DNA from: Gammaproteobacteria bacterium
GTDB lineage: Bacteria; Pseudomonadota; Gammaproteobacteria; GCA-001735895
Direction: 5' to 3'
Length of the DNA stretch: 64,000 nucleotides
Assembly: GCA_050298595.1 (NCBI GenBank)
Contig: JBNKUM010000022.1
Coordinates: forward strand, 1-64,000
The notes under the pieces are model-generated. The model was not told the origin of the DNA, did no database searches, and saw nothing but the letters and a program-made list of their open reading frames with translations. Of this stretch, positions 1-64,000 are shown piece by piece (positions within the stretch are counted from its first letter, which is position 1; each line of letters begins with the position of its first letter). The position numbers and the translations under genes are program-made.

Positions 1-153
1 TTTAAGCCGACGCTTATATTTTGATAAAGCCTTGAGGGTCAGCGATAGGTCATTGCTGCACCTGGTTTCCAGCAGCCGTTCATCCTGGTCGTTGATCACA
101 CAGATGTAATGATTGTTTGAATGTAAATCGATTCCGCAATACAGTGCTTTCAT
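1..153 (-). mobile_element. IS110-family transposase, N-terminus (continues off the window edge)
   Basis: Reverse strand from the ATG at 153 reads MKALYCGIDLHSNNHYICVINDQDERLLETRCSNDL, the typical GIDLH start of the DEDD (RuvC-like) IS110 domain. A GGAG RBS lies upstream. Confidence 0.85.
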
Positions 154-221
154 GGCAGTCTCCAATGAGTGTTGTTGGAACTTTCATTGTAGCTCCGCCA
201 CAAGTCGGGGCGGAGACTGCC
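154..221 (-). promoter_or_regulatory. Structured 5' non-coding end of the IS110 element
   Basis: GGCAGTCTCC (154-163, contains the RBS) is the exact reverse complement of GGAGACTGCC (212-221). A competing hairpin CTCCGCC/GGCGGAG spans 193-215. Confidence 0.55.
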
Positions 222-348
222 TTATGTTTATCAGACTCGTGGATGAGGCAAATGAATCCACCAGCTCAAGATTATCGGTATAACTAAAGGGTAAGCCTTT
301 TGGCATTTTGTTACGCCGGTAGCCTACAAATGGTAGTAACTCACTGGG

Positions 349-881
349 TTGTGCACGTATTGCAAAGAAGAATGGCTAAAGGGCTATTTGGAAGATATTC
401 AGGGCACGTCCTACGTTGTGGTTCCCCTGAACTCCGATCAAAATTATGAACAATCTTATTACAGCAAGTCTCCGTCCTCTGCGAGAAACTACCTGTTTAT
501 AAATAGTAAGAATAATGAGCAACATTGGCTCTTCAAGAACAATAAATATCTGATCGCCGATAAGACTATGCTTTCTGAACATGGATATGGAAACGAAGAG
601 AGTAATATTAGAGCAATTCTTTACCAGATCATAAAGAAGGACACAAATAAAGATAGTCGGCTCACAAGCAAGGATCTTAAAACGATATCAATCTCCCGCC
701 CTAATGGCAGTGGATACCAAGAATTAATTCAAGGAGTTGATATATTTGTGGGAAGCGCACTATCGACGAGAACACCTTGCTTATTGTTTATCAAAAACAA
801 GGTATGGGTTACTCTGCTAATGTCTCGCTTTCCGAATTGGCTATATCCAATGAACAAGAACTACCAAAGGTCAACCCCTAA
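349..881 (+). pseudogene. Frameshifted hypothetical protein, likely a cassette remnant
   Basis: First half of the chimeric ORF 349..1287. After ...VDIFVG another frame continues KRTIDENTLLIVYQKQGMGYSANVSLSELAISNEQELPKVNP* (TAA 879-881). No clear start. Confidence 0.5.
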
Positions 882-906
882 TCACCGTTTATGTAAATTG
901 AGTTAT

Positions 907-1290
907 ATGACTAATATCGAAATTAAAATTGGGGATATTACTACAGCTGAGACAGATGCAATTGTAAATGCCGCGAATCCAAAAATGTTGGGTGGCGGTG
1001 GAGTAGATGGTGCTATCCATAAGGCAGCTGGTCCAAAGCTATTGGAAGCGTGCCGCAAGATTAAGAGTGTAAACGGTATTCGTTGTCCTTTTGGAGACTC
1101 AAGAATTACACCGTCCGGTAAACTTCGTTCAAGGTTTGTGATTCACGCGGTTGGCCCAATTTATAGAAACGAAGAAGATCCAGCTAACGTGCTCAGGTCA
1201 GCTTACGAAAGCGCTGCCAACTCGCTGTTGAAAATGGCTGCAAATCTATATCCTCCCCTGCTATATCATGTGGCGCTGTCTGGCTGACGG
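907..1290 (+). pseudogene. Macro-domain (YmdB-like O-acetyl-ADP-ribose deacetylase) pseudogene
   Basis: ATG 907: GDITTAETDAIVNAAN..LGGGGVDGAIHKAAG..VIHAVGP. Frameshift near 1212, with the alternative frame giving QLAVENGCKSISSPAISCG, then truncation. Confidence 0.85.
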
Positions 1291-1456
1291 AGAATAGAGA
1301 TTTTTGAATTTTTTTGTTATACCAATGTTCCCTTATCAGCTATAAATTGCAGAAATTCCATACAACAGGCTGACAGCAGGAAATAAACCTACAATATAAA
1401 TGATGCCCAATGCAATATAGGGTTATGAAAGGGTTAGAGTTGCTTGATTTAAAAAC

Positions 1457-1546
1457 CCAGGCTACTCGATGTGTTGGGAGGTAGATTGCTAAACTCATTG
1501 GTATAGAGTGTCTGGACATTAAATTGGTAACACATCGATAGCCTGG
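1457..1546. repeat. Long inverted repeat with ~50-nt loop downstream of yccA
   Basis: CCAGGCTA(C)TCGATGTGTT pairs with AACACATCGATAGCCTGG; a T-run follows on the minus strand. Confidence 0.55.
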
Positions 1547-1614
1547 TAACAGGATGATTTTTTAGAGAACCTCTTAAATTATCAAAGGTTCTCAGGGTAT
1601 TGCAAACTGCCTCA

Positions 1615-2286
1615 TTATTCATTGCTATTCATAAATCCAATCAGATGTAGCAGACTGGTAAATAAATTTAACAGGGCAACAAATAAGGTCACAGTTGCCA
1701 TGATGTAATTGGTTTCACCACCATGAATAATATTACTGGTTTCAAACAGAATAAGGCCTGACATTAGCAGTACAAACATGGATGAAACCACAATCGATAG
1801 CATCGGCATCTCAAAAAATATAGCCGCCAGTCCTGCGATAAAGGCAACTAGAATTCCAGCAAACAGGAAGCTTCCCATAAAGCTGAAATCTTTTTGTGTG
1901 ATAGAAACATAAGCTGAAAGGCCAATGAAAATAACACCAGTAGACCCCAGTGCTGTCATCACCATTTGTCCACCATTTGGCAGAGACAGATAACTGTTAA
2001 GTATTGGCCCCAGGGTATATCCCATAAAACCGGTTAGTGCGAAAACAAAAACCAGTCCCAGTGCACTGTTACGAAAGTGACTGGTGGCAAATAGTAATCC
2101 GAAGTATCCGCCCAGAGTCAGTAATATTCCTGGGTGAGGTAAATTAAGGACCATGGTGATGCCTGCTGTCATGGCACTAAATAAAAGGGTTAATGACAGT
2201 AGTGCATAGGTATTTCTTAATACCTTGTTTGTGCTTATGGCAGACGATGCTGCCGTATAAATGCTATTGTTAGTCAATGTACTCAT
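1615..2286 (-). CDS. yccA: Bax inhibitor-1/YccA family membrane protein
   Basis: NKVLRNTYALLSLTL start, seven hydrophobic segments, GGETNYIMATVTLFV motif. Confidence 0.92.
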   Translation of the reverse strand: MSTLTNNSIYTAASSAISTNKVLRNTYALLSLTLLFSAMTAGITMVLNLPHPGILLTLGGYFGLLFATSHFRNSALGLVFVFALTGFMGYTLGPILNSYLSLPNGGQMVMTALGSTGVIFIGLSAYVSITQKDFSFMGSFLFAGILVAFIAGLAAIFFEMPMLSIVVSSMFVLLMSGLILFETSNIIHGGETNYIMATVTLFVALLNLFTSLLHLIGFMNSNE

Positions 2287-2301
2287 GATTCAATCCTCTC
2301 T

Positions 2302-2670
2302 TTATAAGCTTGGTTCAGGCAGTGCCATCCAGGATTTGGTCTGGCCCTTTTTCAGCAAACGACCTTTATCGCGGATACGAGATAATTTTCGTACTACCGA
2401 TTGAGCTGCCCGGTGTGCGGCTCGATCAATCGCGCTATATAGATCATTTTTTACTTCTTTAATCACTACATCCGGTGAGTTGGGCATTTCGATCTGTATA
2501 TGACAGCATTTATCTTCTCCACCGCGCGGCCCATTGATGTCTGATATCCACACCTTTACACGCTGGATATGTGCATTCTTTATATCTAATGCGTAGCCCA
2601 GGCGCTGCTTAATACGTCTTTTCAACGCTCCGGTTAATGCGAATCTACGACTTTGTATATCTATCTGCAT
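2302..2670 (-). CDS. HPF/RaiA (S30EA) family ribosome-associated protein
   Basis: MQIDIQSRRFALT..DINGPRGGEDKCCHI..DLYSAIDRAA. Confidence 0.85.
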   Translation of the reverse strand: MQIDIQSRRFALTGALKRRIKQRLGYALDIKNAHIQRVKVWISDINGPRGGEDKCCHIQIEMPNSPDVVIKEVKNDLYSAIDRAAHRAAQSVVRKLSRIRDKGRLLKKGQTKSWMALPEPSL

Positions 2671-2783
2671 TTCAGTTTCCTCTTACTATCGGTTGAAACG
2701 GGCTTAATCATATATCGCTTTATGCGTCTAGAAAATTCGAATAATATGCATAAACTATTCGTATAAACCGATGTGTTTTCCCT

Positions 2784-3689
2784 ATGATCAATTACAAACA
2801 TCTGCGTTATTTCTGGGTAGTCGCCAAGTCAGGTAGTATTGCCAGCGCCTCAGAAACCCTGCATTTAACCCCTCAAACCATCTCGGGCCAGATAACTATG
2901 CTGGAAAATAATCTGGGTGAAATGTTGTTTAATCGAGTTGGAAGAGGTCTGGAGCTCACCGAAACCGGTAGACTGGTGCTGAGCTATGCGGATGAGATTT
3001 TTTCTCTGGGCGGTGAGCTGGAACAAAAAATTCGTAACCTGCCTGAGGGTCGTACTCTGGTATTCAAGGTAGGCATTACAGATGTGGTGCCAAAATCGAT
3101 AGCCTATCGCCTGTTAACGCCTGCCATGCAGCTTGATATGCCGGTGCGCATTGTATGTCGCGAAGGTGATATCACTTCGCTGTTAGCCGATCTGGCCGTT
3201 CATCGGGTGGACCTGGTGATATCAGATGAAACCATTCCCGCTGCAGTCAATGTACTGGGCTTCAATCACCCTTTGGGTGAATGTGGTATCAGTTTTCTGG
3301 CTGCGCCAAAAATTACCAATCAACTGGATGGTGAATTTCCTGAGAATCTCATGGGCGCACCTTTTTTACTCCCCGGCGAATCTACGGTAGTACGAAATCG
3401 ACTGGTACAGTGGCTGGACAAGCACCATATCCATCCCCAAATTGTTGGGGAATTTGATGACAGCGCACTGATGAAGGCTTTTGGTCAGGCTGGCACTGGT
3501 GTTTTTATTTCCCCCACGCCCATCGCCGATGAAGTTGCAAGTCAATATGGTGTAGTGGTCATTGGTAAAACAGAACAGGTACGTGAAGAATTTTATGCTA
3601 TTTCGGTAGAACGAAAAATATCCCACCCTGCAGTCACCGCGATTACGGAAATGGCTCGCGAATGGTTATTTAAAGATTCTTCTTTATAA
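2784..3689 (+). CDS. nhaR: LysR-family transcriptional activator, NhaR-like
   Basis: INYKHLRYFWVVAKSGSIASASETLHLTPQTISGQI; EFDDSALMKAFGQAG; ERKISHPAV. Confidence 0.88.
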   Translation: MINYKHLRYFWVVAKSGSIASASETLHLTPQTISGQITMLENNLGEMLFNRVGRGLELTETGRLVLSYADEIFSLGGELEQKIRNLPEGRTLVFKVGITDVVPKSIAYRLLTPAMQLDMPVRIVCREGDITSLLADLAVHRVDLVISDETIPAAVNVLGFNHPLGECGISFLAAPKITNQLDGEFPENLMGAPFLLPGESTVVRNRLVQWLDKHHIHPQIVGEFDDSALMKAFGQAGTGVFISPTPIADEVASQYGVVVIGKTEQVREEFYAISVERKISHPAVTAITEMAREWLFKDSSL

Positions 3690-3816
3690 CTACTTATTCA
3701 GTAAGACTTGAATTATTTTGAACAACTCTTAAAGGCCGCTGACTATCAATCTCCAACATACCCTCAAGATTGTACTGGCTAGTTGATTTTGCAATCAGCG
3801 AGTCTGGTCGCTTGAT

Positions 3817-4599
3817 TTAGAACTCACTACCTTCATTGATCAAATGCATCTGTTGTTGAGATTGCTCCTGGTCGTTTTCAAATTCAGGAAGATTGTTGAA
3901 TACGGTAATTAATCCATCGGTCCAGAATTGTTCCAGAGCGGTTAGGTATTCACCATGCGGTTCGAATCTGCTGTGTGTGTCTAGCTTGAAATCACCAGCC
4001 TGATAGGTAGATAACTCAAAAGGCGCTCCTACAGTAAGGTTTGAGTTTGCCGTTGAGGTTAAGGAAACCAGAGCCAGTTTAGCTGCATTTTTCAGGGGCA
4101 GGTGATAGTTAAGCACCCTATCTAAAACTGGCTTGCCATATTTGGTTTCTCCAATCTGCAGATAGGGTGTAGTCTCAGAGGTTTCTATGTAATTGCCCTG
4201 CGGATAAATCATCATCAGACAATGTGGCTGCCCCTGTATTTGACCACCCAGAATAAATGAAGACTCTCCGCTCACGCCAGCCTGCTGTAAAGGAGAGTTA
4301 TGGCTTTGCTGTACATTAAGGCTAACTCGACCAATATAGTCTGCTGCTTCAAACATATAACGTGCAGTTAACAGACTCTCACGGCTTTCGCTAAAGTCGA
4401 GATCGCGTTTTATTCGATTGATGATCTCCTGAGTCGTAGCCAGGTTGCCTGCAGATAATATGACAAATAGTCGATCATTGGCGGGTGTAAAAACATGCAT
4501 TTTGGAATAGGACGTCACATAATCGGTACCCGCATTGGTCCTGGAATCCGATGCAAATACCAGCCCATCCTTCAGGCACATTCCAACGCAATAGGTCAT
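3817..4599 (-). CDS. Proteasome-type Ntn protease (Anbu)
   Basis: N-terminal catalytic Thr (MTYCVG..DSRTNAG), GNLATTQ, QIGETKYGKP; divergent from the transglutaminase/ATP-grasp operon. Confidence 0.92.
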   Translation of the reverse strand: MTYCVGMCLKDGLVFASDSRTNAGTDYVTSYSKMHVFTPANDRLFVILSAGNLATTQEIINRIKRDLDFSESRESLLTARYMFEAADYIGRVSLNVQQSHNSPLQQAGVSGESSFILGGQIQGQPHCLMMIYPQGNYIETSETTPYLQIGETKYGKPVLDRVLNYHLPLKNAAKLALVSLTSTANSNLTVGAPFELSTYQAGDFKLDTHSRFEPHGEYLTALEQFWTDGLITVFNNLPEFENDQEQSQQQMHLINEGSEF

Positions 4600-4849
4600 A
4601 AGTCTTGATCCGAGTGAGAATTTTGTTTTTTTATTTTACACAACCATAAATTCTAATAAATAAGCTTAAAACAAATTAATTCACCGCCGAGAATTGAATA
4701 GTTATTGACACAAACTCACAATAATGACAGTTTACACTGCATCCGGAATGGTGCGATTTTCTTTGTTGAAACAATAACTTAAGTTGCATATTTGCACCAA
4801 TCTAAGGAATTAGTTGTCTTAATGCACCAAAACTAAACATAAAAAATCT

Positions 4850-7800
4850 ATGGCCATAAGAATTGCTTTACAACACAGAACGGAATATTACTTTGACCGT
4901 CCGGTTAATTTGTCACCTCATCTGATTCGTTTAAGACCCGCGCCTCATACTCGAACCCCAATCCATCAGTTTTCCATCAAGGTGGAGCCTGATGAATATT
5001 TTCTCAACTGGGTACAGGATCCATTCGGAAATTTCATAGCGCGTTATGTATTTCCAGAAAAAACCAGAAAACTGATCGTTGATGTCAATCTCGTTGCCGA
5101 TATGGTGACGATTAATCCTTTCGATTTTTTTGTAGAGAAGGAAGCGGAAAAATATCCTTTTGAGTATGAAGAGCAGCTAAAAAAAGAGCTGGCTCCGTAT
5201 TTTGAGATAAAGGAGCAGGGACCTTTACTGACTGCACTGCTTGAAGAGTTAAATAAATCTGAACTCGGTATCGCAGCTACCAAAGCAAACGATCAAGATG
5301 AAGATATCGAGAAAGCACATATTGTTCATTACCTGGTCGCGCTTAACTCATTTATTCAACAGCACATTGATTACACCGTCCGTATGGAGCCGGGTGTACA
5401 AACCTGTGAAGTTACTCTGGAGAAAAAACTGGGCTCCTGTCGTGACACGGGCTGGTTGATGGTACAGGTTTTACGCAATATGGGGCTGGCAGCTCGTTTT
5501 GTATCAGGTTATCTGGTGCAGCTTGCAGCCGACCAGAAATCACTGGATGGTCCTTCCGGGCCTGAGAAGGATTTTACCGATCTGCATGCCTGGGCCGAAG
5601 TTTTCATCCCTGGTGCAGGCTGGATTGGTCTGGATCCAACCTCTGGACTGTTTGCTGGGGAGGGACATATTCCTTTAGCCTGTACGCCTGATCCGGTCAG
5701 TGCGGCACCTATAGTCGGAGCCACCGATAAATGCGAGGTTACCTTCAAGTTTAAGAATGAAGTATCCCGCATACACGAAGATCCGCGCGTAACCAAACCC
5801 TATACTGAAGAACAGTGGAAAGCGATTGAGCAACTCGGTCATGAAGTCGATGCAAAGTTAAAAGCAAAGGATGTCAGGCTTACCATGGGTGGAGAACCCA
5901 CCTTCGTTTCTATTGATGATATGGATAGCGCCCAGTGGAATACCGCAGCTTTAGGTGAGCATAAGCTCAAGCTGGCACAGGATTTATTCCTTCGCATACG
6001 GGATAGCTATACGCACCATCCCTCGTTACATTATGGTCAGGGAAAATGGTACCCGGGTGAACAGTTACCGCGTTGGGCATTAACCTGTGCCTGGCTAAAG
6101 GATGGAAAGTCGATCTGGAAAAGACAGAAACATTTTGACTCGCCCACCTCTAATTCAAAATATACCACGCAACATGCTGCTCGACTGGTATTACGCATAG
6201 CAGCGCATCTTGATCTGGGTAAGGAAAACATCAAGGTAGCCTTTGAAGATATGCCTTACTACCTGTGGAAGGAGGGCACCTTACCCGATAATGTTAGCGT
6301 AAAAGATAACCGCCTCAGCGATGAAATGGAACGTGCTCGTATCCGTAGAATTTTTGATCAGGGCCTGTCGACCATAGCGGGTTATAGTTTGCCCCTGGCC
6401 TGGGATGAAACTGCCAGGAAATGGGCATCAAACCCCTGGACATTCCGCCGCAAGCGTATGTATCTATTACCCGGTGATTCTCCCATGGGCTATAGATTAC
6501 CTCTGGACTCTCTGAAATGGGAACCCGAAAAACAACGCCAGAAACTAATTGATAAAGATCCTTTCGACGAATTTAATCATTTGCCCGAGTTACGAGATCG
6601 CCTGCATGTGATTCTTGATGAAAATCTTCAGCCCTGGAAAGAAGATAATCAGAAGCAGGAACAGGATGCAGCTCAGAAAACAGAGGAGAGTGAATTCATC
6701 CGCACAGCCCTGTGTGTTGAACAGCGTAATGGACATTTATACGTATTCCTGCCTCCCATGACCAAACTGGAAAACTATCTTGATCTGGTTAATGCGGTTG
6801 AAGCTTCTGCAGTAGAGCTTGGCATTAAAGTTATGCTGGAAGGTTATGAACCACCGTTTGATCCAAGACTACAACGCATTCAGGTGACCCCTGACCCAGG
6901 TGTAATAGAGGTCAATATCCATCCTTCAGAAAGCTGGGATCAACTGGTTAAAAATACAACCGTGCTGTATGAAGAGGCCAGGCAGTCGCGCCTGAGTACC
7001 GAAAAATTTATGCTCGATGGTCGCCATAGTGGCACGGGTGGTGGTAATCACATTACTATTGGTGCGGCTAACCCTGCAGATAGCCCTATTTTACGCCGGC
7101 CTCACTTATTAAAGAGTCTGGTGACCTACTGGCAGAATCACCCTGCATTGTCGTATCTGTTTTCCGGCTTATTTATCGGCCCCACTTCGCAATCTCCACG
7201 CGTTGATGAAGCACGCGATGATGCCCTGTATGAACTGGGTATAGCACTATCAGAAATGACGCGCGATGAAAGCACATCGCCGTGGCTGGTTGATCGTCTA
7301 ATGCGCAATCTGCTGGTCGATATTACGGGTAATACACATAGAGCGGAATTCTGCATAGACAAACTGTATTCACCCAATGGCTCAGCTGGACGTCTGGGTC
7401 TGGTCGAGTTCCGTGGTTTTGAAATGCCCCCGCATGCACAGATGAGCTTGATGCAGGCACTTTTGTTGCGCTCTCTCATTTCACGCTTCTGGGATAAACC
7501 TTACGAACAGAAACTGGTGCCCTGGGGAACAGAGCTGCATGATCGCTTTATGCTGCCGCATTATGTCGAGCGAGATATGCAGGATGTGATCAATGATATG
7601 CGTCGAGAAGGATTTGATTTTGATTTTTCCTGGCTGGCTCCGTTTATTGAATTCCGCTTTCCTCGCTATGGTGTGATCAATATTGGTGATGTAGAAATTG
7701 AATTACGCTTTGCAATCGAACCCTGGAATGTACTGGGAGAAGAAGTGACCGCTATGGGTACTGCAAGATATGTTGACTCATCTGTGGAAAGATTACAGGT

Positions 7801-8218
7801 TAAGGTTAAGGGAATGACCGAGACGCGCCACCTGATTACCTGTAATGGTCGTAGAATTCCGTTACAGAATACCGGAACCCGAGGAGAATATGTCGGTGGT
7901 GTGCGCTACAAGGCATGGCATCCACCTTCAGGCTTACACCCTACGATTGTGACTCAGGCACCTTTAACGTTTGATTTAGTCGATAACTGGAATAAAAACT
8001 CACTAGGCGGCTGCACCTATCATGTGGCACATCCCGGTGGGCGTAGTTATGAAACATTTCCCGTTAACGCCAATGAAGCCGAGTCAAGAAGACTTGCTCG
8101 TTTTCTTCAACAGGGCCACACCGGTGGCAAGATTGAAGTTCCGGAAGAACCCGTTAATCCGGATTTTCCTCATACTCTAGATTTACGCACCCGTACTGCA
8201 AAAGGAGGTCGTCCATGA
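4850..8218 (+). CDS. Transglutaminase-like protein fused to DUF2126 (amidoligase-like) domain
   Basis: GSCRDTGWL..DLHAWAEV..DPT catalytic triad; LTMGGEPTFVS, PDPGVIEVN, GTGGGNH motifs. Confidence 0.92.
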   Translation: MAIRIALQHRTEYYFDRPVNLSPHLIRLRPAPHTRTPIHQFSIKVEPDEYFLNWVQDPFGNFIARYVFPEKTRKLIVDVNLVADMVTINPFDFFVEKEAEKYPFEYEEQLKKELAPYFEIKEQGPLLTALLEELNKSELGIAATKANDQDEDIEKAHIVHYLVALNSFIQQHIDYTVRMEPGVQTCEVTLEKKLGSCRDTGWLMVQVLRNMGLAARFVSGYLVQLAADQKSLDGPSGPEKDFTDLHAWAEVFIPGAGWIGLDPTSGLFAGEGHIPLACTPDPVSAAPIVGATDKCEVTFKFKNEVSRIHEDPRVTKPYTEEQWKAIEQLGHEVDAKLKAKDVRLTMGGEPTFVSIDDMDSAQWNTAALGEHKLKLAQDLFLRIRDSYTHHPSLHYGQGKWYPGEQLPRWALTCAWLKDGKSIWKRQKHFDSPTSNSKYTTQHAARLVLRIAAHLDLGKENIKVAFEDMPYYLWKEGTLPDNVSVKDNRLSDEMERARIRRIFDQGLSTIAGYSLPLAWDETARKWASNPWTFRRKRMYLLPGDSPMGYRLPLDSLKWEPEKQRQKLIDKDPFDEFNHLPELRDRLHVILDENLQPWKEDNQKQEQDAAQKTEESEFIRTALCVEQRNGHLYVFLPPMTKLENYLDLVNAVEASAVELGIKVMLEGYEPPFDPRLQRIQVTPDPGVIEVNIHPSESWDQLVKNTTVLYEEARQSRLSTEKFMLDGRHSGTGGGNHITIGAANPADSPILRRPHLLKSLVTYWQNHPALSYLFSGLFIGPTSQSPRVDEARDDALYELGIALSEMTRDESTSPWLVDRLMRNLLVDITGNTHRAEFCIDKLYSPNGSAGRLGLVEFRGFEMPPHAQMSLMQALLLRSLISRFWDKPYEQKLVPWGTELHDRFMLPHYVERDMQDVINDMRREGFDFDFSWLAPFIEFRFPRYGVINIGDVEIELRFAIEPWNVLGEEVTAMGTARYVDSSVERLQVKVKGMTETRHLITCNGRRIPLQNTGTRGEYVGGVRYKAWHPPSGLHPTIVTQAPLTFDLVDNWNKNSLGGCTYHVAHPGGRSYETFPVNANEAESRRLARFLQQGHTGGKIEVPEEPVNPDFPHTLDLRTRTAKGGRP

Positions 8219-9660
8219 CTATAAATTTTGATGCCTTTCAAGAACAACCTTTTTTTGATGAATTGATTACACCCAAGGGTAACGCGCGTGCCTATGCTCG
8301 AAAGCTGTATAGCTTCATCAATAAGCTGGATGATTCCGAACTGGATGACCGGCAAAAAGGCGCTGAACTGGCAATTAAGCAAATGGGTATTACCTTCCGA
8401 GTATATTCCAAGGAAGAGGGTGCTATAGATCGAGCATGGCCATTCGACATTATTCCGAGAATTATTCCCCAGAGTGAATGGAGAAAAGTAGAGGAGGGCC
8501 TTAAGCAGCGAGTGACTGCATTGAATATGTTTATCGATGATCTTTATCATGATCAGAAGATTATTAAAGACAAGGTGTTTCCGGCATCGGTACTGGCAGA
8601 ATCGGTTAACTTTCGTGAACAATGCGTTGGCATAAATCCACCGTTAAACATCTGGGCACATATCTGCGGCTCTGATCTGGTGCGTCATAGTGATGGAAAA
8701 ATCTATGTGCTGGAAGATAACCTGAGGGTACCTTCTGGTGTTTCTTATATGCTGGAAAATCGACTGGTCACCAAGCGTGTTTTCCCTGAACTTTTTGAAA
8801 CCTACAGTCCATTACCGATCGATAATTATCCTGCCGAACTTTTCGATATGCTGACCTCCTTGTCTCCCAGGCCAGGAGATAGTCCAGAGATCGTGGTGAT
8901 GACACCAGGTATTTATAACTCTGCGTATTTTGAACATGCTTACCTTGCACAGCAGATGGGTTGTGAACTGGTTGAAGGACGAGACCTGATCGTTCAGGAT
9001 GACGATTGTGTGTATATGCGCAATATAGAAGGTCTTAGTCGAGTTGATGTTATCTATCGCCGAATCGATGATATGTTCATCGATCCAGAAGCCTTTGATC
9101 CGGATTCCATGTTAGGTGTACCCGGCCTGATGCGGTCGTGGAAGGCAGGTAATGTCGCACTGGCCAACGCCCCTGGTGCAGGTGTTGCAGACGATAAGGT
9201 GGTTTATTCTTATGTGCCGGATATTATTAAATACTATCTGGATCAGGATGCGATAGTGCCTAATGTTCCAACCTGGAGATGTATGGATAAGGATTCTTTA
9301 CAATACGTACTGGAGCATCTGGACGAGCTGGTGGTAAAACCAGCAAATGAGTCAGGTGGGTATGGCATGTTGATTGGCCCCGCTTCTACCAAAGCTGAAA
9401 GAGATGAATTTAAGCTACTCATCAAGGCTGATCCTCGAAATTATATTGCTCAACCGACTCTGGGTATATCGACGGTTCCAACAGTAGTTAAGGGTACCGT
9501 AGAACCACGCCATGTTGATTTACGTCCTTTTATATTGAGCGGAAAAGAGATAGATGTGACAACAGGAGGATTAACTCGTGTTGCACTTAAAAAAGGTTCA
9601 CTAGTAGTTAATTCATCTCAGGGTGGCGGTAGTAAAGACACCTGGGTAGTGGCAGATTAA
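8215..9660 (+). CDS. Circularly permuted type 2 ATP-grasp protein
   Basis: VLEDNLRVPSGVSY, YNSAYFEH, HVDLRPF, VVNSSQGGGSKDTWV; ATGA overlap with the upstream gene. Confidence 0.93.
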   Translation: MTINFDAFQEQPFFDELITPKGNARAYARKLYSFINKLDDSELDDRQKGAELAIKQMGITFRVYSKEEGAIDRAWPFDIIPRIIPQSEWRKVEEGLKQRVTALNMFIDDLYHDQKIIKDKVFPASVLAESVNFREQCVGINPPLNIWAHICGSDLVRHSDGKIYVLEDNLRVPSGVSYMLENRLVTKRVFPELFETYSPLPIDNYPAELFDMLTSLSPRPGDSPEIVVMTPGIYNSAYFEHAYLAQQMGCELVEGRDLIVQDDDCVYMRNIEGLSRVDVIYRRIDDMFIDPEAFDPDSMLGVPGLMRSWKAGNVALANAPGAGVADDKVVYSYVPDIIKYYLDQDAIVPNVPTWRCMDKDSLQYVLEHLDELVVKPANESGGYGMLIGPASTKAERDEFKLLIKADPRNYIAQPTLGISTVPTVVKGTVEPRHVDLRPFILSGKEIDVTTGGLTRVALKKGSLVVNSSQGGGSKDTWVVAD

Positions 9661-9673
9661 CAGGGGGAATAGA

Positions 9674-10606
9674 ATGCTTTCAAGAGTAGCAGAAACCATT
9701 TACTGGATAGGGCGTTATCAGGAGCGTGCTGAGAATACTGCGCGCCTGATCAAGGTAAACACTAATCTAACACTGGATTTACCCAAAGGGATTATTCCTG
9801 ACTGGGAACCCTTAATTACCATCTTAGGTTGTGATGAGCTTTATCACCAGGCACATCCAGAATTAACTGAAAGAAGGATAGTCAATTTTCTTATCAGTGA
9901 TGAGAATAACCCTGTGTCGATTTTATCATCACTAGGATTGTTACGTGAAAACGCCCGTACTATTCGTGAGATATTACCCAGAGAAGGGTGGGAGCATATT
10001 AATACTATGTATCAACGTGCAGTTGAAAACAAAAGTTTGAGCTATGCACGTAAAGGTAGACATGAATACCTTGATTTGATTATGGTCTCTCTGCAACAGT
10101 TGACTGGACTACTTGCAGGTAGCATGAACCATGATCTGGCTTATGATTTTCTGAATATGGGGCGCAAACTGGAACGCGCAGACATGACCACACGTATTAT
10201 CGATGTTCGATCTGAAAATACTATTCCAGACGATGTACCTGAGTTGAAACCCTTCGAAGATATGTTATGGATGAGTATGCTGAGATCCCTCAGTGGTTAT
10301 CAGATGTACCGTCAGAGTAAACAGGCAAGGATTCGGCGCAACGATGTCTTGAACTTTTTGTTTTCACACTCCAGTTTCCCTCGTGCGGTGAGCTATTGTG
10401 TTGAAGATATGGCGCATGATCTTGATGACTTACCTAATAGTGACGGTTGTAAAAAGCATATAAAAATTCTGCAAAAAATCCTTAATCCTTCAGAGCGAAA
10501 GGATTTGGATAACAATGAGTTACACGAATATATCGATACTATTCAGCTACATTTAGCCAATTTACATAATGAGATAAGTGTCACATATTTCCCTCAACAA
10601 GCCTGA
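9674..10606 (+). CDS. Alpha-E domain protein
   Basis: MLSRVAETIYWIGRYQERAENTAR and LERADMTTR (ER motifs). Confidence 0.93.
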   Translation: MLSRVAETIYWIGRYQERAENTARLIKVNTNLTLDLPKGIIPDWEPLITILGCDELYHQAHPELTERRIVNFLISDENNPVSILSSLGLLRENARTIREILPREGWEHINTMYQRAVENKSLSYARKGRHEYLDLIMVSLQQLTGLLAGSMNHDLAYDFLNMGRKLERADMTTRIIDVRSENTIPDDVPELKPFEDMLWMSMLRSLSGYQMYRQSKQARIRRNDVLNFLFSHSSFPRAVSYCVEDMAHDLDDLPNSDGCKKHIKILQKILNPSERKDLDNNELHEYIDTIQLHLANLHNEISVTYFPQQA

Positions 10607-10683
10607 TCAATACTTACAGACTTGATTATCCCTGATTTATATCTATATTAGTCATATCTAATATTAAATCACAGGCAATCAAC

Positions 10684-10887
10684 ATGAAAAGAAATGTAGG
10701 CGCCACAGATCAGCTAATCCGGATCCTGTTGGCAATGTGTATTATGGCAGTTGGCTTTTATAACCCGGACTATTGGTGGACGTTTATCATTGGAGTGATC
10801 ATCCTTATGACTGGAATTGGTTCTTTATGCCTGCTTTATTCCATCCTGGGCATTTCAACCTGTCACTCTGAAAACTGTAAAGGTTAA
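10684..10887 (+). CDS. DUF2892 (YgaP-like) small membrane protein
   Basis: MKRNVGATDQLIR..CLLYSILGISTC. Confidence 0.85.
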   Translation: MKRNVGATDQLIRILLAMCIMAVGFYNPDYWWTFIIGVIILMTGIGSLCLLYSILGISTCHSENCKG

Positions 10888-10977
10888 TACCAGGGCTAGA
10901 GCAGGGACAGAAAGAACCGGAAAGGGTACGTTCTACAGAAATACCCGAAAGCCACCTCAGGTAGATATTTGGGTATT

Positions 10978-11628
10978 ATGAAACAATTTGAACTCATCAT
11001 ATTTGATCTGGACGGACTCCTGATCGATAGTGAACGAATAGCGCTTGAGCAATTTCTACTAACAGCCGAGGAATTCGGCATCGAAATAAATCATAAGATC
11101 TATACGCAATGTATAGGTGCCAATGCAAAAAAAGTTGATGAAATATTATCCGCAGCGCTATCTGAGCAAACCGAATACCTGCCTTTTAAAGCTGCCTGGA
11201 GGGGTAAATACAAATCGCTGATGGAGAATCATCCCATCCCGCTCAAACCGGGGGCTATTGAAATCCTTAAAGACATTAAATCACGACAGCAAAGAATCTC
11301 TTTAGCTACCTCAACCGAAACACCACAGGCCAAAATCAAAATGATTAATGCCGGAATAGCCGAATATTTTGATGCCGTGATCGGAGGGGATCAGGTAACG
11401 TTCAGTAAACCAGCTCCTGATATCTTCCTGAGAGCTGCAGAAACATTTAATGTATTGCCTGAAAAATGTCTTGTTCTGGAAGATTCTGAGAATGGCGTGA
11501 ATGCCGCAATTAATGCAGGCATGAAAGTGATACAGATACCGGATCTGGTAGCGCCATCAGCAGCTCTGAGACAACAGGGGCATATAATCCTGGAAAGCCT
11601 TCTGGATGTTATCAATTACAGATTCTGA
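10978..11628 (+). CDS. HAD-family phosphatase
   Basis: FDLDGLLIDSE, KPAPDIF, LEDSENG motifs; start moved to the ATG at 10978. Confidence 0.9.
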   Translation: MKQFELIIFDLDGLLIDSERIALEQFLLTAEEFGIEINHKIYTQCIGANAKKVDEILSAALSEQTEYLPFKAAWRGKYKSLMENHPIPLKPGAIEILKDIKSRQQRISLATSTETPQAKIKMINAGIAEYFDAVIGGDQVTFSKPAPDIFLRAAETFNVLPEKCLVLEDSENGVNAAINAGMKVIQIPDLVAPSAALRQQGHIILESLLDVINYRF

Positions 11629-11765
11629 AGATCAAATTAATGAAATATTGTGATTACTTGTGAACGAATCCGGTGAATTTTTGGCACATTCCTGCCTATT
11701 GCACCACACAATACGAATATCTGTTTTCAGGAAAAGTAGTTATTCACATTCCGACCTTTTAGTAT

Positions 11766-12407
11766 TTATTGTTTACAAGTGGGATGCCGCAGCATATTGG
11801 CAACACTAATGTATTTTGGTGAAAGACCATTAAGTATTCGCTTTTCCTCTGTGCGTAGACTTTTTGATTCTTCTAGTCTTTGGCTTTTCTCTAATGCAAT
11901 TGCATACTCATTTAAGTAGCTTGATAACATATATTTTCTATTGTCTGTATCAGTTGGTTTTTTCATCAAAGTGTCATAGGATTTTTCATAACCAGTAACT
12001 GACTCTTTAAATTTACCTTGTGCGTAGTAGAGAGCTGCAAGTTCGAAATATGAGCCATTTAAATAATTTTTTTGCTCATTAGTGAGTTTGCCTTCTTTGT
12101 TTAAATCATTTCTTAGTGCTATTGCTTGATTTAATAAATCCTCAGCTTCTTCAAGTTTGCATAAATCATGCTTTGCAAGTGCAAGATTATGTAGTGCTTG
12201 GGCTTCTTTTTCTTTACCAAGATAACCAATGCGAGTATTTATAAGAGCTCTTCTATCGTATTCTTCAGTTGCTTGAAAATCCCCAGCATTAGAAGCGTCA
12301 GCGCCTAGTCTCTGATACTTATGAAATGTGTGGTCAACTATAGGATTTGCACATGAGGCTAGAATACTTGTTGAAGTTAAGAGTAAATAAACTAATTTGA
12401 TTTTCAT
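11766..12407 (-). CDS. TPR-repeat lipoprotein, cassette-like cargo
   Basis: Lipobox ILASC; TPR-like ALHNLALAKHDLCKLEEAEDLLNQAIAL; very AT-rich; starts just after the attI-like leader. Confidence 0.7.
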   Translation of the reverse strand: MKIKLVYLLLTSTSILASCANPIVDHTFHKYQRLGADASNAGDFQATEEYDRRALINTRIGYLGKEKEAQALHNLALAKHDLCKLEEAEDLLNQAIALRNDLNKEGKLTNEQKNYLNGSYFELAALYYAQGKFKESVTGYEKSYDTLMKKPTDTDNRKYMLSSYLNEYAIALEKSQRLEESKSLRTEEKRILNGLSPKYISVANMLRHPTCKQ

Positions 12408-12413
12408 TTGTTT

Positions 12414-12524
12414 CCCTGACAGGTGATTATGTGACACGCACGAATATCGTGATATGTTACATTCGCGAATATTGTGATATGTCGCATTATGTTCTCATTC
12501 ATTAGTAAAATAAACAATGACCGC
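12414..12524 (-). promoter_or_regulatory. attI-like leader, copy 1
   Basis: Reverse complement aligns with 26939-27025. It contains a 25-bp-period direct repeat (12441-12463 and 12466-12488) and ends in the degenerate core GTCAGGG. Confidence 0.55.
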
Positions 12525-12801
12525 CATTGTCAAGGGTTGTCTGATATCAGCACACGTGGAAATGTTGGAACCGGTAAACACGGATATCAGGGTGAAGATG
12601 TTAGACAATGGCACAACTGAGACTTATGAGCTGAAAGCCTGGACGACAGCATGCAGGACCAGTCATTATCATTAGCTGGCTGTCTATTAAATCATACAGA
12701 AACAAACCGAGCTTCATCAGGTAGCGCGGCCTTAGTCCACGACCCATGGCAGCACGAATGCCATGGGATGGGCAATATGTGACGCTATGTTTAGTAGTCG
12801 T

Positions 12802-13602
12802 TCAATCAGGAAGCTCCTTTCCCGGCATATATAACTTAACTTTATGTTCAGTCAGTATTTTCCGGATCGGGTCTGGGGGCATTCGGTCTGTAAAAAGCGC
12901 ACTAACCTGGGCAATCGAGCCGGCTCGAACCATAGGTCTTCTGGAAAACTTCGTGTGGTCGGCCACCAGAAAAACCTGTCTTGCATTTTTGATGATAGTT
13001 TGTGTTGCGCGTACCTCATCATGGTCGTAGTCAAGTAATGTGCCATCTTCGTCAATGCCGCTGATGCCGATCACCGCGTAGTCAACGCGAAATTGTGCAA
13101 TCATCTCATTTGCGGACTGTCCGACAATACCGCCATCTCGATTTCTTACACTGCCTCCAGCAACAACCACTTCGAAATCCGAATGGTTGCAGAGCAGGGT
13201 TGCCACATTCAAATTGTTGGTAATGAAGCGAAGGTCCTCATGCTGCAACAACTCATAGGCGACAATCTCGGTCGTTGTTCCAATATTGATAAACAGGGAG
13301 GAATGCGGGGCAATATGCTTAGAAACCACCTGGGCGAGGCGTTTTTTCTCATTGAGGTTCAACCCCTTGCGCGCTGAATACTCGATATTCTCGACGCTGG
13401 AAGGTATGCCTACGCCGCCGTGATACCGGGAAACTTCTCCTGCGTCGGATAAATATGCGACATCACGACGGATAGTTTGCTCGGTTACATCAAATTGCTC
13501 TGCCAGTTTGGCTATTGGCACGAAGCCCTGTTGACGAACAAGCGACACAATAGCCGAATGACGAGACTCGGCCGTTTTTGATTTTGCGTCACTGGTAGGC
13601 AT
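12802..13602 (-). CDS. glpR: DeoR/GlpR-family transcriptional repressor
   Basis: VTEQTIRRD..RYHGG, FINIGTTTE, GISGIDEDGTLLDYD, ADHTKF. Confidence 0.85.
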   Translation of the reverse strand: MPTSDAKSKTAESRHSAIVSLVRQQGFVPIAKLAEQFDVTEQTIRRDVAYLSDAGEVSRYHGGVGIPSSVENIEYSARKGLNLNEKKRLAQVVSKHIAPHSSLFINIGTTTEIVAYELLQHEDLRFITNNLNVATLLCNHSDFEVVVAGGSVRNRDGGIVGQSANEMIAQFRVDYAVIGISGIDEDGTLLDYDHDEVRATQTIIKNARQVFLVADHTKFSRRPMVRAGSIAQVSALFTDRMPPDPIRKILTEHKVKLYMPGKELPD

Positions 13603-13615
13603 TTATTTTATTCGC

Positions 13616-15337
13616 TTACCCGCCTTGAGTGGCCTGACCGACAACCATATACCAGGTGACAAATAACGAACACAGGAAAGCGCCCGGAAGATAGTGACCT
13701 GTTCGACGGTAGGCAAAGGTGGAAAGCACGGCGACAAATGCCATCAGGGGCACCAGGTTAATCGAAATAATCAATCGCAGTGGATCGAACATGTGAAACA
13801 ACAGCGGATCATAGCCGGAAAATAACAGTCCATACTGGATGATCAGAAACAGGACAAAACCACTCGCCAGTGCCGCAATATTGCTCAGGTACTGTAGCAA
13901 CACACTGTCGCTACGGACTGCAAGTACTGAATGCAAAGAGCGCAATGCAACGACAAAGAAAAAAGTGAAAGGAATCAGGTAAACCATAAAGGCTGCGGCC
14001 TGTGCATGACTCATGACCTTGAATGCCAAAAACCAGATCCGGAAATCAACCTCAAAGAAGAAGTCGACCATGGCGACCACATTATAAGCAATCGCGAAGG
14101 TTGTCAGCGCCAACGCGGCGGCGCGTATCGGTTGAGCCTGGGGCCACGCCTTGCCAGCACCCTGAAATCGCGTAAGAACTATAATGATGATTGCGTTTAA
14201 CACTGCCCAGAAGGCGACCTCGCTGGAAAACTGCTGCGACAGGAATGAAGTGGCAGGCAACAACTCTCCCCCAATGCGGCAAAACGGCAGGAAGGTTAAC
14301 GCGGGTATGAATGCGCCGAGACTGAATGCAGTCCACCAGCGTGCGTCGCGTTTGTCCAGTGAGGCGTCATAGCTTGCGCTCAGAGGTGCGAAAACAGGCA
14401 GCATTAACAGCTGGCCCAAAACACCCAGCAAAAACACCACGAATCCAATCAGGGCAATCAATGTACCGAACTCCTTCCAGTACCAAATCTGATCGTCGGA
14501 AGGTAGCGAAGCCCCCCCGTTCAACGTTTTTTGAAACCAGTCGAGAGCATGACCAATGGCAACCGGATTGATGTGATCCATGGGATGCGTACCCCCTGGG
14601 GTATACAGGACGCGCGCAGTACCCTTATCAAGCGACCCGTAGATGTGTCCGGGGTCTATCGATTCATTGATGCCGAAAACTTTTTGCATCTTTTCGCTAT
14701 TAACCACATTCGAAGACTTGTCGATGCCCCACATGATGCCGGGGAATTCATCGTAGCGACTAAAAACAACCGCCAGGTTGCGAGGAAAGGTTTCGCTTCC
14801 TTCGGGAGCAAAGGGTGCTCCTGTGCTCGAGCCTTGCAGGATCAGGGCCTTGTAGCCATCGGGCAGAGCGGCGGCGGCATTGACGACCGTCCAGCCGCCC
14901 ATGCTGTGACCCTCGAGTCCGATGTTTTCTTTATCAACAATATCCAGGGAACGCAGATATTTGAGCCCATCGATGCCACCAAAGGCGTTGGCAAATGCGG
15001 GCGCCTGGCTATAGCCATGTCCGGTCTGGTCCAGCGCCAGCACCACATATCCACGGCGCGCGAACTCGATAGCAAAACCATCCTGCGCCTCACGCGAATT
15101 AAAATAGCCATGAACCGCAAGAACGCCAGGTGCGGGTGTTTCTGCGCTAGCATTGGGCGGAATGTAAAGCAGCCCACTCATCTCAGTAGCGTTGGTCCCT
15201 GTAAAGCGAACATCCTGGATGCGAATGCCGCCGGCGGTCTGGATGGCGTACGCCAGCCAGCACCCCAACAGTATCATTGCGGCGCCGACAATGATCAGGC
15301 GCGTTTTATGGTCGGGTGATGTGGTAGTTGATTTCAT
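13616..15337 (-). CDS. Alpha/beta hydrolase with C-terminal multi-pass membrane domain
   Basis: N-terminal TM anchor, HGY oxyanion motif, GHSMGG nucleophile elbow, about 8 C-terminal TM segments; higher GC than its flanks. Confidence 0.8.
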   Translation of the reverse strand: MKSTTTSPDHKTRLIIVGAAMILLGCWLAYAIQTAGGIRIQDVRFTGTNATEMSGLLYIPPNASAETPAPGVLAVHGYFNSREAQDGFAIEFARRGYVVLALDQTGHGYSQAPAFANAFGGIDGLKYLRSLDIVDKENIGLEGHSMGGWTVVNAAAALPDGYKALILQGSSTGAPFAPEGSETFPRNLAVVFSRYDEFPGIMWGIDKSSNVVNSEKMQKVFGINESIDPGHIYGSLDKGTARVLYTPGGTHPMDHINPVAIGHALDWFQKTLNGGASLPSDDQIWYWKEFGTLIALIGFVVFLLGVLGQLLMLPVFAPLSASYDASLDKRDARWWTAFSLGAFIPALTFLPFCRIGGELLPATSFLSQQFSSEVAFWAVLNAIIIIVLTRFQGAGKAWPQAQPIRAAALALTTFAIAYNVVAMVDFFFEVDFRIWFLAFKVMSHAQAAAFMVYLIPFTFFFVVALRSLHSVLAVRSDSVLLQYLSNIAALASGFVLFLIIQYGLLFSGYDPLLFHMFDPLRLIISINLVPLMAFVAVLSTFAYRRTGHYLPGAFLCSLFVTWYMVVGQATQGG

Positions 15338-15385
15338 TGGGCTCTCATCCTGTACTTAAAGGCTTGTTGTCAGGCTGCTTGTAAA

Positions 15386-15403
15386 ATGTTCTAAAACGAA
15401 CAT
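15386..15403. promoter_or_regulatory. GlpR-type operator
   Basis: ATGTTCTAAAACGAACAT matches the ATGTTCG-N4-CGAACAT GlpR operator pattern. A similar site, TTCGTAAACGAACAT, lies at ~15526-15540. Confidence 0.65.
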
Positions 15404-15920
15404 AAGGGGTCGTATATTAAATAAGCAAATGATTAATATGGCGAAAATTTACGATTAACCCAGACATTTACAGCGTTATACGGTCTGTTATGGTAGCTAA
15501 ATATTCGAAAAGGTACAAGATGAACTTCGTAAACGAACATTTCAGGTTATCAACTGCGGCTCATTTCGGATCACTATGCAAGCCAGATCGAAAGAATCAA
15601 TGGTCTCACAATTAATGAGAGCAGAATCGAACGATTTTGTTTTTGCCCTTCAAAGTGCTTCAACGTGCGGCGGGAAGGTCGGTCAGGTCACCATAGAGTT
15701 ATCAGCAGGCAAAACCTTAGCTTCTGCCGCTGTGGATGCTACAACCCGACGCATTCCAATATTGTCTTAATCTATGAAAACCTGGTTTTGGTTGTGTCCC
15801 TATGTTTACGGTTTGCCATGGATTAGCTAAGACGAAACCGTATGTTTCTGTTCAAATGCCCCGTTAGTCCAACCAGATGATTGGTGCAGTCGATATCCAA
15901 TAAACAGCACTTAACTCCTG

Positions 15921-17087
15921 TCACTCATCTGATAACATTTTGCCCAACAATGTGTGATAAAGCTCGCGATCACCGATAACTCCGGTAATCTCTCCCTGCT
16001 CGGTGATCAGTAGAGAGTGGCCGGTTTGATAACGAATTTCCATCACATCTCGCATAGGCATGCTGGCATCGATACAGACAGGATGATTGTTCAAGGCTTC
16101 TATGGGCTGATCAGGCTGCCAGTGCTGCAATGAAAACTCATCCTTTTTAACCATAACAATCTGTTTATCTGCACTTAGCCAGTATTTATGCCGCTTACTC
16201 AGGCAATAGCCTCTTTCCTGTAACGGAATTTCTGATAAATGACGCATGATAGAACCGGCTTTTAATACATTTAACGGGTTAGTATGAGCGACAAAATCTC
16301 GCACATAATCATTGGCTGGATTGAGTACGATATCTTCAGGACGACCATGCTGAACAATCACACCATCTTTCATGATGGCAATATGATTACCAATCTTCAG
16401 TGCTTCATCGAGATCATGACTGACAAATAAAATGGTCTTCTTCAGTTTTTGCTGCAGTTGTAACAGCTCATCCTGTAGTTGAGAACGTATTAAAGGGTCA
16501 AGAGCGGAAAAGGGTTCATCCATTAACAGCACATCTGTTTCCATCGTCAATGCGCGGGCAAGACCTACTCGCTGTTGCATACCTCCTGATAATTTACTTG
16601 GTTTCAGGTGTCGCCATTCACTTAAGCCTACTACCTCTAGCTGTTCATCAACACGACGTTTAATTTCAGATTTTTCAAGTTTCTGAAGTTCCAGTGGCAT
16701 AGATACATTACGCTCAACAGACAGCCAGGGCATTAATGCAAACTTTTGGAATACCATAGAAACTCTATGCATGCGTATATCACGCTGGGTTGCCTTGTCG
16801 GCGCTGGCAAAGTCAACCATAGCTCCATTATGTTCAATATTGACCTGTCCACGAGATACTGGATTTAGGCCATTAACACAACGTAACAAGCTGGACTTAC
16901 CGGAACCTGACAATCCCATTAATACACAGATTTCACCCTTTTTAACCGTTAATGTCGCATCTTTAACAGCTACAACGAGGTTCGTTTTTTCACGGATTTC
17001 TTCACGATTAACCCCTTGATCCAGCAATGGAAAAGCAGCTTCAGGAGAAGAGCCAAAAATAACATCAAGATTTTTAATTTCAATCAT
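15921..17087 (-). CDS. choV: Choline ABC transporter ATP-binding subunit
   Basis: GLSGSGKS Walker A, LSGGMQQRVGLAR, DEPFSALDPLIR, FVAHTNPLNVL; start MIEIKN. Confidence 0.88.
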   Translation of the reverse strand: MIEIKNLDVIFGSSPEAAFPLLDQGVNREEIREKTNLVVAVKDATLTVKKGEICVLMGLSGSGKSSLLRCVNGLNPVSRGQVNIEHNGAMVDFASADKATQRDIRMHRVSMVFQKFALMPWLSVERNVSMPLELQKLEKSEIKRRVDEQLEVVGLSEWRHLKPSKLSGGMQQRVGLARALTMETDVLLMDEPFSALDPLIRSQLQDELLQLQQKLKKTILFVSHDLDEALKIGNHIAIMKDGVIVQHGRPEDIVLNPANDYVRDFVAHTNPLNVLKAGSIMRHLSEIPLQERGYCLSKRHKYWLSADKQIVMVKKDEFSLQHWQPDQPIEALNNHPVCIDASMPMRDVMEIRYQTGHSLLITEQGEITGVIGDRELYHTLLGKMLSDE

Positions 17088-17088
17088 G

Positions 17089-17919
17089 TTAGCTCGAAGC
17101 CTCAGGTTGTTTGAATATTCTATCGAGCAGGATAGCCAGCAGTACGATTGCCAGACCCGCTTCAAAACCAGCGGCAATATCGACCGTATTCAAAGCTCTT
17201 ACCACAGGTTTCCCCAGACCATCAGCACCAACCAGAGCAGAAATAACAACCATCGACAAAGACAACATGATGCATTGAGTAATACCCGCAGCTATGCTGG
17301 ATGCTGCAGCGGGTAATTCAATACGCCATAATAACTGTGAGCGAGTGGCTCCGAATGACTGCCCCGCTTCAACAATCTCATAAGGTACTTCAGAGATACC
17401 CAGATAGGTCAGGCGTATAGGTGTTGCTATGGCAAAGACTATGGTCGAAATTAATCCCGGGACTACACCCAGACCAAACAGGGTTAAGGTAGGAATCAGG
17501 TACACAAAGGAGGGTACCGTTTGCATAAGATCAAGTACTGGTCGCATTACGGAAAACACTCTCGGGCGATGCGCTGAATAAATTCCGAGCGGTAGGCCAA
17601 GTAATATACAAAGTAATGTGGCATATAGAACCAGCGATAGTGTTTGCATTGTTTCTTCCCAATACCCGAGGTTCCAGATAGTTAACAGAGCTATCACAGC
17701 ATAAATCACAAGCGGTATTGAGCGATGCAGGCGATATGCAATCACACACACCAACACAATAAAAATGGCAGGGTTTAACAGCAGCAGCGCATCGGTTGAT
17801 TCGTTAATGATATTTTCCAGAGCATATGCAATGGCATCAAAGAACCAGGAAGCGTGATCAACCAGCCAGTCGAAAAACATCTCGATATAATCACCGAGAG
17901 GCAATTTATAATTTTCCAT
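17089..17919 (-). CDS. choW: Choline ABC transporter permease
   Basis: RPVLDLMQTVPSFVYLIP, EAGQSFGAT, GADGLG. Confidence 0.88.
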   Translation of the reverse strand: MENYKLPLGDYIEMFFDWLVDHASWFFDAIAYALENIINESTDALLLLNPAIFIVLVCVIAYRLHRSIPLVIYAVIALLTIWNLGYWEETMQTLSLVLYATLLCILLGLPLGIYSAHRPRVFSVMRPVLDLMQTVPSFVYLIPTLTLFGLGVVPGLISTIVFAIATPIRLTYLGISEVPYEIVEAGQSFGATRSQLLWRIELPAAASSIAAGITQCIMLSLSMVVISALVGADGLGKPVVRALNTVDIAAGFEAGLAIVLLAILLDRIFKQPEASS

Positions 17920-17927
17920 AGATAATT

Positions 17928-17955
17928 GCAGCGTTAAACTTACGTTTAACGCTGC
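17928..17955. terminator. Intergenic hairpin between choX and choW
   Basis: GCAGCGTTAAAC-TTAC-GTTTAACGCTGC, a perfect 12-bp stem. Confidence 0.6.
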
Positions 17956-17965
17956 CCTCGGTTAA

Positions 17966-18892
17966 TTACAGGGATGCTTTTACAGCACTTAGGCCAGGTT
18001 TTCCATCGATGGTTTTAACTCCTTTTAACCAGTTATTAAGAACTTCAGGATGTGCCTTAAGCCAGGCTTTAGCAGCGGCTTCAGGTTTTTTACCTTCATC
18101 CAGGATGGCGCCCATTATTTGATTTTCCATGCTCAGGGTAAATTCGAGATTATTGATGAAGCTACCGACATTAGGACATTCACTGGTGAAGCCTTTACGC
18201 ACGTTGGTCATTACATTCGCGCCACCAAGATTGGGGCCAAAGTAATCATCGCCACCTTCCAGATAACCCAGTTTAAAATTACTATTCATTGGATGTGGTT
18301 CCCAGCCCAGGAAAACAATCCAGTCTTTACGACGGACTTTACGTTTCACCTGTGACAGCATGCCAGCTTCACTGGATTCAACCACGGTAAATCCTTTCAG
18401 ACCAAATGCATTTTTATCGATCATGTCCTGAATCAGACGATTGCCATCATTACCGGGTTCGATACCAAAAATCTTGTTATCAAACTTATCCGCAAATTTA
18501 GCGATATCAGCGAAGTTTTTAACCCCTGCATCGTAAACGTATTTTGGAACTGCCAGGGTATATTTTGCACCGGTCAGGTTGGTTTTAAGCGTTTCAACGC
18601 TACCACGATCCAGGTAAGGGCGAATATCTGCTTCCATGGTTGGCATCCAGTTACCAAGAAAAACGTCAATGTCCTTGTTTTCTAGTGATTTATAGGTTAC
18701 CGGTACAGACAATAACTGGGTTTTCGGCTTATATCCCAGACCTTCCAGCACCACCGAAGCCAGAGATGTGGTAGCCGTGATATCTGTCCAACCTACATCG
18801 GAAAATCGTACTTTGGAACAATCAGCAGCCTGGGCTGCGATACTAGTTGTAGCCATTAGACCTGCGATTAACATACTTCTAAACATCTTCAT
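17966..18892 (-). CDS. choX: Choline ABC transporter substrate-binding protein
   Basis: Signal peptide; VRFSDVGWTDITATT, FLGNWMP, GIEPGNDGN, FLGWEPHPMN. Confidence 0.9.
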   Translation of the reverse strand: MKMFRSMLIAGLMATTSIAAQAADCSKVRFSDVGWTDITATTSLASVVLEGLGYKPKTQLLSVPVTYKSLENKDIDVFLGNWMPTMEADIRPYLDRGSVETLKTNLTGAKYTLAVPKYVYDAGVKNFADIAKFADKFDNKIFGIEPGNDGNRLIQDMIDKNAFGLKGFTVVESSEAGMLSQVKRKVRRKDWIVFLGWEPHPMNSNFKLGYLEGGDDYFGPNLGGANVMTNVRKGFTSECPNVGSFINNLEFTLSMENQIMGAILDEGKKPEAAAKAWLKAHPEVLNNWLKGVKTIDGKPGLSAVKASL

Positions 18893-18998
18893 TTGGAACC
18901 CCTCTTGGTTTATTTAGTGTTTATTCACTTCTATAAAAGTTCATACCTTATTTTTGTTGCATTAATTAGGCCCTGAATCAAACGGTTTGATCAAAGCG

Positions 18999-20681
18999 CT
19001 AAATTACACGTTGTGGCTCTCCACCTCTTTGCCGTTGTTGCCATTGTGAGTCCATGCCGACTTCATTACCTGCTGCAGGCAAGGGCGTTCTACCACGGAT
19101 CATATCGGCTGCTCGCTCTGCCACCATAATGGTCGGTGCATTTAAATTACCGTTAGGAATGGTGGGAAAGATCGATGAATCTACAACTCTTAAATTTTCT
19201 ATGCCGATAACTCGAGTCTGTGGATCGACCACAGATAGTTCATCGGTTCCCATTTTGCATGAGCAGGAAGGGTGATAAGCGCTTTCGACATTGCTGCGTA
19301 CAAAAGCATCGATTTCATCGTCTGTCTGCACTGATTGTCCTGGCTGAATCTCGTCGTCACGGTAATCATCAAATGCCGGTTGATTGATAATTTCACGCGT
19401 CAGCTTGACGCAATCACGAAAACCTTCGCGGTCTGTTTCATGTTGCAGGTAATTAAACAGTATTTCGGGTTGTTGCGTAGGGTCAGCACTGACCACATGC
19501 ACATGACCACGACTTTTGGGTTTGTTATGACCAATATGTACCTGAAAGCCATGGCCATCGAATGCACTTTGGCCATCGTAGCGCATTGCGGCAGGTAAAA
19601 AATGATATTGCAGATCTGGCCATTCCACTCCAGCTTTAGAACGAATAAAACCGCAGGATTCGAAATGATTAGTTGCACCCAGGCCTTTTCGCGTCAGAAT
19701 CCAGCGCGTGCCGATTAAAAACTTACTCCATAGATCAAGCTTTCCATTCAGGGTGATAGGCTTTTTACATTTGAACTGGAAATAAAATTCCAGATGATCC
19801 TGCAGGTTTTCGCCCACACCGGGCAATTCATGCTGTATTTCTATGCCTGCTTTTTTAAGAATATCTGCATTGCCAATTCCAGATAACTGAAGAATATGCG
19901 GAGAACCTACTGAGCCCGCGGATAAGATGACTTCTCGCCTGGCCTTGATATCCAGTGTTTTGCCTTTATGGAGAACTTTTACACCCCTGGCTTTTTTATC
20001 TTGCAGCAACACCTTATGCACCTGTGCATGAGTCATTACTGTTAAGTTTGATCGTTGCATGGCAGGGCGCAGATAAGCATTTGCCGTTGACCAGCGTATG
20101 CCATTTTTAACGGTCATATGCATGGGGCCAAAGCCTTCCTGCTGTTTGCCGTTATAGTCGGCAGTAAAATCATAGCCTGCCTGTTTTCCAGCCTCTATAA
20201 AAACCTTATACAGAGGGTTCTGCATATTGTTGCCATTATTGGTCGCCAGAGGGCCTTCGTCACCGCGGTAATCATCACCACCAAATCTCCAGCTTTCTGC
20301 TTTTTTGAAATAGGGCAGGCAGTGGGCATAATCCCATTCATCAGCACCGTGATCAGCCCACTCATCAAAATCTTTCGCATGACCGCGTACATACACCATG
20401 CCGTTTATGGATGATGAACCACCCAGCACCTTTCCACGCGGGCAATGCATACGGCGATTGTTTAAACCGGGTTCCGCAATCGTTTCAAACTGCCAGGCAT
20501 ATTTTTTGGTATTCATAGGAATCGACAGGGCAGTGGGCATTTGAATAAAAATACTGCGATCACTTCCACCGGTTTCAATGATTAATACGGATACTTTAGC
20601 GTCTTCCGTCAGGCGATTAGCCAGCACGCAACCCGCAGAACCCGCACCCACAATGATGTAATCATACTCTGTCATATTCAT
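18999..20681 (-). CDS. betA: Choline dehydrogenase
   Basis: GAGSAGC FAD motif, [33 protein letters not shown]. Confidence 0.96.
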
Positions 20682-20684
20682 TCC

Positions 20685-22142
20685 TTAAAACGGGCTCTCC
20701 AGTGGAGTCATACCAACATAGACTGCTTTTAGCTGGGTGTAATGTCGTAGCGTTTCCATACCATTCTCTCTACCTATACCAGATTGTTTATAACCACCAA
20801 CTGGCATTTCTGCGGGAGAGTTACCATAAGCATTAATCCAGCAAATACCGGCCTGTAGACGATGAATGACGCGATGTGCACGCCGTATATCGTTGGTGAA
20901 CACGCCAGCTGCCAGACCAACCTCGCAATTATTAGCGCGTCTAATCACTTCCTCTTCATCACTGAAGGTTAATACTGACATTACAGGACCGAAAATCTCT
21001 TCCTTGACGATTGTCATGTCATCACTGCAATCGGTGAAAATGGTCGCTTCAACAAAGAATCCATCTTCGGCTCCAGCAGGGTTCATTGCCTGTCCACCTG
21101 TGGCCAGGGTTGCGCCTTCGGCTTTGCCTTTATCGATATAGCTCAGTACCAGTTGCTGATGTTTAGCTGAAATTAATGCACCGAAATTGACTTCCGGATT
21201 CATCGGGTCACCGGCAACAATATTATTTTGTGTGCGCTCAAGGAGTCGTTGCATGAAGGCATCCTTGATACCCTGCTGGACGAAGACTCTGGTACCATTT
21301 GTACAGATCTCACCCTGTGTATAAAAATTGCCTAACATGGCGGCGGATACCGCATCTTCTATATCTGCATCATCAAATATAATCAGTGGAGATTTACCAC
21401 CCAATTCCATAGTGACTTCTTTCAATGTAGTGGCAGCGGCAGCCATAACCCTCTTGCCGGTACCCACTTCACCAGTAAACGATACCTTGGCAATATCAGC
21501 ATGATGTGTCAGCCAGGCACCTACTGCGCCATCACCATGAACCACATTAAATACGCCGGCAGGCATACCGGCTTCGATAAATATTTCGGCAAGCTTAACT
21601 GCACCGTGGGGTGTTTCTTCCGAGGGCTTGAAAATCATGGCATTGCCACAGGCCAGTGCTGGTGCTGCTTTCCAGCAGGCAATCTGCAGGGGATAGTTCC
21701 AGGCACCGATGCCAGCACAAACCCCTAGAGGCTCGCGTCTTGTATAATAGAAATCGCCACCCAGATCCTGTTGATTGCCTTCAATAGCAGGCGCAAGACC
21801 AGCAAAAAATTCGATAGAATCCGCACCGGTCACTACATCAACCACAGAAGCTTCCTGCCAGGGTTTACCGGTATCAATCACTTCAATAGCCGCCAGCTCA
21901 TCATTACGTTCGCGCAACAGAGCGACCGCTTTAAGCAGTATTCGACTTCTTTCCATACCCGTCATAGCAGACCATTGTGCAAAGCCCTTAAGTGCACTGT
22001 TAATGGCTGCATCGCGTACATAGTCATCTGCTACTTCCACCTGATAGGCAAGCTGGCCAGTGGCTGGATTGATCACTGAAAAGGTCTCACCACTCTGATT
22101 GCTGAGCAGGGCACCGTCTATAAAATTCTTAAGCAGATTCAT
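20685..22142 (-). CDS. betB: Betaine aldehyde dehydrogenase
   Basis: [41 protein letters not shown]. Confidence 0.96.
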
Positions 22143-22744
22143 TTGTTGTTCCCAAATCTTTCAATTTGTAGTTGAATAAATTCTTTACACAGACGCACAG
22201 ATTCATCGAAATTTCTTTCCTGTGGTTGGCTTAGGGTGCTGCGTAACCACAGGCCATCAATCATTGCAGCTGTCATTTGTGCGCAGTCACGGGCTTTTTC
22301 CAAATCAGGGATCAACTGACGATACGAGTAGAGCAGGTTGCTTTGCAGACGTTTTCTATTGACCGTCTGTAATCGTGATAGAGATTCATCATGCATTGCC
22401 TTTGTCCAGAAAGATAACCAGGCATTGCTGGCAGGTGCTGATTGTTGAAAACCGGAGAAATTCGTTTCCACAATCATCATCAAGCGCTGTTTAGGAGAAG
22501 CCTCATTCATCGCTTGAAGACTTGTTAGCAGGCCCTGTTTCAGCTGATCCATAAGATGTCTTACGGCAGCCTCAATAAGACCCTGCTTACCACCAAAATA
22601 ATGACTGATAATGCCCGATGACATACCCGCCAGGCGGCTTATGCTCATGATGGTGGTGCCCTGAAGACCATTGGTTTCAATAGACTTCAAAGTCGCATCA
22701 ATAAGTTGTTGTTTTCTAAGTGGTTCAATTCCAATTTTAGGCAT
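22139..22744 (-). CDS. betI: Choline-responsive TetR repressor BetI
   Basis: [38 protein letters not shown]; start moved to MPKIG. Confidence 0.93.
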
Positions 22745-22752
22745 ATTTTTTA

Positions 22753-22772
22753 TTAATTGAACGTTCAATTAA
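22753..22772. promoter_or_regulatory. BetI operator
   Basis: Perfect 20-bp palindrome TTAATTGAACGTTCAATTAA, 8 nt upstream of the betI ATG; resembles the known BetI box ATTGAACGTCCAAT. Confidence 0.85.
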
Positions 22773-23099
22773 CGAAGAGTCTACGGATTTACGTTACATA
22801 ATTCAACCCTGAGTATTTGTTTGAATTTGGTGCAAAAGAGAAGTTGGTGTCAGTAGTGGATATCGGAGCGAGTCGCAGTAAGGTTAAGAGTAAAGTTGAT
22901 CCGGGATGAAACATTCAGTATTTACTAACAAGGTGACATGCCATAAGATTTAACCATTATGAACATCTAATCTACATAAGCGGGTCTACAGTAGCTACTT
23001 TCACTAAGAAAAGTTGTATCTACTGCCTTTCCGTGCCCGCACAATCCAGATATTAATTTCTAATTTTAGAAGCCTGATGGCTTCAAAGGATTTTTTACT

Positions 23100-23981
23100 A
23101 TGTATGATTTTATTCATGATATTTCAGTTCGTCCTGCTCCATTTTCCAGATACACAGCAAAAGTTTTATGGACGAAACCGCACCTTTCTAAGCAAATGCT
23201 TACCTATCATCTGAATCAGGAAACCGATCTCGCATCCAGACGTTTTGAGATTATTGACGATGTAGTAAGTTGGATCGATCAGCAACTCAATTTATCCGGT
23301 AAGAAGCTTTGTGACCTGGGTTGCGGGCCCGGTCTCTATACACAACGATTTTTTTCTCTGGGTGCTGAGGTGGTTGGAATTGATTTCTCCAAATACACTT
23401 TGGATTATGCCCGTTCTCAGTCGAATGGTGATATTCACTATCTGCAAGCTGATTATCTTAGCGATAAGCTGCCTTCAGGTTTTGATGTCATTACGTTGAT
23501 CTATACTGACCTATGTGTATTGTCGCCAGAACAGAGGTCGATTCTATTAGGCAGAATGCGTAGGATGCTTAAACCCGGTGGTCATATAGTTCTTGATGTT
23601 GCAGGTCTGGGGCTATTGAGGGATAGGCAAGAAGTTACTCTAATTGAAGATCAATTGATGGGTGGTTTTTGGGCTGATGGTAATTATGTCGGCATTCAAA
23701 AAACTTTTATCTATGAAGATCAACATCTTGCTTTAGATCGTTTTACCATTATTGAGCCTGGTAATATCTGGCATATCTATAACTGGTTTCAGCACTACAC
23801 ACCACAAATGATAGAAGATGAGCTGCGTGATTCTGGCTTTACTCTAGTTAAGTTGGCCGGTGATCTGACAGGTGAGCCTTTTATTGAGAATGGTGATCTG
23901 ATGGGAATCATTGCATCACCTTCCAAAATATCAGCAGGAGATACCCGCAACTTGCGGGTATCTCTTATTATATTTTTCTAA
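23100..23981 (+). CDS. Class I SAM-dependent methyltransferase
   Basis: LCDLGCGPGLY, GIDFS, LKPGG. Confidence 0.88.
   Translation: MYDFIHDISVRPAPFSRYTAKVLWTKPHLSKQMLTYHLNQETDLASRRFEIIDDVVSWIDQQLNLSGKKLCDLGCGPGLYTQRFFSLGAEVVGIDFSKYTLDYARSQSNGDIHYLQADYLSDKLPSGFDVITLIYTDLCVLSPEQRSILLGRMRRMLKPGGHIVLDVAGLGLLRDRQEVTLIEDQLMGGFWADGNYVGIQKTFIYEDQHLALDRFTIIEPGNIWHIYNWFQHYTPQMIEDELRDSGFTLVKLAGDLTGEPFIENGDLMGIIASPSKISAGDTRNLRVSLIIFF
23938..23964. repeat. Perfect palindrome overlapping the methyltransferase 3' end
   Basis: GAGATACCCGCAA-C-TTGCGGGTATCTC. Confidence 0.7.
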
Positions 23982-24092
23982 TTTCCGGCTGGGTCGATAA
24001 CCCGTAATCTGGAATTGGAGGTTGCAAAAGGAGGAACGACGGCTTCCAACTTTGATTTGTATTCGAGTTTGCCAGGGTGCCATTGTTGTAAA

Positions 24093-24123
24093 TGTCGGAT
24101 GGCTCTTCGCTTATCCGACCTAC
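24093..24123 (-). repeat. GTAG-type REP element
   Basis: Minus strand reads GTAGGTCGGATAAGCGAAGAGCCATCCGACA. Confidence 0.7.
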
Positions 24124-24229
24124 GACAAAAGTTTTCATATTTTCTCGAAACATCCAACACACAATTAACTACCAGAGCAAGTCGATCAGCATCTCTTCGT
24201 TGTGCATGCGCTTCCATCTAACTTGAATA

Positions 24230-24266
24230 ATAGGTTTTACCGATAGTTCGTTTAAGTATAAACGAT
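24230..24266 (+). promoter_or_regulatory. Putative OxyR box upstream of katG
   Basis: ATAG-N7-CGAT-N7-TTAA-N7-CGAT, a partial match to the OxyR ATAG-N7-CTAT repeat spacing. Confidence 0.45.
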
Positions 24267-24297
24267 TTTACGAATATAGAAGTCGAGCCGATACTGA

Positions 24298-26484
<2,187 letters not shown>

Positions 26485-26496
26485 TACTCGTCTCAT

Positions 26497-26534
26497 ATCC
26501 CGCGTCGCCCTGTTAGCGATGCGGGATTTTTTTT
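26497..26534 (+). terminator. Rho-independent terminator of katG
   Basis: ATCCCGCGTCGC..GCGATGCGGGAT stem followed by a T-run. Confidence 0.85.
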
Positions 26535-26691
26535 CGTATCCGCTTAAGAAAGCGGTAAGTATGTTGCCCCCTGGAACAACATTCAATCAGACAATTGCTA
26601 AGTTTTAAACTGATTCTGTTTACTTCTTGCGGCGTGTGTGCCGAACATGGCACTTAACTTGAGAGGTTAATGCTCCTGGAATCAGGTCTTT

Positions 26692-26817
26692 GATTTATGA
26701 CCAGGTATTTTTCGAGTATTACAGATCTCATTCACGTTTCCTAAATGGCAACTTAGGATCGATAGGGAGTGTTCACTGTGATCTGATCTCGTGTACCTGA
26801 ACGACCGCTACTTTGAC
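26692..26817 (+). repeat. 126-bp direct repeat, copy A
   Basis: Ungapped match to 28975-29100, with 18 mismatches counted by hand. Confidence 0.85.
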
Positions 26818-26938
26818 TAACGAAACCTCCGGAGTCTAGTACATTAAAAAATTTAAATTCTTATACTGAATACCCGAATTTTTTATAAAGCTGCCGTTTG
26901 TGCGTTGTGCAGTGAAAAAAAGTAACAAGGTGCCTGGA

Positions 26939-27025
26939 GCGGTCATTGATTAATTTATCTATGAATGAGAATATAATGCAACATAAGTCAATATTCGTGC
27001 GTGTCACATAATCAAGCTGTTAGGA
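26939..27025 (+). promoter_or_regulatory. attI-like leader, copy 2
   Basis: Ends in the core site GTTAGGA (27019-27025), complementary to TCCTAAC of the downstream attC. Homologous to the reverse complement of 12414-12524. Confidence 0.65.
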
Positions 27026-27055
27026 TTTCATCATATCTACAAAAGGGAGAAATTT

Positions 27056-27601
27056 ATGATTACTTTCCAAAACCTATGGAATAACCATCCAACAAATACT
27101 GAGGAAGAGAATCCTTGCGTGACTAATGGGAAAAAGAATTTTCCTAATCAGTGTGCAATTCGTGTCGGTGTGGCGTTAACTAAGTGCGGTGTAAAAACCA
27201 CCTCTATACCAGGAGTTGTACATTGTTGGCAACATGACAAATCAGAAGGCCATGCTATTAGAGCTGAAGAGTTAGCAAATGGCTTGTCAAAAATGCACTT
27301 GCCTGGTCTAAAACCAGTTATAAAAATCACCCCTAGTGAGTTTTCTAGCGCACTAAACGGAAAAAAGGGGATCATCTTTTTCAAAGATTATTGGAGAAGA
27401 ACAGTATCAGGAAAGAAGGAATCTTTTAGGAATCGTTCTGGAGACCATATTGATATATGGAATGGAAGTAGAATTACTAATTTGTCTTCTTGGGCAAGAA
27501 TTCATTTGAGAATTGGCTCGTTTGGCATACATTCAATTACTAATCGCTTTTCAGACTTTGAGGATTCGAAGGAAATTTGGTTCTGGGAGACTATCCGATG
27601 A
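27056..27601 (+). CDS. Tae4-like peptidoglycan amidase (T6SS amidase effector family)
   Basis: NQCAIRV (catalytic Cys), KGIIFFKDYW, GDHIDIWNG (catalytic His), EIWFWE; no signal peptide. Confidence 0.78.
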   Translation: MITFQNLWNNHPTNTEEENPCVTNGKKNFPNQCAIRVGVALTKCGVKTTSIPGVVHCWQHDKSEGHAIRAEELANGLSKMHLPGLKPVIKITPSEFSSALNGKKGIIFFKDYWRRTVSGKKESFRNRSGDHIDIWNGSRITNLSSWARIHLRIGSFGIHSITNRFSDFEDSKEIWFWETIR

Positions 27602-27843
27602 GATATCTAACAGGACTAATATCTGGCGTGGCATTTGTGATATTTCTTAGTTTTTTGTTGACCCCATTTCTTAGCGAAATTTACTCAGATTTCAAAGGGT
27701 TATCGCCCGGGCCTGATGGTGAGGCAGAGCTTGCTGATTTTCTAATCTTTATTCAGTGGCCAATTTTTTTTGTGGTAGGATTTTTAGTCGGTTTTATTGG
27801 GCATAAAAAAATCCTAACACGTCGCTCCAGTGGACGCTCCTGA
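27598..27843 (+). CDS. Small 2-TM protein, putative partner of the amidase
   Basis: ATGA overlap with the amidase stop; two hydrophobic helices; the ORF reads into the attC. Confidence 0.7.
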   Translation: MRYLTGLISGVAFVIFLSFLLTPFLSEIYSDFKGLSPGPDGEAELADFLIFIQWPIFFVVGFLVGFIGHKKILTRRSSGRS

Positions 27844-27871
27844 CGTCGCTCCGCTGAGCTAAGCGTTTGGA
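27812..27871 (+). mobile_element. Integron attC site
   Basis: TCCTAAC-ACGTC-GCTCCAG-(loop)-CTGAGC-TAAGC-GTTTGGA: R''/L''/L'/R' layout with an extrahelical base, 60 bp. Confidence 0.85.
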
Positions 27872-27903
27872 CGGACTAAGAGAACGGAGGACTACGACTC
27901 AAG

Positions 27904-28491
27904 GTGGAACGACATAACGCGATTCTCATCCTGCTCCTTATCATCGCCGCGACAGGCATCATTGGATGTGAAACATCCAATCCCGAGCAAGCCTGGAATA
28001 CCGCGACCGTTAGCGATCCTAGATTCGTACAGGCGCTTGACGAGATCTCAAGTAGACCCGGTCAAGTTCTGGTTTGCGTGAGCTACTGGAATGGTTGGCA
28101 GGCCATCTCGCGTAGTCGCGGTGGCGGGAACTACGAGTCATACACCTGGGGAGAACATGGTTTCCGAAGGACCGACGACTCGCCGCTCATTAGAGCCTCG
28201 CTTGCCGAGGAGGTCTACGACTACTTGTTGCCATTGGACAGCGCCTACCACGCTGCGTCGCTCGACTATTCACAGGTTCTTGACACCAAGAAGAACTGGA
28301 AGATGATCAACAAGATCCTGTATGTTCTGCCAGTGCCTTCGTTGATGGCTATCAAGATAGAGGACGCTGTTCGTCCGTTATGGGTCTTGCCGTATCGGTC
28401 GTGGCCTGGCGAAGGGAACGCCGCAGTTCTCGCTGACGACGGATCCGTGCTCAACAGTGTCAGGCTTGACCGCGGTGGCCTTCGCGAGTGA
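27904..28491 (+). CDS. Hypothetical lipoprotein, second cassette
   Basis: Directly follows the attC; GGAGG RBS; lipobox IIGC; GC clearly higher than the first cassette. Confidence 0.65.
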   Translation: MERHNAILILLLIIAATGIIGCETSNPEQAWNTATVSDPRFVQALDEISSRPGQVLVCVSYWNGWQAISRSRGGGNYESYTWGEHGFRRTDDSPLIRASLAEEVYDYLLPLDSAYHAASLDYSQVLDTKKNWKMINKILYVLPVPSLMAIKIEDAVRPLWVLPYRSWPGEGNAAVLADDGSVLNSVRLDRGGLRE

Positions 28492-28666
28492 AACTCGGGT
28501 CGCGAACGTCAGCAAATGTGAGGGCGATGTGATGATTAACGCAGTGTCGTACGGCAGCATGTGCCTGATTTCGCTGACCCTGGGTTTTCGACTAGCAGCG
28601 CTAGCTCGTAGCTCTACTCGTGGTCCTATCGTCGGTGTCCTGGCCCAGATCGTCCTGGTCCCGAGC

Positions 28667-28721
28667 AATAATAATAGGGGACCGAATAATAAATAGGGGA
28701 CCGAATAATAATAGGGGACAG
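28667..28721 (+). repeat. Three tandem 18-19 bp units
   Basis: AATAATAATAGGGGACCG, AATAATAAATAGGGGACCG, AATAATAATAGGGGACAG. Confidence 0.85.
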
Positions 28722-28725
28722 ACCA

Positions 28726-28880
28726 GAATGGCACTTACTTAAGCTCATAACTAAAAGAATTCGTCATTGCGAGGAGCTTGCGACGTGGCAATCTCAATGG
28801 CATGACGTCACTTTTAGAAGATTACCGCGTCGCAAGCTCCTCGTAATGACGGTGTATCAAGTCTTAAGTAAGTGCCATTC
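28726..28880. mobile_element. 155-bp MITE with IS4-like TIRs and 11-bp target-site duplication
   Basis: Perfect 18-bp TIR GAATGGCACTTACTTAAG / CTTAAGTAAGTGCCATTC. GGGACAGACCA occurs at 28715-28725 and 28881-28891. Internal ~33-bp inverted repeat. Confidence 0.88.
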
Positions 28881-28974
28881 GGGACAGACCACGGTTTATT
28901 GACATTTAAAATCAAGGAGTCAAACGCCTTGAAGCGTATTTGAGACAATAACGGCAAATATTGGGTCTGGTCTC

Positions 28975-29100
28975 GATTTATGATCAAGTATTTTTCGTGT
29001 ATTACAGCTCACATTCACGTTTCCTAAATGGTAACTTTAGATCAATAGGGAGCGTTCATCGTGACCTGATCTCGTTTACCTGAACGATTGTTTCTTTGAC
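28975..29100 (+). repeat. 126-bp direct repeat, copy B
   Basis: Matches 26692-26817. Confidence 0.85.
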
Positions 29101-29202
29101 ATAGCGGGCAAATTATATTTTCAGATAAGATAAAACTCATATATTTGTATTGCATTATTTTATTTGAACAACCATTTTGGATACTCAATAAAGCTCTGTG
29201 TA

Positions 29203-29374
29203 CTCGGCAACTGCTCGGTAACTGCTCCTGCGTTACTCTATCACCTACATCCGTGTAGGAATCCTGCATTGCTCTACCTTCGACCATCCATATTCTCGTA
29301 CATACGGGCGTCCTCGGCTCAGGCATCCTGCTTCGCTCTACCTCCTCCCTCCCTGGAGTCGTGCCCTAATCTGT
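29203..29374 (+). repeat. Modular palindromic repeat element, copy 1
   Basis: CTGCTCGGTAACTGCTCCTGCGTTACTCTATCACCTACA...GCTCTACCTCCTCCCTCCCTGGAGTCGTGCCCTAATCTGT; inverted copy at 32878-32974. Confidence 0.8.
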
Positions 29375-29651
29375 GGTTAAAATTTTGTTTCGATAAATTG
29401 AGTAAAGAAGTTATCAGGATACTTTTTGTTTACGCATGGCACTGGGGTTCATACCAAACAGTTTATTAAATAAGCTGGAGAAGTGTGCCGCACTAACAAA
29501 TCCTTTAGCTTCCGCAACCTCTACAATTTTAAGCGAAGACTGTTCAAGTAACTTTCTTGCCGTTTGTAAAAGTAACGTCGATGATTCATTATCACTGTAA
29601 GCGATAAAGGGAATGGCCCTGCGGATACACCACCAATGACATAGTTCTAAG

Positions 29652-30167
29652 CTAACTAATAGAATCCGTTAACCGCACAACCCTGTGCGTAATCAACATA
29701 ATCAGTAATACAGAAGCCCCAAAAACATACAGCCCAAAATGCACCTGAATACTGGCTATGGCTCCTAATTTGACGGTAACGATTAATACCGCTACAACCA
29801 TAACGTCTAACATCGCCCAACGGCCATATTCATGCATTAGATGCAGGTAGCGCTTAATCTTTGGGTTTTGTTTTGTGTTGGTCGACAATAGCTTGAACAA
29901 TACGAGTATTTTCATCACTGGCAAAACGATACTAAACCCAGCTACTAAAATAAATATTGGAAACTGACCATTATTAAATAGTTCGATAACACCAGATATC
30001 ACTGAAAAGGAATTCTCGATGATAATGAATTTACTTAGCGTTATCATCGGGAAGAATATCCCCATCGAAAAAAATACAGCGGCCAGCATCAAAAGCCAGC
30101 GTAGTGGCCGGGCACTGGTTTCGGGTATCACAGCCGGTTGGTTATTTTCAGTTGGGATATCGCTCAT
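29652..30167 (-). CDS. Paraquat-inducible protein A (PqiA) domain protein
   Basis: FSIVLPVMK and GRWAMLDVMVVA motifs. Confidence 0.85.
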   Translation of the reverse strand: MSDIPTENNQPAVIPETSARPLRWLLMLAAVFFSMGIFFPMITLSKFIIIENSFSVISGVIELFNNGQFPIFILVAGFSIVLPVMKILVLFKLLSTNTKQNPKIKRYLHLMHEYGRWAMLDVMVVAVLIVTVKLGAIASIQVHFGLYVFGASVLLIMLITHRVVRLTDSIS

Positions 30168-30189
30168 TCAAGTAGCAACAGTAGGCAAG

Positions 30190-31074
30190 TTAGTGTGGTG
30201 TTTTCCAGGCATCAATAATATAGCTTGCCAGAGCCTGACCTGCAGGCCCGAGTCCCTCACGTTTTTCGAATAGTAACTGATATTCACCGAGTTTCGGCAA
30301 ACCGAGATTTGCATCGATATGTACAAAGGGGGCTCGCATATGGCTTCTGGGAATAGGGGCGATGGCAAGGTCCGCTTCCATAGCTGCTTCCATGCCTGCA
30401 CTATGGTCACAGGTATAGGCGATGCGGTATTCAATACCCTGTTTGTCCAACGCCTCCAGCGCCATCGTGCGCCAGCAACAACCCCGATTGGCAACCGCCA
30501 GGGGCAGGGGCTTTTTCTCTGCTGCCAGCCCGGCATTCCGGCTTGCCCAGACCAGAGGTTCGGTAAAGATCACCTCACCACGCGTCGGGTCCTGACCGAT
30601 ATTACCACCCCTCATTAAAGCCATGTCTATCTCACCTGAGTCCAGTCGCCTTAACATTTCACTACTGCTTCCTACCATCACATTCACCGCTACCGATGGA
30701 TGTGAACGGGCGAACTGTGCCAGCACCTTTGGCAAAATACGGGTGGCTATATCTTCAGGTGACCCAAAACAGACGGTTCCTTCAATGGTGGGTGCTATAA
30801 ACTGGCTGACAGCCTCTTCATTTAATCTAAGCAAACGACGGCTATAGCTGAGCAGTAACTCTCCTTCAGAGGTTAAACGTACCTGCCGCGCCTCACGCAG
30901 GAATAGACTTTTCCCCAGTGTCTCTTCAAGACGTTTGATTTGCATGCTGACAGCAGCAGGAGAACGAAAAACCTGCTGTGCAGCGCGGCTGAAACTGCCA
31001 CTTTCTGCAATAGCCACAAAGGACCGTAATAAATCGAATTCCAGTAAGGGCGGTGTGTTTGTAAACAAAGACAT
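30190..31074 (-). CDS. LysR-family regulator
   Basis: DLLRSFVAIAESGSFSRAAQQVFRSPAAVSMQIKRLE. Confidence 0.92.
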   Translation of the reverse strand: MSLFTNTPPLLEFDLLRSFVAIAESGSFSRAAQQVFRSPAAVSMQIKRLEETLGKSLFLREARQVRLTSEGELLLSYSRRLLRLNEEAVSQFIAPTIEGTVCFGSPEDIATRILPKVLAQFARSHPSVAVNVMVGSSSEMLRRLDSGEIDMALMRGGNIGQDPTRGEVIFTEPLVWASRNAGLAAEKKPLPLAVANRGCCWRTMALEALDKQGIEYRIAYTCDHSAGMEAAMEADLAIAPIPRSHMRAPFVHIDANLGLPKLGEYQLLFEKREGLGPAGQALASYIIDAWKTPH

Positions 31075-31080
31075 AATCTT

Positions 31081-31103
31081 ATGATTCAGTTTTATTGAAT
31101 CAT
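31081..31103. promoter_or_regulatory. Palindromic LysR-type box between lysR and the DUF1127 gene
   Basis: ATGATTCA-N7-TGAATCAT. Confidence 0.65.
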
Positions 31104-31228
31104 GAGTTTAGTATTTTTAGTTTGATTAAACAATGCTTAAAACTCATTATCTGCTTCGAGGTCGCGACTCAATAACCTTTTAACCACCAACACCGTCATA
31201 AGTAGACGGTAAATAGAGGAAATACGTT

Positions 31229-31531
31229 ATGTCTAACCAGGACCTATCAAGCAATATACCAACGATTATTGAATTCAAATCTATACAGCAAGGAGTTCGA
31301 AAATTGTTGAGTAGATTTTCATTATTTCAGGCTCTAAAAAACTGGCAAAAGGCCTATAGTCGACGTCAGAGATTATTAAACCTGCTCAACTATGATGATC
31401 ATATGCTGGATGATATGGGGTATACGCGACAGGATTTATATACTATTGCCAGGTTGCCATTGAGCACTGATGCCCATCAGGTACTTAAGCGCCTAAAAGA
31501 GGAAAGAAAGTTACCTCGACGTAAAAGATAA
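31229..31531 (+). CDS. DUF1127 domain small protein
   Basis: RRQRLLNLLNYDDHMLDDMGYTRQD; GAGG RBS; divergent from the LysR gene. Confidence 0.8.
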   Translation: MSNQDLSSNIPTIIEFKSIQQGVRKLLSRFSLFQALKNWQKAYSRRQRLLNLLNYDDHMLDDMGYTRQDLYTIARLPLSTDAHQVLKRLKEERKLPRRKR

Positions 31532-31539
31532 CTTATATT

Positions 31540-31565
31540 TCAGGGTCAACAAATGCTGGCCCTGA
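31540..31565 (+). terminator. Hairpin after the DUF1127 gene
   Basis: TCAGGGTCA..TGGCCCTGA. Confidence 0.45.
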
Positions 31566-31679
31566 TCTATGATAATTGTTTTAACTGAGGTAAATAAGAT
31601 TATTTCGAAGCTTTTAGCAAATCAGTGGAACCCAGTAGGTTCATAAAAAACTTTTCATAATTGATTAAATTTATTACCC

Positions 31680-32342
31680 TCAAGCTTTCTTTTTTTCTCG
31701 GCTAAATACCATTCGATGTTGTCTGAGGTCCTCCTGATTTCCCACCCACGCGTATAGTAAAAGTGCAGGCTCTTTTTTCGACACCGTAATGCGGTGTGTA
31801 TGAGCTGGAGGATTAAAAATCATAGATCCAGGTGAATAAACGCCCTGATTGTTCTCAGATACAGATCCTGAAAGACAAATATAGCTTTCTGTAATGCCAT
31901 CATGTGCATGCGAGGGGTAAACGCAGCAGGGGGCAAATAAAACCACGCCCAGAATTACCTCAGAAGACATCACCGGACCGTATGGCCCACAGATCTGTGC
32001 GTAGGCATATTTATTATCCAGACTTCTCGGCATCTTTTCGTAACCGTATTGCCAGTTTAACCGGTCTTTAATAGATTCAAATGAACGAATTATTGGAGCA
32101 TGGAGTTTTGCTTTTCCTTCATCTAGTGCTCGTTTTAGATGCTTTGTAACTGGTTTATCAGCAATAACATCAATTTTGATTTCAGGATTAGATTTGATGA
32201 TTCGGCTTATAGCTTCACGAACCGCACGTTGATGAGAGCGTATACGGTCGCTTCCGCCAGAATCAAGATGACGATACAACTCGTAACATTCCATTAGCAA
32301 ATAGCGCCAGTCAGGGGCGTCTTTCAGGTGTTCATTGGTCAC
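31680..32342 (-). CDS. dddL: Dimethylsulfoniopropionate lyase DddL (cupin)
   Basis: PDWRYLL..LYRH..GGSDRIRSHQRAVR, WQYGYEKMP..KYAYA, GVVLFAP..YPSHAHDGITESY..SENNQGVYSPGS..HRITV..LLYAW; recalled match to DddL. Confidence 0.85.
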   Translation of the reverse strand: MTNEHLKDAPDWRYLLMECYELYRHLDSGGSDRIRSHQRAVREAISRIIKSNPEIKIDVIADKPVTKHLKRALDEGKAKLHAPIIRSFESIKDRLNWQYGYEKMPRSLDNKYAYAQICGPYGPVMSSEVILGVVLFAPCCVYPSHAHDGITESYICLSGSVSENNQGVYSPGSMIFNPPAHTHRITVSKKEPALLLYAWVGNQEDLRQHRMVFSREKKKA

Positions 32343-32431
32343 AATTTATCGCTCAATAATTAATACGCAAACGCCTTTAAACAGGCCTTACTGGTTTATT
32401 TATATGTTCTATTTACTAGTTGATGCGATAT

Positions 32432-32446
32432 TAGACCGATCGTCTA
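32432..32446. promoter_or_regulatory. TetR-type inverted repeat upstream of dddL
   Basis: TAGAC-CGATC-GTCTA, about 90 nt upstream of the ATG. Confidence 0.45.
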
Positions 32447-32489
32447 TTTAAATCAATATCAGGATAACTGAAATTCAACAAGAGATATT

Positions 32490-32877
32490 CAAAGAGCCAG
32501 GGCAGTATCTGATCAAGCTGGTGTAAACCAGGCCAGTAAGTCTGATCTGCATGAATGGGCTAAACAGCAATCACGTACAAGCTATTTTTTTGATGTGCGT
32601 GGCGCTGAAGAATACGATAAAGACCATTTACCCGGATTTAATAATATTGCAGGTGGACAGCTGGTACAGGAAACCGAGTTGTACGCACCTGTAAAAGGTG
32701 CTCGCATTGTGGTGGTTGACGATAATGGTGGCAGGGCCAATATGTCTGCCACATGGCTGGCTCGATGGCCTGGGATGTTTATGTGGCTGATGGTCTAAGC
32801 GATGATAATTTTACTGTAACTGCCCCTCTGGCAGTTACCGTTACCTGCGTTACCCCAGAATCCACAGATTACACCTG
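32490..32877 (+). pseudogene. Fragment of a multi-domain rhodanese/sulfurtransferase
   Basis: FFDVRGAEEYDKDHLPGF..GGQLVQET..ARIVVVDD..RANMSATWLA, then a frameshift to AWDVYV. No 5' end; cut by the repeat element. Confidence 0.75.
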
Positions 32878-32974
32878 ACAGATTAGGGCACAACTCCAGG
32901 GAAGGAGGAGGTAGAGCAATACAGGACGCCTACACAGGTGTAGGTGATAGAGTAACGCAGGAGTTACCGAGCAG
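32878..32974 (-). repeat. Modular palindromic repeat element, copy 2 (inverted, shorter)
   Basis: ACAGATTAGGGCACAACTCCAGGGAAGGAGGAGGTAGAGC..TAGGTGATAGAGTAACGCAGGAGTTACCGAGCAG. Confidence 0.8.
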
Positions 32975-33280
32975 ATATCGAGGCCACAAAGATCACAGAG
33001 ATTTAATGTTTATCTCTGTGCCCTCTTTGCTAAGGGTTTTAATTGCTGTAAGTGAACTGTGTTTCAGCTGTAATCCGGATAATCTTTAATGATACCTGTA
33101 TAATTGCCCTCAAAATCGAATGGGCAGTTACCAGGATTAATCCTGGCAATGACGAATTCTTTTAGTTTTAACGTCTAAAGTTAAATACCATTCGCCTCTG
33201 AGGTGATTTAACAAGGGCTGATCAATTCAATAATAAACTTATCAATGGTTTGATGAATACACAATACTTCGGCGGATTAA

Positions 33281-36196
33281 ATGGTCTCTGGCAGCAAAGA
33301 ATCTGAACAATCTAAACCCAAAAGCTTTCCTGTTGTTGCCATCGGGGCTTCTGCAGGAGGCCTCGAAGCCTTCGAAACATTTTTCAAAGCCACGCCCGAG
33401 GATTGCGGTATAGCGTTCATCCTGGTAGCTCATCTGGATCCTACGCACGAAAGCCTGTTGCCGGAGCTTTTACAGAAGCGTACTAAAATGCCAGTACATC
33501 AAATCACAGATGGTACTGTGGTTGAGATCAATAATATCTACGTTATACCTCCCAATAAGAACCTCTCGATTTTACAGGGCAAGCTTCAACTGCTGGACTT
33601 AAGTACGTCGAGGGGTGTTAACCTGCCAATTGATTTATTTTTTACCACGCTTGCACAGGATCAGGGTTCAAATGCAATAGCGATTATTCTTTCAGGAACC
33701 GGTTCTGATGGTACCCAGGGAATAAAGGCTATAAAGGCTGAAAACGGCATGGTAATGGTTCAGGATGAAGGGTCAGCTAAATATAACGGTATGCCAAGAA
33801 GCGCTGCTGCAACCGGTCTTGCTGATTATGTACTTTCACCGGATGAAATGCCGAAAATTTTAATTAAGTACATCACCCACACATTTAAAAATATTCACTT
33901 AGCTGTCATTGATGAGGCCGATGAGGAGAAAGATACAAACTATCTAGATAAGATTTTCATTATCCTTCGTACCAGGACCGGTCATAATTTTTCAATGTAT
34001 AAGAAAAATACTATCTTCCGCCGTATAGAGAGAAGGATGAATATTCATCAGATTTCTGAGATAAAAGATTATGTGCATTATCTTCAGAAGAGTGAACGTG
34101 AAGCAGGCATACTGTTTAAAGAACTGTTAATCGGAGTGACGGGTTTTTTTAGAGATAATTTGGCATTTGACCACCTTCTGAAAAATATTTTACCTGATAT
34201 GCTGGCCAATAAGCCAGATGATTACACGATACGTGTATGGGTTGCTGGCTGTAGTAGTGGGGAGGAAGCCTATTCACTGGCAATTACTTTGATAGAGTGC
34301 ATGGACAGCATCAAGCGTCATTTTAATGTGCAGATTTTTGCAACAGATATTGACGAAGGGGCTATAGAAGTTGCTCGTTCCGGCCTGTATGCAGCGAGTG
34401 TACTATCTAACGTGACAACGGAGCGGTTAAATCGTTTTTTTTCCAAAGAAGATGACGAGCATTTTCGAATAAAAAAATCAATTCGTGAAATGCTGGTATT
34501 TGCACCGCACGATATTATTAAGGACCCCCCTTTTACCAAGCTGGATATTTTATCCTGCCGAAATCTGTTTATATATTTTAACTCCGAATTACAGAAAAAA
34601 CTATTTCCGGTATTTCATTACAGCTTGAAACCAGATGGGATTCTTTTTTTAGGTACTTCTGAGTCAATCGGACAGTCTAATGATCTATTCCAGGTGAGGG
34701 ATAAAAAATTTAAAATATTTACCCCGGACTCTTCAAATAACTCTAAGCATAAGGTGCCAGATTTTCCAACTATGCAAACAACTTTCAATAAGAGTGACTC
34801 AACGACAACTTCAAGCACCAGCAGGGCTGAAAAAATCAGTGCCTTACAACTTGTTGAAACCATACTACAGAAAAGTCATACCCCTCCCTGTGCCATCATT
34901 GATGATGATAATAATATTGTTTATATACACGGACGCACGGGGCGCTATCTGGAACCGGCTGAAGGCAGAATCAGTGTCAATATCCTGGAAATGGCCCGCC
35001 CCGGGCTAAAGTCCAGCCTGTCTCTAGCAATAGTAAAAGTGGCACAGCATAAGGTTGAAGTCATTATGCGTGATATTGAGGTACAGAATAACGACGAACG
35101 GATATTGCTGGATGTCACTGTTATGCCAGTTGTCAATGAAGCAGCTCTGCATGGCCTGTTGATGGTGGTTTTCGAGGAGAAGACAAAATCCAAAATCAGA
35201 GAGAAAGGAGCAGCTAAAACTGAGGTTAGGGCCTCTGATTTAAAATCTAATGAAGAGCTGCATCAGGAACTTCAATTTACCAAACAAAACCTGCAGACCA
35301 CCATAGAAGAGCTGGAAACGGCTAACGAAGAATTAAAATCAACCAATGAAGAATTGCAAAGTACCAATGAGGAGCTGCAGAGTACTAATGAAGAAATGGA
35401 AACCTCAAAAGAAGAGTTGCAGTCTCTGAACGAGGAATCGATAACGGTAAATTCAGAGCTTCAAAGTCGCATCGACGAGCTGACAAAAACCAATGACGAT
35501 ATGAAGAACCTACTGGATAGTACTGATATCGCTACCCTGTTTCTGGATATTAATTTATGTATTAGACGTTTCACACCGAAAGCGACTGACATTATACCTT
35601 TATCAGCTACCGATAGTGGCCGCCCCATCAGCCATTTCGCCACTTCGCTACAAGGCCTGGATTTAAACGAATACTGTACTAATGTATTAAATGATTTAGC
35701 AATGCGGGAAGTTGAAGCAAAAACCAGGGAAAACAGGGTTTATAGCGTGAAAATTCGTCCCTACCGAACCATTAATAATGTCATAGATGGTGTTGTAGTC
35801 ACCTTTGAGGATATCTCGGTACGTAAAAAAGTGGACAAGGCATTAAATGATTCTGAGCAGTTATATCGTATGCTATTTCAATTTTCCAGTAGCCCGATGT
35901 TGCTAATAGCTGACACTGGTAAAATTATAGAATCTAATCACTTTGCCTATGATCTCATGGAATATAGCAAAGAAGAATTCATGGACTTATCTATTCAGTC
36001 TATAGGCCTTTTTGGAACAGCAGAGGAAAGCAGGAATTATATCGATAAAATCATCGAATCAGGTGAGGAAAGCATTCTAACTACTTATAAAAATAAAAAT
36101 GGAGTCGTAGTCAAATTACAGGTTAAGGGACAAGCAGTGCAGCTAAAGGAACACTTGAGGATTTTGATATCTTTCAATTATCCTATGGTACAATAA
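33281..36196 (+). CDS. CheB/CheR fusion with coiled coil and PAS domains
   Basis: GASAGG, HLDP, GTGSDG (CheB triad); WVAGCSSGEEAYS (CheR); NEELQSTNEE repeats; C-terminal PAS. Confidence 0.93.
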   Translation: MVSGSKESEQSKPKSFPVVAIGASAGGLEAFETFFKATPEDCGIAFILVAHLDPTHESLLPELLQKRTKMPVHQITDGTVVEINNIYVIPPNKNLSILQGKLQLLDLSTSRGVNLPIDLFFTTLAQDQGSNAIAIILSGTGSDGTQGIKAIKAENGMVMVQDEGSAKYNGMPRSAAATGLADYVLSPDEMPKILIKYITHTFKNIHLAVIDEADEEKDTNYLDKIFIILRTRTGHNFSMYKKNTIFRRIERRMNIHQISEIKDYVHYLQKSEREAGILFKELLIGVTGFFRDNLAFDHLLKNILPDMLANKPDDYTIRVWVAGCSSGEEAYSLAITLIECMDSIKRHFNVQIFATDIDEGAIEVARSGLYAASVLSNVTTERLNRFFSKEDDEHFRIKKSIREMLVFAPHDIIKDPPFTKLDILSCRNLFIYFNSELQKKLFPVFHYSLKPDGILFLGTSESIGQSNDLFQVRDKKFKIFTPDSSNNSKHKVPDFPTMQTTFNKSDSTTTSSTSRAEKISALQLVETILQKSHTPPCAIIDDDNNIVYIHGRTGRYLEPAEGRISVNILEMARPGLKSSLSLAIVKVAQHKVEVIMRDIEVQNNDERILLDVTVMPVVNEAALHGLLMVVFEEKTKSKIREKGAAKTEVRASDLKSNEELHQELQFTKQNLQTTIEELETANEELKSTNEELQSTNEELQSTNEEMETSKEELQSLNEESITVNSELQSRIDELTKTNDDMKNLLDSTDIATLFLDINLCIRRFTPKATDIIPLSATDSGRPISHFATSLQGLDLNEYCTNVLNDLAMREVEAKTRENRVYSVKIRPYRTINNVIDGVVVTFEDISVRKKVDKALNDSEQLYRMLFQFSSSPMLLIADTGKIIESNHFAYDLMEYSKEEFMDLSIQSIGLFGTAEESRNYIDKIIESGEESILTTYKNKNGVVVKLQVKGQAVQLKEHLRILISFNYPMVQ

Positions 36197-36387
36197 CTAT
36201 TGAATTATGCGGTTGTAGCGCAAGTTCTTGCTATAACCACAAATAGTTTATTTATTAGCTTTTTAGTGATAAACAACCTTTGGTTGTTTAAATTGCAGTA
36301 AGATTAGCTTTAAAATTCAGTATCAACTAGATTTCATGTATCACTCAGCTCTATTTATTTAGAGTATTCAGGTATCTTAGAAGCTAT

Positions 36388-38652
36388 ATGGATAAAAAGC
36401 ACATACCTTTAGAATTAGAAAAGTCAGCACTAATGGGCAGATCGCCTGTCGAGTCGATTTCTAGAAAAAATATCTCATCAATGTCTGAAGATGACATCGT
36501 CGAACTGTTGTTTAATCTGGAAACACAACAGATTGAATTACAAATGCAAAATGATGAGTTGAAAAAAGTTCAGAATATTCTGGTTGATATGCGTGATCAG
36601 TATACTGAGCTGTATGACTTTGCGCCTGTTGGCTATGTCACCCTTAGCTTAAAAGGGATTATTTCAAAATCTAATCTAACCTTTTGCAAAATGCTTGAGT
36701 CATCAAGGTCTGTGATACAGGGTCAGCCGTTTTTCGATTTAGTTAGCCAGGCCAGTCATGATAACTATTATCTTTTTTTAAACCGTATTTTAAGCTCCGA
36801 TGATGATAGTAGTTGCGAGTTACAGTTACAGAACAGTCAGGGAGATAGATTTTGGGTGCAATTGACTGGCGCCTGTTTTAAAAGCCCAAATGAAGAAGAT
36901 ATACATATTCGACTGGTTATAATTCACTATGACCAGCAGAAGCAGAATATTCAGTTAATTAAAACCCTGTCACAGGCGGTGGATCAAAGTCCTGTTTCAG
37001 TGATAATCACCGACACTCAAGGGGTGATAGAATATGTCAATCACGCTTTTGAGAAGATTTCAGGATATACGCGAGATGAATCAATTGGAAAAGACGTAGT
37101 ATTTTTAAAATCTGATCAAACCGCAGAAGCCGATTATTTTGAAATGATAGCTACTATTAACAATGGAAAATCGTGGAAGGGTCAACTTCAAAACCGCAGA
37201 AAAAATGGAGATGTTTACTGGGAAGATATTCATGTTGCACCTGTTTTTAATGAACAGGGTATTGTCAGTCATTATATCAGCGTTAACGAAGATATTATGC
37301 AGCGTAAGATGCAGGAAGAACAAATTCAGCATCAGGCGCATTATGATGCTCTGACCGATTTACCTAACCGATTTCTTGTTCTTGATCGGCTTTCTCATTT
37401 GATTGTCAATGCCACTCGAAAAAAGGGGGCGGTGGCGTTACTGTTCCTTGATCTGGATGGTTTTAAAAAAGTAAATGATACTCTGGGTCATGAAGTAGGG
37501 GACAAGTTACTGATTGAATCAGCTCGCTTGTTGCGTCAAGCTGTAAGAACTGGCGACACCATAGGACGCCTTGGTGGAGATGAATTTATCATTCTTCTGG
37601 AAGGCATCAAGGAAGAGTCAGATATAATTCCTGTGGCTAAAAATATACTCAAACATTTTAGAAGAGCTTTTGAAATCGAAGGTAAAGAGATACTCGTAAC
37701 GATTTCTATTGGGATTGCAGTTTACCCTGATGATGGAAACAGTGCTTCAGAGCTTCTGCGTAATGCGGACTCTGCGATGTATTGTGCTAAAGAAATGGGA
37801 CGCAATACATACTCTTTTTATACGAGTTCGATGAACCACGAAGTTGAACGTCGATTGCTGGTTGAAGCTGAGCTTTATGAAGCGCTGAAAAGGGAGGAAT
37901 TCCATGTTTGTTACCAGCCTTTAGTAGATATAAAAAATCGTAGAATAAGCGGCTTTGAAGCCTTGTTGCGATGGAATAATAAGAACCTGGGTCCGATTAA
38001 GCCGCTGGAGTTTATTACCATAGCAGAACAGTCTGGACATATTGTATCAATCGGCCAATTTGTCTTTAAACAGGCGGTAGTAAATCTCGGCAAATGGCAA
38101 AAAAGGTATAAACAAAACTTTAGCATAGCAGTTAACCTGTCTCCCAATCAGTTTCGCGATCCTGAACTAATGTCATTTATTATTGATGTGATCGAACAGG
38201 CGTCGATTGTCAATGGAACCCTGGAGCTGGAGATAACCGAAGGGGTTCTCATGAGTGGCAAAGCGATTATCGATAAGCCTTTGCAATCAATAAAACAACT
38301 CGGCTTAGGTATCAGTATGGACGATTTTGGTACTGGTTTTTCATCTTTAAATTATTTGCGCCTCTATCCTTTTGATTCGCTAAAAATCGATCGCAGCTTT
38401 GTTAGAGATATGACTATTGATAAAGAAAATAGAGATTTGGTTAATGCTGCCATAACCATGGCTCATAGCCTTGGATTAAAAGTGATTGCTGAAGGGGTTG
38501 AGACTCAGGAGCAATTAGCACGTCTATCCGAGCGGGGGTGTGATATCGCTCAGGGTTACCTGTTTAGTAAACCACTTACAGAGAGTGGGCTCGAAGATTT
38601 TCTGGAATCTAATGAAACAAGTGGTTTTATCGAACAACAATTTCTAAATTAA
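36388..38652 (+). CDS. PAS-PAS-GGDEF-EAL c-di-GMP enzyme
   Basis: RLGGDEF, FEALLR, DDFGTGFSSL, IAEGVET. Confidence 0.93.
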   Translation: MDKKHIPLELEKSALMGRSPVESISRKNISSMSEDDIVELLFNLETQQIELQMQNDELKKVQNILVDMRDQYTELYDFAPVGYVTLSLKGIISKSNLTFCKMLESSRSVIQGQPFFDLVSQASHDNYYLFLNRILSSDDDSSCELQLQNSQGDRFWVQLTGACFKSPNEEDIHIRLVIIHYDQQKQNIQLIKTLSQAVDQSPVSVIITDTQGVIEYVNHAFEKISGYTRDESIGKDVVFLKSDQTAEADYFEMIATINNGKSWKGQLQNRRKNGDVYWEDIHVAPVFNEQGIVSHYISVNEDIMQRKMQEEQIQHQAHYDALTDLPNRFLVLDRLSHLIVNATRKKGAVALLFLDLDGFKKVNDTLGHEVGDKLLIESARLLRQAVRTGDTIGRLGGDEFIILLEGIKEESDIIPVAKNILKHFRRAFEIEGKEILVTISIGIAVYPDDGNSASELLRNADSAMYCAKEMGRNTYSFYTSSMNHEVERRLLVEAELYEALKREEFHVCYQPLVDIKNRRISGFEALLRWNNKNLGPIKPLEFITIAEQSGHIVSIGQFVFKQAVVNLGKWQKRYKQNFSIAVNLSPNQFRDPELMSFIIDVIEQASIVNGTLELEITEGVLMSGKAIIDKPLQSIKQLGLGISMDDFGTGFSSLNYLRLYPFDSLKIDRSFVRDMTIDKENRDLVNAAITMAHSLGLKVIAEGVETQEQLARLSERGCDIAQGYLFSKPLTESGLEDFLESNETSGFIEQQFLN

Positions 38653-38964
38653 TAGTTACCAAGAACTATTCACTCACAATTTCTTCCTTTCTGTGCTAAT
38701 TGCGATCATGCGGCCTATAAAAAGGCCATATTCCTGGCGCATGATATGTACTACGGTCCCAACTATATCACATCTGGCATCCCAACCGATTGATAGATAC
38801 CAGAGTCCCTACGAAAACACAGATGCTATCTTGGTTGGGAGTTCGGATTAATCGAGCAACTTCGACGTAATGGTACACATCATTTTAGGCCGATGATATG
38901 CAGCTTAAATGGCTTTCTGTAATATCGTTGCTAGCAAGGGTATATTCTGTGAAATCCGGATTCT

Positions 38965-39432
38965 TCAATTGCTTCTGAACATTTTTTTAAATGATTTGGC
39001 CAGCCAGCCATTTTTATTCTGATCTGAAGTAATCGATATAATGTTACTTTTCACAGATTTAACATAGGCTGCATCATCACTTTTGATATGATTGAATAGC
39101 CAACGGGCAAGAAGGTTATGTAGTTCTTCCGATATATCTTCACCGCTTTTTAAACGGGTCTGAAATTCTGATACTCGTCGAATGAAAAGCTCGTGGACTT
39201 TTTTGTGCGGGCGAACAAATTCATAGCCTGCATCTTCAATAAGAGCTTCCTCAAAACCAAAGTGAGATATTGTGTAATCTACAGTGCCTTCAATAATATC
39301 ACCTATAGCCTTAAAATCCTTATTAAGCCGAGCATCGTATAGTTTATTGATATAGTCGACAATGCGTTTGTGCTGACTGTCGATAACATCGATACCTGTC
39401 TCTAAGTCTTTCGTCCATAATAAATATCCCAT
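38965..39432 (-). CDS. Bacteriohemerythrin
   Basis: WTKDLETGIDVIDSQH, HFGFEE, HKKVH, WLFNHIKSDD. Confidence 0.92.
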   Translation of the reverse strand: MGYLLWTKDLETGIDVIDSQHKRIVDYINKLYDARLNKDFKAIGDIIEGTVDYTISHFGFEEALIEDAGYEFVRPHKKVHELFIRRVSEFQTRLKSGEDISEELHNLLARWLFNHIKSDDAAYVKSVKSNIISITSDQNKNGWLAKSFKKMFRSN

Positions 39433-39713
39433 CTATCTCCATCCCTCAAAATATCCAAAAATTTAACTGGATCATATTATTGCTAAAGTTGAAAATCCAG
39501 CACTGTGGCGTTTAAAAGAAAAAAAACCAGAAGCCATCTCCTCTGATTGGCTCTCATTGCTTGTTAAGATTTGAAATATTACCATTGCCTTGGGCAAAAG
39601 TAACTTCACGTTTGCCTGACTCTGGCGTCATTTGCAGGATTACAAAACAAATTTATAAAAATGCTATGGATTAGGTGTATATTCTAAATGTAGAGCAAGG
39701 AAAAGGGATAATC

Positions 39714-41447
39714 ATGATTACCACCGTCAAAGTGCCTGAATCGTTTATTCCCCTGTTTGAATTGGCAGAGAAGCATGTCGGGGAATATTTCAAGCAGTGC
39801 AAAATGCAGCCCAAAAAGGGCAGTATAGAAATCTTTGGTTCACGCTATATACTGTTGCGTGGCGCAGCTATTTCAGTTGAATTCTTTCAACTAGCGCGCA
39901 AACTGTTTGGGGAGGGTCAACAGCAAGAAGCTGATCTGTTTGCCGCCAGTTTCCTGTATGAGCTGGCACACTCCATCGGTTGTGCCGATGCCAGGCTGTT
40001 TCACAAAAAAATGAACTTAACCGACCCTATAGCCAAACTATCAGCGGGGCCTGTTCATTTCTCCCATTCGGGCTGGGCTTTTGTCGATATTATGGAAGAG
40101 TCGAGTCCGACCCCAGATGATAACTATTTTCTTTCCTATACCCATCCTTATTCCTTCGAAAGTGATGCCTGGATAGAAGCGGATTTGCAAACTAGTCATC
40201 CTGTCTGCGTGATGAATTCCGGGTACTCCAGTGGCTGGTGCCAGGAAAGTTTTGCATTACCACTGGAAGCCAGGGAGTTGACCTGCCGTGCCCTGGGTCA
40301 TGATGAATGTCGTTTTGTAATGGCCCCGCCAGATCGTATCGAGCAAAGAATTACTGACAATTTACAGCTTCATCCTGAAATTTCTGGTGTTGAGCAAAGC
40401 TTGCTATTTTCGCACAAAATGCAAGCGCCGAATGCTCCTGGACAAACTGAAAAAAGCAGTTTCTTACAGGAAGTACTGGGTAAACGATTGTTTACCTATG
40501 CCCGCAATCTGGAAGGTACGCAGCGCAACCTCGCACGTAAGATCCAGTTACTCCACGATGAAGTTGACTTAAGAAAGGTATATGAAAAGAGGCTGCAGGA
40601 TAGTGAAAAACGCTGGCGACAGCTGGCCGATGTTTCTTTTGATAGTATTCTGGTGTGTCAGGATGGGGTGGTGATCGAGGCCAATAAGGCCTCTGCACTT
40701 ATGTTTGGTTTAGAGGAGTCTGAGTTAAAGACGCAGGATCTGGCTCATTTGATTGGGGCAGAAAACTGGTTACGTCTACTTGCCCTGGTGGAATCCGGGA
40801 CAAAACATGCGATAGAGATAGAAGTTAACCTCAAGGATCAGATACATTTTCTCGAGATACATGCGCACTGCAATCAGGAGGATGAAGATAAGGTAATTAT
40901 TCTGGCGATAAGAGATATTAGTGAACGGATTACGGCCATACATCGTCTGCTGCGCGTCGCTAACTACGATGCACTCACTGGGCTTGCCAATCGAACAATG
41001 TTTGAACGCCTGGTTAACCGAGATCTTGTTGATGCCTCTGCTGGAAATATGCATGCCTTGCTGTTCTTGGATCTGGACGGCTTCAAAACTGTTAACGATA
41101 CCCTCGGGCATACAGCAGGTGATCTTTTACTGTATGAAGTAGCCCAGCGTTGCTCTGCTGTTATTAGAGCATCTGATTTAATTGCCCGTATTGGGGGTGA
41201 TGAATTTATGATCTGGGCGAGGAATATTCAGCATCACGATGAGGCGGAAAAGGTGGCGATGCAGATATTGAATGAAATGAAGGCACCTTTCAATATAAAT
41301 GAGACCTTAATTAGTATTACCTTCAGCATAGGAATTGCCGTCTACCCTGAATGTGGCACCGATTTTGCCACATTGAGCAGTCACTCGGATCATGCCATGT
41401 ACCAGGCTAAATCTGCAGGTAAAAATACATTCAGCTATTTTGAGTAG
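39714..41447 (+). CDS. V4R/XylR_N-like sensor-PAS-GGDEF diguanylate cyclase
   Basis: PVCVMNSGYSSGWC..ELTCRALGHDECRF (V4R); RASD I-site; RIGGDEF. Confidence 0.85.
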   Translation: MITTVKVPESFIPLFELAEKHVGEYFKQCKMQPKKGSIEIFGSRYILLRGAAISVEFFQLARKLFGEGQQQEADLFAASFLYELAHSIGCADARLFHKKMNLTDPIAKLSAGPVHFSHSGWAFVDIMEESSPTPDDNYFLSYTHPYSFESDAWIEADLQTSHPVCVMNSGYSSGWCQESFALPLEARELTCRALGHDECRFVMAPPDRIEQRITDNLQLHPEISGVEQSLLFSHKMQAPNAPGQTEKSSFLQEVLGKRLFTYARNLEGTQRNLARKIQLLHDEVDLRKVYEKRLQDSEKRWRQLADVSFDSILVCQDGVVIEANKASALMFGLEESELKTQDLAHLIGAENWLRLLALVESGTKHAIEIEVNLKDQIHFLEIHAHCNQEDEDKVIILAIRDISERITAIHRLLRVANYDALTGLANRTMFERLVNRDLVDASAGNMHALLFLDLDGFKTVNDTLGHTAGDLLLYEVAQRCSAVIRASDLIARIGGDEFMIWARNIQHHDEAEKVAMQILNEMKAPFNINETLISITFSIGIAVYPECGTDFATLSSHSDHAMYQAKSAGKNTFSYFE

Positions 41448-41532
41448 TTATTGACTGGAAATTGTTTCCTGCTCAGGAGTATGATGGACCTATATCTACA
41501 GCCTTTTTTAAAACTTTAGGCAGGTGGGAGAG

Positions 41533-42270
41533 ATGCAATTGATTAAAACCATTGGCCACATCAGCCTGTTGTCAGTGTTCATGTTATTGCAGTCCCAGGT
41601 AGCAGCCGATGAAACTACTTTACGACGTCAGGAGATGCTGAAAGAAATTCAACAGTCGGTGCTAGAAACCCGACTTTATCTAGACAAGGAAGCCTTTGAC
41701 CCACGCATAATGGATGTTCTGGGCAAGGTGCCACGGCATGAGTTTGTGCCCGCTGATCAACAGGATTACGCCTATAAGAACCGCCCTTTACCGATTGGTC
41801 ATGGGCAGACCATTTCTCAACCCTATATCGTCGCCCTGATGACTGACCTGATCGAAACCAAACCCAGTTTCAAAGTACTGGAAATCGGTACAGGATCTGC
41901 CTATCAGGCGGCGATACTGGCAGAGCTGGTCGATCAGGTGTATAGCATTGAAGTCATCGAACCACTGGCGAAAGCTGCCAGAGAACGCCTGCAACGACTA
42001 GGTTATGACAACGTACATACCCGAACCGGTGATGGTTATTATGGCTGGGAGGAGGAAGCGCCTTTTGACGCCATCGTTGTAACCGCTGCTGCCAGCCATG
42101 TGCCGCCACCGCTTATCAAACAGTTAAAGCCAGGTGGTCGCATGGTGATTCCTGTTGGCACTCGTTTTATGACTCAGCAATTGCTGCTGGTTGAAAAATC
42201 TGCTGATGGAAAGGTCTCTACGCGCCAGATTTTGCCGGTGATTTTTGTACCTTTGACCGGAAGCCATTGA
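41533..42270 (+). CDS. pcm: Protein-L-isoaspartate O-methyltransferase
   Basis: VPRHEFVP, GQTISQPYIV, VLEIGTGSAYQAA, APFDAIVVTAA; signal-peptide-like N-terminus. Confidence 0.92.
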   Translation: MQLIKTIGHISLLSVFMLLQSQVAADETTLRRQEMLKEIQQSVLETRLYLDKEAFDPRIMDVLGKVPRHEFVPADQQDYAYKNRPLPIGHGQTISQPYIVALMTDLIETKPSFKVLEIGTGSAYQAAILAELVDQVYSIEVIEPLAKAARERLQRLGYDNVHTRTGDGYYGWEEEAPFDAIVVTAAASHVPPPLIKQLKPGGRMVIPVGTRFMTQQLLLVEKSADGKVSTRQILPVIFVPLTGSH

Positions 42271-42283
42271 TCGCTTACCTAAA

Positions 42284-44845
42284 ATGAGCCCACACTGGTC
42301 GATATATAGTTCAGTCTTCCTGCTATCGGCCTGTGCACTGGCTTATGAAATCCTGCTGATGCGACTTTTCTCGATTATTCAGTGGCATCATTTTGCCTAT
42401 ATGGTCATTGGCCTTGCGCTGTTGGGTTATGGTATTAGTGGCAGTGTAATAAGTATCTGGCAGACAGCGCTGTTACGTTTTTTTGACTGGCTGTTGCCTT
42501 TACTGATGCTTCTGTTCGCCTTTACTAGTGTTGCGGTTTTTCTGCTTGGCCAGCACATTCCATTCAACGCCGAAGTGATACTTTGGGATAACTTGCAATG
42601 GTTGTATCTACTGGGCTTATTCCTGCTGTTATCTATTCCTTTCTTTTTTGCTTCTAGTGCTATCTGCCTGACGTTGATGTGTTTTCCACTCAATACTGCT
42701 CAAATCTATGCCGCAGATCTTATAGGTGCCGGTGTGGGTAGTCTGGGTATCGTCGGGCTACTGTTCTGGGTATTCCCTCAGCATGTGTTGCTGATGATTG
42801 CATTCCTGTCTCTAATGGCTGCAGGTTTTCTGCTGCCACGACTGATATCCAGCGTTAAATATCTATTGGCAGCTGCGATTGGAATTGGTCTGATTGTGCT
42901 TTATTCACTGGTTGATAACATAGCTCTTCAGGTATCACCCTATAAATCATTAAGCCAGACGTTGCGGATTAGCGGTGCAGAAGTAGTGGCTCAGCAATCC
43001 GGTCCACTGGGTTTTCTGACCGTGCTGAAGAATGACTCCGTCCCGTTTCGTATCGCGCCAGGATTGAGCTTGAATGCACAGGCCGAACCATTAGCGCAAC
43101 TGGCGCTGTTTAGCGATGCTGACAATATGACACCGATCACTCGATTTCCTCAGTCAATTGAGCAATTGTCCTATCTTGACCAGATGACTTCGGCGCTGCC
43201 TTACCATTTGCAGCAGCTTGATTCTGTGCTAGTAGTCGGTGGAGCAGGGGGAAGTGATGTTCTGCAGTCGCTGTATCACCGGGTTGAATCCATACATGTG
43301 CTGGAATTGAATCCTCAACTGAGTGAGTTGGTGGATGAGAAATTTTCAAGCTGGTCGGGCGGGCTTTATTCACGACCCGAGGTGACGCTATATAATAGGG
43401 AAGTTCGTGATTTCCTGTCGGAATCTAATCAGCGCTATGCCTTAATTCAAATGTCCTTGCTGGATGCTTTTAATGCGCAATCATCAGGCCTGCATGCGCT
43501 GCATGAAAATTACCTGTATACCAGCGAGTCTATTCAACTGTATCTACGTCACTTACAGGCGGATGGTTATCTGGCACTGACGCGATGGATCACTATACCA
43601 CCCAGGGATACTTTGAAGCTGCTAAATACCGTTATTCAGGCACTACAGGAGTCGGGAGTTCAGGATGCTGCTGACCGTCTACTGCTAATCCGTGGCTGGC
43701 AGACGGCTACACTGCTGGTCAAGAAAGGTATATTCAATGCTGACGAATTACAGAGGGTACGCCAGTTTTGTATGTCGCGCTCATTTGATCTGGCCTGGCT
43801 GCCTGATATTAAAAGTTCGGAAACTAATCGATACAATAAGCTGTCATCGGCACTTTTTTATCAAGCCAGTCAAAATCTGTTATCGGCACAACGACAGGAC
43901 TTTGTCGATAATTATAAATTCAACCTGACTGCAGCTAGCGATAACCGGCCCTATTTTTTCCACTTTTTCAAATGGCAGACGTTTCGAGAGCTATTCGAAT
44001 TACGCCATCAGGGTGGTATGCCCTTGATGGAGTGGGGTTATATCATCCTGCTTGCTACCCTGTTGGTCGCTGCGCTGTGCTCTCTAGTGCTGATTGTGAC
44101 TCCTTTATTGTTTATTAGGCGAATGAGTGTGGTACAGCCCACTATTCGCAGGCGTGACGTGATCATATTCTTTGCCGCTATCGGGCTGGCATTTTTGATG
44201 ATAGAAATCGCATTCATTCAAAAGTTTGTGCAACTGTTGCACCATCCACTTTATGCCATTGTGACGACGCTGAGCGCATTCCTGGTGTTCGCTGGTCTGG
44301 GCAGTCAATTTACTCGTTATCTGTCGGCCAACCGGGGGATAGGGCAGGTACTGATGTTCAGTATCATCGGCATCCTGCTTAGTGGGACGATATATTTACT
44401 CATGCTGGATTTTGTATTTGGGTTACTTTCCAGTCAGCATTTGTTAATACGTGTGTTGATCAGTATCGTGATGATAGCGCCGCTGGCATTTCTCATGGGG
44501 ATGCCTTTTCCACTTGCTCTGTCCAGTCTCACCACAGATGCAGATCACTATATCCCCTGGGCCTGGGCGATTAATGGTTGTGCGTCGGTGATTAGTGCAT
44601 CGCTGGCAACCATAGTGGCGATAAACTATGGTTTTAATGCGGTGGTATTGCTGGCATTACTGTTGTATCTGCTGGCATCATTATTTTTCCCATCATCTAA
44701 TCGAAAGGATAGGGTGGCTGTTCTATTGTCCAGAAACTCATATAAAATTCTCTATAGATGGTTTAAAACGCACTTAACGTTACAAGAAGTTTTTCATTTT
44801 CAACGATTACAGAATCTAAAGTGGCCTTGGCCAGTTTGTGTTTAA
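42284..44845 (+). CDS. Polytopic membrane protein with central spermidine-synthase-like SAM-binding domain
   Basis: N- and C-terminal TM bundles; YAADLIGAG; VLVVGGAGGSDV..LELNP; ENYLYT; WAWAINGCASV. The last ~45 aa overlap the convergent gene. Confidence 0.8.
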   Translation: MSPHWSIYSSVFLLSACALAYEILLMRLFSIIQWHHFAYMVIGLALLGYGISGSVISIWQTALLRFFDWLLPLLMLLFAFTSVAVFLLGQHIPFNAEVILWDNLQWLYLLGLFLLLSIPFFFASSAICLTLMCFPLNTAQIYAADLIGAGVGSLGIVGLLFWVFPQHVLLMIAFLSLMAAGFLLPRLISSVKYLLAAAIGIGLIVLYSLVDNIALQVSPYKSLSQTLRISGAEVVAQQSGPLGFLTVLKNDSVPFRIAPGLSLNAQAEPLAQLALFSDADNMTPITRFPQSIEQLSYLDQMTSALPYHLQQLDSVLVVGGAGGSDVLQSLYHRVESIHVLELNPQLSELVDEKFSSWSGGLYSRPEVTLYNREVRDFLSESNQRYALIQMSLLDAFNAQSSGLHALHENYLYTSESIQLYLRHLQADGYLALTRWITIPPRDTLKLLNTVIQALQESGVQDAADRLLLIRGWQTATLLVKKGIFNADELQRVRQFCMSRSFDLAWLPDIKSSETNRYNKLSSALFYQASQNLLSAQRQDFVDNYKFNLTAASDNRPYFFHFFKWQTFRELFELRHQGGMPLMEWGYIILLATLLVAALCSLVLIVTPLLFIRRMSVVQPTIRRRDVIIFFAAIGLAFLMIEIAFIQKFVQLLHHPLYAIVTTLSAFLVFAGLGSQFTRYLSANRGIGQVLMFSIIGILLSGTIYLLMLDFVFGLLSSQHLLIRVLISIVMIAPLAFLMGMPFPLALSSLTTDADHYIPWAWAINGCASVISASLATIVAINYGFNAVVLLALLLYLLASLFFPSSNRKDRVAVLLSRNSYKILYRWFKTHLTLQEVFHFQRLQNLKWPWPVCV

Positions 44846-45287
44846 GATTATCGTCTTTTAATTTGTAAACAGGGCGCGATGACAATACCTTTGAGATGGT
44901 AATCTGAGCAAGTTTCTTGATTTTCGGCTGATACTTGTCAGGAATTCCATTTATTTTGAGATCTATGATTGTTGGATTGTTCATATAGAACGCTCCTTCG
45001 TCCGGGACATAGGAAATGCTTCCGGTTATTTTAGTTGTTCCATTTCCTTTTAATTTTCCAGGTGCAATGGCCTGGATGTGTGCCTGAATGCCGAGTTCAT
45101 TCGAGCCTTCTATTAGATCTAGCTTCGGTTCTGTGATGATTACTGTCACGAAAAACTTCTTCTTTTCAAGAGGCATCATGGCCTCTACTTTTTCCTGGAG
45201 TTCAAGCTCTGTGAATTCTTTTGTGTACGAGAAAGCATAAGCCATATTGACTACGATTAATAATACTATTCCAATTACGTATTTCAT
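44763..45287 (-). CDS. DUF1439 (YceB-like) exported protein
   Basis: Signal peptide; TELELQEKVEAMMP..PVYKLKDD..L. Confidence 0.7.
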   Translation of the reverse strand: MKYVIGIVLLIVVNMAYAFSYTKEFTELELQEKVEAMMPLEKKKFFVTVIITEPKLDLIEGSNELGIQAHIQAIAPGKLKGNGTTKITGSISYVPDEGAFYMNNPTIIDLKINGIPDKYQPKIKKLAQITISKVLSSRPVYKLKDDNLKHKLAKATLDSVIVENEKLLVTLSAF

Positions 45288-45339
45288 ACAGGATCTCTTT
45301 TTTAACAACCTTTGCCTGGAGTTTTAGTACGAGTGATAA

Positions 45340-45819
45340 TCAATCTTTCTCAGCCCACTCACGAATTTTGCGTTTAAGTTTTTCTTCGACTTTTTCACCA
45401 ATCTCTTTCCACTCCTTGTCCGATTCTTCAGATTCCTCTTCTTCAGCAAATTCCTTTAATTTACGCATTACTTTCTTCTCAACTTTTTCGCCAATATCTT
45501 CCCATTCTTTATCAATCTGTCTTTTCTTCGCAACTTTACAGTTAGCGTGACATCCTCCGCCCCAGATTGAAATAACGCCAAGCAAGAAACCAAAATCATA
45601 CCAGCCGCCTGTATTGTTGGTTTCGTAAACAACAACACTGTCGTTGAAGAGATGAATAATTAGACTAATAACTGAAATTATCCCATGCCAAAGGCCCCAC
45701 CAGAAACCCGCAGGCGTTAGTTGTGAGAATTGTGCATCACCCGCTGCACAGGAGGTTAGCAGCAGAATAAAAGGTACAAGAATGATGAGCTTATGTATCC
45801 GATGATTTGACAGGATCAT
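45340..45819 (-). CDS. Hypothetical lipoprotein/membrane protein
   Basis: Lipobox LTSC; AGFWWGLWHG..YETNNTGGWYDFGF; duplicated DKEWxxIGEKVE tail. Confidence 0.75.
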   Translation of the reverse strand: MILSNHRIHKLIILVPFILLLTSCAAGDAQFSQLTPAGFWWGLWHGIISVISLIIHLFNDSVVVYETNNTGGWYDFGFLLGVISIWGGGCHANCKVAKKRQIDKEWEDIGEKVEKKVMRKLKEFAEEEESEESDKEWKEIGEKVEEKLKRKIREWAEKD

Positions 45820-46089
45820 TGTTTTCTCCCTCTTTTTGCTATAGTTAGAAACTGCTGTTGACCGCTTTGAGTATATGACAAGTGTATGAATTTCTGAAAC
45901 CTATTGGCTTTATGGAGATACACCGGATGAGTGTTTTAAAAATCTCAATTTCAATACCCAGGTTTAAATAGGCTGACCGTTCATTGGCGGGCTCTATGTC
46001 TCGATACTTCACTTAGATCCTGTTATTCCTCATAGCCTAGCAGGTCGACATCAGCTGCTTTTTGTCTGAGAGCTATAATGATTTGTATT

Positions 46090-46222
46090 GAGGAGATGAG
46101 TGCCCCTGAAAAACAGTTCACCTTTCCAGGGTTCGAATGTGGCCGGACGGAATAGCAAGTATTCCGACCATTTTTCTTCGTCTTTTATCTTAATTTGTCA
46201 AATTAAGGTATGCATTGTTCAT
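46090..46222 (-). pseudogene. DUF1330-family remnant
   Basis: Minus strand: QIKIKDEEKWSEYLLFRPATFEPWKGELFFRG after a disrupted start. Confidence 0.5.
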
Positions 46223-46315
46223 ATTGGAAGCTCTCTTTGCCTAAATCTAATGAGTTATATGTTAGTTATATCTCACGACTATTTTTAAGTCATCAATGCT
46301 GCTTAGGCTGGCTTT

Positions 46316-46582
46316 CTACAGACCTAGATTTCGGGTTAAAACCTCGGCTGATTTTATGACTCGCCTGGTACGATAAAGCTCTGGATGCTTTTGTTCTTCT
46401 GTATAACCAGCAGGGTCTTCAGATACAGCGCTTACAAACCAGGAGATTTCAGGCCTGCGCTCACCGAGTTGTTTTTTTAATGTGGTCGTAGTTATTCCTA
46501 ATGCTTTGGCTGCAGCATTGTAGGTGCAACGGGTCTTCACTTCATTAATATAATCAACTACAAGGTTAATTTTATCTTCCAT
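46316..46582 (-). CDS. Hypothetical small protein
   Basis: Clean 88-aa ORF; possible helix-turn-helix (TYNAAAKALG). Confidence 0.65.
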   Translation of the reverse strand: MEDKINLVVDYINEVKTRCTYNAAAKALGITTTTLKKQLGERRPEISWFVSAVSEDPAGYTEEQKHPELYRTRRVIKSAEVLTRNLGL

Positions 46583-46746
46583 TTTACATCGCTAATGATG
46601 AGTTTTCGGGGGTCTATGTTATCAGAATTTGAGCAAGCCCGTAAGAATCAATATGAAATGCAGGGCTAAAACACCCAGTATGCACTAAATTTAGGTTGGT
46701 TTTTTAAGTATAATACCCCCTGGAGATGACATGAATTAAGGTACAG

Positions 46747-47106
46747 ATGAGTCGATATTCAAAAAACAAAAAAGTTTCACCTGAGACACAGAGTGAAGCG
46801 ATGCAAGTCGCCAAAGCCACACAAAGGCCCGGTCAAACCAAAGAGCAAACGCGCCTTATCGCCCAGGGCATTCAAAAGGGGATAGATCAATACAAGAAGC
46901 AGCATAAAGCTAAAGCTCGAGAACTGGACAAGCGAATCAAGGCCTCTCAGCAGAAAACTGGTTCAGATAGTGAAGTCACAATCCAGATAGAGACCCAGAC
47001 GGTCTATAAGCAACATTGGCTGCCCTGGTTGTTGCTGATACTTTCCTGGACCGTAGCAGCTGTTTATTACTTTTCAGACAAAATATTGTTATTTTTCAGC
47101 AACTAA
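46747..47106 (+). CDS. DUF2956 family protein
   Basis: TQRPGQTKEQTRLIAQGIQKGIDQYKKQHKAKARE; LPWLLLILSW TM. Confidence 0.85.
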   Translation: MSRYSKNKKVSPETQSEAMQVAKATQRPGQTKEQTRLIAQGIQKGIDQYKKQHKAKARELDKRIKASQQKTGSDSEVTIQIETQTVYKQHWLPWLLLILSWTVAAVYYFSDKILLFFSN

Positions 47107-47335
47107 GGTGAATACATTATAATTAGCCACCAGTGCACCATCTTCATTGGTGATGGTGGTATCCCTGCGCACTTTCCCATAGTTTTCGGTTTCACGATGG
47201 CCTTTTTCCTTACGGGTAAACTGAACCTGTGGTACATCGTAGGCATACACGGATTTGGAAAAATGCAGAGTCTCCATAGCAAAATTGGCTAATACTGAGC
47301 CTTCACCGGGCTAGACAAATAGACCGGTGACCATT
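47089..47335 (-). pseudogene. MaoC-dehydratase (PaaZ C-terminus-like) remnant
   Basis: GLFV*PGEGSVLANFAMETLHF..ITNEDGALVANYNVFTLVA, with an internal stop. Confidence 0.6.
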
Positions 47336-47533
47336 GATTAAGGCACATCTGATCAATTAAATTGTATTGCAGGGTTTGTATAAAATACTATAAATGGATT
47401 TTCTCTTATTATATTTTTTTATCAGGTAATGTGTTTTAAGTTTAAGGCGGTTATCTAAATGCAAAATTTTTTTATTGTTTGAACTGTTTTTACAACTACA
47501 CTGATACAAAATCATCACCAAATTCAAATTACC

Positions 47534-48079
47534 ATGCACCGAGCAGTTAAAATGGTCACTGACAGCACAGCTGATACAAGCGTTGAAGATAGCCCTCTGA
47601 ATGAGTTTTCCAAATGCCATGATGGTATCGTGATGAATTTTCAGCAATTGCTGTCTTTAGCGGTTTTGCTTAAACAGAATCCCAAGGACCCACAAATCAA
47701 CAAACGAGCAAAGTCGTTATTAACCTTTTTTGAAGAGGTCGTGTTACGACATCATTCTGAAGAGGAGGAAGAGCTATTTACGGCTGTTATAGATTGCGCC
47801 TCTAAGGCTAGTGAAGCCAAACTGGCCAGAGAATATATTAAGAAACTGATTGAAGAACATCGTGATCTTGAAAAGATGTGGGAAGTCATAGAATCCGACA
47901 TAAGAAAATTAGCCCAAGGAAAACCTGCTGATATTGATATCCAAATTACTGAGAAACTTGCTACTCAGTATCTTGCTCACGCCGCATTTGAAGAACAGTA
48001 TTTTTTACCTCTTTCTGTAAAAATACTTTCAAAAAAAGAGATGTCTGCACTGGGTTTGTCACTACACATGAGACAGTAG
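47534..48079 (+). CDS. Hemerythrin/HHE domain protein
   Basis: FSKCHDGI, RHHSEEEEELF, EEHRDLE, AHAAFEEQYFLP. Confidence 0.85.
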   Translation: MHRAVKMVTDSTADTSVEDSPLNEFSKCHDGIVMNFQQLLSLAVLLKQNPKDPQINKRAKSLLTFFEEVVLRHHSEEEEELFTAVIDCASKASEAKLAREYIKKLIEEHRDLEKMWEVIESDIRKLAQGKPADIDIQITEKLATQYLAHAAFEEQYFLPLSVKILSKKEMSALGLSLHMRQ

Positions 48080-48177
48080 AATATACCGGTCATTGGTTAC
48101 ATTTAACCAAAACAACGTGGTTATGCGAATAACTATGTTTTCTTAATAAAAATATTCTCATAAAGTAGTTTAAATAT

Positions 48178-49137
48178 ATGAATTCCATATCTAACAATAT
48201 ACAAAAGTATAATAATATCTGTGCAATTGGGGGAGGGACTGGTTTAGGTAGATTACTGTATGCTCTTAGCGCCATAAATGTCAAAACTACTGGAATTGTA
48301 GCGACTACAGATACCGGAGGCTCAACAGGCTGGATTCGTGAACATACCAATTCTATTGCATGGGGTGATATAAGAAATTGTCTTAACCAGATGTCTCGAA
48401 AAGGCTGTATTCCAGGTGCACTGTTTCAATATCGCTTTGAGGGGTTTAGCGCATTAGAAAACCAGAATCTTGGTAATCTGATGTTATATGCACTGGATCA
48501 ATTGAGCGGAAGACCCTTAGATGCCATTACACATGCCAGAGAGATACTTAATATTGAAACTGTCGTCATACCCATGTCTGAACAGCCCGTGCACCTGGCT
48601 GCAAATGATTCAGACGATGTAACCCACTTTGGGGAAGTTAAGGTCGAGGAGCTTAAATCTTTACCTGACAATATCTGGCTGGTTCCAGATCCAGTAGCGA
48701 CTCCGGAAGCGGTAACAGCCATTAACCAGGCCGATTTAATCATTTTGTCTGCCGGCAGCCTGGTAACCAGCCTGATGCCAAATTTACTGGTGACTGAATT
48801 GCTTGAGGCTATAGTAAAAAGCAAAGCGCCGGTTATATACATCGGCAATATGAAACCGATTGATGATGCAATCGGAACACTGACGCTTGACCAGCAATGT
48901 CGCTGGATGGAAAAAATACTGGGCTTAAATATTATAAACGGGATCATTTGGCCAGACTCCCGAGAGCGCCCCGATTGTGACTGGATCTATACACTGGTCA
49001 CTGATGTTGCGGACAAAAACTCTCCACTTCGCCACGATAAGATAAAACTAATTTCTGCGCTTAATCGCATTTTAAAAAGTTCTAATCAACAAATTCAGAC
49101 TATATATGAATCATCTAACTATTCTGCATCAAGATGA
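48178..49137 (+). CDS. yvcK: UDP-GlcNAc-binding YvcK/YbhK (UPF0052) protein
   Basis: AIGGGTGLG, TTDTGGSTG, WGDIRNCL, ADLIILSAGSLVTSLMP. Confidence 0.88.
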   Translation: MNSISNNIQKYNNICAIGGGTGLGRLLYALSAINVKTTGIVATTDTGGSTGWIREHTNSIAWGDIRNCLNQMSRKGCIPGALFQYRFEGFSALENQNLGNLMLYALDQLSGRPLDAITHAREILNIETVVIPMSEQPVHLAANDSDDVTHFGEVKVEELKSLPDNIWLVPDPVATPEAVTAINQADLIILSAGSLVTSLMPNLLVTELLEAIVKSKAPVIYIGNMKPIDDAIGTLTLDQQCRWMEKILGLNIINGIIWPDSRERPDCDWIYTLVTDVADKNSPLRHDKIKLISALNRILKSSNQQIQTIYESSNYSASR

Positions 49138-49798
49138 ACATATTATTGTTATCCACAAACCTGCGGGGCTGTTGATGCATCGCAGTCCTATTTCTCGTGA
49201 TACAGTTTTTGTACTACAAACCTTACGCGACCAGATCGGTCAAAGGGTCTACCCCATTCACCGTTTAGACAGAGCTACTTCCGGGGTGTTGGCTTTTGGC
49301 CTGAACCCGGAAATGGCGAAAATGGTTGCACAGCAATTTGAAGACCATCTGGTTGAAAAAGAGTACCTGGCACTAGTCCGTGGCTGGGTCGACGATAGCG
49401 GCCAAATCGACCACCCCATTGCAGATGAAGAGGGCAATAATAAAAGCCAGGAGGCAATTACTGACTATCGTTGTTTGCAAAAAGTTGAACTGCCTTTTGC
49501 GGTTGACCGTTACCCCAGCTCCAGGTACTCACTGGTCAGTGTTTCACCACAAACAGGTAGAAGACAGCAAATACGCAAACACTTCAAACATATTTCACAT
49601 CACCTGATCGGCGACACTACTCATGGCAATGGAAAACACAATCGCTTCTTCCGTGAGCAATATGATATTCATCGCTTGATGCTAACTTCTCACAAACTTT
49701 GCCTTGATCACCCCATAACTCAGCAAAGACTGTGTTTTGAGGCAATTTCGGAGCCGGAGTGGGAGAAATTGTTTGGGGAGTTTAACTGGAAGCAATGA
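49106..49798 (+). CDS. truC: tRNA pseudouridine synthase, TruC-like
   Basis: LQTLRDQIGQRVYPIHRLDRATSG, TGRRQQIRKH, IGDTTHGNGKHN. Confidence 0.85.
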   Translation: MNHLTILHQDEHIIVIHKPAGLLMHRSPISRDTVFVLQTLRDQIGQRVYPIHRLDRATSGVLAFGLNPEMAKMVAQQFEDHLVEKEYLALVRGWVDDSGQIDHPIADEEGNNKSQEAITDYRCLQKVELPFAVDRYPSSRYSLVSVSPQTGRRQQIRKHFKHISHHLIGDTTHGNGKHNRFFREQYDIHRLMLTSHKLCLDHPITQQRLCFEAISEPEWEKLFGEFNWKQ

Positions 49799-50074
49799 TC
49801 ATAAAGTATAGAAGCGGATTCAGCACTTCTCTCTCCAGTCTAAAATTTTTTCCGTAGACAGGATAAACCTGTATTGATCGGTATCTAGGGATGATTCTCT
49901 TGAAATGGGTGAAAAGACTGATGTCTATGGTTACAAAGTACTAATATTTGTATAGATTGAAATTGAATCAAATCGGTATGAGATAGAATTACTTTCAGCC
50001 TACAATACAGGCAGTTTCAGTTTTTATAAAATCTCCCAGTTCTATAACCCGGGATTCAGAGATAGAGATATATT

Positions 50075-50896
50075 ATGACTAAAGTGAATCAACATATAGA
50101 TGAGCCTTACTCTCTATTGGTTCAGATATCGGACACGCATTTGTGCGCTGATCCGAAGCGCAGTTTACGTGGTATTAATACATACGATTGTCTTAAGGCT
50201 GTACTCAAACTGGCATCCGACCACTTACAACAAGCCTCTCTCATCATGACTACTGGTGATATTAGTCACGATGGTAGCTCTGAATCTTATAGTTTCTTTG
50301 AAGAACAGCTCCGTAAACTAAGTGGTGTTAAACGTTTATTACCCGGCAACCACGATCAACCAGATATTTTATGCCAGCTGATGTCACAGCCAAATTGGCC
50401 GACAGTGGACCAACTGGGCTCGTGGCGAGTAATCGGGCTCGACAGCCATCTCACTGGAGAATCGGCTGGGTATCTGGCTACTGATAAATTAGCTGATCTG
50501 AAACTTGTTCTTGCGGAGGCAGGGCATGCTCATCAACCTGTATTACTCGCTTTACACCATCCCCCTATACCCACCGGTAGTTGTTGGCTTGACGAAATTA
50601 GCCTGATTAATCAATCGGAATTTCGTCAATTATTAAGTGATTTTAAGCAGGTACGCGCAATTATTTTTGGCCATGCACATCAAGAGATGGACGAAACCCG
50701 AGATGGTATTCGGTGGCTTTGCTGCCCTTCAACCTGCGTCCAGTTTTTACCCAACACTCAAAGCGCTTACAGTGATACTCTGTTACCAGGCTACCGTTGG
50801 ATTAGACTCTATCAAGACGGTAAAATAGAAACTGGAGTTGAGCGTATCTCAGAGTGGCCATACGATAGTGGGCCAGACCGTCGCAAATGGAGCTAA
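50075..50896 (+). CDS. cpdA: 3',5'-cyclic-nucleotide phosphodiesterase
   Basis: QISDTHL, TGDISHDG, PGNHD, HHPP, FGHAH, PSTCVQF. Confidence 0.85.
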   Translation: MTKVNQHIDEPYSLLVQISDTHLCADPKRSLRGINTYDCLKAVLKLASDHLQQASLIMTTGDISHDGSSESYSFFEEQLRKLSGVKRLLPGNHDQPDILCQLMSQPNWPTVDQLGSWRVIGLDSHLTGESAGYLATDKLADLKLVLAEAGHAHQPVLLALHHPPIPTGSCWLDEISLINQSEFRQLLSDFKQVRAIIFGHAHQEMDETRDGIRWLCCPSTCVQFLPNTQSAYSDTLLPGYRWIRLYQDGKIETGVERISEWPYDSGPDRRKWS

Positions 50897-50969
50897 ATTT
50901 TAACAACCGTTTGCGTAGATAATTTTCCGATTGGTTGAACGCACTTTAAATAATATAAGTTATTAATAA

Positions 50970-52928
50970 ATGAAAAAAGAAAATCCGCTTTGGAAACCTG
51001 ATCCAGAAACAATTGATTCTACGTTGATCAGGCAATTTATGCTTGTAGCAAATGATCGCTATTCCAAATCACTTAACTCTTACAATGAGTTATGGAAATG
51101 GTCAATTAATTGTACTGATGATTTCTGGAATTTAGTCTGGGATTATTGCGAGGTAATCGGCGAAAAAGGCGAGCGTGTTTTGATCGATGAAGGTGCTATG
51201 CATAACGCCCAATGGTTTCCTGATGCGAGGCTCAATTTTGCACAAAATCTGTTACGCCGCCGTGATGATAATGAAGCGATTGTTTTCTGGGGTGAAGACA
51301 AAGTTCGAAGAACGCTCAGCTATAAACAACTTTGGCTGGCCGTTGCACAATTTTCCGCAGCCCTGAGAGCAGAGGGGATCAAGAAGGGCGATGTTGTTGC
51401 GGCCTATATGCCGAATATGCCAGAAACCATTATTGCTATGCTCGCAGCGAGTAGCATAGGAGCAATCTTTACTTCTGCTTCACCAGATTTCGGCACTCAA
51501 GGATTATTAGATCGATTTGGTCAGGTTGAACCTAAAATATTGATCGCGTCAGATAGCTATTTCTATAACCGTAAACAAATCAACAAGCTCGATATACTAG
51601 TGCAAGTAGCACCGCAACTTCCAACTGTTGAACATATAATTCTGGTGCCTTATGAAAATGAGATTTCCAAACTTCCAGCCATTGACGGAATTATTGGCTG
51701 GTATGAATTTATTGCTCCGTATCAGAATGCAACCGAAATCAACTTTGAGCCGCTGCCCTTTGATCATCCCTTGTACATTATGTATTCATCAGGGACTACT
51801 GGAGCACCAAAATGCATCGTACATGCAGCCGGACGAGCTTTGCTGCAACATTTGAAAGAACAGCGATTGCATAGTGATGTTAAAGCCGGTGACCGCTTAT
51901 TCTTTTTTACCACCTGTGGCTGGATGATGTGGAACTGGTTGGTGAGTGGCCTGGCATCCGAAGCGACTATTATGCTCTACGATGGCTCTCCCTTATTAGA
52001 TCAGGGACGTATCCTGTTTGATTATGCAGAGCAGGGGGTTATGACCCATTTTGGCACATCAGCGAAATTTATCGATGCTATTGCCAAGAATGGCTTACAG
52101 CCGGCAAATACCCATGATCTGTCAAATTTACGAGTGATGTTTTCAACTGGCAGCCCTCTGGTGGCTGAAAGTTTTGAGTATGTCTATCGTGATATCAAAC
52201 AAAACCTGCAGTTATCATCCATTTCTGGCGGCACCGATATTCTTTCCTGTTTTGTGCTGGGCTGTCCTGTGTTGCCAGTGTGGTCTGGTGAAATTCAGTG
52301 TAGAGGCCTAGGTATGGCCGTTGATGTTTTTGATGAGGCTGGCAAACCCGTTAGAACCAGCAAAGGGGAATTAGTCTGTACCAGGCCATTCCCGGCTATG
52401 CCCATAGGATTCTGGAATGACACCGATGGTGAACTTTATCGAGATAGCTATTTTTCACGCTTTTCTGGTATCTGGTGTCAGGGTGATTTCTGCGAGATTA
52501 CCGAGCATGATGGGTTAATTATTTACGGTCGATCTGATGCGACATTAAATCCTGGAGGAGTTCGCATAGGGTCTGCAGAAATCTACCGCCAGGTGGAAAA
52601 GCTGGAAGAGGTTCTGGAATCTTTAGTCATTGGTCAGCAATGGATGGATGATGTACGCGTCGTGTTATTTGTCAAACTTCGACCTGATTTAACACTGGAC
52701 GAAGAACTCATTGCGCGAATAAAACAAACTATACGCAGTAACACAACACCCAGACATGTACCTGCAAAAGTATTACAGGTACAGGACATACCCCGAACAA
52801 AGAGTGGCAAGATCGTCGAGTTAGCTGTGCGTAATGTAGTGCACGGAGAGGCGGTGAAAAACATAGAGGCACTGGCTAACCCCGAGGCCTTGGCTTTTTT
52901 TCGTGATCGATCTGAGTTGCTGGATTAG
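50970..52928 (+). CDS. Acetoacetate-CoA ligase
   Basis: IMYSSGTTGAPKCIVH, TTCGWMMWNWL, SISGGTD, GRSDATLNPGGVRIG. Confidence 0.93.
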   Translation: MKKENPLWKPDPETIDSTLIRQFMLVANDRYSKSLNSYNELWKWSINCTDDFWNLVWDYCEVIGEKGERVLIDEGAMHNAQWFPDARLNFAQNLLRRRDDNEAIVFWGEDKVRRTLSYKQLWLAVAQFSAALRAEGIKKGDVVAAYMPNMPETIIAMLAASSIGAIFTSASPDFGTQGLLDRFGQVEPKILIASDSYFYNRKQINKLDILVQVAPQLPTVEHIILVPYENEISKLPAIDGIIGWYEFIAPYQNATEINFEPLPFDHPLYIMYSSGTTGAPKCIVHAAGRALLQHLKEQRLHSDVKAGDRLFFFTTCGWMMWNWLVSGLASEATIMLYDGSPLLDQGRILFDYAEQGVMTHFGTSAKFIDAIAKNGLQPANTHDLSNLRVMFSTGSPLVAESFEYVYRDIKQNLQLSSISGGTDILSCFVLGCPVLPVWSGEIQCRGLGMAVDVFDEAGKPVRTSKGELVCTRPFPAMPIGFWNDTDGELYRDSYFSRFSGIWCQGDFCEITEHDGLIIYGRSDATLNPGGVRIGSAEIYRQVEKLEEVLESLVIGQQWMDDVRVVLFVKLRPDLTLDEELIARIKQTIRSNTTPRHVPAKVLQVQDIPRTKSGKIVELAVRNVVHGEAVKNIEALANPEALAFFRDRSELLD

Positions 52929-53076
52929 AGAGACCATAGATATTTATCCTTGTCATTTATCCTGTTGAGGCTTAAAGCATGTGAATGTAATGCTTTCTTC
53001 ACCGATGAATTCATCACCTTCATGCCATACTTTTACTTTGGGATAACTGTACGTACCTGATAAATCATTGAGAGAT

Positions 53077-53724
53077 TTAGACCGCTATTGGAGGGCGTAT
53101 ATTTGCATCTTTCATGGAAAAATCTGACCTGACAGGTTTAATACCGTTCCAGATACTATTCATCATAAAATCAAAATAATTTGTCAAAGGTTCTTCAATT
53201 GATCCGTCTAATCGCATTTGAATCAACCTCATGGCACTACCAACGATTATTGATGTTGCCACAGCAGTATTTACATCCTTTAAGTCGTCATTCTCTAATA
53301 CTTCAGCGGTAATTTGTCTGATCTTAATAAAAGGAGCCGTATCGAAAATTAAGGGTTGATCTGCTAAAAAATCAGCGTGCCTGGAATGAAACACGAAGGC
53401 GATTATATTTCGATGGGTCTCTGTATGCTGGAACAGTTGCTTTATGATTTCTTCAATCTGTTCGACGGGCGTAGATATTGACTGGGTGACTCCATCGATC
53501 AACTCATCGACTTCATTGACTATATGTTTATATAGCGCTTGAGCGATTCCTTCCTTACCACCAAAATATCTGTAAATTGAGCCGATACTAACATCAGCTA
53601 CTTCCCGGACTTCGTGAATTGATACATTGTGATACCCTTTTTCTACAAAAAGATCCAAAGCAGCGGTCAAGATTTTACAGTCTATGGGTTCAGGGTTTGG
53701 TGGCTGTTTGTTTAAGTAAGGCAT
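53077..53724 (-). CDS. TetR/AcrR-family regulator
   Basis: ILTAALDLFVEKGY..VSIGSIYRYFGGKEG. Confidence 0.9.
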   Translation of the reverse strand: MPYLNKQPPNPEPIDCKILTAALDLFVEKGYHNVSIHEVREVADVSIGSIYRYFGGKEGIAQALYKHIVNEVDELIDGVTQSISTPVEQIEEIIKQLFQHTETHRNIIAFVFHSRHADFLADQPLIFDTAPFIKIRQITAEVLENDDLKDVNTAVATSIIVGSAMRLIQMRLDGSIEEPLTNYFDFMMNSIWNGIKPVRSDFSMKDANIRPPIAV

Positions 53725-54004
53725 AACCCGGTCTCTCCAAAAAATTCTTATTGATTATTTATTTTAAAAAAATCAATAAGCTTAATTTTGTGATTTTACT
53801 CGTTGATTTTCAATGTAATCAGCCTAAACAACTACCTTTTCAGGATAAATAAGGTCGATTTTTGAACTTAAATCCACTCCGTTTTCAGGTAAATTTTTTT
53901 TTACTTAACCTGATATTAGAAAGCTCACAGTTCAGAGCTATCTCTTACACTCTTTTTTCAGAAGATATCATCTTTTCTCTAATAATACTTTGGAATATAA
54001 AAGA

Positions 54005-54033
54005 TTGACAAAAATGAACATTCATTCTATTTT
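54005..54033 (+). promoter_or_regulatory. Sigma70 promoter of the frmA operon with an operator in its spacer
   Basis: TTGACA-N17-TATTTT; palindrome AATGAA-CA-TTCATT at 54013-54026. Confidence 0.7.
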
Positions 54034-54138
54034 GTGGCGATCAACCTGATGTTAGTACAAACTGTCTATTACTGCCGCTATCAAAGCCCAGTTATGGATT
54101 ACTACTAATGAAATGAAAAATTTATTGAAGAGTCTACT

Positions 54139-55248
54139 ATGAAAGCAAAAGCAGCCGTTGCATGGGAAGCCAGAAAACCCTTATCCATTGAAGAAGTCGA
54201 TGTAATGGGGCCGAAAGAGGGTGAAGTACTATTAAAAGTTATTGCCTCTGGGGTATGCCATACCGATGCATTCACACTATCAGGTGAAGATCCAGAAGGT
54301 TCATTTCCCTGCATTTTAGGTCATGAAGGTGGTTGCGAAGTGGTTGAAGTAGGTCCCGGTGTCAAAGACCTAAAGGTTGGAGATCACGTCATTCCATTAT
54401 ATATTGCTGAATGCGGCGACTGTGAATATTGTAACTCAACCAAATCAAATCTCTGCCAAACTATTGCGCCAACCATCTGGACCGGATATATGCCAGATGG
54501 CACTCGTCGATTCTCAAAAAACGGTAAAGATATTTTCCATTATATGGGGTGCTCTACGTTTTCTGAGTACACCGTCGTTCCAGAGATTGCATTAGCAAAA
54601 ATCAATAAAGCTGCGCCACTGGATAAGGTTTGCCTTTTAGGCTGTGGTGTGACCACAGGCATTGGTGCTGTACTTAATACAGCCAAAGTAGAGCCAGGAT
54701 CAACCGTTGCTGTATTTGGACTTGGTGGTATTGGATTGTCCTGTATTCAGGGTGCTGTGATGGCTGGAGCTGAACGCATTATCGGTGTTGACATCAATCC
54801 TGATAAGTTTGAATTTGCCAGACAGCTAGGCGCTACACATTTTGTTAATCCAAATGAGATTAATGGTTCATTCGTAGAATATATGCAGGACACTTTTAAT
54901 GGTGGCCCCGATTACTCCTTTGAATGTATTGGTAATGTGCATGTAATGAGCGATGCTCTGGAATGTACACATATGGGCTGGGGTGTTTCTACCGTAATAG
55001 GTGTTGCCGGTGCCGGGCAGGAAATCGCAACTCGACCTTTCAACCTGGTTGTTGGGCGCACCTGGAAAGGTACTGCTTTTGGCGGCGTAAAAGGTCGTAC
55101 AGAGCTTCCTGGGTATGTTGATCGTTACATGTCTGGTGAGATTGAAATCGATAGTCTGGTTACACATACCATGCCGCTGGAAGACATTAACAGAGCATTT
55201 GATTTAATGCATAGTGGTGAAAGTATTCGTTCAGTCATAATCTTTTAA
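54139..55248 (+). CDS. frmA: S-(hydroxymethyl)glutathione dehydrogenase (class III ADH)
   Basis: [39 protein letters not shown]. Confidence 0.95.
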
Positions 55249-55321
55249 TCGGCCTGCTATACAGCAGACAACTGACCAACTAAATACTAATCCAACAGGT
55301 TAAACTTTTAACTCGAAATTA

Positions 55322-56167
55322 ATGACTATTCAAAAAATTGAAAGTATCAAAGAATTTGGCGGCAAGCTAAATCGCTACACACATACCTCTGCAGTTCTGG
55401 ATTGTGAAATGACCTTTTCGGTGTATCTTCCACCACAGGCAGAACAGGAAAATGTGCCCGCGTTGTACTGGTTATCCGGTCTAACCTGTACTGATGATAA
55501 TGCGCGTACCAAAGCGGGCGCACAACGCTATGCTGCAGAGCAGGGTATAGCTTTAATCTTTCCCGACACTAGCCCGCGTGGAGAGGATGTGGCTGATGAA
55601 GCGGATCGTTACGATCTGGGCAAAGGTGCCGGATTTTATACTAATGCTGTGCAGGCTCCCTGGGCTTCACATTATCAAATGTATGACTACGTAACGAAGG
55701 AGTTACCAGCATTAGTCGAGCAGTATTTGCCCTTAATTCCTGGTGTAAGATCGATCTCCGGTCACTCCATGGGGGGACATGGGGCATTAATTTGCGCGCT
55801 TAAAAATCCAGATGCCTATAAATCAGTATCAGCCTTTGCGCCCATCTGTAATCCTGTCAACTGTGGTTGGGGGCAAGGATGTTTTGGTGCGTATCTAGGT
55901 GACGATACCGAAAAATGGAAAGCCTACGATGCAACAGAACTGGTTGAATCAGGCGCCAGGGTTGCTGATATTTTAATCGATCAGGGGCTGGCTGATGAAT
56001 TTTATGACGAGAAACAATTGTTACCTGAAAACTTTCAGAATGCCTGTGATAGAGCAGGTCAGGCGGTAACCATTCGTATGCAGGAAGGTTATGACCATAG
56101 CTATCATTTTATTGCGACATTTATCGGTGAGCATATTGCTTACCATGCCAAAGCATTAAAAAACTAA
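55322..56167 (+). CDS. fghA: S-formylglutathione hydrolase
   Basis: LYWLSGLTC, PDTSPRG, GHSMGGHGAL, GYDHSY. Confidence 0.95.
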   Translation: MTIQKIESIKEFGGKLNRYTHTSAVLDCEMTFSVYLPPQAEQENVPALYWLSGLTCTDDNARTKAGAQRYAAEQGIALIFPDTSPRGEDVADEADRYDLGKGAGFYTNAVQAPWASHYQMYDYVTKELPALVEQYLPLIPGVRSISGHSMGGHGALICALKNPDAYKSVSAFAPICNPVNCGWGQGCFGAYLGDDTEKWKAYDATELVESGARVADILIDQGLADEFYDEKQLLPENFQNACDRAGQAVTIRMQEGYDHSYHFIATFIGEHIAYHAKALKN

Positions 56168-56237
56168 ACTACACTACACGCTCTCTAAGCCCAGGTTTAG
56201 AGAGCATCGAATTCTGTCCTATTAAGCCAGGGTAACT

Positions 56238-57923
56238 ATGAAAGACTCCAGGAAAAAAAAACAAAAGTATTCTTCAAGGGGACGCAGAGCCGATAGTCAA
56301 TCGCTGCAAACCCTGAAACAACTTTTGGGAGAGCAACCGTTACAGCGCGAACTACTAATTGAATATCTACACAAAATTCAGGATGAATTTAAACATCTAT
56401 CTGCCAGCCATTTAACTGCTCTGGCCGACCTACTGAAAATCTCAATTGTAGAAGTCTTTGAAGTGGCCAGTTTTTATCACCACTTTGATGTGGTTGATGA
56501 AAATACAAAGGCTCCTGCTGAATTGACTATTCGTGTATGCGACTCCATCAGTTGCCAGATGAATGGTGCAGATGAACTGATACAAAAACTGCAAAACGAA
56601 GCCTTTGACAATGTGAGAATTCAACGCGTACCCTGTGTTGGACGTTGTGATAAAGCCCCTGTTGCGGTGATTGATAAATACCCCGTAGAATCAGCAGATC
56701 TGGATAAAATCAAACAGATAAAGTCGGAGAGACTTTATGAAGTTCCTCTTATCAATTTGCTCAATAGTGACAAATCAAAGGATTCAGAGGCTTATGCATT
56801 TGTTACCCAGCTACAGAAGAATTTCGATGAAGCAAAGAAAGAGCAGATTATCAGTGAGCTGGAGACTTCCAATTTAAGAGGACTGGGTGGTGCTGGATTT
56901 CCAGTTGGTCGTAAATGGCGTATTCTAAGTACTCAAAAAGCTCCTCGTACTATGGCCGTTAATATAGACGAGGGTGAACCTGGAACCTTTAAAGATCATT
57001 ATTATCTGCAAAAGGATCCACAGCAATTTATTGAGGGCATGCTAATAGCGGCGCTTACGGTTGATATAGATGTGATCTATATTTATCTGCGCGACGAATA
57101 TCCTGCCTGTCATGCAATGCTTGAGCTTGAGTTAGAAAAACTTAAGGCTAACCCTCCTTACGATTTACCAGAAATTCATTTACGCAGAGGTGCTGGCGCT
57201 TATATCTGTGGTGAAGAATCTGCCATGATTGAATCTATAGAAGGTAAACGCGGTATGCCTCGCTTACGTCCACCCTATGTGGCCGAAGTGGGTGTACATG
57301 GTCGGCCGACACTCGTGCAAAACATGGAAACCCTGTATTGGGTACGCGATATTATCGCAAAGGGTACGGAGTGGTTTACTACACAGGGGCGGAACGGTCG
57401 TACTGGAATGCGTTCCTTCTCAGTCAGTGGCCGCGTAAAAAAACCGGGCGTTCATTTTGCACCTGCGGGTATCACACTGCAGGAATTAATCGATGAATAC
57501 TGTGAAGGCATGCTGGAAGGGCATAAGCTGTATGGCTATCTACCAGGCGGCGCTTCTGGCGGTATTTTACCGGCCAGCAAGGCAGATATCCCACTTGATT
57601 TCGATACCTTGAATGATCATGGTTGTTTTATCGGCTCGGCTGCGGTGATTGTATTCTCCGATGCTGATTCAGCTCGACAGATAGCTACTAATGCCATGCA
57701 TTTCTTTGAACATGAATCCTGCGGGCAATGCACACCCTGTCGAGTTGGCACCGCTAAAGCGGTTAAGTTGATGCAACAGGAAATCTGGGATACAGAATTG
57801 ATGCAGGAACTATCTACAGTCATGCGAGACGCATCAATCTGCGGATTGGGGCAGGCGGCGCCTAACCCTATGGATTGTGTAATCAAATACTTTCCGGATG
57901 AAATTAACGGGAGTAAATCATGA
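56238..57923 (+). CDS. NAD-dependent formate dehydrogenase beta subunit (NuoE+NuoF-like)
   Basis: VCDSISC..CVGRC; LRGLGGAGFP; DEGEPGTFKD; GAYICGEESA; ESCGQCTPCR. Confidence 0.92.
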   Translation: MKDSRKKKQKYSSRGRRADSQSLQTLKQLLGEQPLQRELLIEYLHKIQDEFKHLSASHLTALADLLKISIVEVFEVASFYHHFDVVDENTKAPAELTIRVCDSISCQMNGADELIQKLQNEAFDNVRIQRVPCVGRCDKAPVAVIDKYPVESADLDKIKQIKSERLYEVPLINLLNSDKSKDSEAYAFVTQLQKNFDEAKKEQIISELETSNLRGLGGAGFPVGRKWRILSTQKAPRTMAVNIDEGEPGTFKDHYYLQKDPQQFIEGMLIAALTVDIDVIYIYLRDEYPACHAMLELELEKLKANPPYDLPEIHLRRGAGAYICGEESAMIESIEGKRGMPRLRPPYVAEVGVHGRPTLVQNMETLYWVRDIIAKGTEWFTTQGRNGRTGMRSFSVSGRVKKPGVHFAPAGITLQELIDEYCEGMLEGHKLYGYLPGGASGGILPASKADIPLDFDTLNDHGCFIGSAAVIVFSDADSARQIATNAMHFFEHESCGQCTPCRVGTAKAVKLMQQEIWDTELMQELSTVMRDASICGLGQAAPNPMDCVIKYFPDEINGSKS

Positions 57924-60634
57924 GTATTGAGTTTAGTTTGAATGGTGAAACAATCACCGCCAATACCGATGAAACCATTTTAAAAGCAGCTCAGCGTCAT
58001 GGCGTTGAAATCCCTCACTTATGTTACAAAGACGGACTGGGTGAATCGGGAAACTGTCGTGCCTGTATGGTAGAGATAGAAGGAGAGCGTGTATTATCGC
58101 CATCCTGTTGCCGTAGACCGACAGCGGATATGAAGGTGCATAGCAGTAACGAACGTGCGGTAAAATCTCAGAAACTGGTGCTGGAGCTACTGCAATCTGA
58201 TATGGCACAGGAAGCCTATACCAGGCATAACGAATTAGACTACTGGGCGGATAAATTAGAGCTTGATGCACCACGCTTCGAGCCACGCACAGATAAAGTC
58301 GCCAGAGATGAATCACATCCGGCGATGACGATAAACCTGGATGCCTGTATCCATTGTACCCGTTGTTTACGCGCCTGCCGTGATATTCAGGTAAACGATA
58401 TTATCGGACTGTCACAGCGCGGATCACAAACTAAAATTGTTTTTGACCTTGATGACGCAATGGGAAAAAGTGCCTGTGTCGGTTGTGGTGAATGTGCTCA
58501 GGCCTGTCCGACTGGAGCCATCATGCCTGCGGGTGGTGTCGGTCTTATTGAACCAGATAAAACTGTTGACTCTGTCTGTCCTTATTGCGGGGTAGGGTGC
58601 CTGCTTACCTATTATGTTAAAGACAATAAAATCCTGTATGCAAAGGGACGCAATGGTCCGGCGAATAAAGGCCGACTTTGTGTCAAAGGTCGTTTTGGTT
58701 TTGATTATATCCATCATCCAGAGCGCCTGACTAAACCTCTGATTCGACGCAGTGACGCTCCAAAAACAGCTGAGCTCAATTATCAACCAGAGAATCCTTT
58801 GGCGCTATTTCGTGAAGCCAGCTGGGAGGAAGCACTTGATTTTGCTGCGCAGGGTTTACGTGACATCATTGATAATGAAGGCAAATATGCACTGGCAGGT
58901 CTGGGCTCTGCCAAAGGCAGCTGTGAAGAGGCTTATTTATTTCAGAAATTAATCCGTACCGGATTTGGCACCAATAATGTTGACCACTGTACACGCCTGT
59001 GTCATGCATCATCGGTAACTGCGTTACTGGAAGGTCTTGGTTCCGGCGCAGTGTCGAACCCAATGGCCGATGTGAGTCATTCAGATGTCATTATCGTTAT
59101 AGGTTCTAATCCGACAGTCAATCATCCAGTTGGAGCCACATGGATGAAAAATGCGATTAATAACGGAACCCAGCTGATTTTGATGGACCCTAGAGGTTCA
59201 GATATGAAACGGCATGCCTCTCATTTTGTTCAGTTCAAGCCAGCTTCAGATGTCGCCTTACTGAATGCCATGATGAATGTCATTGTGACTGAGGATCTGG
59301 TAGATCAGGATTTTCTGGATTCGCATACTGAGCAATACGAAAAACTCAGAGTACATTTACAGACTTATACACCCGAAGCTATGCAAGATATCTGTGGAGT
59401 TTCTGCACAGCAGATACGAGAAGTAGCACGTCTATATGCAACCGCTGATAACGCTATGATCCTGTGGGGTATGGGTGTTTCGCAGCATGTTCATGGGACG
59501 GACAATGCACGCTGCCTGATTTCACTGTGTATGATTACCGGACAGATTGGCCGTCCAGGAACAGGATTGCATCCCTTACGAGGTCAGAATAATGTACAGG
59601 GTGCTTCTGACGTAGGCCTGATACCTATGGTTTTTCCAAATTATCAATCAGTAGCTGATCCTTCGGTACAACAACGATTTACTCAACTATGGCAGGTCGA
59701 TGAGCTGGATGATAAACCTGGCCTGACAACAGTAGAGATGATGAATCATGCCTACGATGGCTTAATCAAAGGTATGTACATTGAAGGTGAAAACCCCGCC
59801 ATGTCAGACCCTGATGTTCTGCATGCAAGAACCGCGCTGTCAAGACTGGAGCATCTGGTGGTACAGGATATCTTCATGACAGAAACTGCCTATTATGCCG
59901 ATGTCATTTTGCCAGCTGCTGCCAACCCAGAAAAGACTGGTAGTTATATTAATTCGGATCGTACCGTGCAAATGGGACGTCAGGCGGTAACACCTCCAGG
60001 TAGTGCTCAACCGGACTGGTGGTCGATTCAGGAGATTGCGCGCCGATTAGGTCTGGACTGGAACTACTCTGGCCCTGAGGAAATTTTCAATGAAATGCGC
60101 CAGTCTATGGATTCCATTGCCGGAATAACCTGGTCACGTTTAGAGCAGGAAAGTGTAACCTATCCCTGCCATGAGGAAGGTGATCCAGGTGAACCGATTA
60201 TCTTCAAGGATGGTTTCCCAACCACTACAGGACGGGCAAAACTTGTGCCTGCCGATATCGTACCACCTGATGAGCAGCCGGATAAAGAATATCCATTTAT
60301 TCTAATTACCGGAAGACAACTGGAACATTGGCATACAGGCAGCATGACTCGACGAACAGCGGTACTTGATGAACTAGAACCCGAGCCATGGGTGTCTGTC
60401 AATGTACGTGATGCATTGTCTCTGGGTCTTGACGAGAATTCTTCATTAACACTGCAATCACGTCGAGGGGCACTTAAGGCCAATGTAAGGTTGAGTGACA
60501 ACCTTCCCGCTGGCACGGTGTTTATGCCGTTTTGTTATTTTGAAGCGGCCGCTAACGTACTGACCAATGCAGCGCTAGATCCTCAGGCAAAAATCGCGGA
60601 GGTCAAGTATTGCGCGGTTCGACTGATATCCTGA
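57920..60634 (+). CDS. fdhF: Formate dehydrogenase alpha subunit (Mo/W-bis-PGD, Cys-type)
   Basis: Fe-S motifs, CPYCGVGC, NNVDHCTRLCHAS, LRGQNNVQG; ATGA overlap with the beta subunit. Confidence 0.93.
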   Translation: MSIEFSLNGETITANTDETILKAAQRHGVEIPHLCYKDGLGESGNCRACMVEIEGERVLSPSCCRRPTADMKVHSSNERAVKSQKLVLELLQSDMAQEAYTRHNELDYWADKLELDAPRFEPRTDKVARDESHPAMTINLDACIHCTRCLRACRDIQVNDIIGLSQRGSQTKIVFDLDDAMGKSACVGCGECAQACPTGAIMPAGGVGLIEPDKTVDSVCPYCGVGCLLTYYVKDNKILYAKGRNGPANKGRLCVKGRFGFDYIHHPERLTKPLIRRSDAPKTAELNYQPENPLALFREASWEEALDFAAQGLRDIIDNEGKYALAGLGSAKGSCEEAYLFQKLIRTGFGTNNVDHCTRLCHASSVTALLEGLGSGAVSNPMADVSHSDVIIVIGSNPTVNHPVGATWMKNAINNGTQLILMDPRGSDMKRHASHFVQFKPASDVALLNAMMNVIVTEDLVDQDFLDSHTEQYEKLRVHLQTYTPEAMQDICGVSAQQIREVARLYATADNAMILWGMGVSQHVHGTDNARCLISLCMITGQIGRPGTGLHPLRGQNNVQGASDVGLIPMVFPNYQSVADPSVQQRFTQLWQVDELDDKPGLTTVEMMNHAYDGLIKGMYIEGENPAMSDPDVLHARTALSRLEHLVVQDIFMTETAYYADVILPAAANPEKTGSYINSDRTVQMGRQAVTPPGSAQPDWWSIQEIARRLGLDWNYSGPEEIFNEMRQSMDSIAGITWSRLEQESVTYPCHEEGDPGEPIIFKDGFPTTTGRAKLVPADIVPPDEQPDKEYPFILITGRQLEHWHTGSMTRRTAVLDELEPEPWVSVNVRDALSLGLDENSSLTLQSRRGALKANVRLSDNLPAGTVFMPFCYFEAAANVLTNAALDPQAKIAEVKYCAVRLIS

Positions 60635-61265
60635 AGCTCTAGAGAAAGTCAAATGGATGCAGGATAGCTGCTGCATTTAATCATTATGAGGGTGGTTATT
60701 ATGATCAGTTGTAATCCTCTAGCTTTAACTTATGCAACGCTCTGCCTGACACTTATGTCAGGTAGCTAAACCTATGCTGTCTCAAATGATAATTCAACTG
60801 TAAAGGTGGCATAGCCAAATATAGCTGAGGCACTACATTCTGCGTGATGGGGCGGGATAGGTCTTTTCAACGTTTATCAACCTGGTTTTATTTATACTAC
60901 CGTTGGAATTAGTTGCACAAAATCAGTCCAATTATTTGGTAAAAACTAGCCAAAAAGCCTGCAGTCACGGCTTACATGAGCAACCAAATGAAGGACCTTT
61001 TGCAGTATTTTTATTTTGCGACGATGCTGGAGGATCAAACATTGGAGTAATATTAACAGAAAAAGGTGCTGGTCCTGGAAAAATAATGGTTAGAAAGTAG
61101 AATTTGAAGTTGGACAGGGCCAGAAAGGGCCATGTGCAAATAAAGTTAAATCTCTCTAGTTCCGCCATATAGCTAAGAATTATAAAGGCGTGAAAAATTC
61201 GTGGGGTTATCCGGGATCTTGGCGGATATCAATATAAATAGGAGATTATTGGTTGATCTTTCGGC

Positions 61266-61294
61266 TTGTAATATGAAAATATGGCCTTTATACT
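61266..61294 (+). promoter_or_regulatory. Putative sigma70 promoter of the MNIO locus
   Basis: TTGTAA-N17-TATACT, then AAGGAG (61315-61320) before the ATG at 61329. Confidence 0.55.
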
Positions 61295-61328
61295 TCCTAT
61301 TCTTTTAACTGCTTAAGGAGTAGGTTTT

Positions 61329-61571
61329 ATGGAAATACCTGCAGCAATGGCATTAGAAAAAGATGTACTTCGTTCCAACATCGTTCGCGTCACTATCCCC
61401 GCTACGGTTGCCTACAATCTCGACAGGATGCGTAAGGTTACCGATTCTATCCTCGACAGACTGGGTTGCTCTAACTGCCATTCCGGTTTCGATCTCCGTT
61501 TCGATATTGAGAGACAGTTTGTCGTCGATGAGAAGCTTAACGTACGAGTAGTAGGCGAACAGATTCGGTAG
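61329..61571 (+). CDS. 80-aa putative MNIO substrate / RiPP precursor with internal CxxCH motif
   Basis: Strong RBS; LDRLGCSNCHSGFD contains its only cysteines (C47, C50); the stop overlaps the MNIO start (TAGTG). Confidence 0.75.
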   Translation: MEIPAAMALEKDVLRSNIVRVTIPATVAYNLDRMRKVTDSILDRLGCSNCHSGFDLRFDIERQFVVDEKLNVRVVGEQIR

Positions 61572-63031
61572 TGAAGACGCCAGGACTTGGTGTAGGCCTT
61601 GTCTATATCCCGGGACTCGAACCATTGTTCGAGTCCCAGGATGGTTCTGTTCAGGTCCTGGAGCTAGAGCCTCAGGCGTTGTGGCGCCAGTATCCCAATA
61701 GGCCCCAGCCCTATACCAACCAAATAGAGCTACTGAACTGCTTCAAGGACTGGCCACAGCATAAGATTGTCCATGGGGTAGGATTTCCTGTGGGTGGATC
61801 ACGCTTGCCGGACCCACGTCATCTACCACCGTTGCGCGAGGCTATTGAGACCATCGGTGCCAAGTGGGCGAGCGAACACCTGGTGTTCAACGAAGCAGAA
61901 GATCACAACGGCTCGGTCTATCAAACCGGTTTCTTTTTACCACCACTATTGACCCCCGCTGGTATTGAGGCCGTGGTGCCTATTATCCGTTCGGTATCTG
62001 CAGATATCCCTGTACCTTTCGCTATCGAAACACCAGCCAACTACCTTCAGCCTCTTCCTGGACAGTTACGGGATGGCGAATTCACTGCCGCTGTAGCCGA
62101 GCAGGCCGACTGTGGAATCCTGCTTGATATTCACAATATCTGGACCAATGAACAAAACGGACGGCAGAGTGTCGAGGAATTTCTCAGTGAGATCCCACTG
62201 GATCGAGTGTGGGAGATCCATCTGGCCGGCGGCTTGAAGTATGGTGATTTCTGGCTCGATGCCCATTCGGGTGATATCCCCCGTCCGGTTCTCGAATGGA
62301 CCCGGCGACTTATACCGCAACTGCCAAACCTGGGCGCCATCATCTATGAATTGTTGCCTGCCTATTTCCCCTCTTTTGGTCTGGAGGGTGTGCGAAAGGC
62401 ACTTGATGAAATGCATGAAGTCTGGGCCCTACGAAACACTCCGACCCTTGCCACTTCACCTTTACCCGACCCACCACCGAAGACTGAACCGCCATTCGAC
62501 ACGACCCTACCATCGGAGTGGGAAAATACCCTGGCCGGTACCATCGTGGCTTACCACGCTAATGAGTCGCCCTTGGCCCGGCAGGTAGCCGTAGATCCGG
62601 CGGTAGAACTCGTGCGGAGTCTCAACAAGAAATTCCGCATGAGCGCAGTTGTCACTAACCTGAGGCTTTCTGTTCGCCAACTGATCCTCTCACTGTCAGA
62701 AGCGGAGTTTGATCAACTCATCCAGGATTACTGCACAACCGTGCGTCCGCAACGTTTCGGTGCCGCTGAAGCTAAAAACTTCGCCGACTTTATCGGTAGG
62801 CGGAAAATGGAGATCCCATATCTGGCCGAAGTGCTCAACTACGAAGTTGCAGCTATCGACGTGATCGCCGACAGATGTTCACGGATTGTGCCTTTTTCAG
62901 TAGATCCTGAGACTTTACTGGAGGCTCTGGCAATGGGTAAGTTGCCGGAAAACATCACAAGCGGTAACTACGAAGCTGAGGTCGTACCGCCGGATGTGGA
63001 TCCGTTGGTTAACAATCCACTCTATCACTGA
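61571..63031 (+). CDS. DUF692 family multinuclear non-heme iron oxidase (MbnB/TglH/ChrH-like) with C-terminal extension
   Basis: GVGL start, HGVGFPVGG, WASEHL, IETPANY, LLDIHNI, EIHLAGG, LDAHSG, IIYE; then a Pro-rich linker and ~180 extra residues. Confidence 0.9.
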   Translation: MKTPGLGVGLVYIPGLEPLFESQDGSVQVLELEPQALWRQYPNRPQPYTNQIELLNCFKDWPQHKIVHGVGFPVGGSRLPDPRHLPPLREAIETIGAKWASEHLVFNEAEDHNGSVYQTGFFLPPLLTPAGIEAVVPIIRSVSADIPVPFAIETPANYLQPLPGQLRDGEFTAAVAEQADCGILLDIHNIWTNEQNGRQSVEEFLSEIPLDRVWEIHLAGGLKYGDFWLDAHSGDIPRPVLEWTRRLIPQLPNLGAIIYELLPAYFPSFGLEGVRKALDEMHEVWALRNTPTLATSPLPDPPPKTEPPFDTTLPSEWENTLAGTIVAYHANESPLARQVAVDPAVELVRSLNKKFRMSAVVTNLRLSVRQLILSLSEAEFDQLIQDYCTTVRPQRFGAAEAKNFADFIGRRKMEIPYLAEVLNYEVAAIDVIADRCSRIVPFSVDPETLLEALAMGKLPENITSGNYEAEVVPPDVDPLVNNPLYH

Positions 63032-63362
63032 CAGGTTTTGTAAGTATGTGGTGATAAATCTCAACATGAAATACGGCTAACAATAGTTCTTTCACCCTCT
63101 GGGAAAAGGACAGGTAGCATACATGAAACATCAACCCGGCTTTCCCATTTGAGCGAATGGTATTGCTATATAATCATAAGTACCGACTATTGATCTTTAT
63201 CTTGGATTAGACAAATGATTTCGTCTTCACTAAGAGGCATTTCACTGATAGGCTTTTTAACCTATCTTCACGGAAGTTTGTCTTTCAATTTTCTGATTAA
63301 TAGCCAGTGTAATGCTCATAACTAAAAATGCCCCAAGACCTGCTAATGCCATGCCGTCCAAT

Positions 63363-63575
63363 TTCCACATGCTATTCCTGGATGGCGTATACACAAAAAA
63401 CTAACAGGGGAAGACAAGGTTCCAACGTTCCTTAGCCCAAAATCAACAAGAACTGGGCTAACTGGTTCACACGATCAGTCACCGTGTAGCCCGCTATCTT
63501 GTACGTCAGGGTCTTCTCGAACGTGATGAAGAAAACAGCTACCTGCAACTGGATGGTATCCCATGCAACAACTGA
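63363..63575 (+). pseudogene. IS91/ISCR-family transposase remnant
   Basis: FHMLFLDGVYTKN*QGKTRF..LVHTISHRVARYLVRQGLLERDEENSYL, with stops. Confidence 0.8.
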
Positions 63576-63881
63576 CGGGGGCGGTTTGTTACTGCATACT
63601 GTTGGTCAATTTAGCAGGGTGGTAGAAGTGACATTTTAGTTTTGAATTGATATTCTTTGAATCAGTTCGCTGCTTATTGAGAGCAATAATCCTAAGATAA
63701 ACTGATTAACAGGAAGTTTATAAATCGATAGGGTCAATTGATAATTTCTTTAACTCGTTTAGCCTGCTCATTTTCAGAATGCCGGTCAGTCTTGACTCGA
63801 TTTGGTGGCCAGCCCGGTCAGTTGGGGCTGGTGCCTACAGTTCGATAGAGCTTCTTCCTTTATTCTTAATTATGGCTACGG

Positions 63882-63969
63882 CGAGTTTTTCAACTTCCTT
63901 GATTCGAAGTAGGGCGATTTCCTAGGCTCGTAAACCAAGCTTGAAACTGATCTGCATGAAGGTGATGGT
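63882..63969 (-). pseudogene. Tyrosine recombinase remnant
   Basis: MQISFKLGLRA*EIALLRIKEV, box I with the catalytic Arg and an in-frame stop. Confidence 0.65.
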
Positions 63970-64000
63970 TAAAGATTTACGTACGGATTCATGTAACCGA

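Follow-up and report, generated by a model that had tools for sequence, protein, structure and literature searches.

The window analysed comprises 64,000 nucleotides of a gammaproteobacterial contig (JBNKUM010000022.1, assembly GCA_050298595.1) and contains, near its end, two adjacent genes on the forward strand. The first (61329..61571) starts with ATG, ends with TAG and encodes a protein of 80 aa, a member of the adjamnio-7 family. The second (61571..63031) starts with GTG and encodes an MNIO/DUF692 enzyme of 486 aa. The TAG and the GTG overlap by one base, at 61571, as described in the original prediction for the small ORF and the DUF692 gene. A Shine-Dalgarno sequence, AAGGAG (61315..61320, forward strand), can be read from the sequence 8 nt before the ATG of the small gene, and GGAG-type sites also precede the equivalent ATG at homologous loci. 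Of the promoter and ribosome-binding site initially proposed here, the latter is retained, while the promoter-like pair TTGTAA-17-TATACT (61266..61294, forward strand; 9 of 12 consensus positions) is a candidate only: 3 sites of this kind occur in the region and 3.9 are expected from shuffles, which is no more than chance. The sole inverted repeat found by an operator search of 61100-61340 was a short palindrome overlapping the ribosome-binding site, and no Rfam match was obtained in 60600-63400 at E up to 1.

The GC-content of the pair is 0.526 compared to 0.440 for the whole window (standard deviation 0.035 over 1.7-kb windows), and five 1.7-kb windows have a value equal to or above that of the pair. 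The two flanks have values of 0.385 and 0.415, in agreement with the earlier remark that the locus is GC-richer than its flanks. Downstream of the pair lies a decayed IS91-family transposase fragment (63468..63545, forward strand), 75.6% identical to ISVsa3/IS91 transposase genes on plasmids (E 6e-5), with reading frames broken by stops. The region 63474-63722 shares 75% identity with a second non-coding stretch of the same genome. Thus, the IS91 scar noted previously is present, but the recombinase scar noted with it was not confirmed, a Pfam search on the short scar fragments giving no match. Beyond the IS scar and the end of the window, about 1.4 kb downstream of the pair, an MFS gene (PF07690) is located at contig positions 64436-65647. 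The small gene has one copy in its own genome. Considered on its own, this locus is an unremarkable copy, acquired horizontally, of a module that is rare and patchily distributed.

The only cysteines of the 80-aa protein are C47 and C50, both within LGCSNCHSGFD, exactly as first reported. The Cys loop, G46-C47-S-N-C50-H51-S52-G53-F-D55 (61464..61493, forward strand), was compared among 109 domains found through the enzyme, and the family motif can be written as G-[C/H]-x-x-C-x-[S/T]-G-x-D. Gly46 is present in 101 of the 109 domains, Cys50 in 103, Gly53 in 102 and Asp55 in 96; position 52 is Ser in 100 and Thr in seven. Position 47 is occupied by Cys in 77 domains and by His in 19, with Pro or Ala in some second domains, and position 51 in this unbiased set is Phe (27), His (27), Cys (23) or Ala (9). 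Hence, the motif originally given as CxxCHSG, or LGCxxCxSG, is conserved at G46, C50, S52/T and G53, while position 47 can be Cys or His; judging by these counts, CHSG is a subfamily trait and His51 is not conserved.

Exactly three Cys or His residues are found among positions 47, 50, 51, 54 and 56 in 85 of the 103 domains bearing Cys50, a count that ignores kinship. The third Cys/His occupies position 51 in 49 domains and position 54 or 56 in 41; no domain has it in both places. A kin-controlled test of this swap of the third ligand was underpowered, with only five independent pairs and a median p of 0.5. The alignment makes a Cys/His site in the loop of the small protein plausible.

The family profile matched 820 clusters formed at 90% identity and, at 50% identity, 514 representatives. 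Among the top 150 of the 514 representatives, the proteins are 62-284 aa long and contain the domain alone or in tandem, and double-domain small proteins are encoded at about half of the loci. Scoring 8000 candidates, a weak search, revealed seven longer proteins with the small domain (166-193 aa) and no fusion of it to an MNIO or any large domain. No Pfam or NCBIfam family matched the small protein above the cut-off. The conserved N-terminal part has the form VRVTIPAxVAxxL..., and downstream of the motif some 25-30 further residues (FDIRF...FVVDEKL) are conserved, even in forms devoid of Cys. The longest strongly hydrophobic run in the first 30 residues is five in 37 family members, so the lack of a signal peptide asserted earlier holds, by inspection rather than by a predictor.

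The catalytic domain of the enzyme (residues 1 to ~295; 61571..62455, forward strand) is supported by PF05114, PDB profile matches and ligand columns. The PF05114 (MbnB_TglH_ChrH) profile matches residues 66-254 with 129.1 bits, compared to a cut-off of 25. PDB profile matches, covering the catalytic part only, include TglH (8hci, E 2e-28, positions 6-294), 3bww (E 1e-27, positions 23-220) and MbnB. Eleven candidate iron-ligand columns (H68, E102, H103, E153, D186, H188, N189, H217, D230, H232 and E260) do not vary among 27 long homologues, and the iron-ligand motifs of the DUF692 protein are indeed intact, as had been stated. Which of these residues bind iron we take from the structures of MbnB and TglH. 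In a set of 81 enzymes, the ligand columns are identical to those of the window's enzyme in 65, E102 is replaced by Asp in 13 and three have one other change. The best NCBIfam matches are BufB with 106 bits (cut-off 310) and HvfB with 87 bits, both far under the cut-off, and the equivalog scores for ChrH and MbnB are 39.7 bits (cut-off 600) and 11.4 bits (cut-off 325). By these profile scores, the enzyme is not an equivalog of BufB, HvfB, ApyH, ChrH or MbnB, and its chemistry cannot be transferred by homology because the scores lie far below every equivalog cut-off.

The remaining part of the enzyme is a C-terminal extension (residues 296-486; 62456..63031, forward strand), in which residues ~337-429 (62579-62857) are DUF2063-like. 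Local hhalign of an 81-sequence alignment of the C-terminal part against 16 DUF2063 partner proteins gave a probability of 82.8% and E 9.4e-6 over 89 columns, the match being limited to about 90 residues; against one single DUF2063 partner sequence, the match was weak (probability 9%). Pfam searches with six C-terminal pieces gave sub-threshold chance matches only for the piece from the window and none for the other five, and no RRE part was detected in the extension. All 28 complete enzymes derived from genomes (454-500 aa) carry the extension, as does the 81-enzyme set (431-505 aa). DUF2063-type and related proteins are partners of MNIOs in precursor modification, and PME-type partners are divided into type 1, having the DUF2063 Pfam signature, and type 2, having structural similarity by HHpred without the signature (PMC12452194). 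Leader peptides are recognised by MbnC and TglI (PMC10214503). The profile comparison fits a fused DUF2063-like partner domain that can be designated "type 2-like, fused". The protein had initially been labelled as merely "extended"; this label is replaced, as its C-terminal ~190 aa appear to constitute such a partner domain.

The two genes are tightly coupled across genomes, in keeping with the co-occurrence expected for the small protein and DUF692. A long MNIO gene is located directly downstream, starting within ~90 nt, in 35 of 35 genome loci found via the small protein. Conversely, the small protein is encoded directly upstream in 71 of 75 metagenome loci found via the enzyme, namely those with at least 260 nt upstream of the enzyme gene. 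One locus (L106) has the enzyme and no small ORF. Homologues are found, by record title, in Terrimonas rubra KCTC 23299, Fodinibius halophilus 2W32, Kitasatospora xanthocidica JCM 4862, Streptomyces sp. CB01881, Luteimonas salinisoli SJ-92 and Novilysobacter spongiicola DSM 21749. The pair constitutes a genuine module of two genes that occurs in many phyla. No other gene is conserved beside it across phyla, and no protease or transporter is conserved with it at 115 loci. The earlier claim that no peptidase or transporter is nearby is therefore valid for conserved neighbours, but not for the locus of the window, with its MFS gene ~1.4 kb downstream; this gene is absent from other loci of the module. 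At another locus (L046), a DUF2063 gene is directly followed by two tandem small genes and a long MNIO gene. The DUF2063 ORF is open at the start of this locus; if it is part of a classical bufferin cluster, it would be an isolated pointer to a related role linked to metals.

The pair was compared with the family representative given by Antoine et al. (2025, Microb Genom; PMC12452194), where adjamnio-7 denotes putative signal-peptide-less CxxC precursors of MNIO SSN cluster 7. The small protein is 48% identical over 58 aa (BLASTP, E 2e-23) to the adjamnio-7 representative WP_078758616 from Novilysobacter spongiicola, which the family profile also matches with E 4.8e-24. The window's enzyme is 40% identical to WP_078758615, the neighbour of WP_078758616. 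By homology to this representative, the pair belongs to adjamnio-7/MNIO cluster 7, a family that is named and whose chemistry is putative. There is no difference in kind between the two: both lack a signal peptide, contain CxxC and have the gene directly upstream of that for a DUF692 enzyme of 472-486 aa. The suggestion that the pair represents an unseen class should accordingly be abandoned; on the other hand, it does not fall into an already characterised MNIO class, adjamnio-7 being named but not characterised. No experimental work on adjamnio-7 was found in the literature, as searched by title and abstract, and the term "adjamnio" occurs in one paper only. On adjamnio-7, the main text of that paper, as far as it was accessible, offers only a name, the presence of CxxC, the missing signal peptide and a picture from AlphaFold (PMC12452194). 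The fused DUF2063-like domain, the full motif, the double domains, the Cys-less lineage and the two-gene minimality are absent from the same accessible text, while its Fig. 5b and Fig. S3 may show the enzyme length or a motif logo. The fused domain, the full motif, the three-Cys/His loops with the double domains, and the Cys-less lineage are added here.

Among the known systems, bufferins and captophorins (BufA-BufB-BufC, HvfA-C, fontiphorin) resemble the pair as it is proposed to work, since their MNIO modifies Cys in a small, protein-like precursor and has a partner of the DUF2063 type, and their product is a metal-binding protein or peptide without the usual leader excision. They differ in having a Sec signal peptide, DUF2282 or EGKCG-type motifs and a separate partner gene, whereas here none of these is found and the putative partner is fused: the small protein has no DUF2282 or BUF_6/12Cys match and no signal-like N-terminus, and there is no separate DUF2063 gene. 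Two classical bufferin-type clusters are also present in the same genome. The chryseobasin system (ChrA/ChrHI) has the same CxxCxxG spacing (CPACGMG and CSNCHSG), and the second Cys is the one oxidised in ChrA. However, the ChrA motif is C-terminal in the peptide, and the cluster encodes a DUF1772 membrane partner, ChrI, and a peptidase, while the motif of the small protein is internal and different and no ChrI-like gene is found near the pair.

The pearlin (3-thiaglutamate) system TglA/TglHI provides the best solved-structure relative of the catalytic domain, TglH (8hci, E 2e-28), and a substrate without a signal peptide. Its partner TglI is DUF2063-like and assigned to PME type 2 (PMC12452194). 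In contrast to the pair, TglI is a protein of its own, the Cys targeted has been added C-terminally to a scaffold peptide and a small molecule is made. MovX of the Vibrio methanobactin-like cluster also lacks a separate partner, which a fused winged helix-turn-helix might replace (PMC12452194), but this is a fused domain of another type, the reaction is an N-Cα cleavage at Asn and the cluster comprises multiple genes. Methanobactin (MbnABC) is not matched either, with 11.4 of the 325 bits of the MbnB cut-off and no further gene in the module.

Nine metagenome loci of one lineage encode a small protein that is devoid of Cys both in the loop and in the rest of the domain (L121, L090, L087, L108, L081 and L086, and the sub-threshold L067, L082 and L083). 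A Bcp peroxiredoxin gene is located upstream at eight of these nine loci. Reading the enzymes one by one revealed intact ligand columns in L067, L082 and L083, as well as in L106. In the five informative pairs of the lineage, dN/dS ranges from 0.09 to 0.22 in the enzyme gene and from 0.21 to 0.40 in the small ORF, and both genes are under purifying selection. Cys is thus not a universal target, since nine loci keep the pair without any Cys, and there is room for a Cys-independent role of the small protein. The lineage is a natural experiment on further activities of the enzyme.

To the proposal that the 80-aa protein is the dedicated cytoplasmic substrate of the enzyme, with Cys50 being oxidised to give a metal or redox site, we give about even credence. 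The two genes would then form a self-contained protein-modification module of adjamnio-7/MNIO cluster 7, in which the 486-aa enzyme would be a multinuclear non-haem iron oxidase with its DUF2063-type partner fused C-terminally. The fused domain would most likely bind the N-terminal strand-helix part of the small protein (VRVTIPAxVAxxL...), and the loop G46-C47-x-x-C50-H51-S52-G53-x-D55 would be presented to the iron site, where the near-invariant Cys50 would be oxidised with O2. A four-electron, minus 4 Da heterocyclisation is known from the closest enzyme models, and the most likely reaction would be of this kind, yielding a 5-thiooxazole or an oxazolone-thioamide. Chemistry of the thiooxazole type is favoured because the best NCBIfam matches, BufB and HvfB, are thiooxazole-type maturases, although these matches are far under the cut-offs. 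Together with C47 and H51, the modified Cys50 would provide three ligands for a metal (Cu-type) or redox site. The small protein would remain in the cell, neither cut nor exported; we infer a folded cytoplasmic protein because there is no hydrophobic N-terminus and no conserved protease or exporter, and because the domain occurs only alone or in tandem.

It is unlikely that the small protein is not the substrate, being instead an obligate subunit, a metallochaperone or a redox partner of an enzyme that acts on the product of a distant gene or on something other than a peptide. The Cys-less lineage, with both genes under purifying selection and three enzymes read with intact ligand columns, would agree with such a role, as would the locus with an enzyme and no small ORF, and the Cys/His triad could bind a metal unmodified. 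However, a Cys-less protein cannot carry metal or electrons either, and no third gene accompanies the pair consistently from phylum to phylum. The enzyme, moreover, already appears to bear a fused domain of the type partnering MNIOs in peptide modification, and in published MNIO clusters a small Cys-bearing upstream ORF is the substrate (PMC12452194).

Rather improbable is a substrate role with another outcome, in which a ChrH-like or other cross-link is formed, the β-carbon of Cys50 being oxidised and the residue at position 47 acting as the nucleophile, so that an intraloop macrocycle results. In CPACGMG of ChrA, ChrH joins the thiol of the first Cys to the β-carbon of the second (PMC10214503), and C-S-N-C-H-S-G has the CxxCxxG spacing of this motif, with a near-invariant second Cys and with Cys or His, both nucleophiles, at position 47. 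Against this, position 47 is Pro or Ala in some second domains, the ChrH equivalog score (39.7 bits, cut-off 600) is below those for BufB and HvfB, no DUF1772 ChrI-like membrane partner is found, and the motif is internal to a folded-looking protein and not C-terminal.

A conventional RiPP pathway, with an N-terminal leader and a modified core excised and exported by unlinked housekeeping proteases and transporters, seems very improbable. Peptides do account for most of the MNIO products characterised, some RiPPs are processed by unlinked proteases, and the window's genome has the MFS gene 1.4 kb downstream. But this gene is beyond the IS scar and absent from other loci, with no protease or transporter conserved at the 115 loci; the motif is followed by ~25-30 conserved residues, in Cys-less forms as well; and tandem double-domain proteins suit a folded unit better than a leader-core peptide. 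A small c-type cytochrome with CxxCH as the haem c attachment site, suggested by sub-threshold matches (Pfam Cytochrom_C552, E 0.069; PDB 9l08, E 6e-4), is effectively ruled out by position 51, which is His in 27 of 109 domains, and by position 47 being often His, while all the matches are below family cut-offs, no signal peptide would export the protein to the site of haem c attachment and the strict coupling to the MNIO would be left unexplained.

Returning to the modified cytoplasmic substrate, a more far-reaching interpretation can be put forward only tentatively. The module may be an installer of a protein-derived cofactor and not a maker of a natural product: the MNIO, with its built-in partner domain, would turn one Cys of a small folded cytoplasmic protein into a thiooxazole- or thioamide-type ligand, which could join two neighbouring Cys/His residues in a Cu(I) or redox site inside the cell. 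Such a protein would be the cytoplasmic equivalent of the bufferins of the periplasm, and the Cys-less lineage would represent a second, Cys-independent activity.

The oxidative reactions that MNIO enzymes carry out on peptides are among the most unusual known, and the sequence space of these enzymes is mostly unexplored. Adjamnio-7 is a convenient entry point, comprising only two genes with the putative partner fused, a soluble candidate substrate without a signal peptide and homologues in culturable strains. Should the product prove to be a modified protein of the cytoplasm, the chemistry of MNIOs would reach beyond exported peptides to intracellular protein cofactors.

The small protein gene and the enzyme gene occupy positions 61329–61571 and 61571–63031 of the window, respectively, both on the forward strand. 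The former starts with ATG, with an AAGGAG motif 8 nt earlier, and encodes 80 residues including only two cysteines, C47 and C50, located within LGCSNCHSGFD. Its TAG stop overlaps the GTG start of the 486-aa enzyme ORF by one base. The original prediction, made from the sequence alone, had reported this layout and ribosome-binding site, and both were recovered. The candidate promoter that it proposed is a 9-of-12 match at 61266–61294, but such sites are no commoner in the region than in shuffled sequences. The GC-content of the pair (0.526) is higher than that of the window (0.440, sd 0.035) and of the flanks (0.385 and 0.415), as noted earlier.

The pair is preceded by a formate-dehydrogenase-like operon and followed by about 1.4 kb of non-coding remains, past which an MFS transporter gene and fatty-acid oxidation genes are located. 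A 78-nt stretch of these remains has 75.6% identity to IS91/ISVsa3 transposase genes, which supports the IS91 part of the mobile-element scars suggested previously; the recombinase scar was not confirmed. The scar region 63474–63722 is 75% identical to a second non-coding spot of the same genome (contig C100, 147615–147876), also lying between intact genes, and hence two or more decayed remnants of this element are present in the genome. In the intergenic region upstream of the pair, another 78 nt (61082–61159) recur on contigs C104 (91% identity) and C46 (80%) of this genome, possibly as a small repeat or a mobile-element end.

The 486-aa ORF scores 129 bits with PF05114 (MbnB_TglH_ChrH; cut-off 25) and reaches no NCBIfam equivalog cut-off (score/cut-off: BufB 106/310, HvfB 87/360, ApyH 76/400, ChrH 40/600, MbnB 11/325). 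No family match was found for the small ORF in Pfam or NCBIfam. According to Antoine et al. 2025 (PMC12452194), adjamnio-7 comprises putative precursors without a signal peptide, bearing a CxxC motif and encoded beside enzymes of MNIO SSN cluster 7, with WP_078758616 of Novilysobacter spongiicola as the representative. WP_078758616.1 itself was recovered among the genome matches; it fits the family profile with an E-value of 4.8e-24, shares 48% identity with the window's small protein (E 2e-23), and a 472-aa DUF692 protein is encoded after it. Hence, the pair belongs to this class, flagged earlier by genome mining and named but uncharacterised. Within the searched literature the term "adjamnio" occurs in Antoine et al. 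2025 only, and, judging by titles and abstracts, no experimental study of the family was found.

The initial search with the small protein returned 13 relatives sharing LGCxxC[H/C]SG. When single genomes from each species were scanned with the peptide pattern CHSG[FHR]D[IL]R[FY], 35 small-protein loci were found in Pseudomonadota, Bacteroidota, Balneolota, Ignavibacteriota, Acidobacteriota, Planctomycetota and Actinomycetota. In all 35, a relative of the long enzyme starts directly 3′ of the small gene; 28 of these enzymes are complete (454–500 aa), 5 are truncated at contig ends and the remaining 2 are apparently broken. In the latter two loci the small gene looks intact, and the long MNIO is split over three frames (L020) or represented by two overlapping matches (L032). 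Since the scan was selected by the motif, it is uninformative on motif conservation, and a reverse search from the enzyme was therefore carried out in metagenomes. Among the best 80 of 548 enzyme relatives, 75 had at least 260 nt upstream, and 71 of the 75 had a small-protein profile match immediately upstream. Three of the four misses contain a recognisable Cys-less small ORF, and one (L106) lacks any. The predicted co-occurrence with DUF692 thus holds in both directions, and the pair is a conserved module. ORF clustering over 114 loci found no additional gene common across phyla; Bcp peroxiredoxin (11 loci) and a condensation-domain-like protein (6 loci) are restricted to lineages. The latter, of about 500 aa with an HxxxDG motif, has its gene immediately 5′ of the small gene in three Thermoanaerobaculia (L016, L017, L022) and three metagenome contigs (L053, L055, L059); L016 has an additional second copy of the small protein.

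The motif was counted in 109 domains found through the enzyme. G46 (101), C50 (103), S52 (100, with T in 7), G53 (102) and D55 (96) are mostly kept, and position 47 is often histidine (C 77, H 19). Position 51 is variable (F 27, H 27, C 23, A 9), His51 being a subfamily trait, and position 56 is mainly I (50) or C (32). Exactly three Cys/His residues occur among positions 47, 50, 51, 54 and 56 in 85 of the 103 C50-bearing domains. For the third, 49 domains use position 51 and 41 use position 54 or 56, with both occupied in 0 and neither in 13 (raw Fisher p 1.3e-17, relatedness ignored; the kin-controlled test comprised only 5 pairs, too few to be informative). Two domains are fused in one frame in 35 of 72 loci with matches and encoded by two separate genes in 2.

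All complete enzymes of the clade feature about 190 additional C-terminal residues, in which neither a Pfam family at its cut-off nor an RRE-like part was detected. The profile of 81 such regions matched that of 16 DUF2063 partners (probability 82.8%, E 9.4e-6), with residues ~337–429 of the window enzyme aligned to DUF2063 residues 34–124. Judging from this match, the enzyme apparently carries its own partner, a fused DUF2063-like domain. The same genome contains two classical bufferin-type clusters (L001, C115:1794–5579; L002, C78:44516–48298) and hence three MNIO systems; a Cys-rich precursor of 82 aa with a signal peptide in one cluster, and a pair of such precursors of 88 aa each in the other, accompany MNIOs of 281 or 289 aa and DUF2063 partners of 266 or 258 aa. 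Only one further genome in the class sample has a long enzyme (L046, G322:C1:2756438–2760868); there, two tandem small genes with CTACCSGWD loops and a 494-aa MNIO come directly after a DUF2063 gene. The DUF2063 gene extends beyond the locus start and may be part of a classical bufferin cluster; this is one instance of a long-MNIO module physically linked to a DUF2063-type system.

At 90% identity the small-protein family forms 820 clusters, and at 50% it has 514 representatives; its occurrence within groups is patchy. Within the window's class, 2 of 400 genomes encode the long enzyme, and neither of two same-family genomes does. In a Lysobacteraceae-type family 5 of 300 genomes have the small protein, and in a Streptomycetaceae-type family 8 of 251. 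In the enzyme tree, the window clusters with Candidatus Thiodiazotropha (100/100) and Lysobacteraceae members are split between two separate clades. Taken jointly, the tree, the GC jump and the IS scar are consistent with horizontal acquisition of the pair.

That the small protein is the enzyme's substrate is a reasonable and now much better supported reading of these comparisons. The fused domain would bind the small protein through its conserved strand-helix part, the loop would enter the iron site, and Cys50 would be oxidised, possibly forming a metal or redox site with neighbouring Cys/His residues. A thiooxazole or oxazolone-thioamide reaction on Cys50 is preferred, because these are the reactions of the best-scoring enzyme models (BufB, HvfB) and because copper ligands arise that way in bufferins, as stated in PMC12452194. 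A ChrH-like reaction, in which residue 47 would be cross-linked to the Cys50 beta carbon, is a serious alternative: the ChrA motif CPACGMG shares the CxxCxxG spacing with the window's small protein and, according to PMC10214503, is oxidised at the second Cys. The modified small protein would remain cytoplasmic. A protein rather than an excised peptide is argued for by the lack of a signal-like N-terminus in the small proteins, as predicted, the lack of a conserved protease or exporter at homologous loci, the conserved sequence after the motif and the tandem-domain forms. The expected absence of transport genes nearby held only in part, given the MFS transporter gene downstream.

The principal finding that speaks against Cys as a universal target is a lineage of nine metagenome loci (L067, L081, L082, L083, L086, L087, L090, L108, L121), in whose small proteins both terminal parts are preserved and the loop cysteines are lost. 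Eight of these loci have a Bcp peroxiredoxin gene about 1 kb upstream. The enzyme ligand columns are intact in the three read singly (L067, L082, L083) and in L106. In five informative pairs, dN/dS was 0.09–0.22 for the enzyme and 0.21–0.40 for the small ORF (a sixth pair was too close to tell, and L057/L125, both Cys-bearing, were left out); both genes are under purifying selection. This leaves room for a Cys-independent role of the small protein, be it as a subunit or as an activator, or for another residue as a second target.

Relative to the named family as described in the main text of PMC12452194, the analysis adds the fused partner, the real motif, the Cys/His triad, the double forms and the Cys-less lineage. 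With its two-gene, fused-partner design, the pair is well suited to direct testing.
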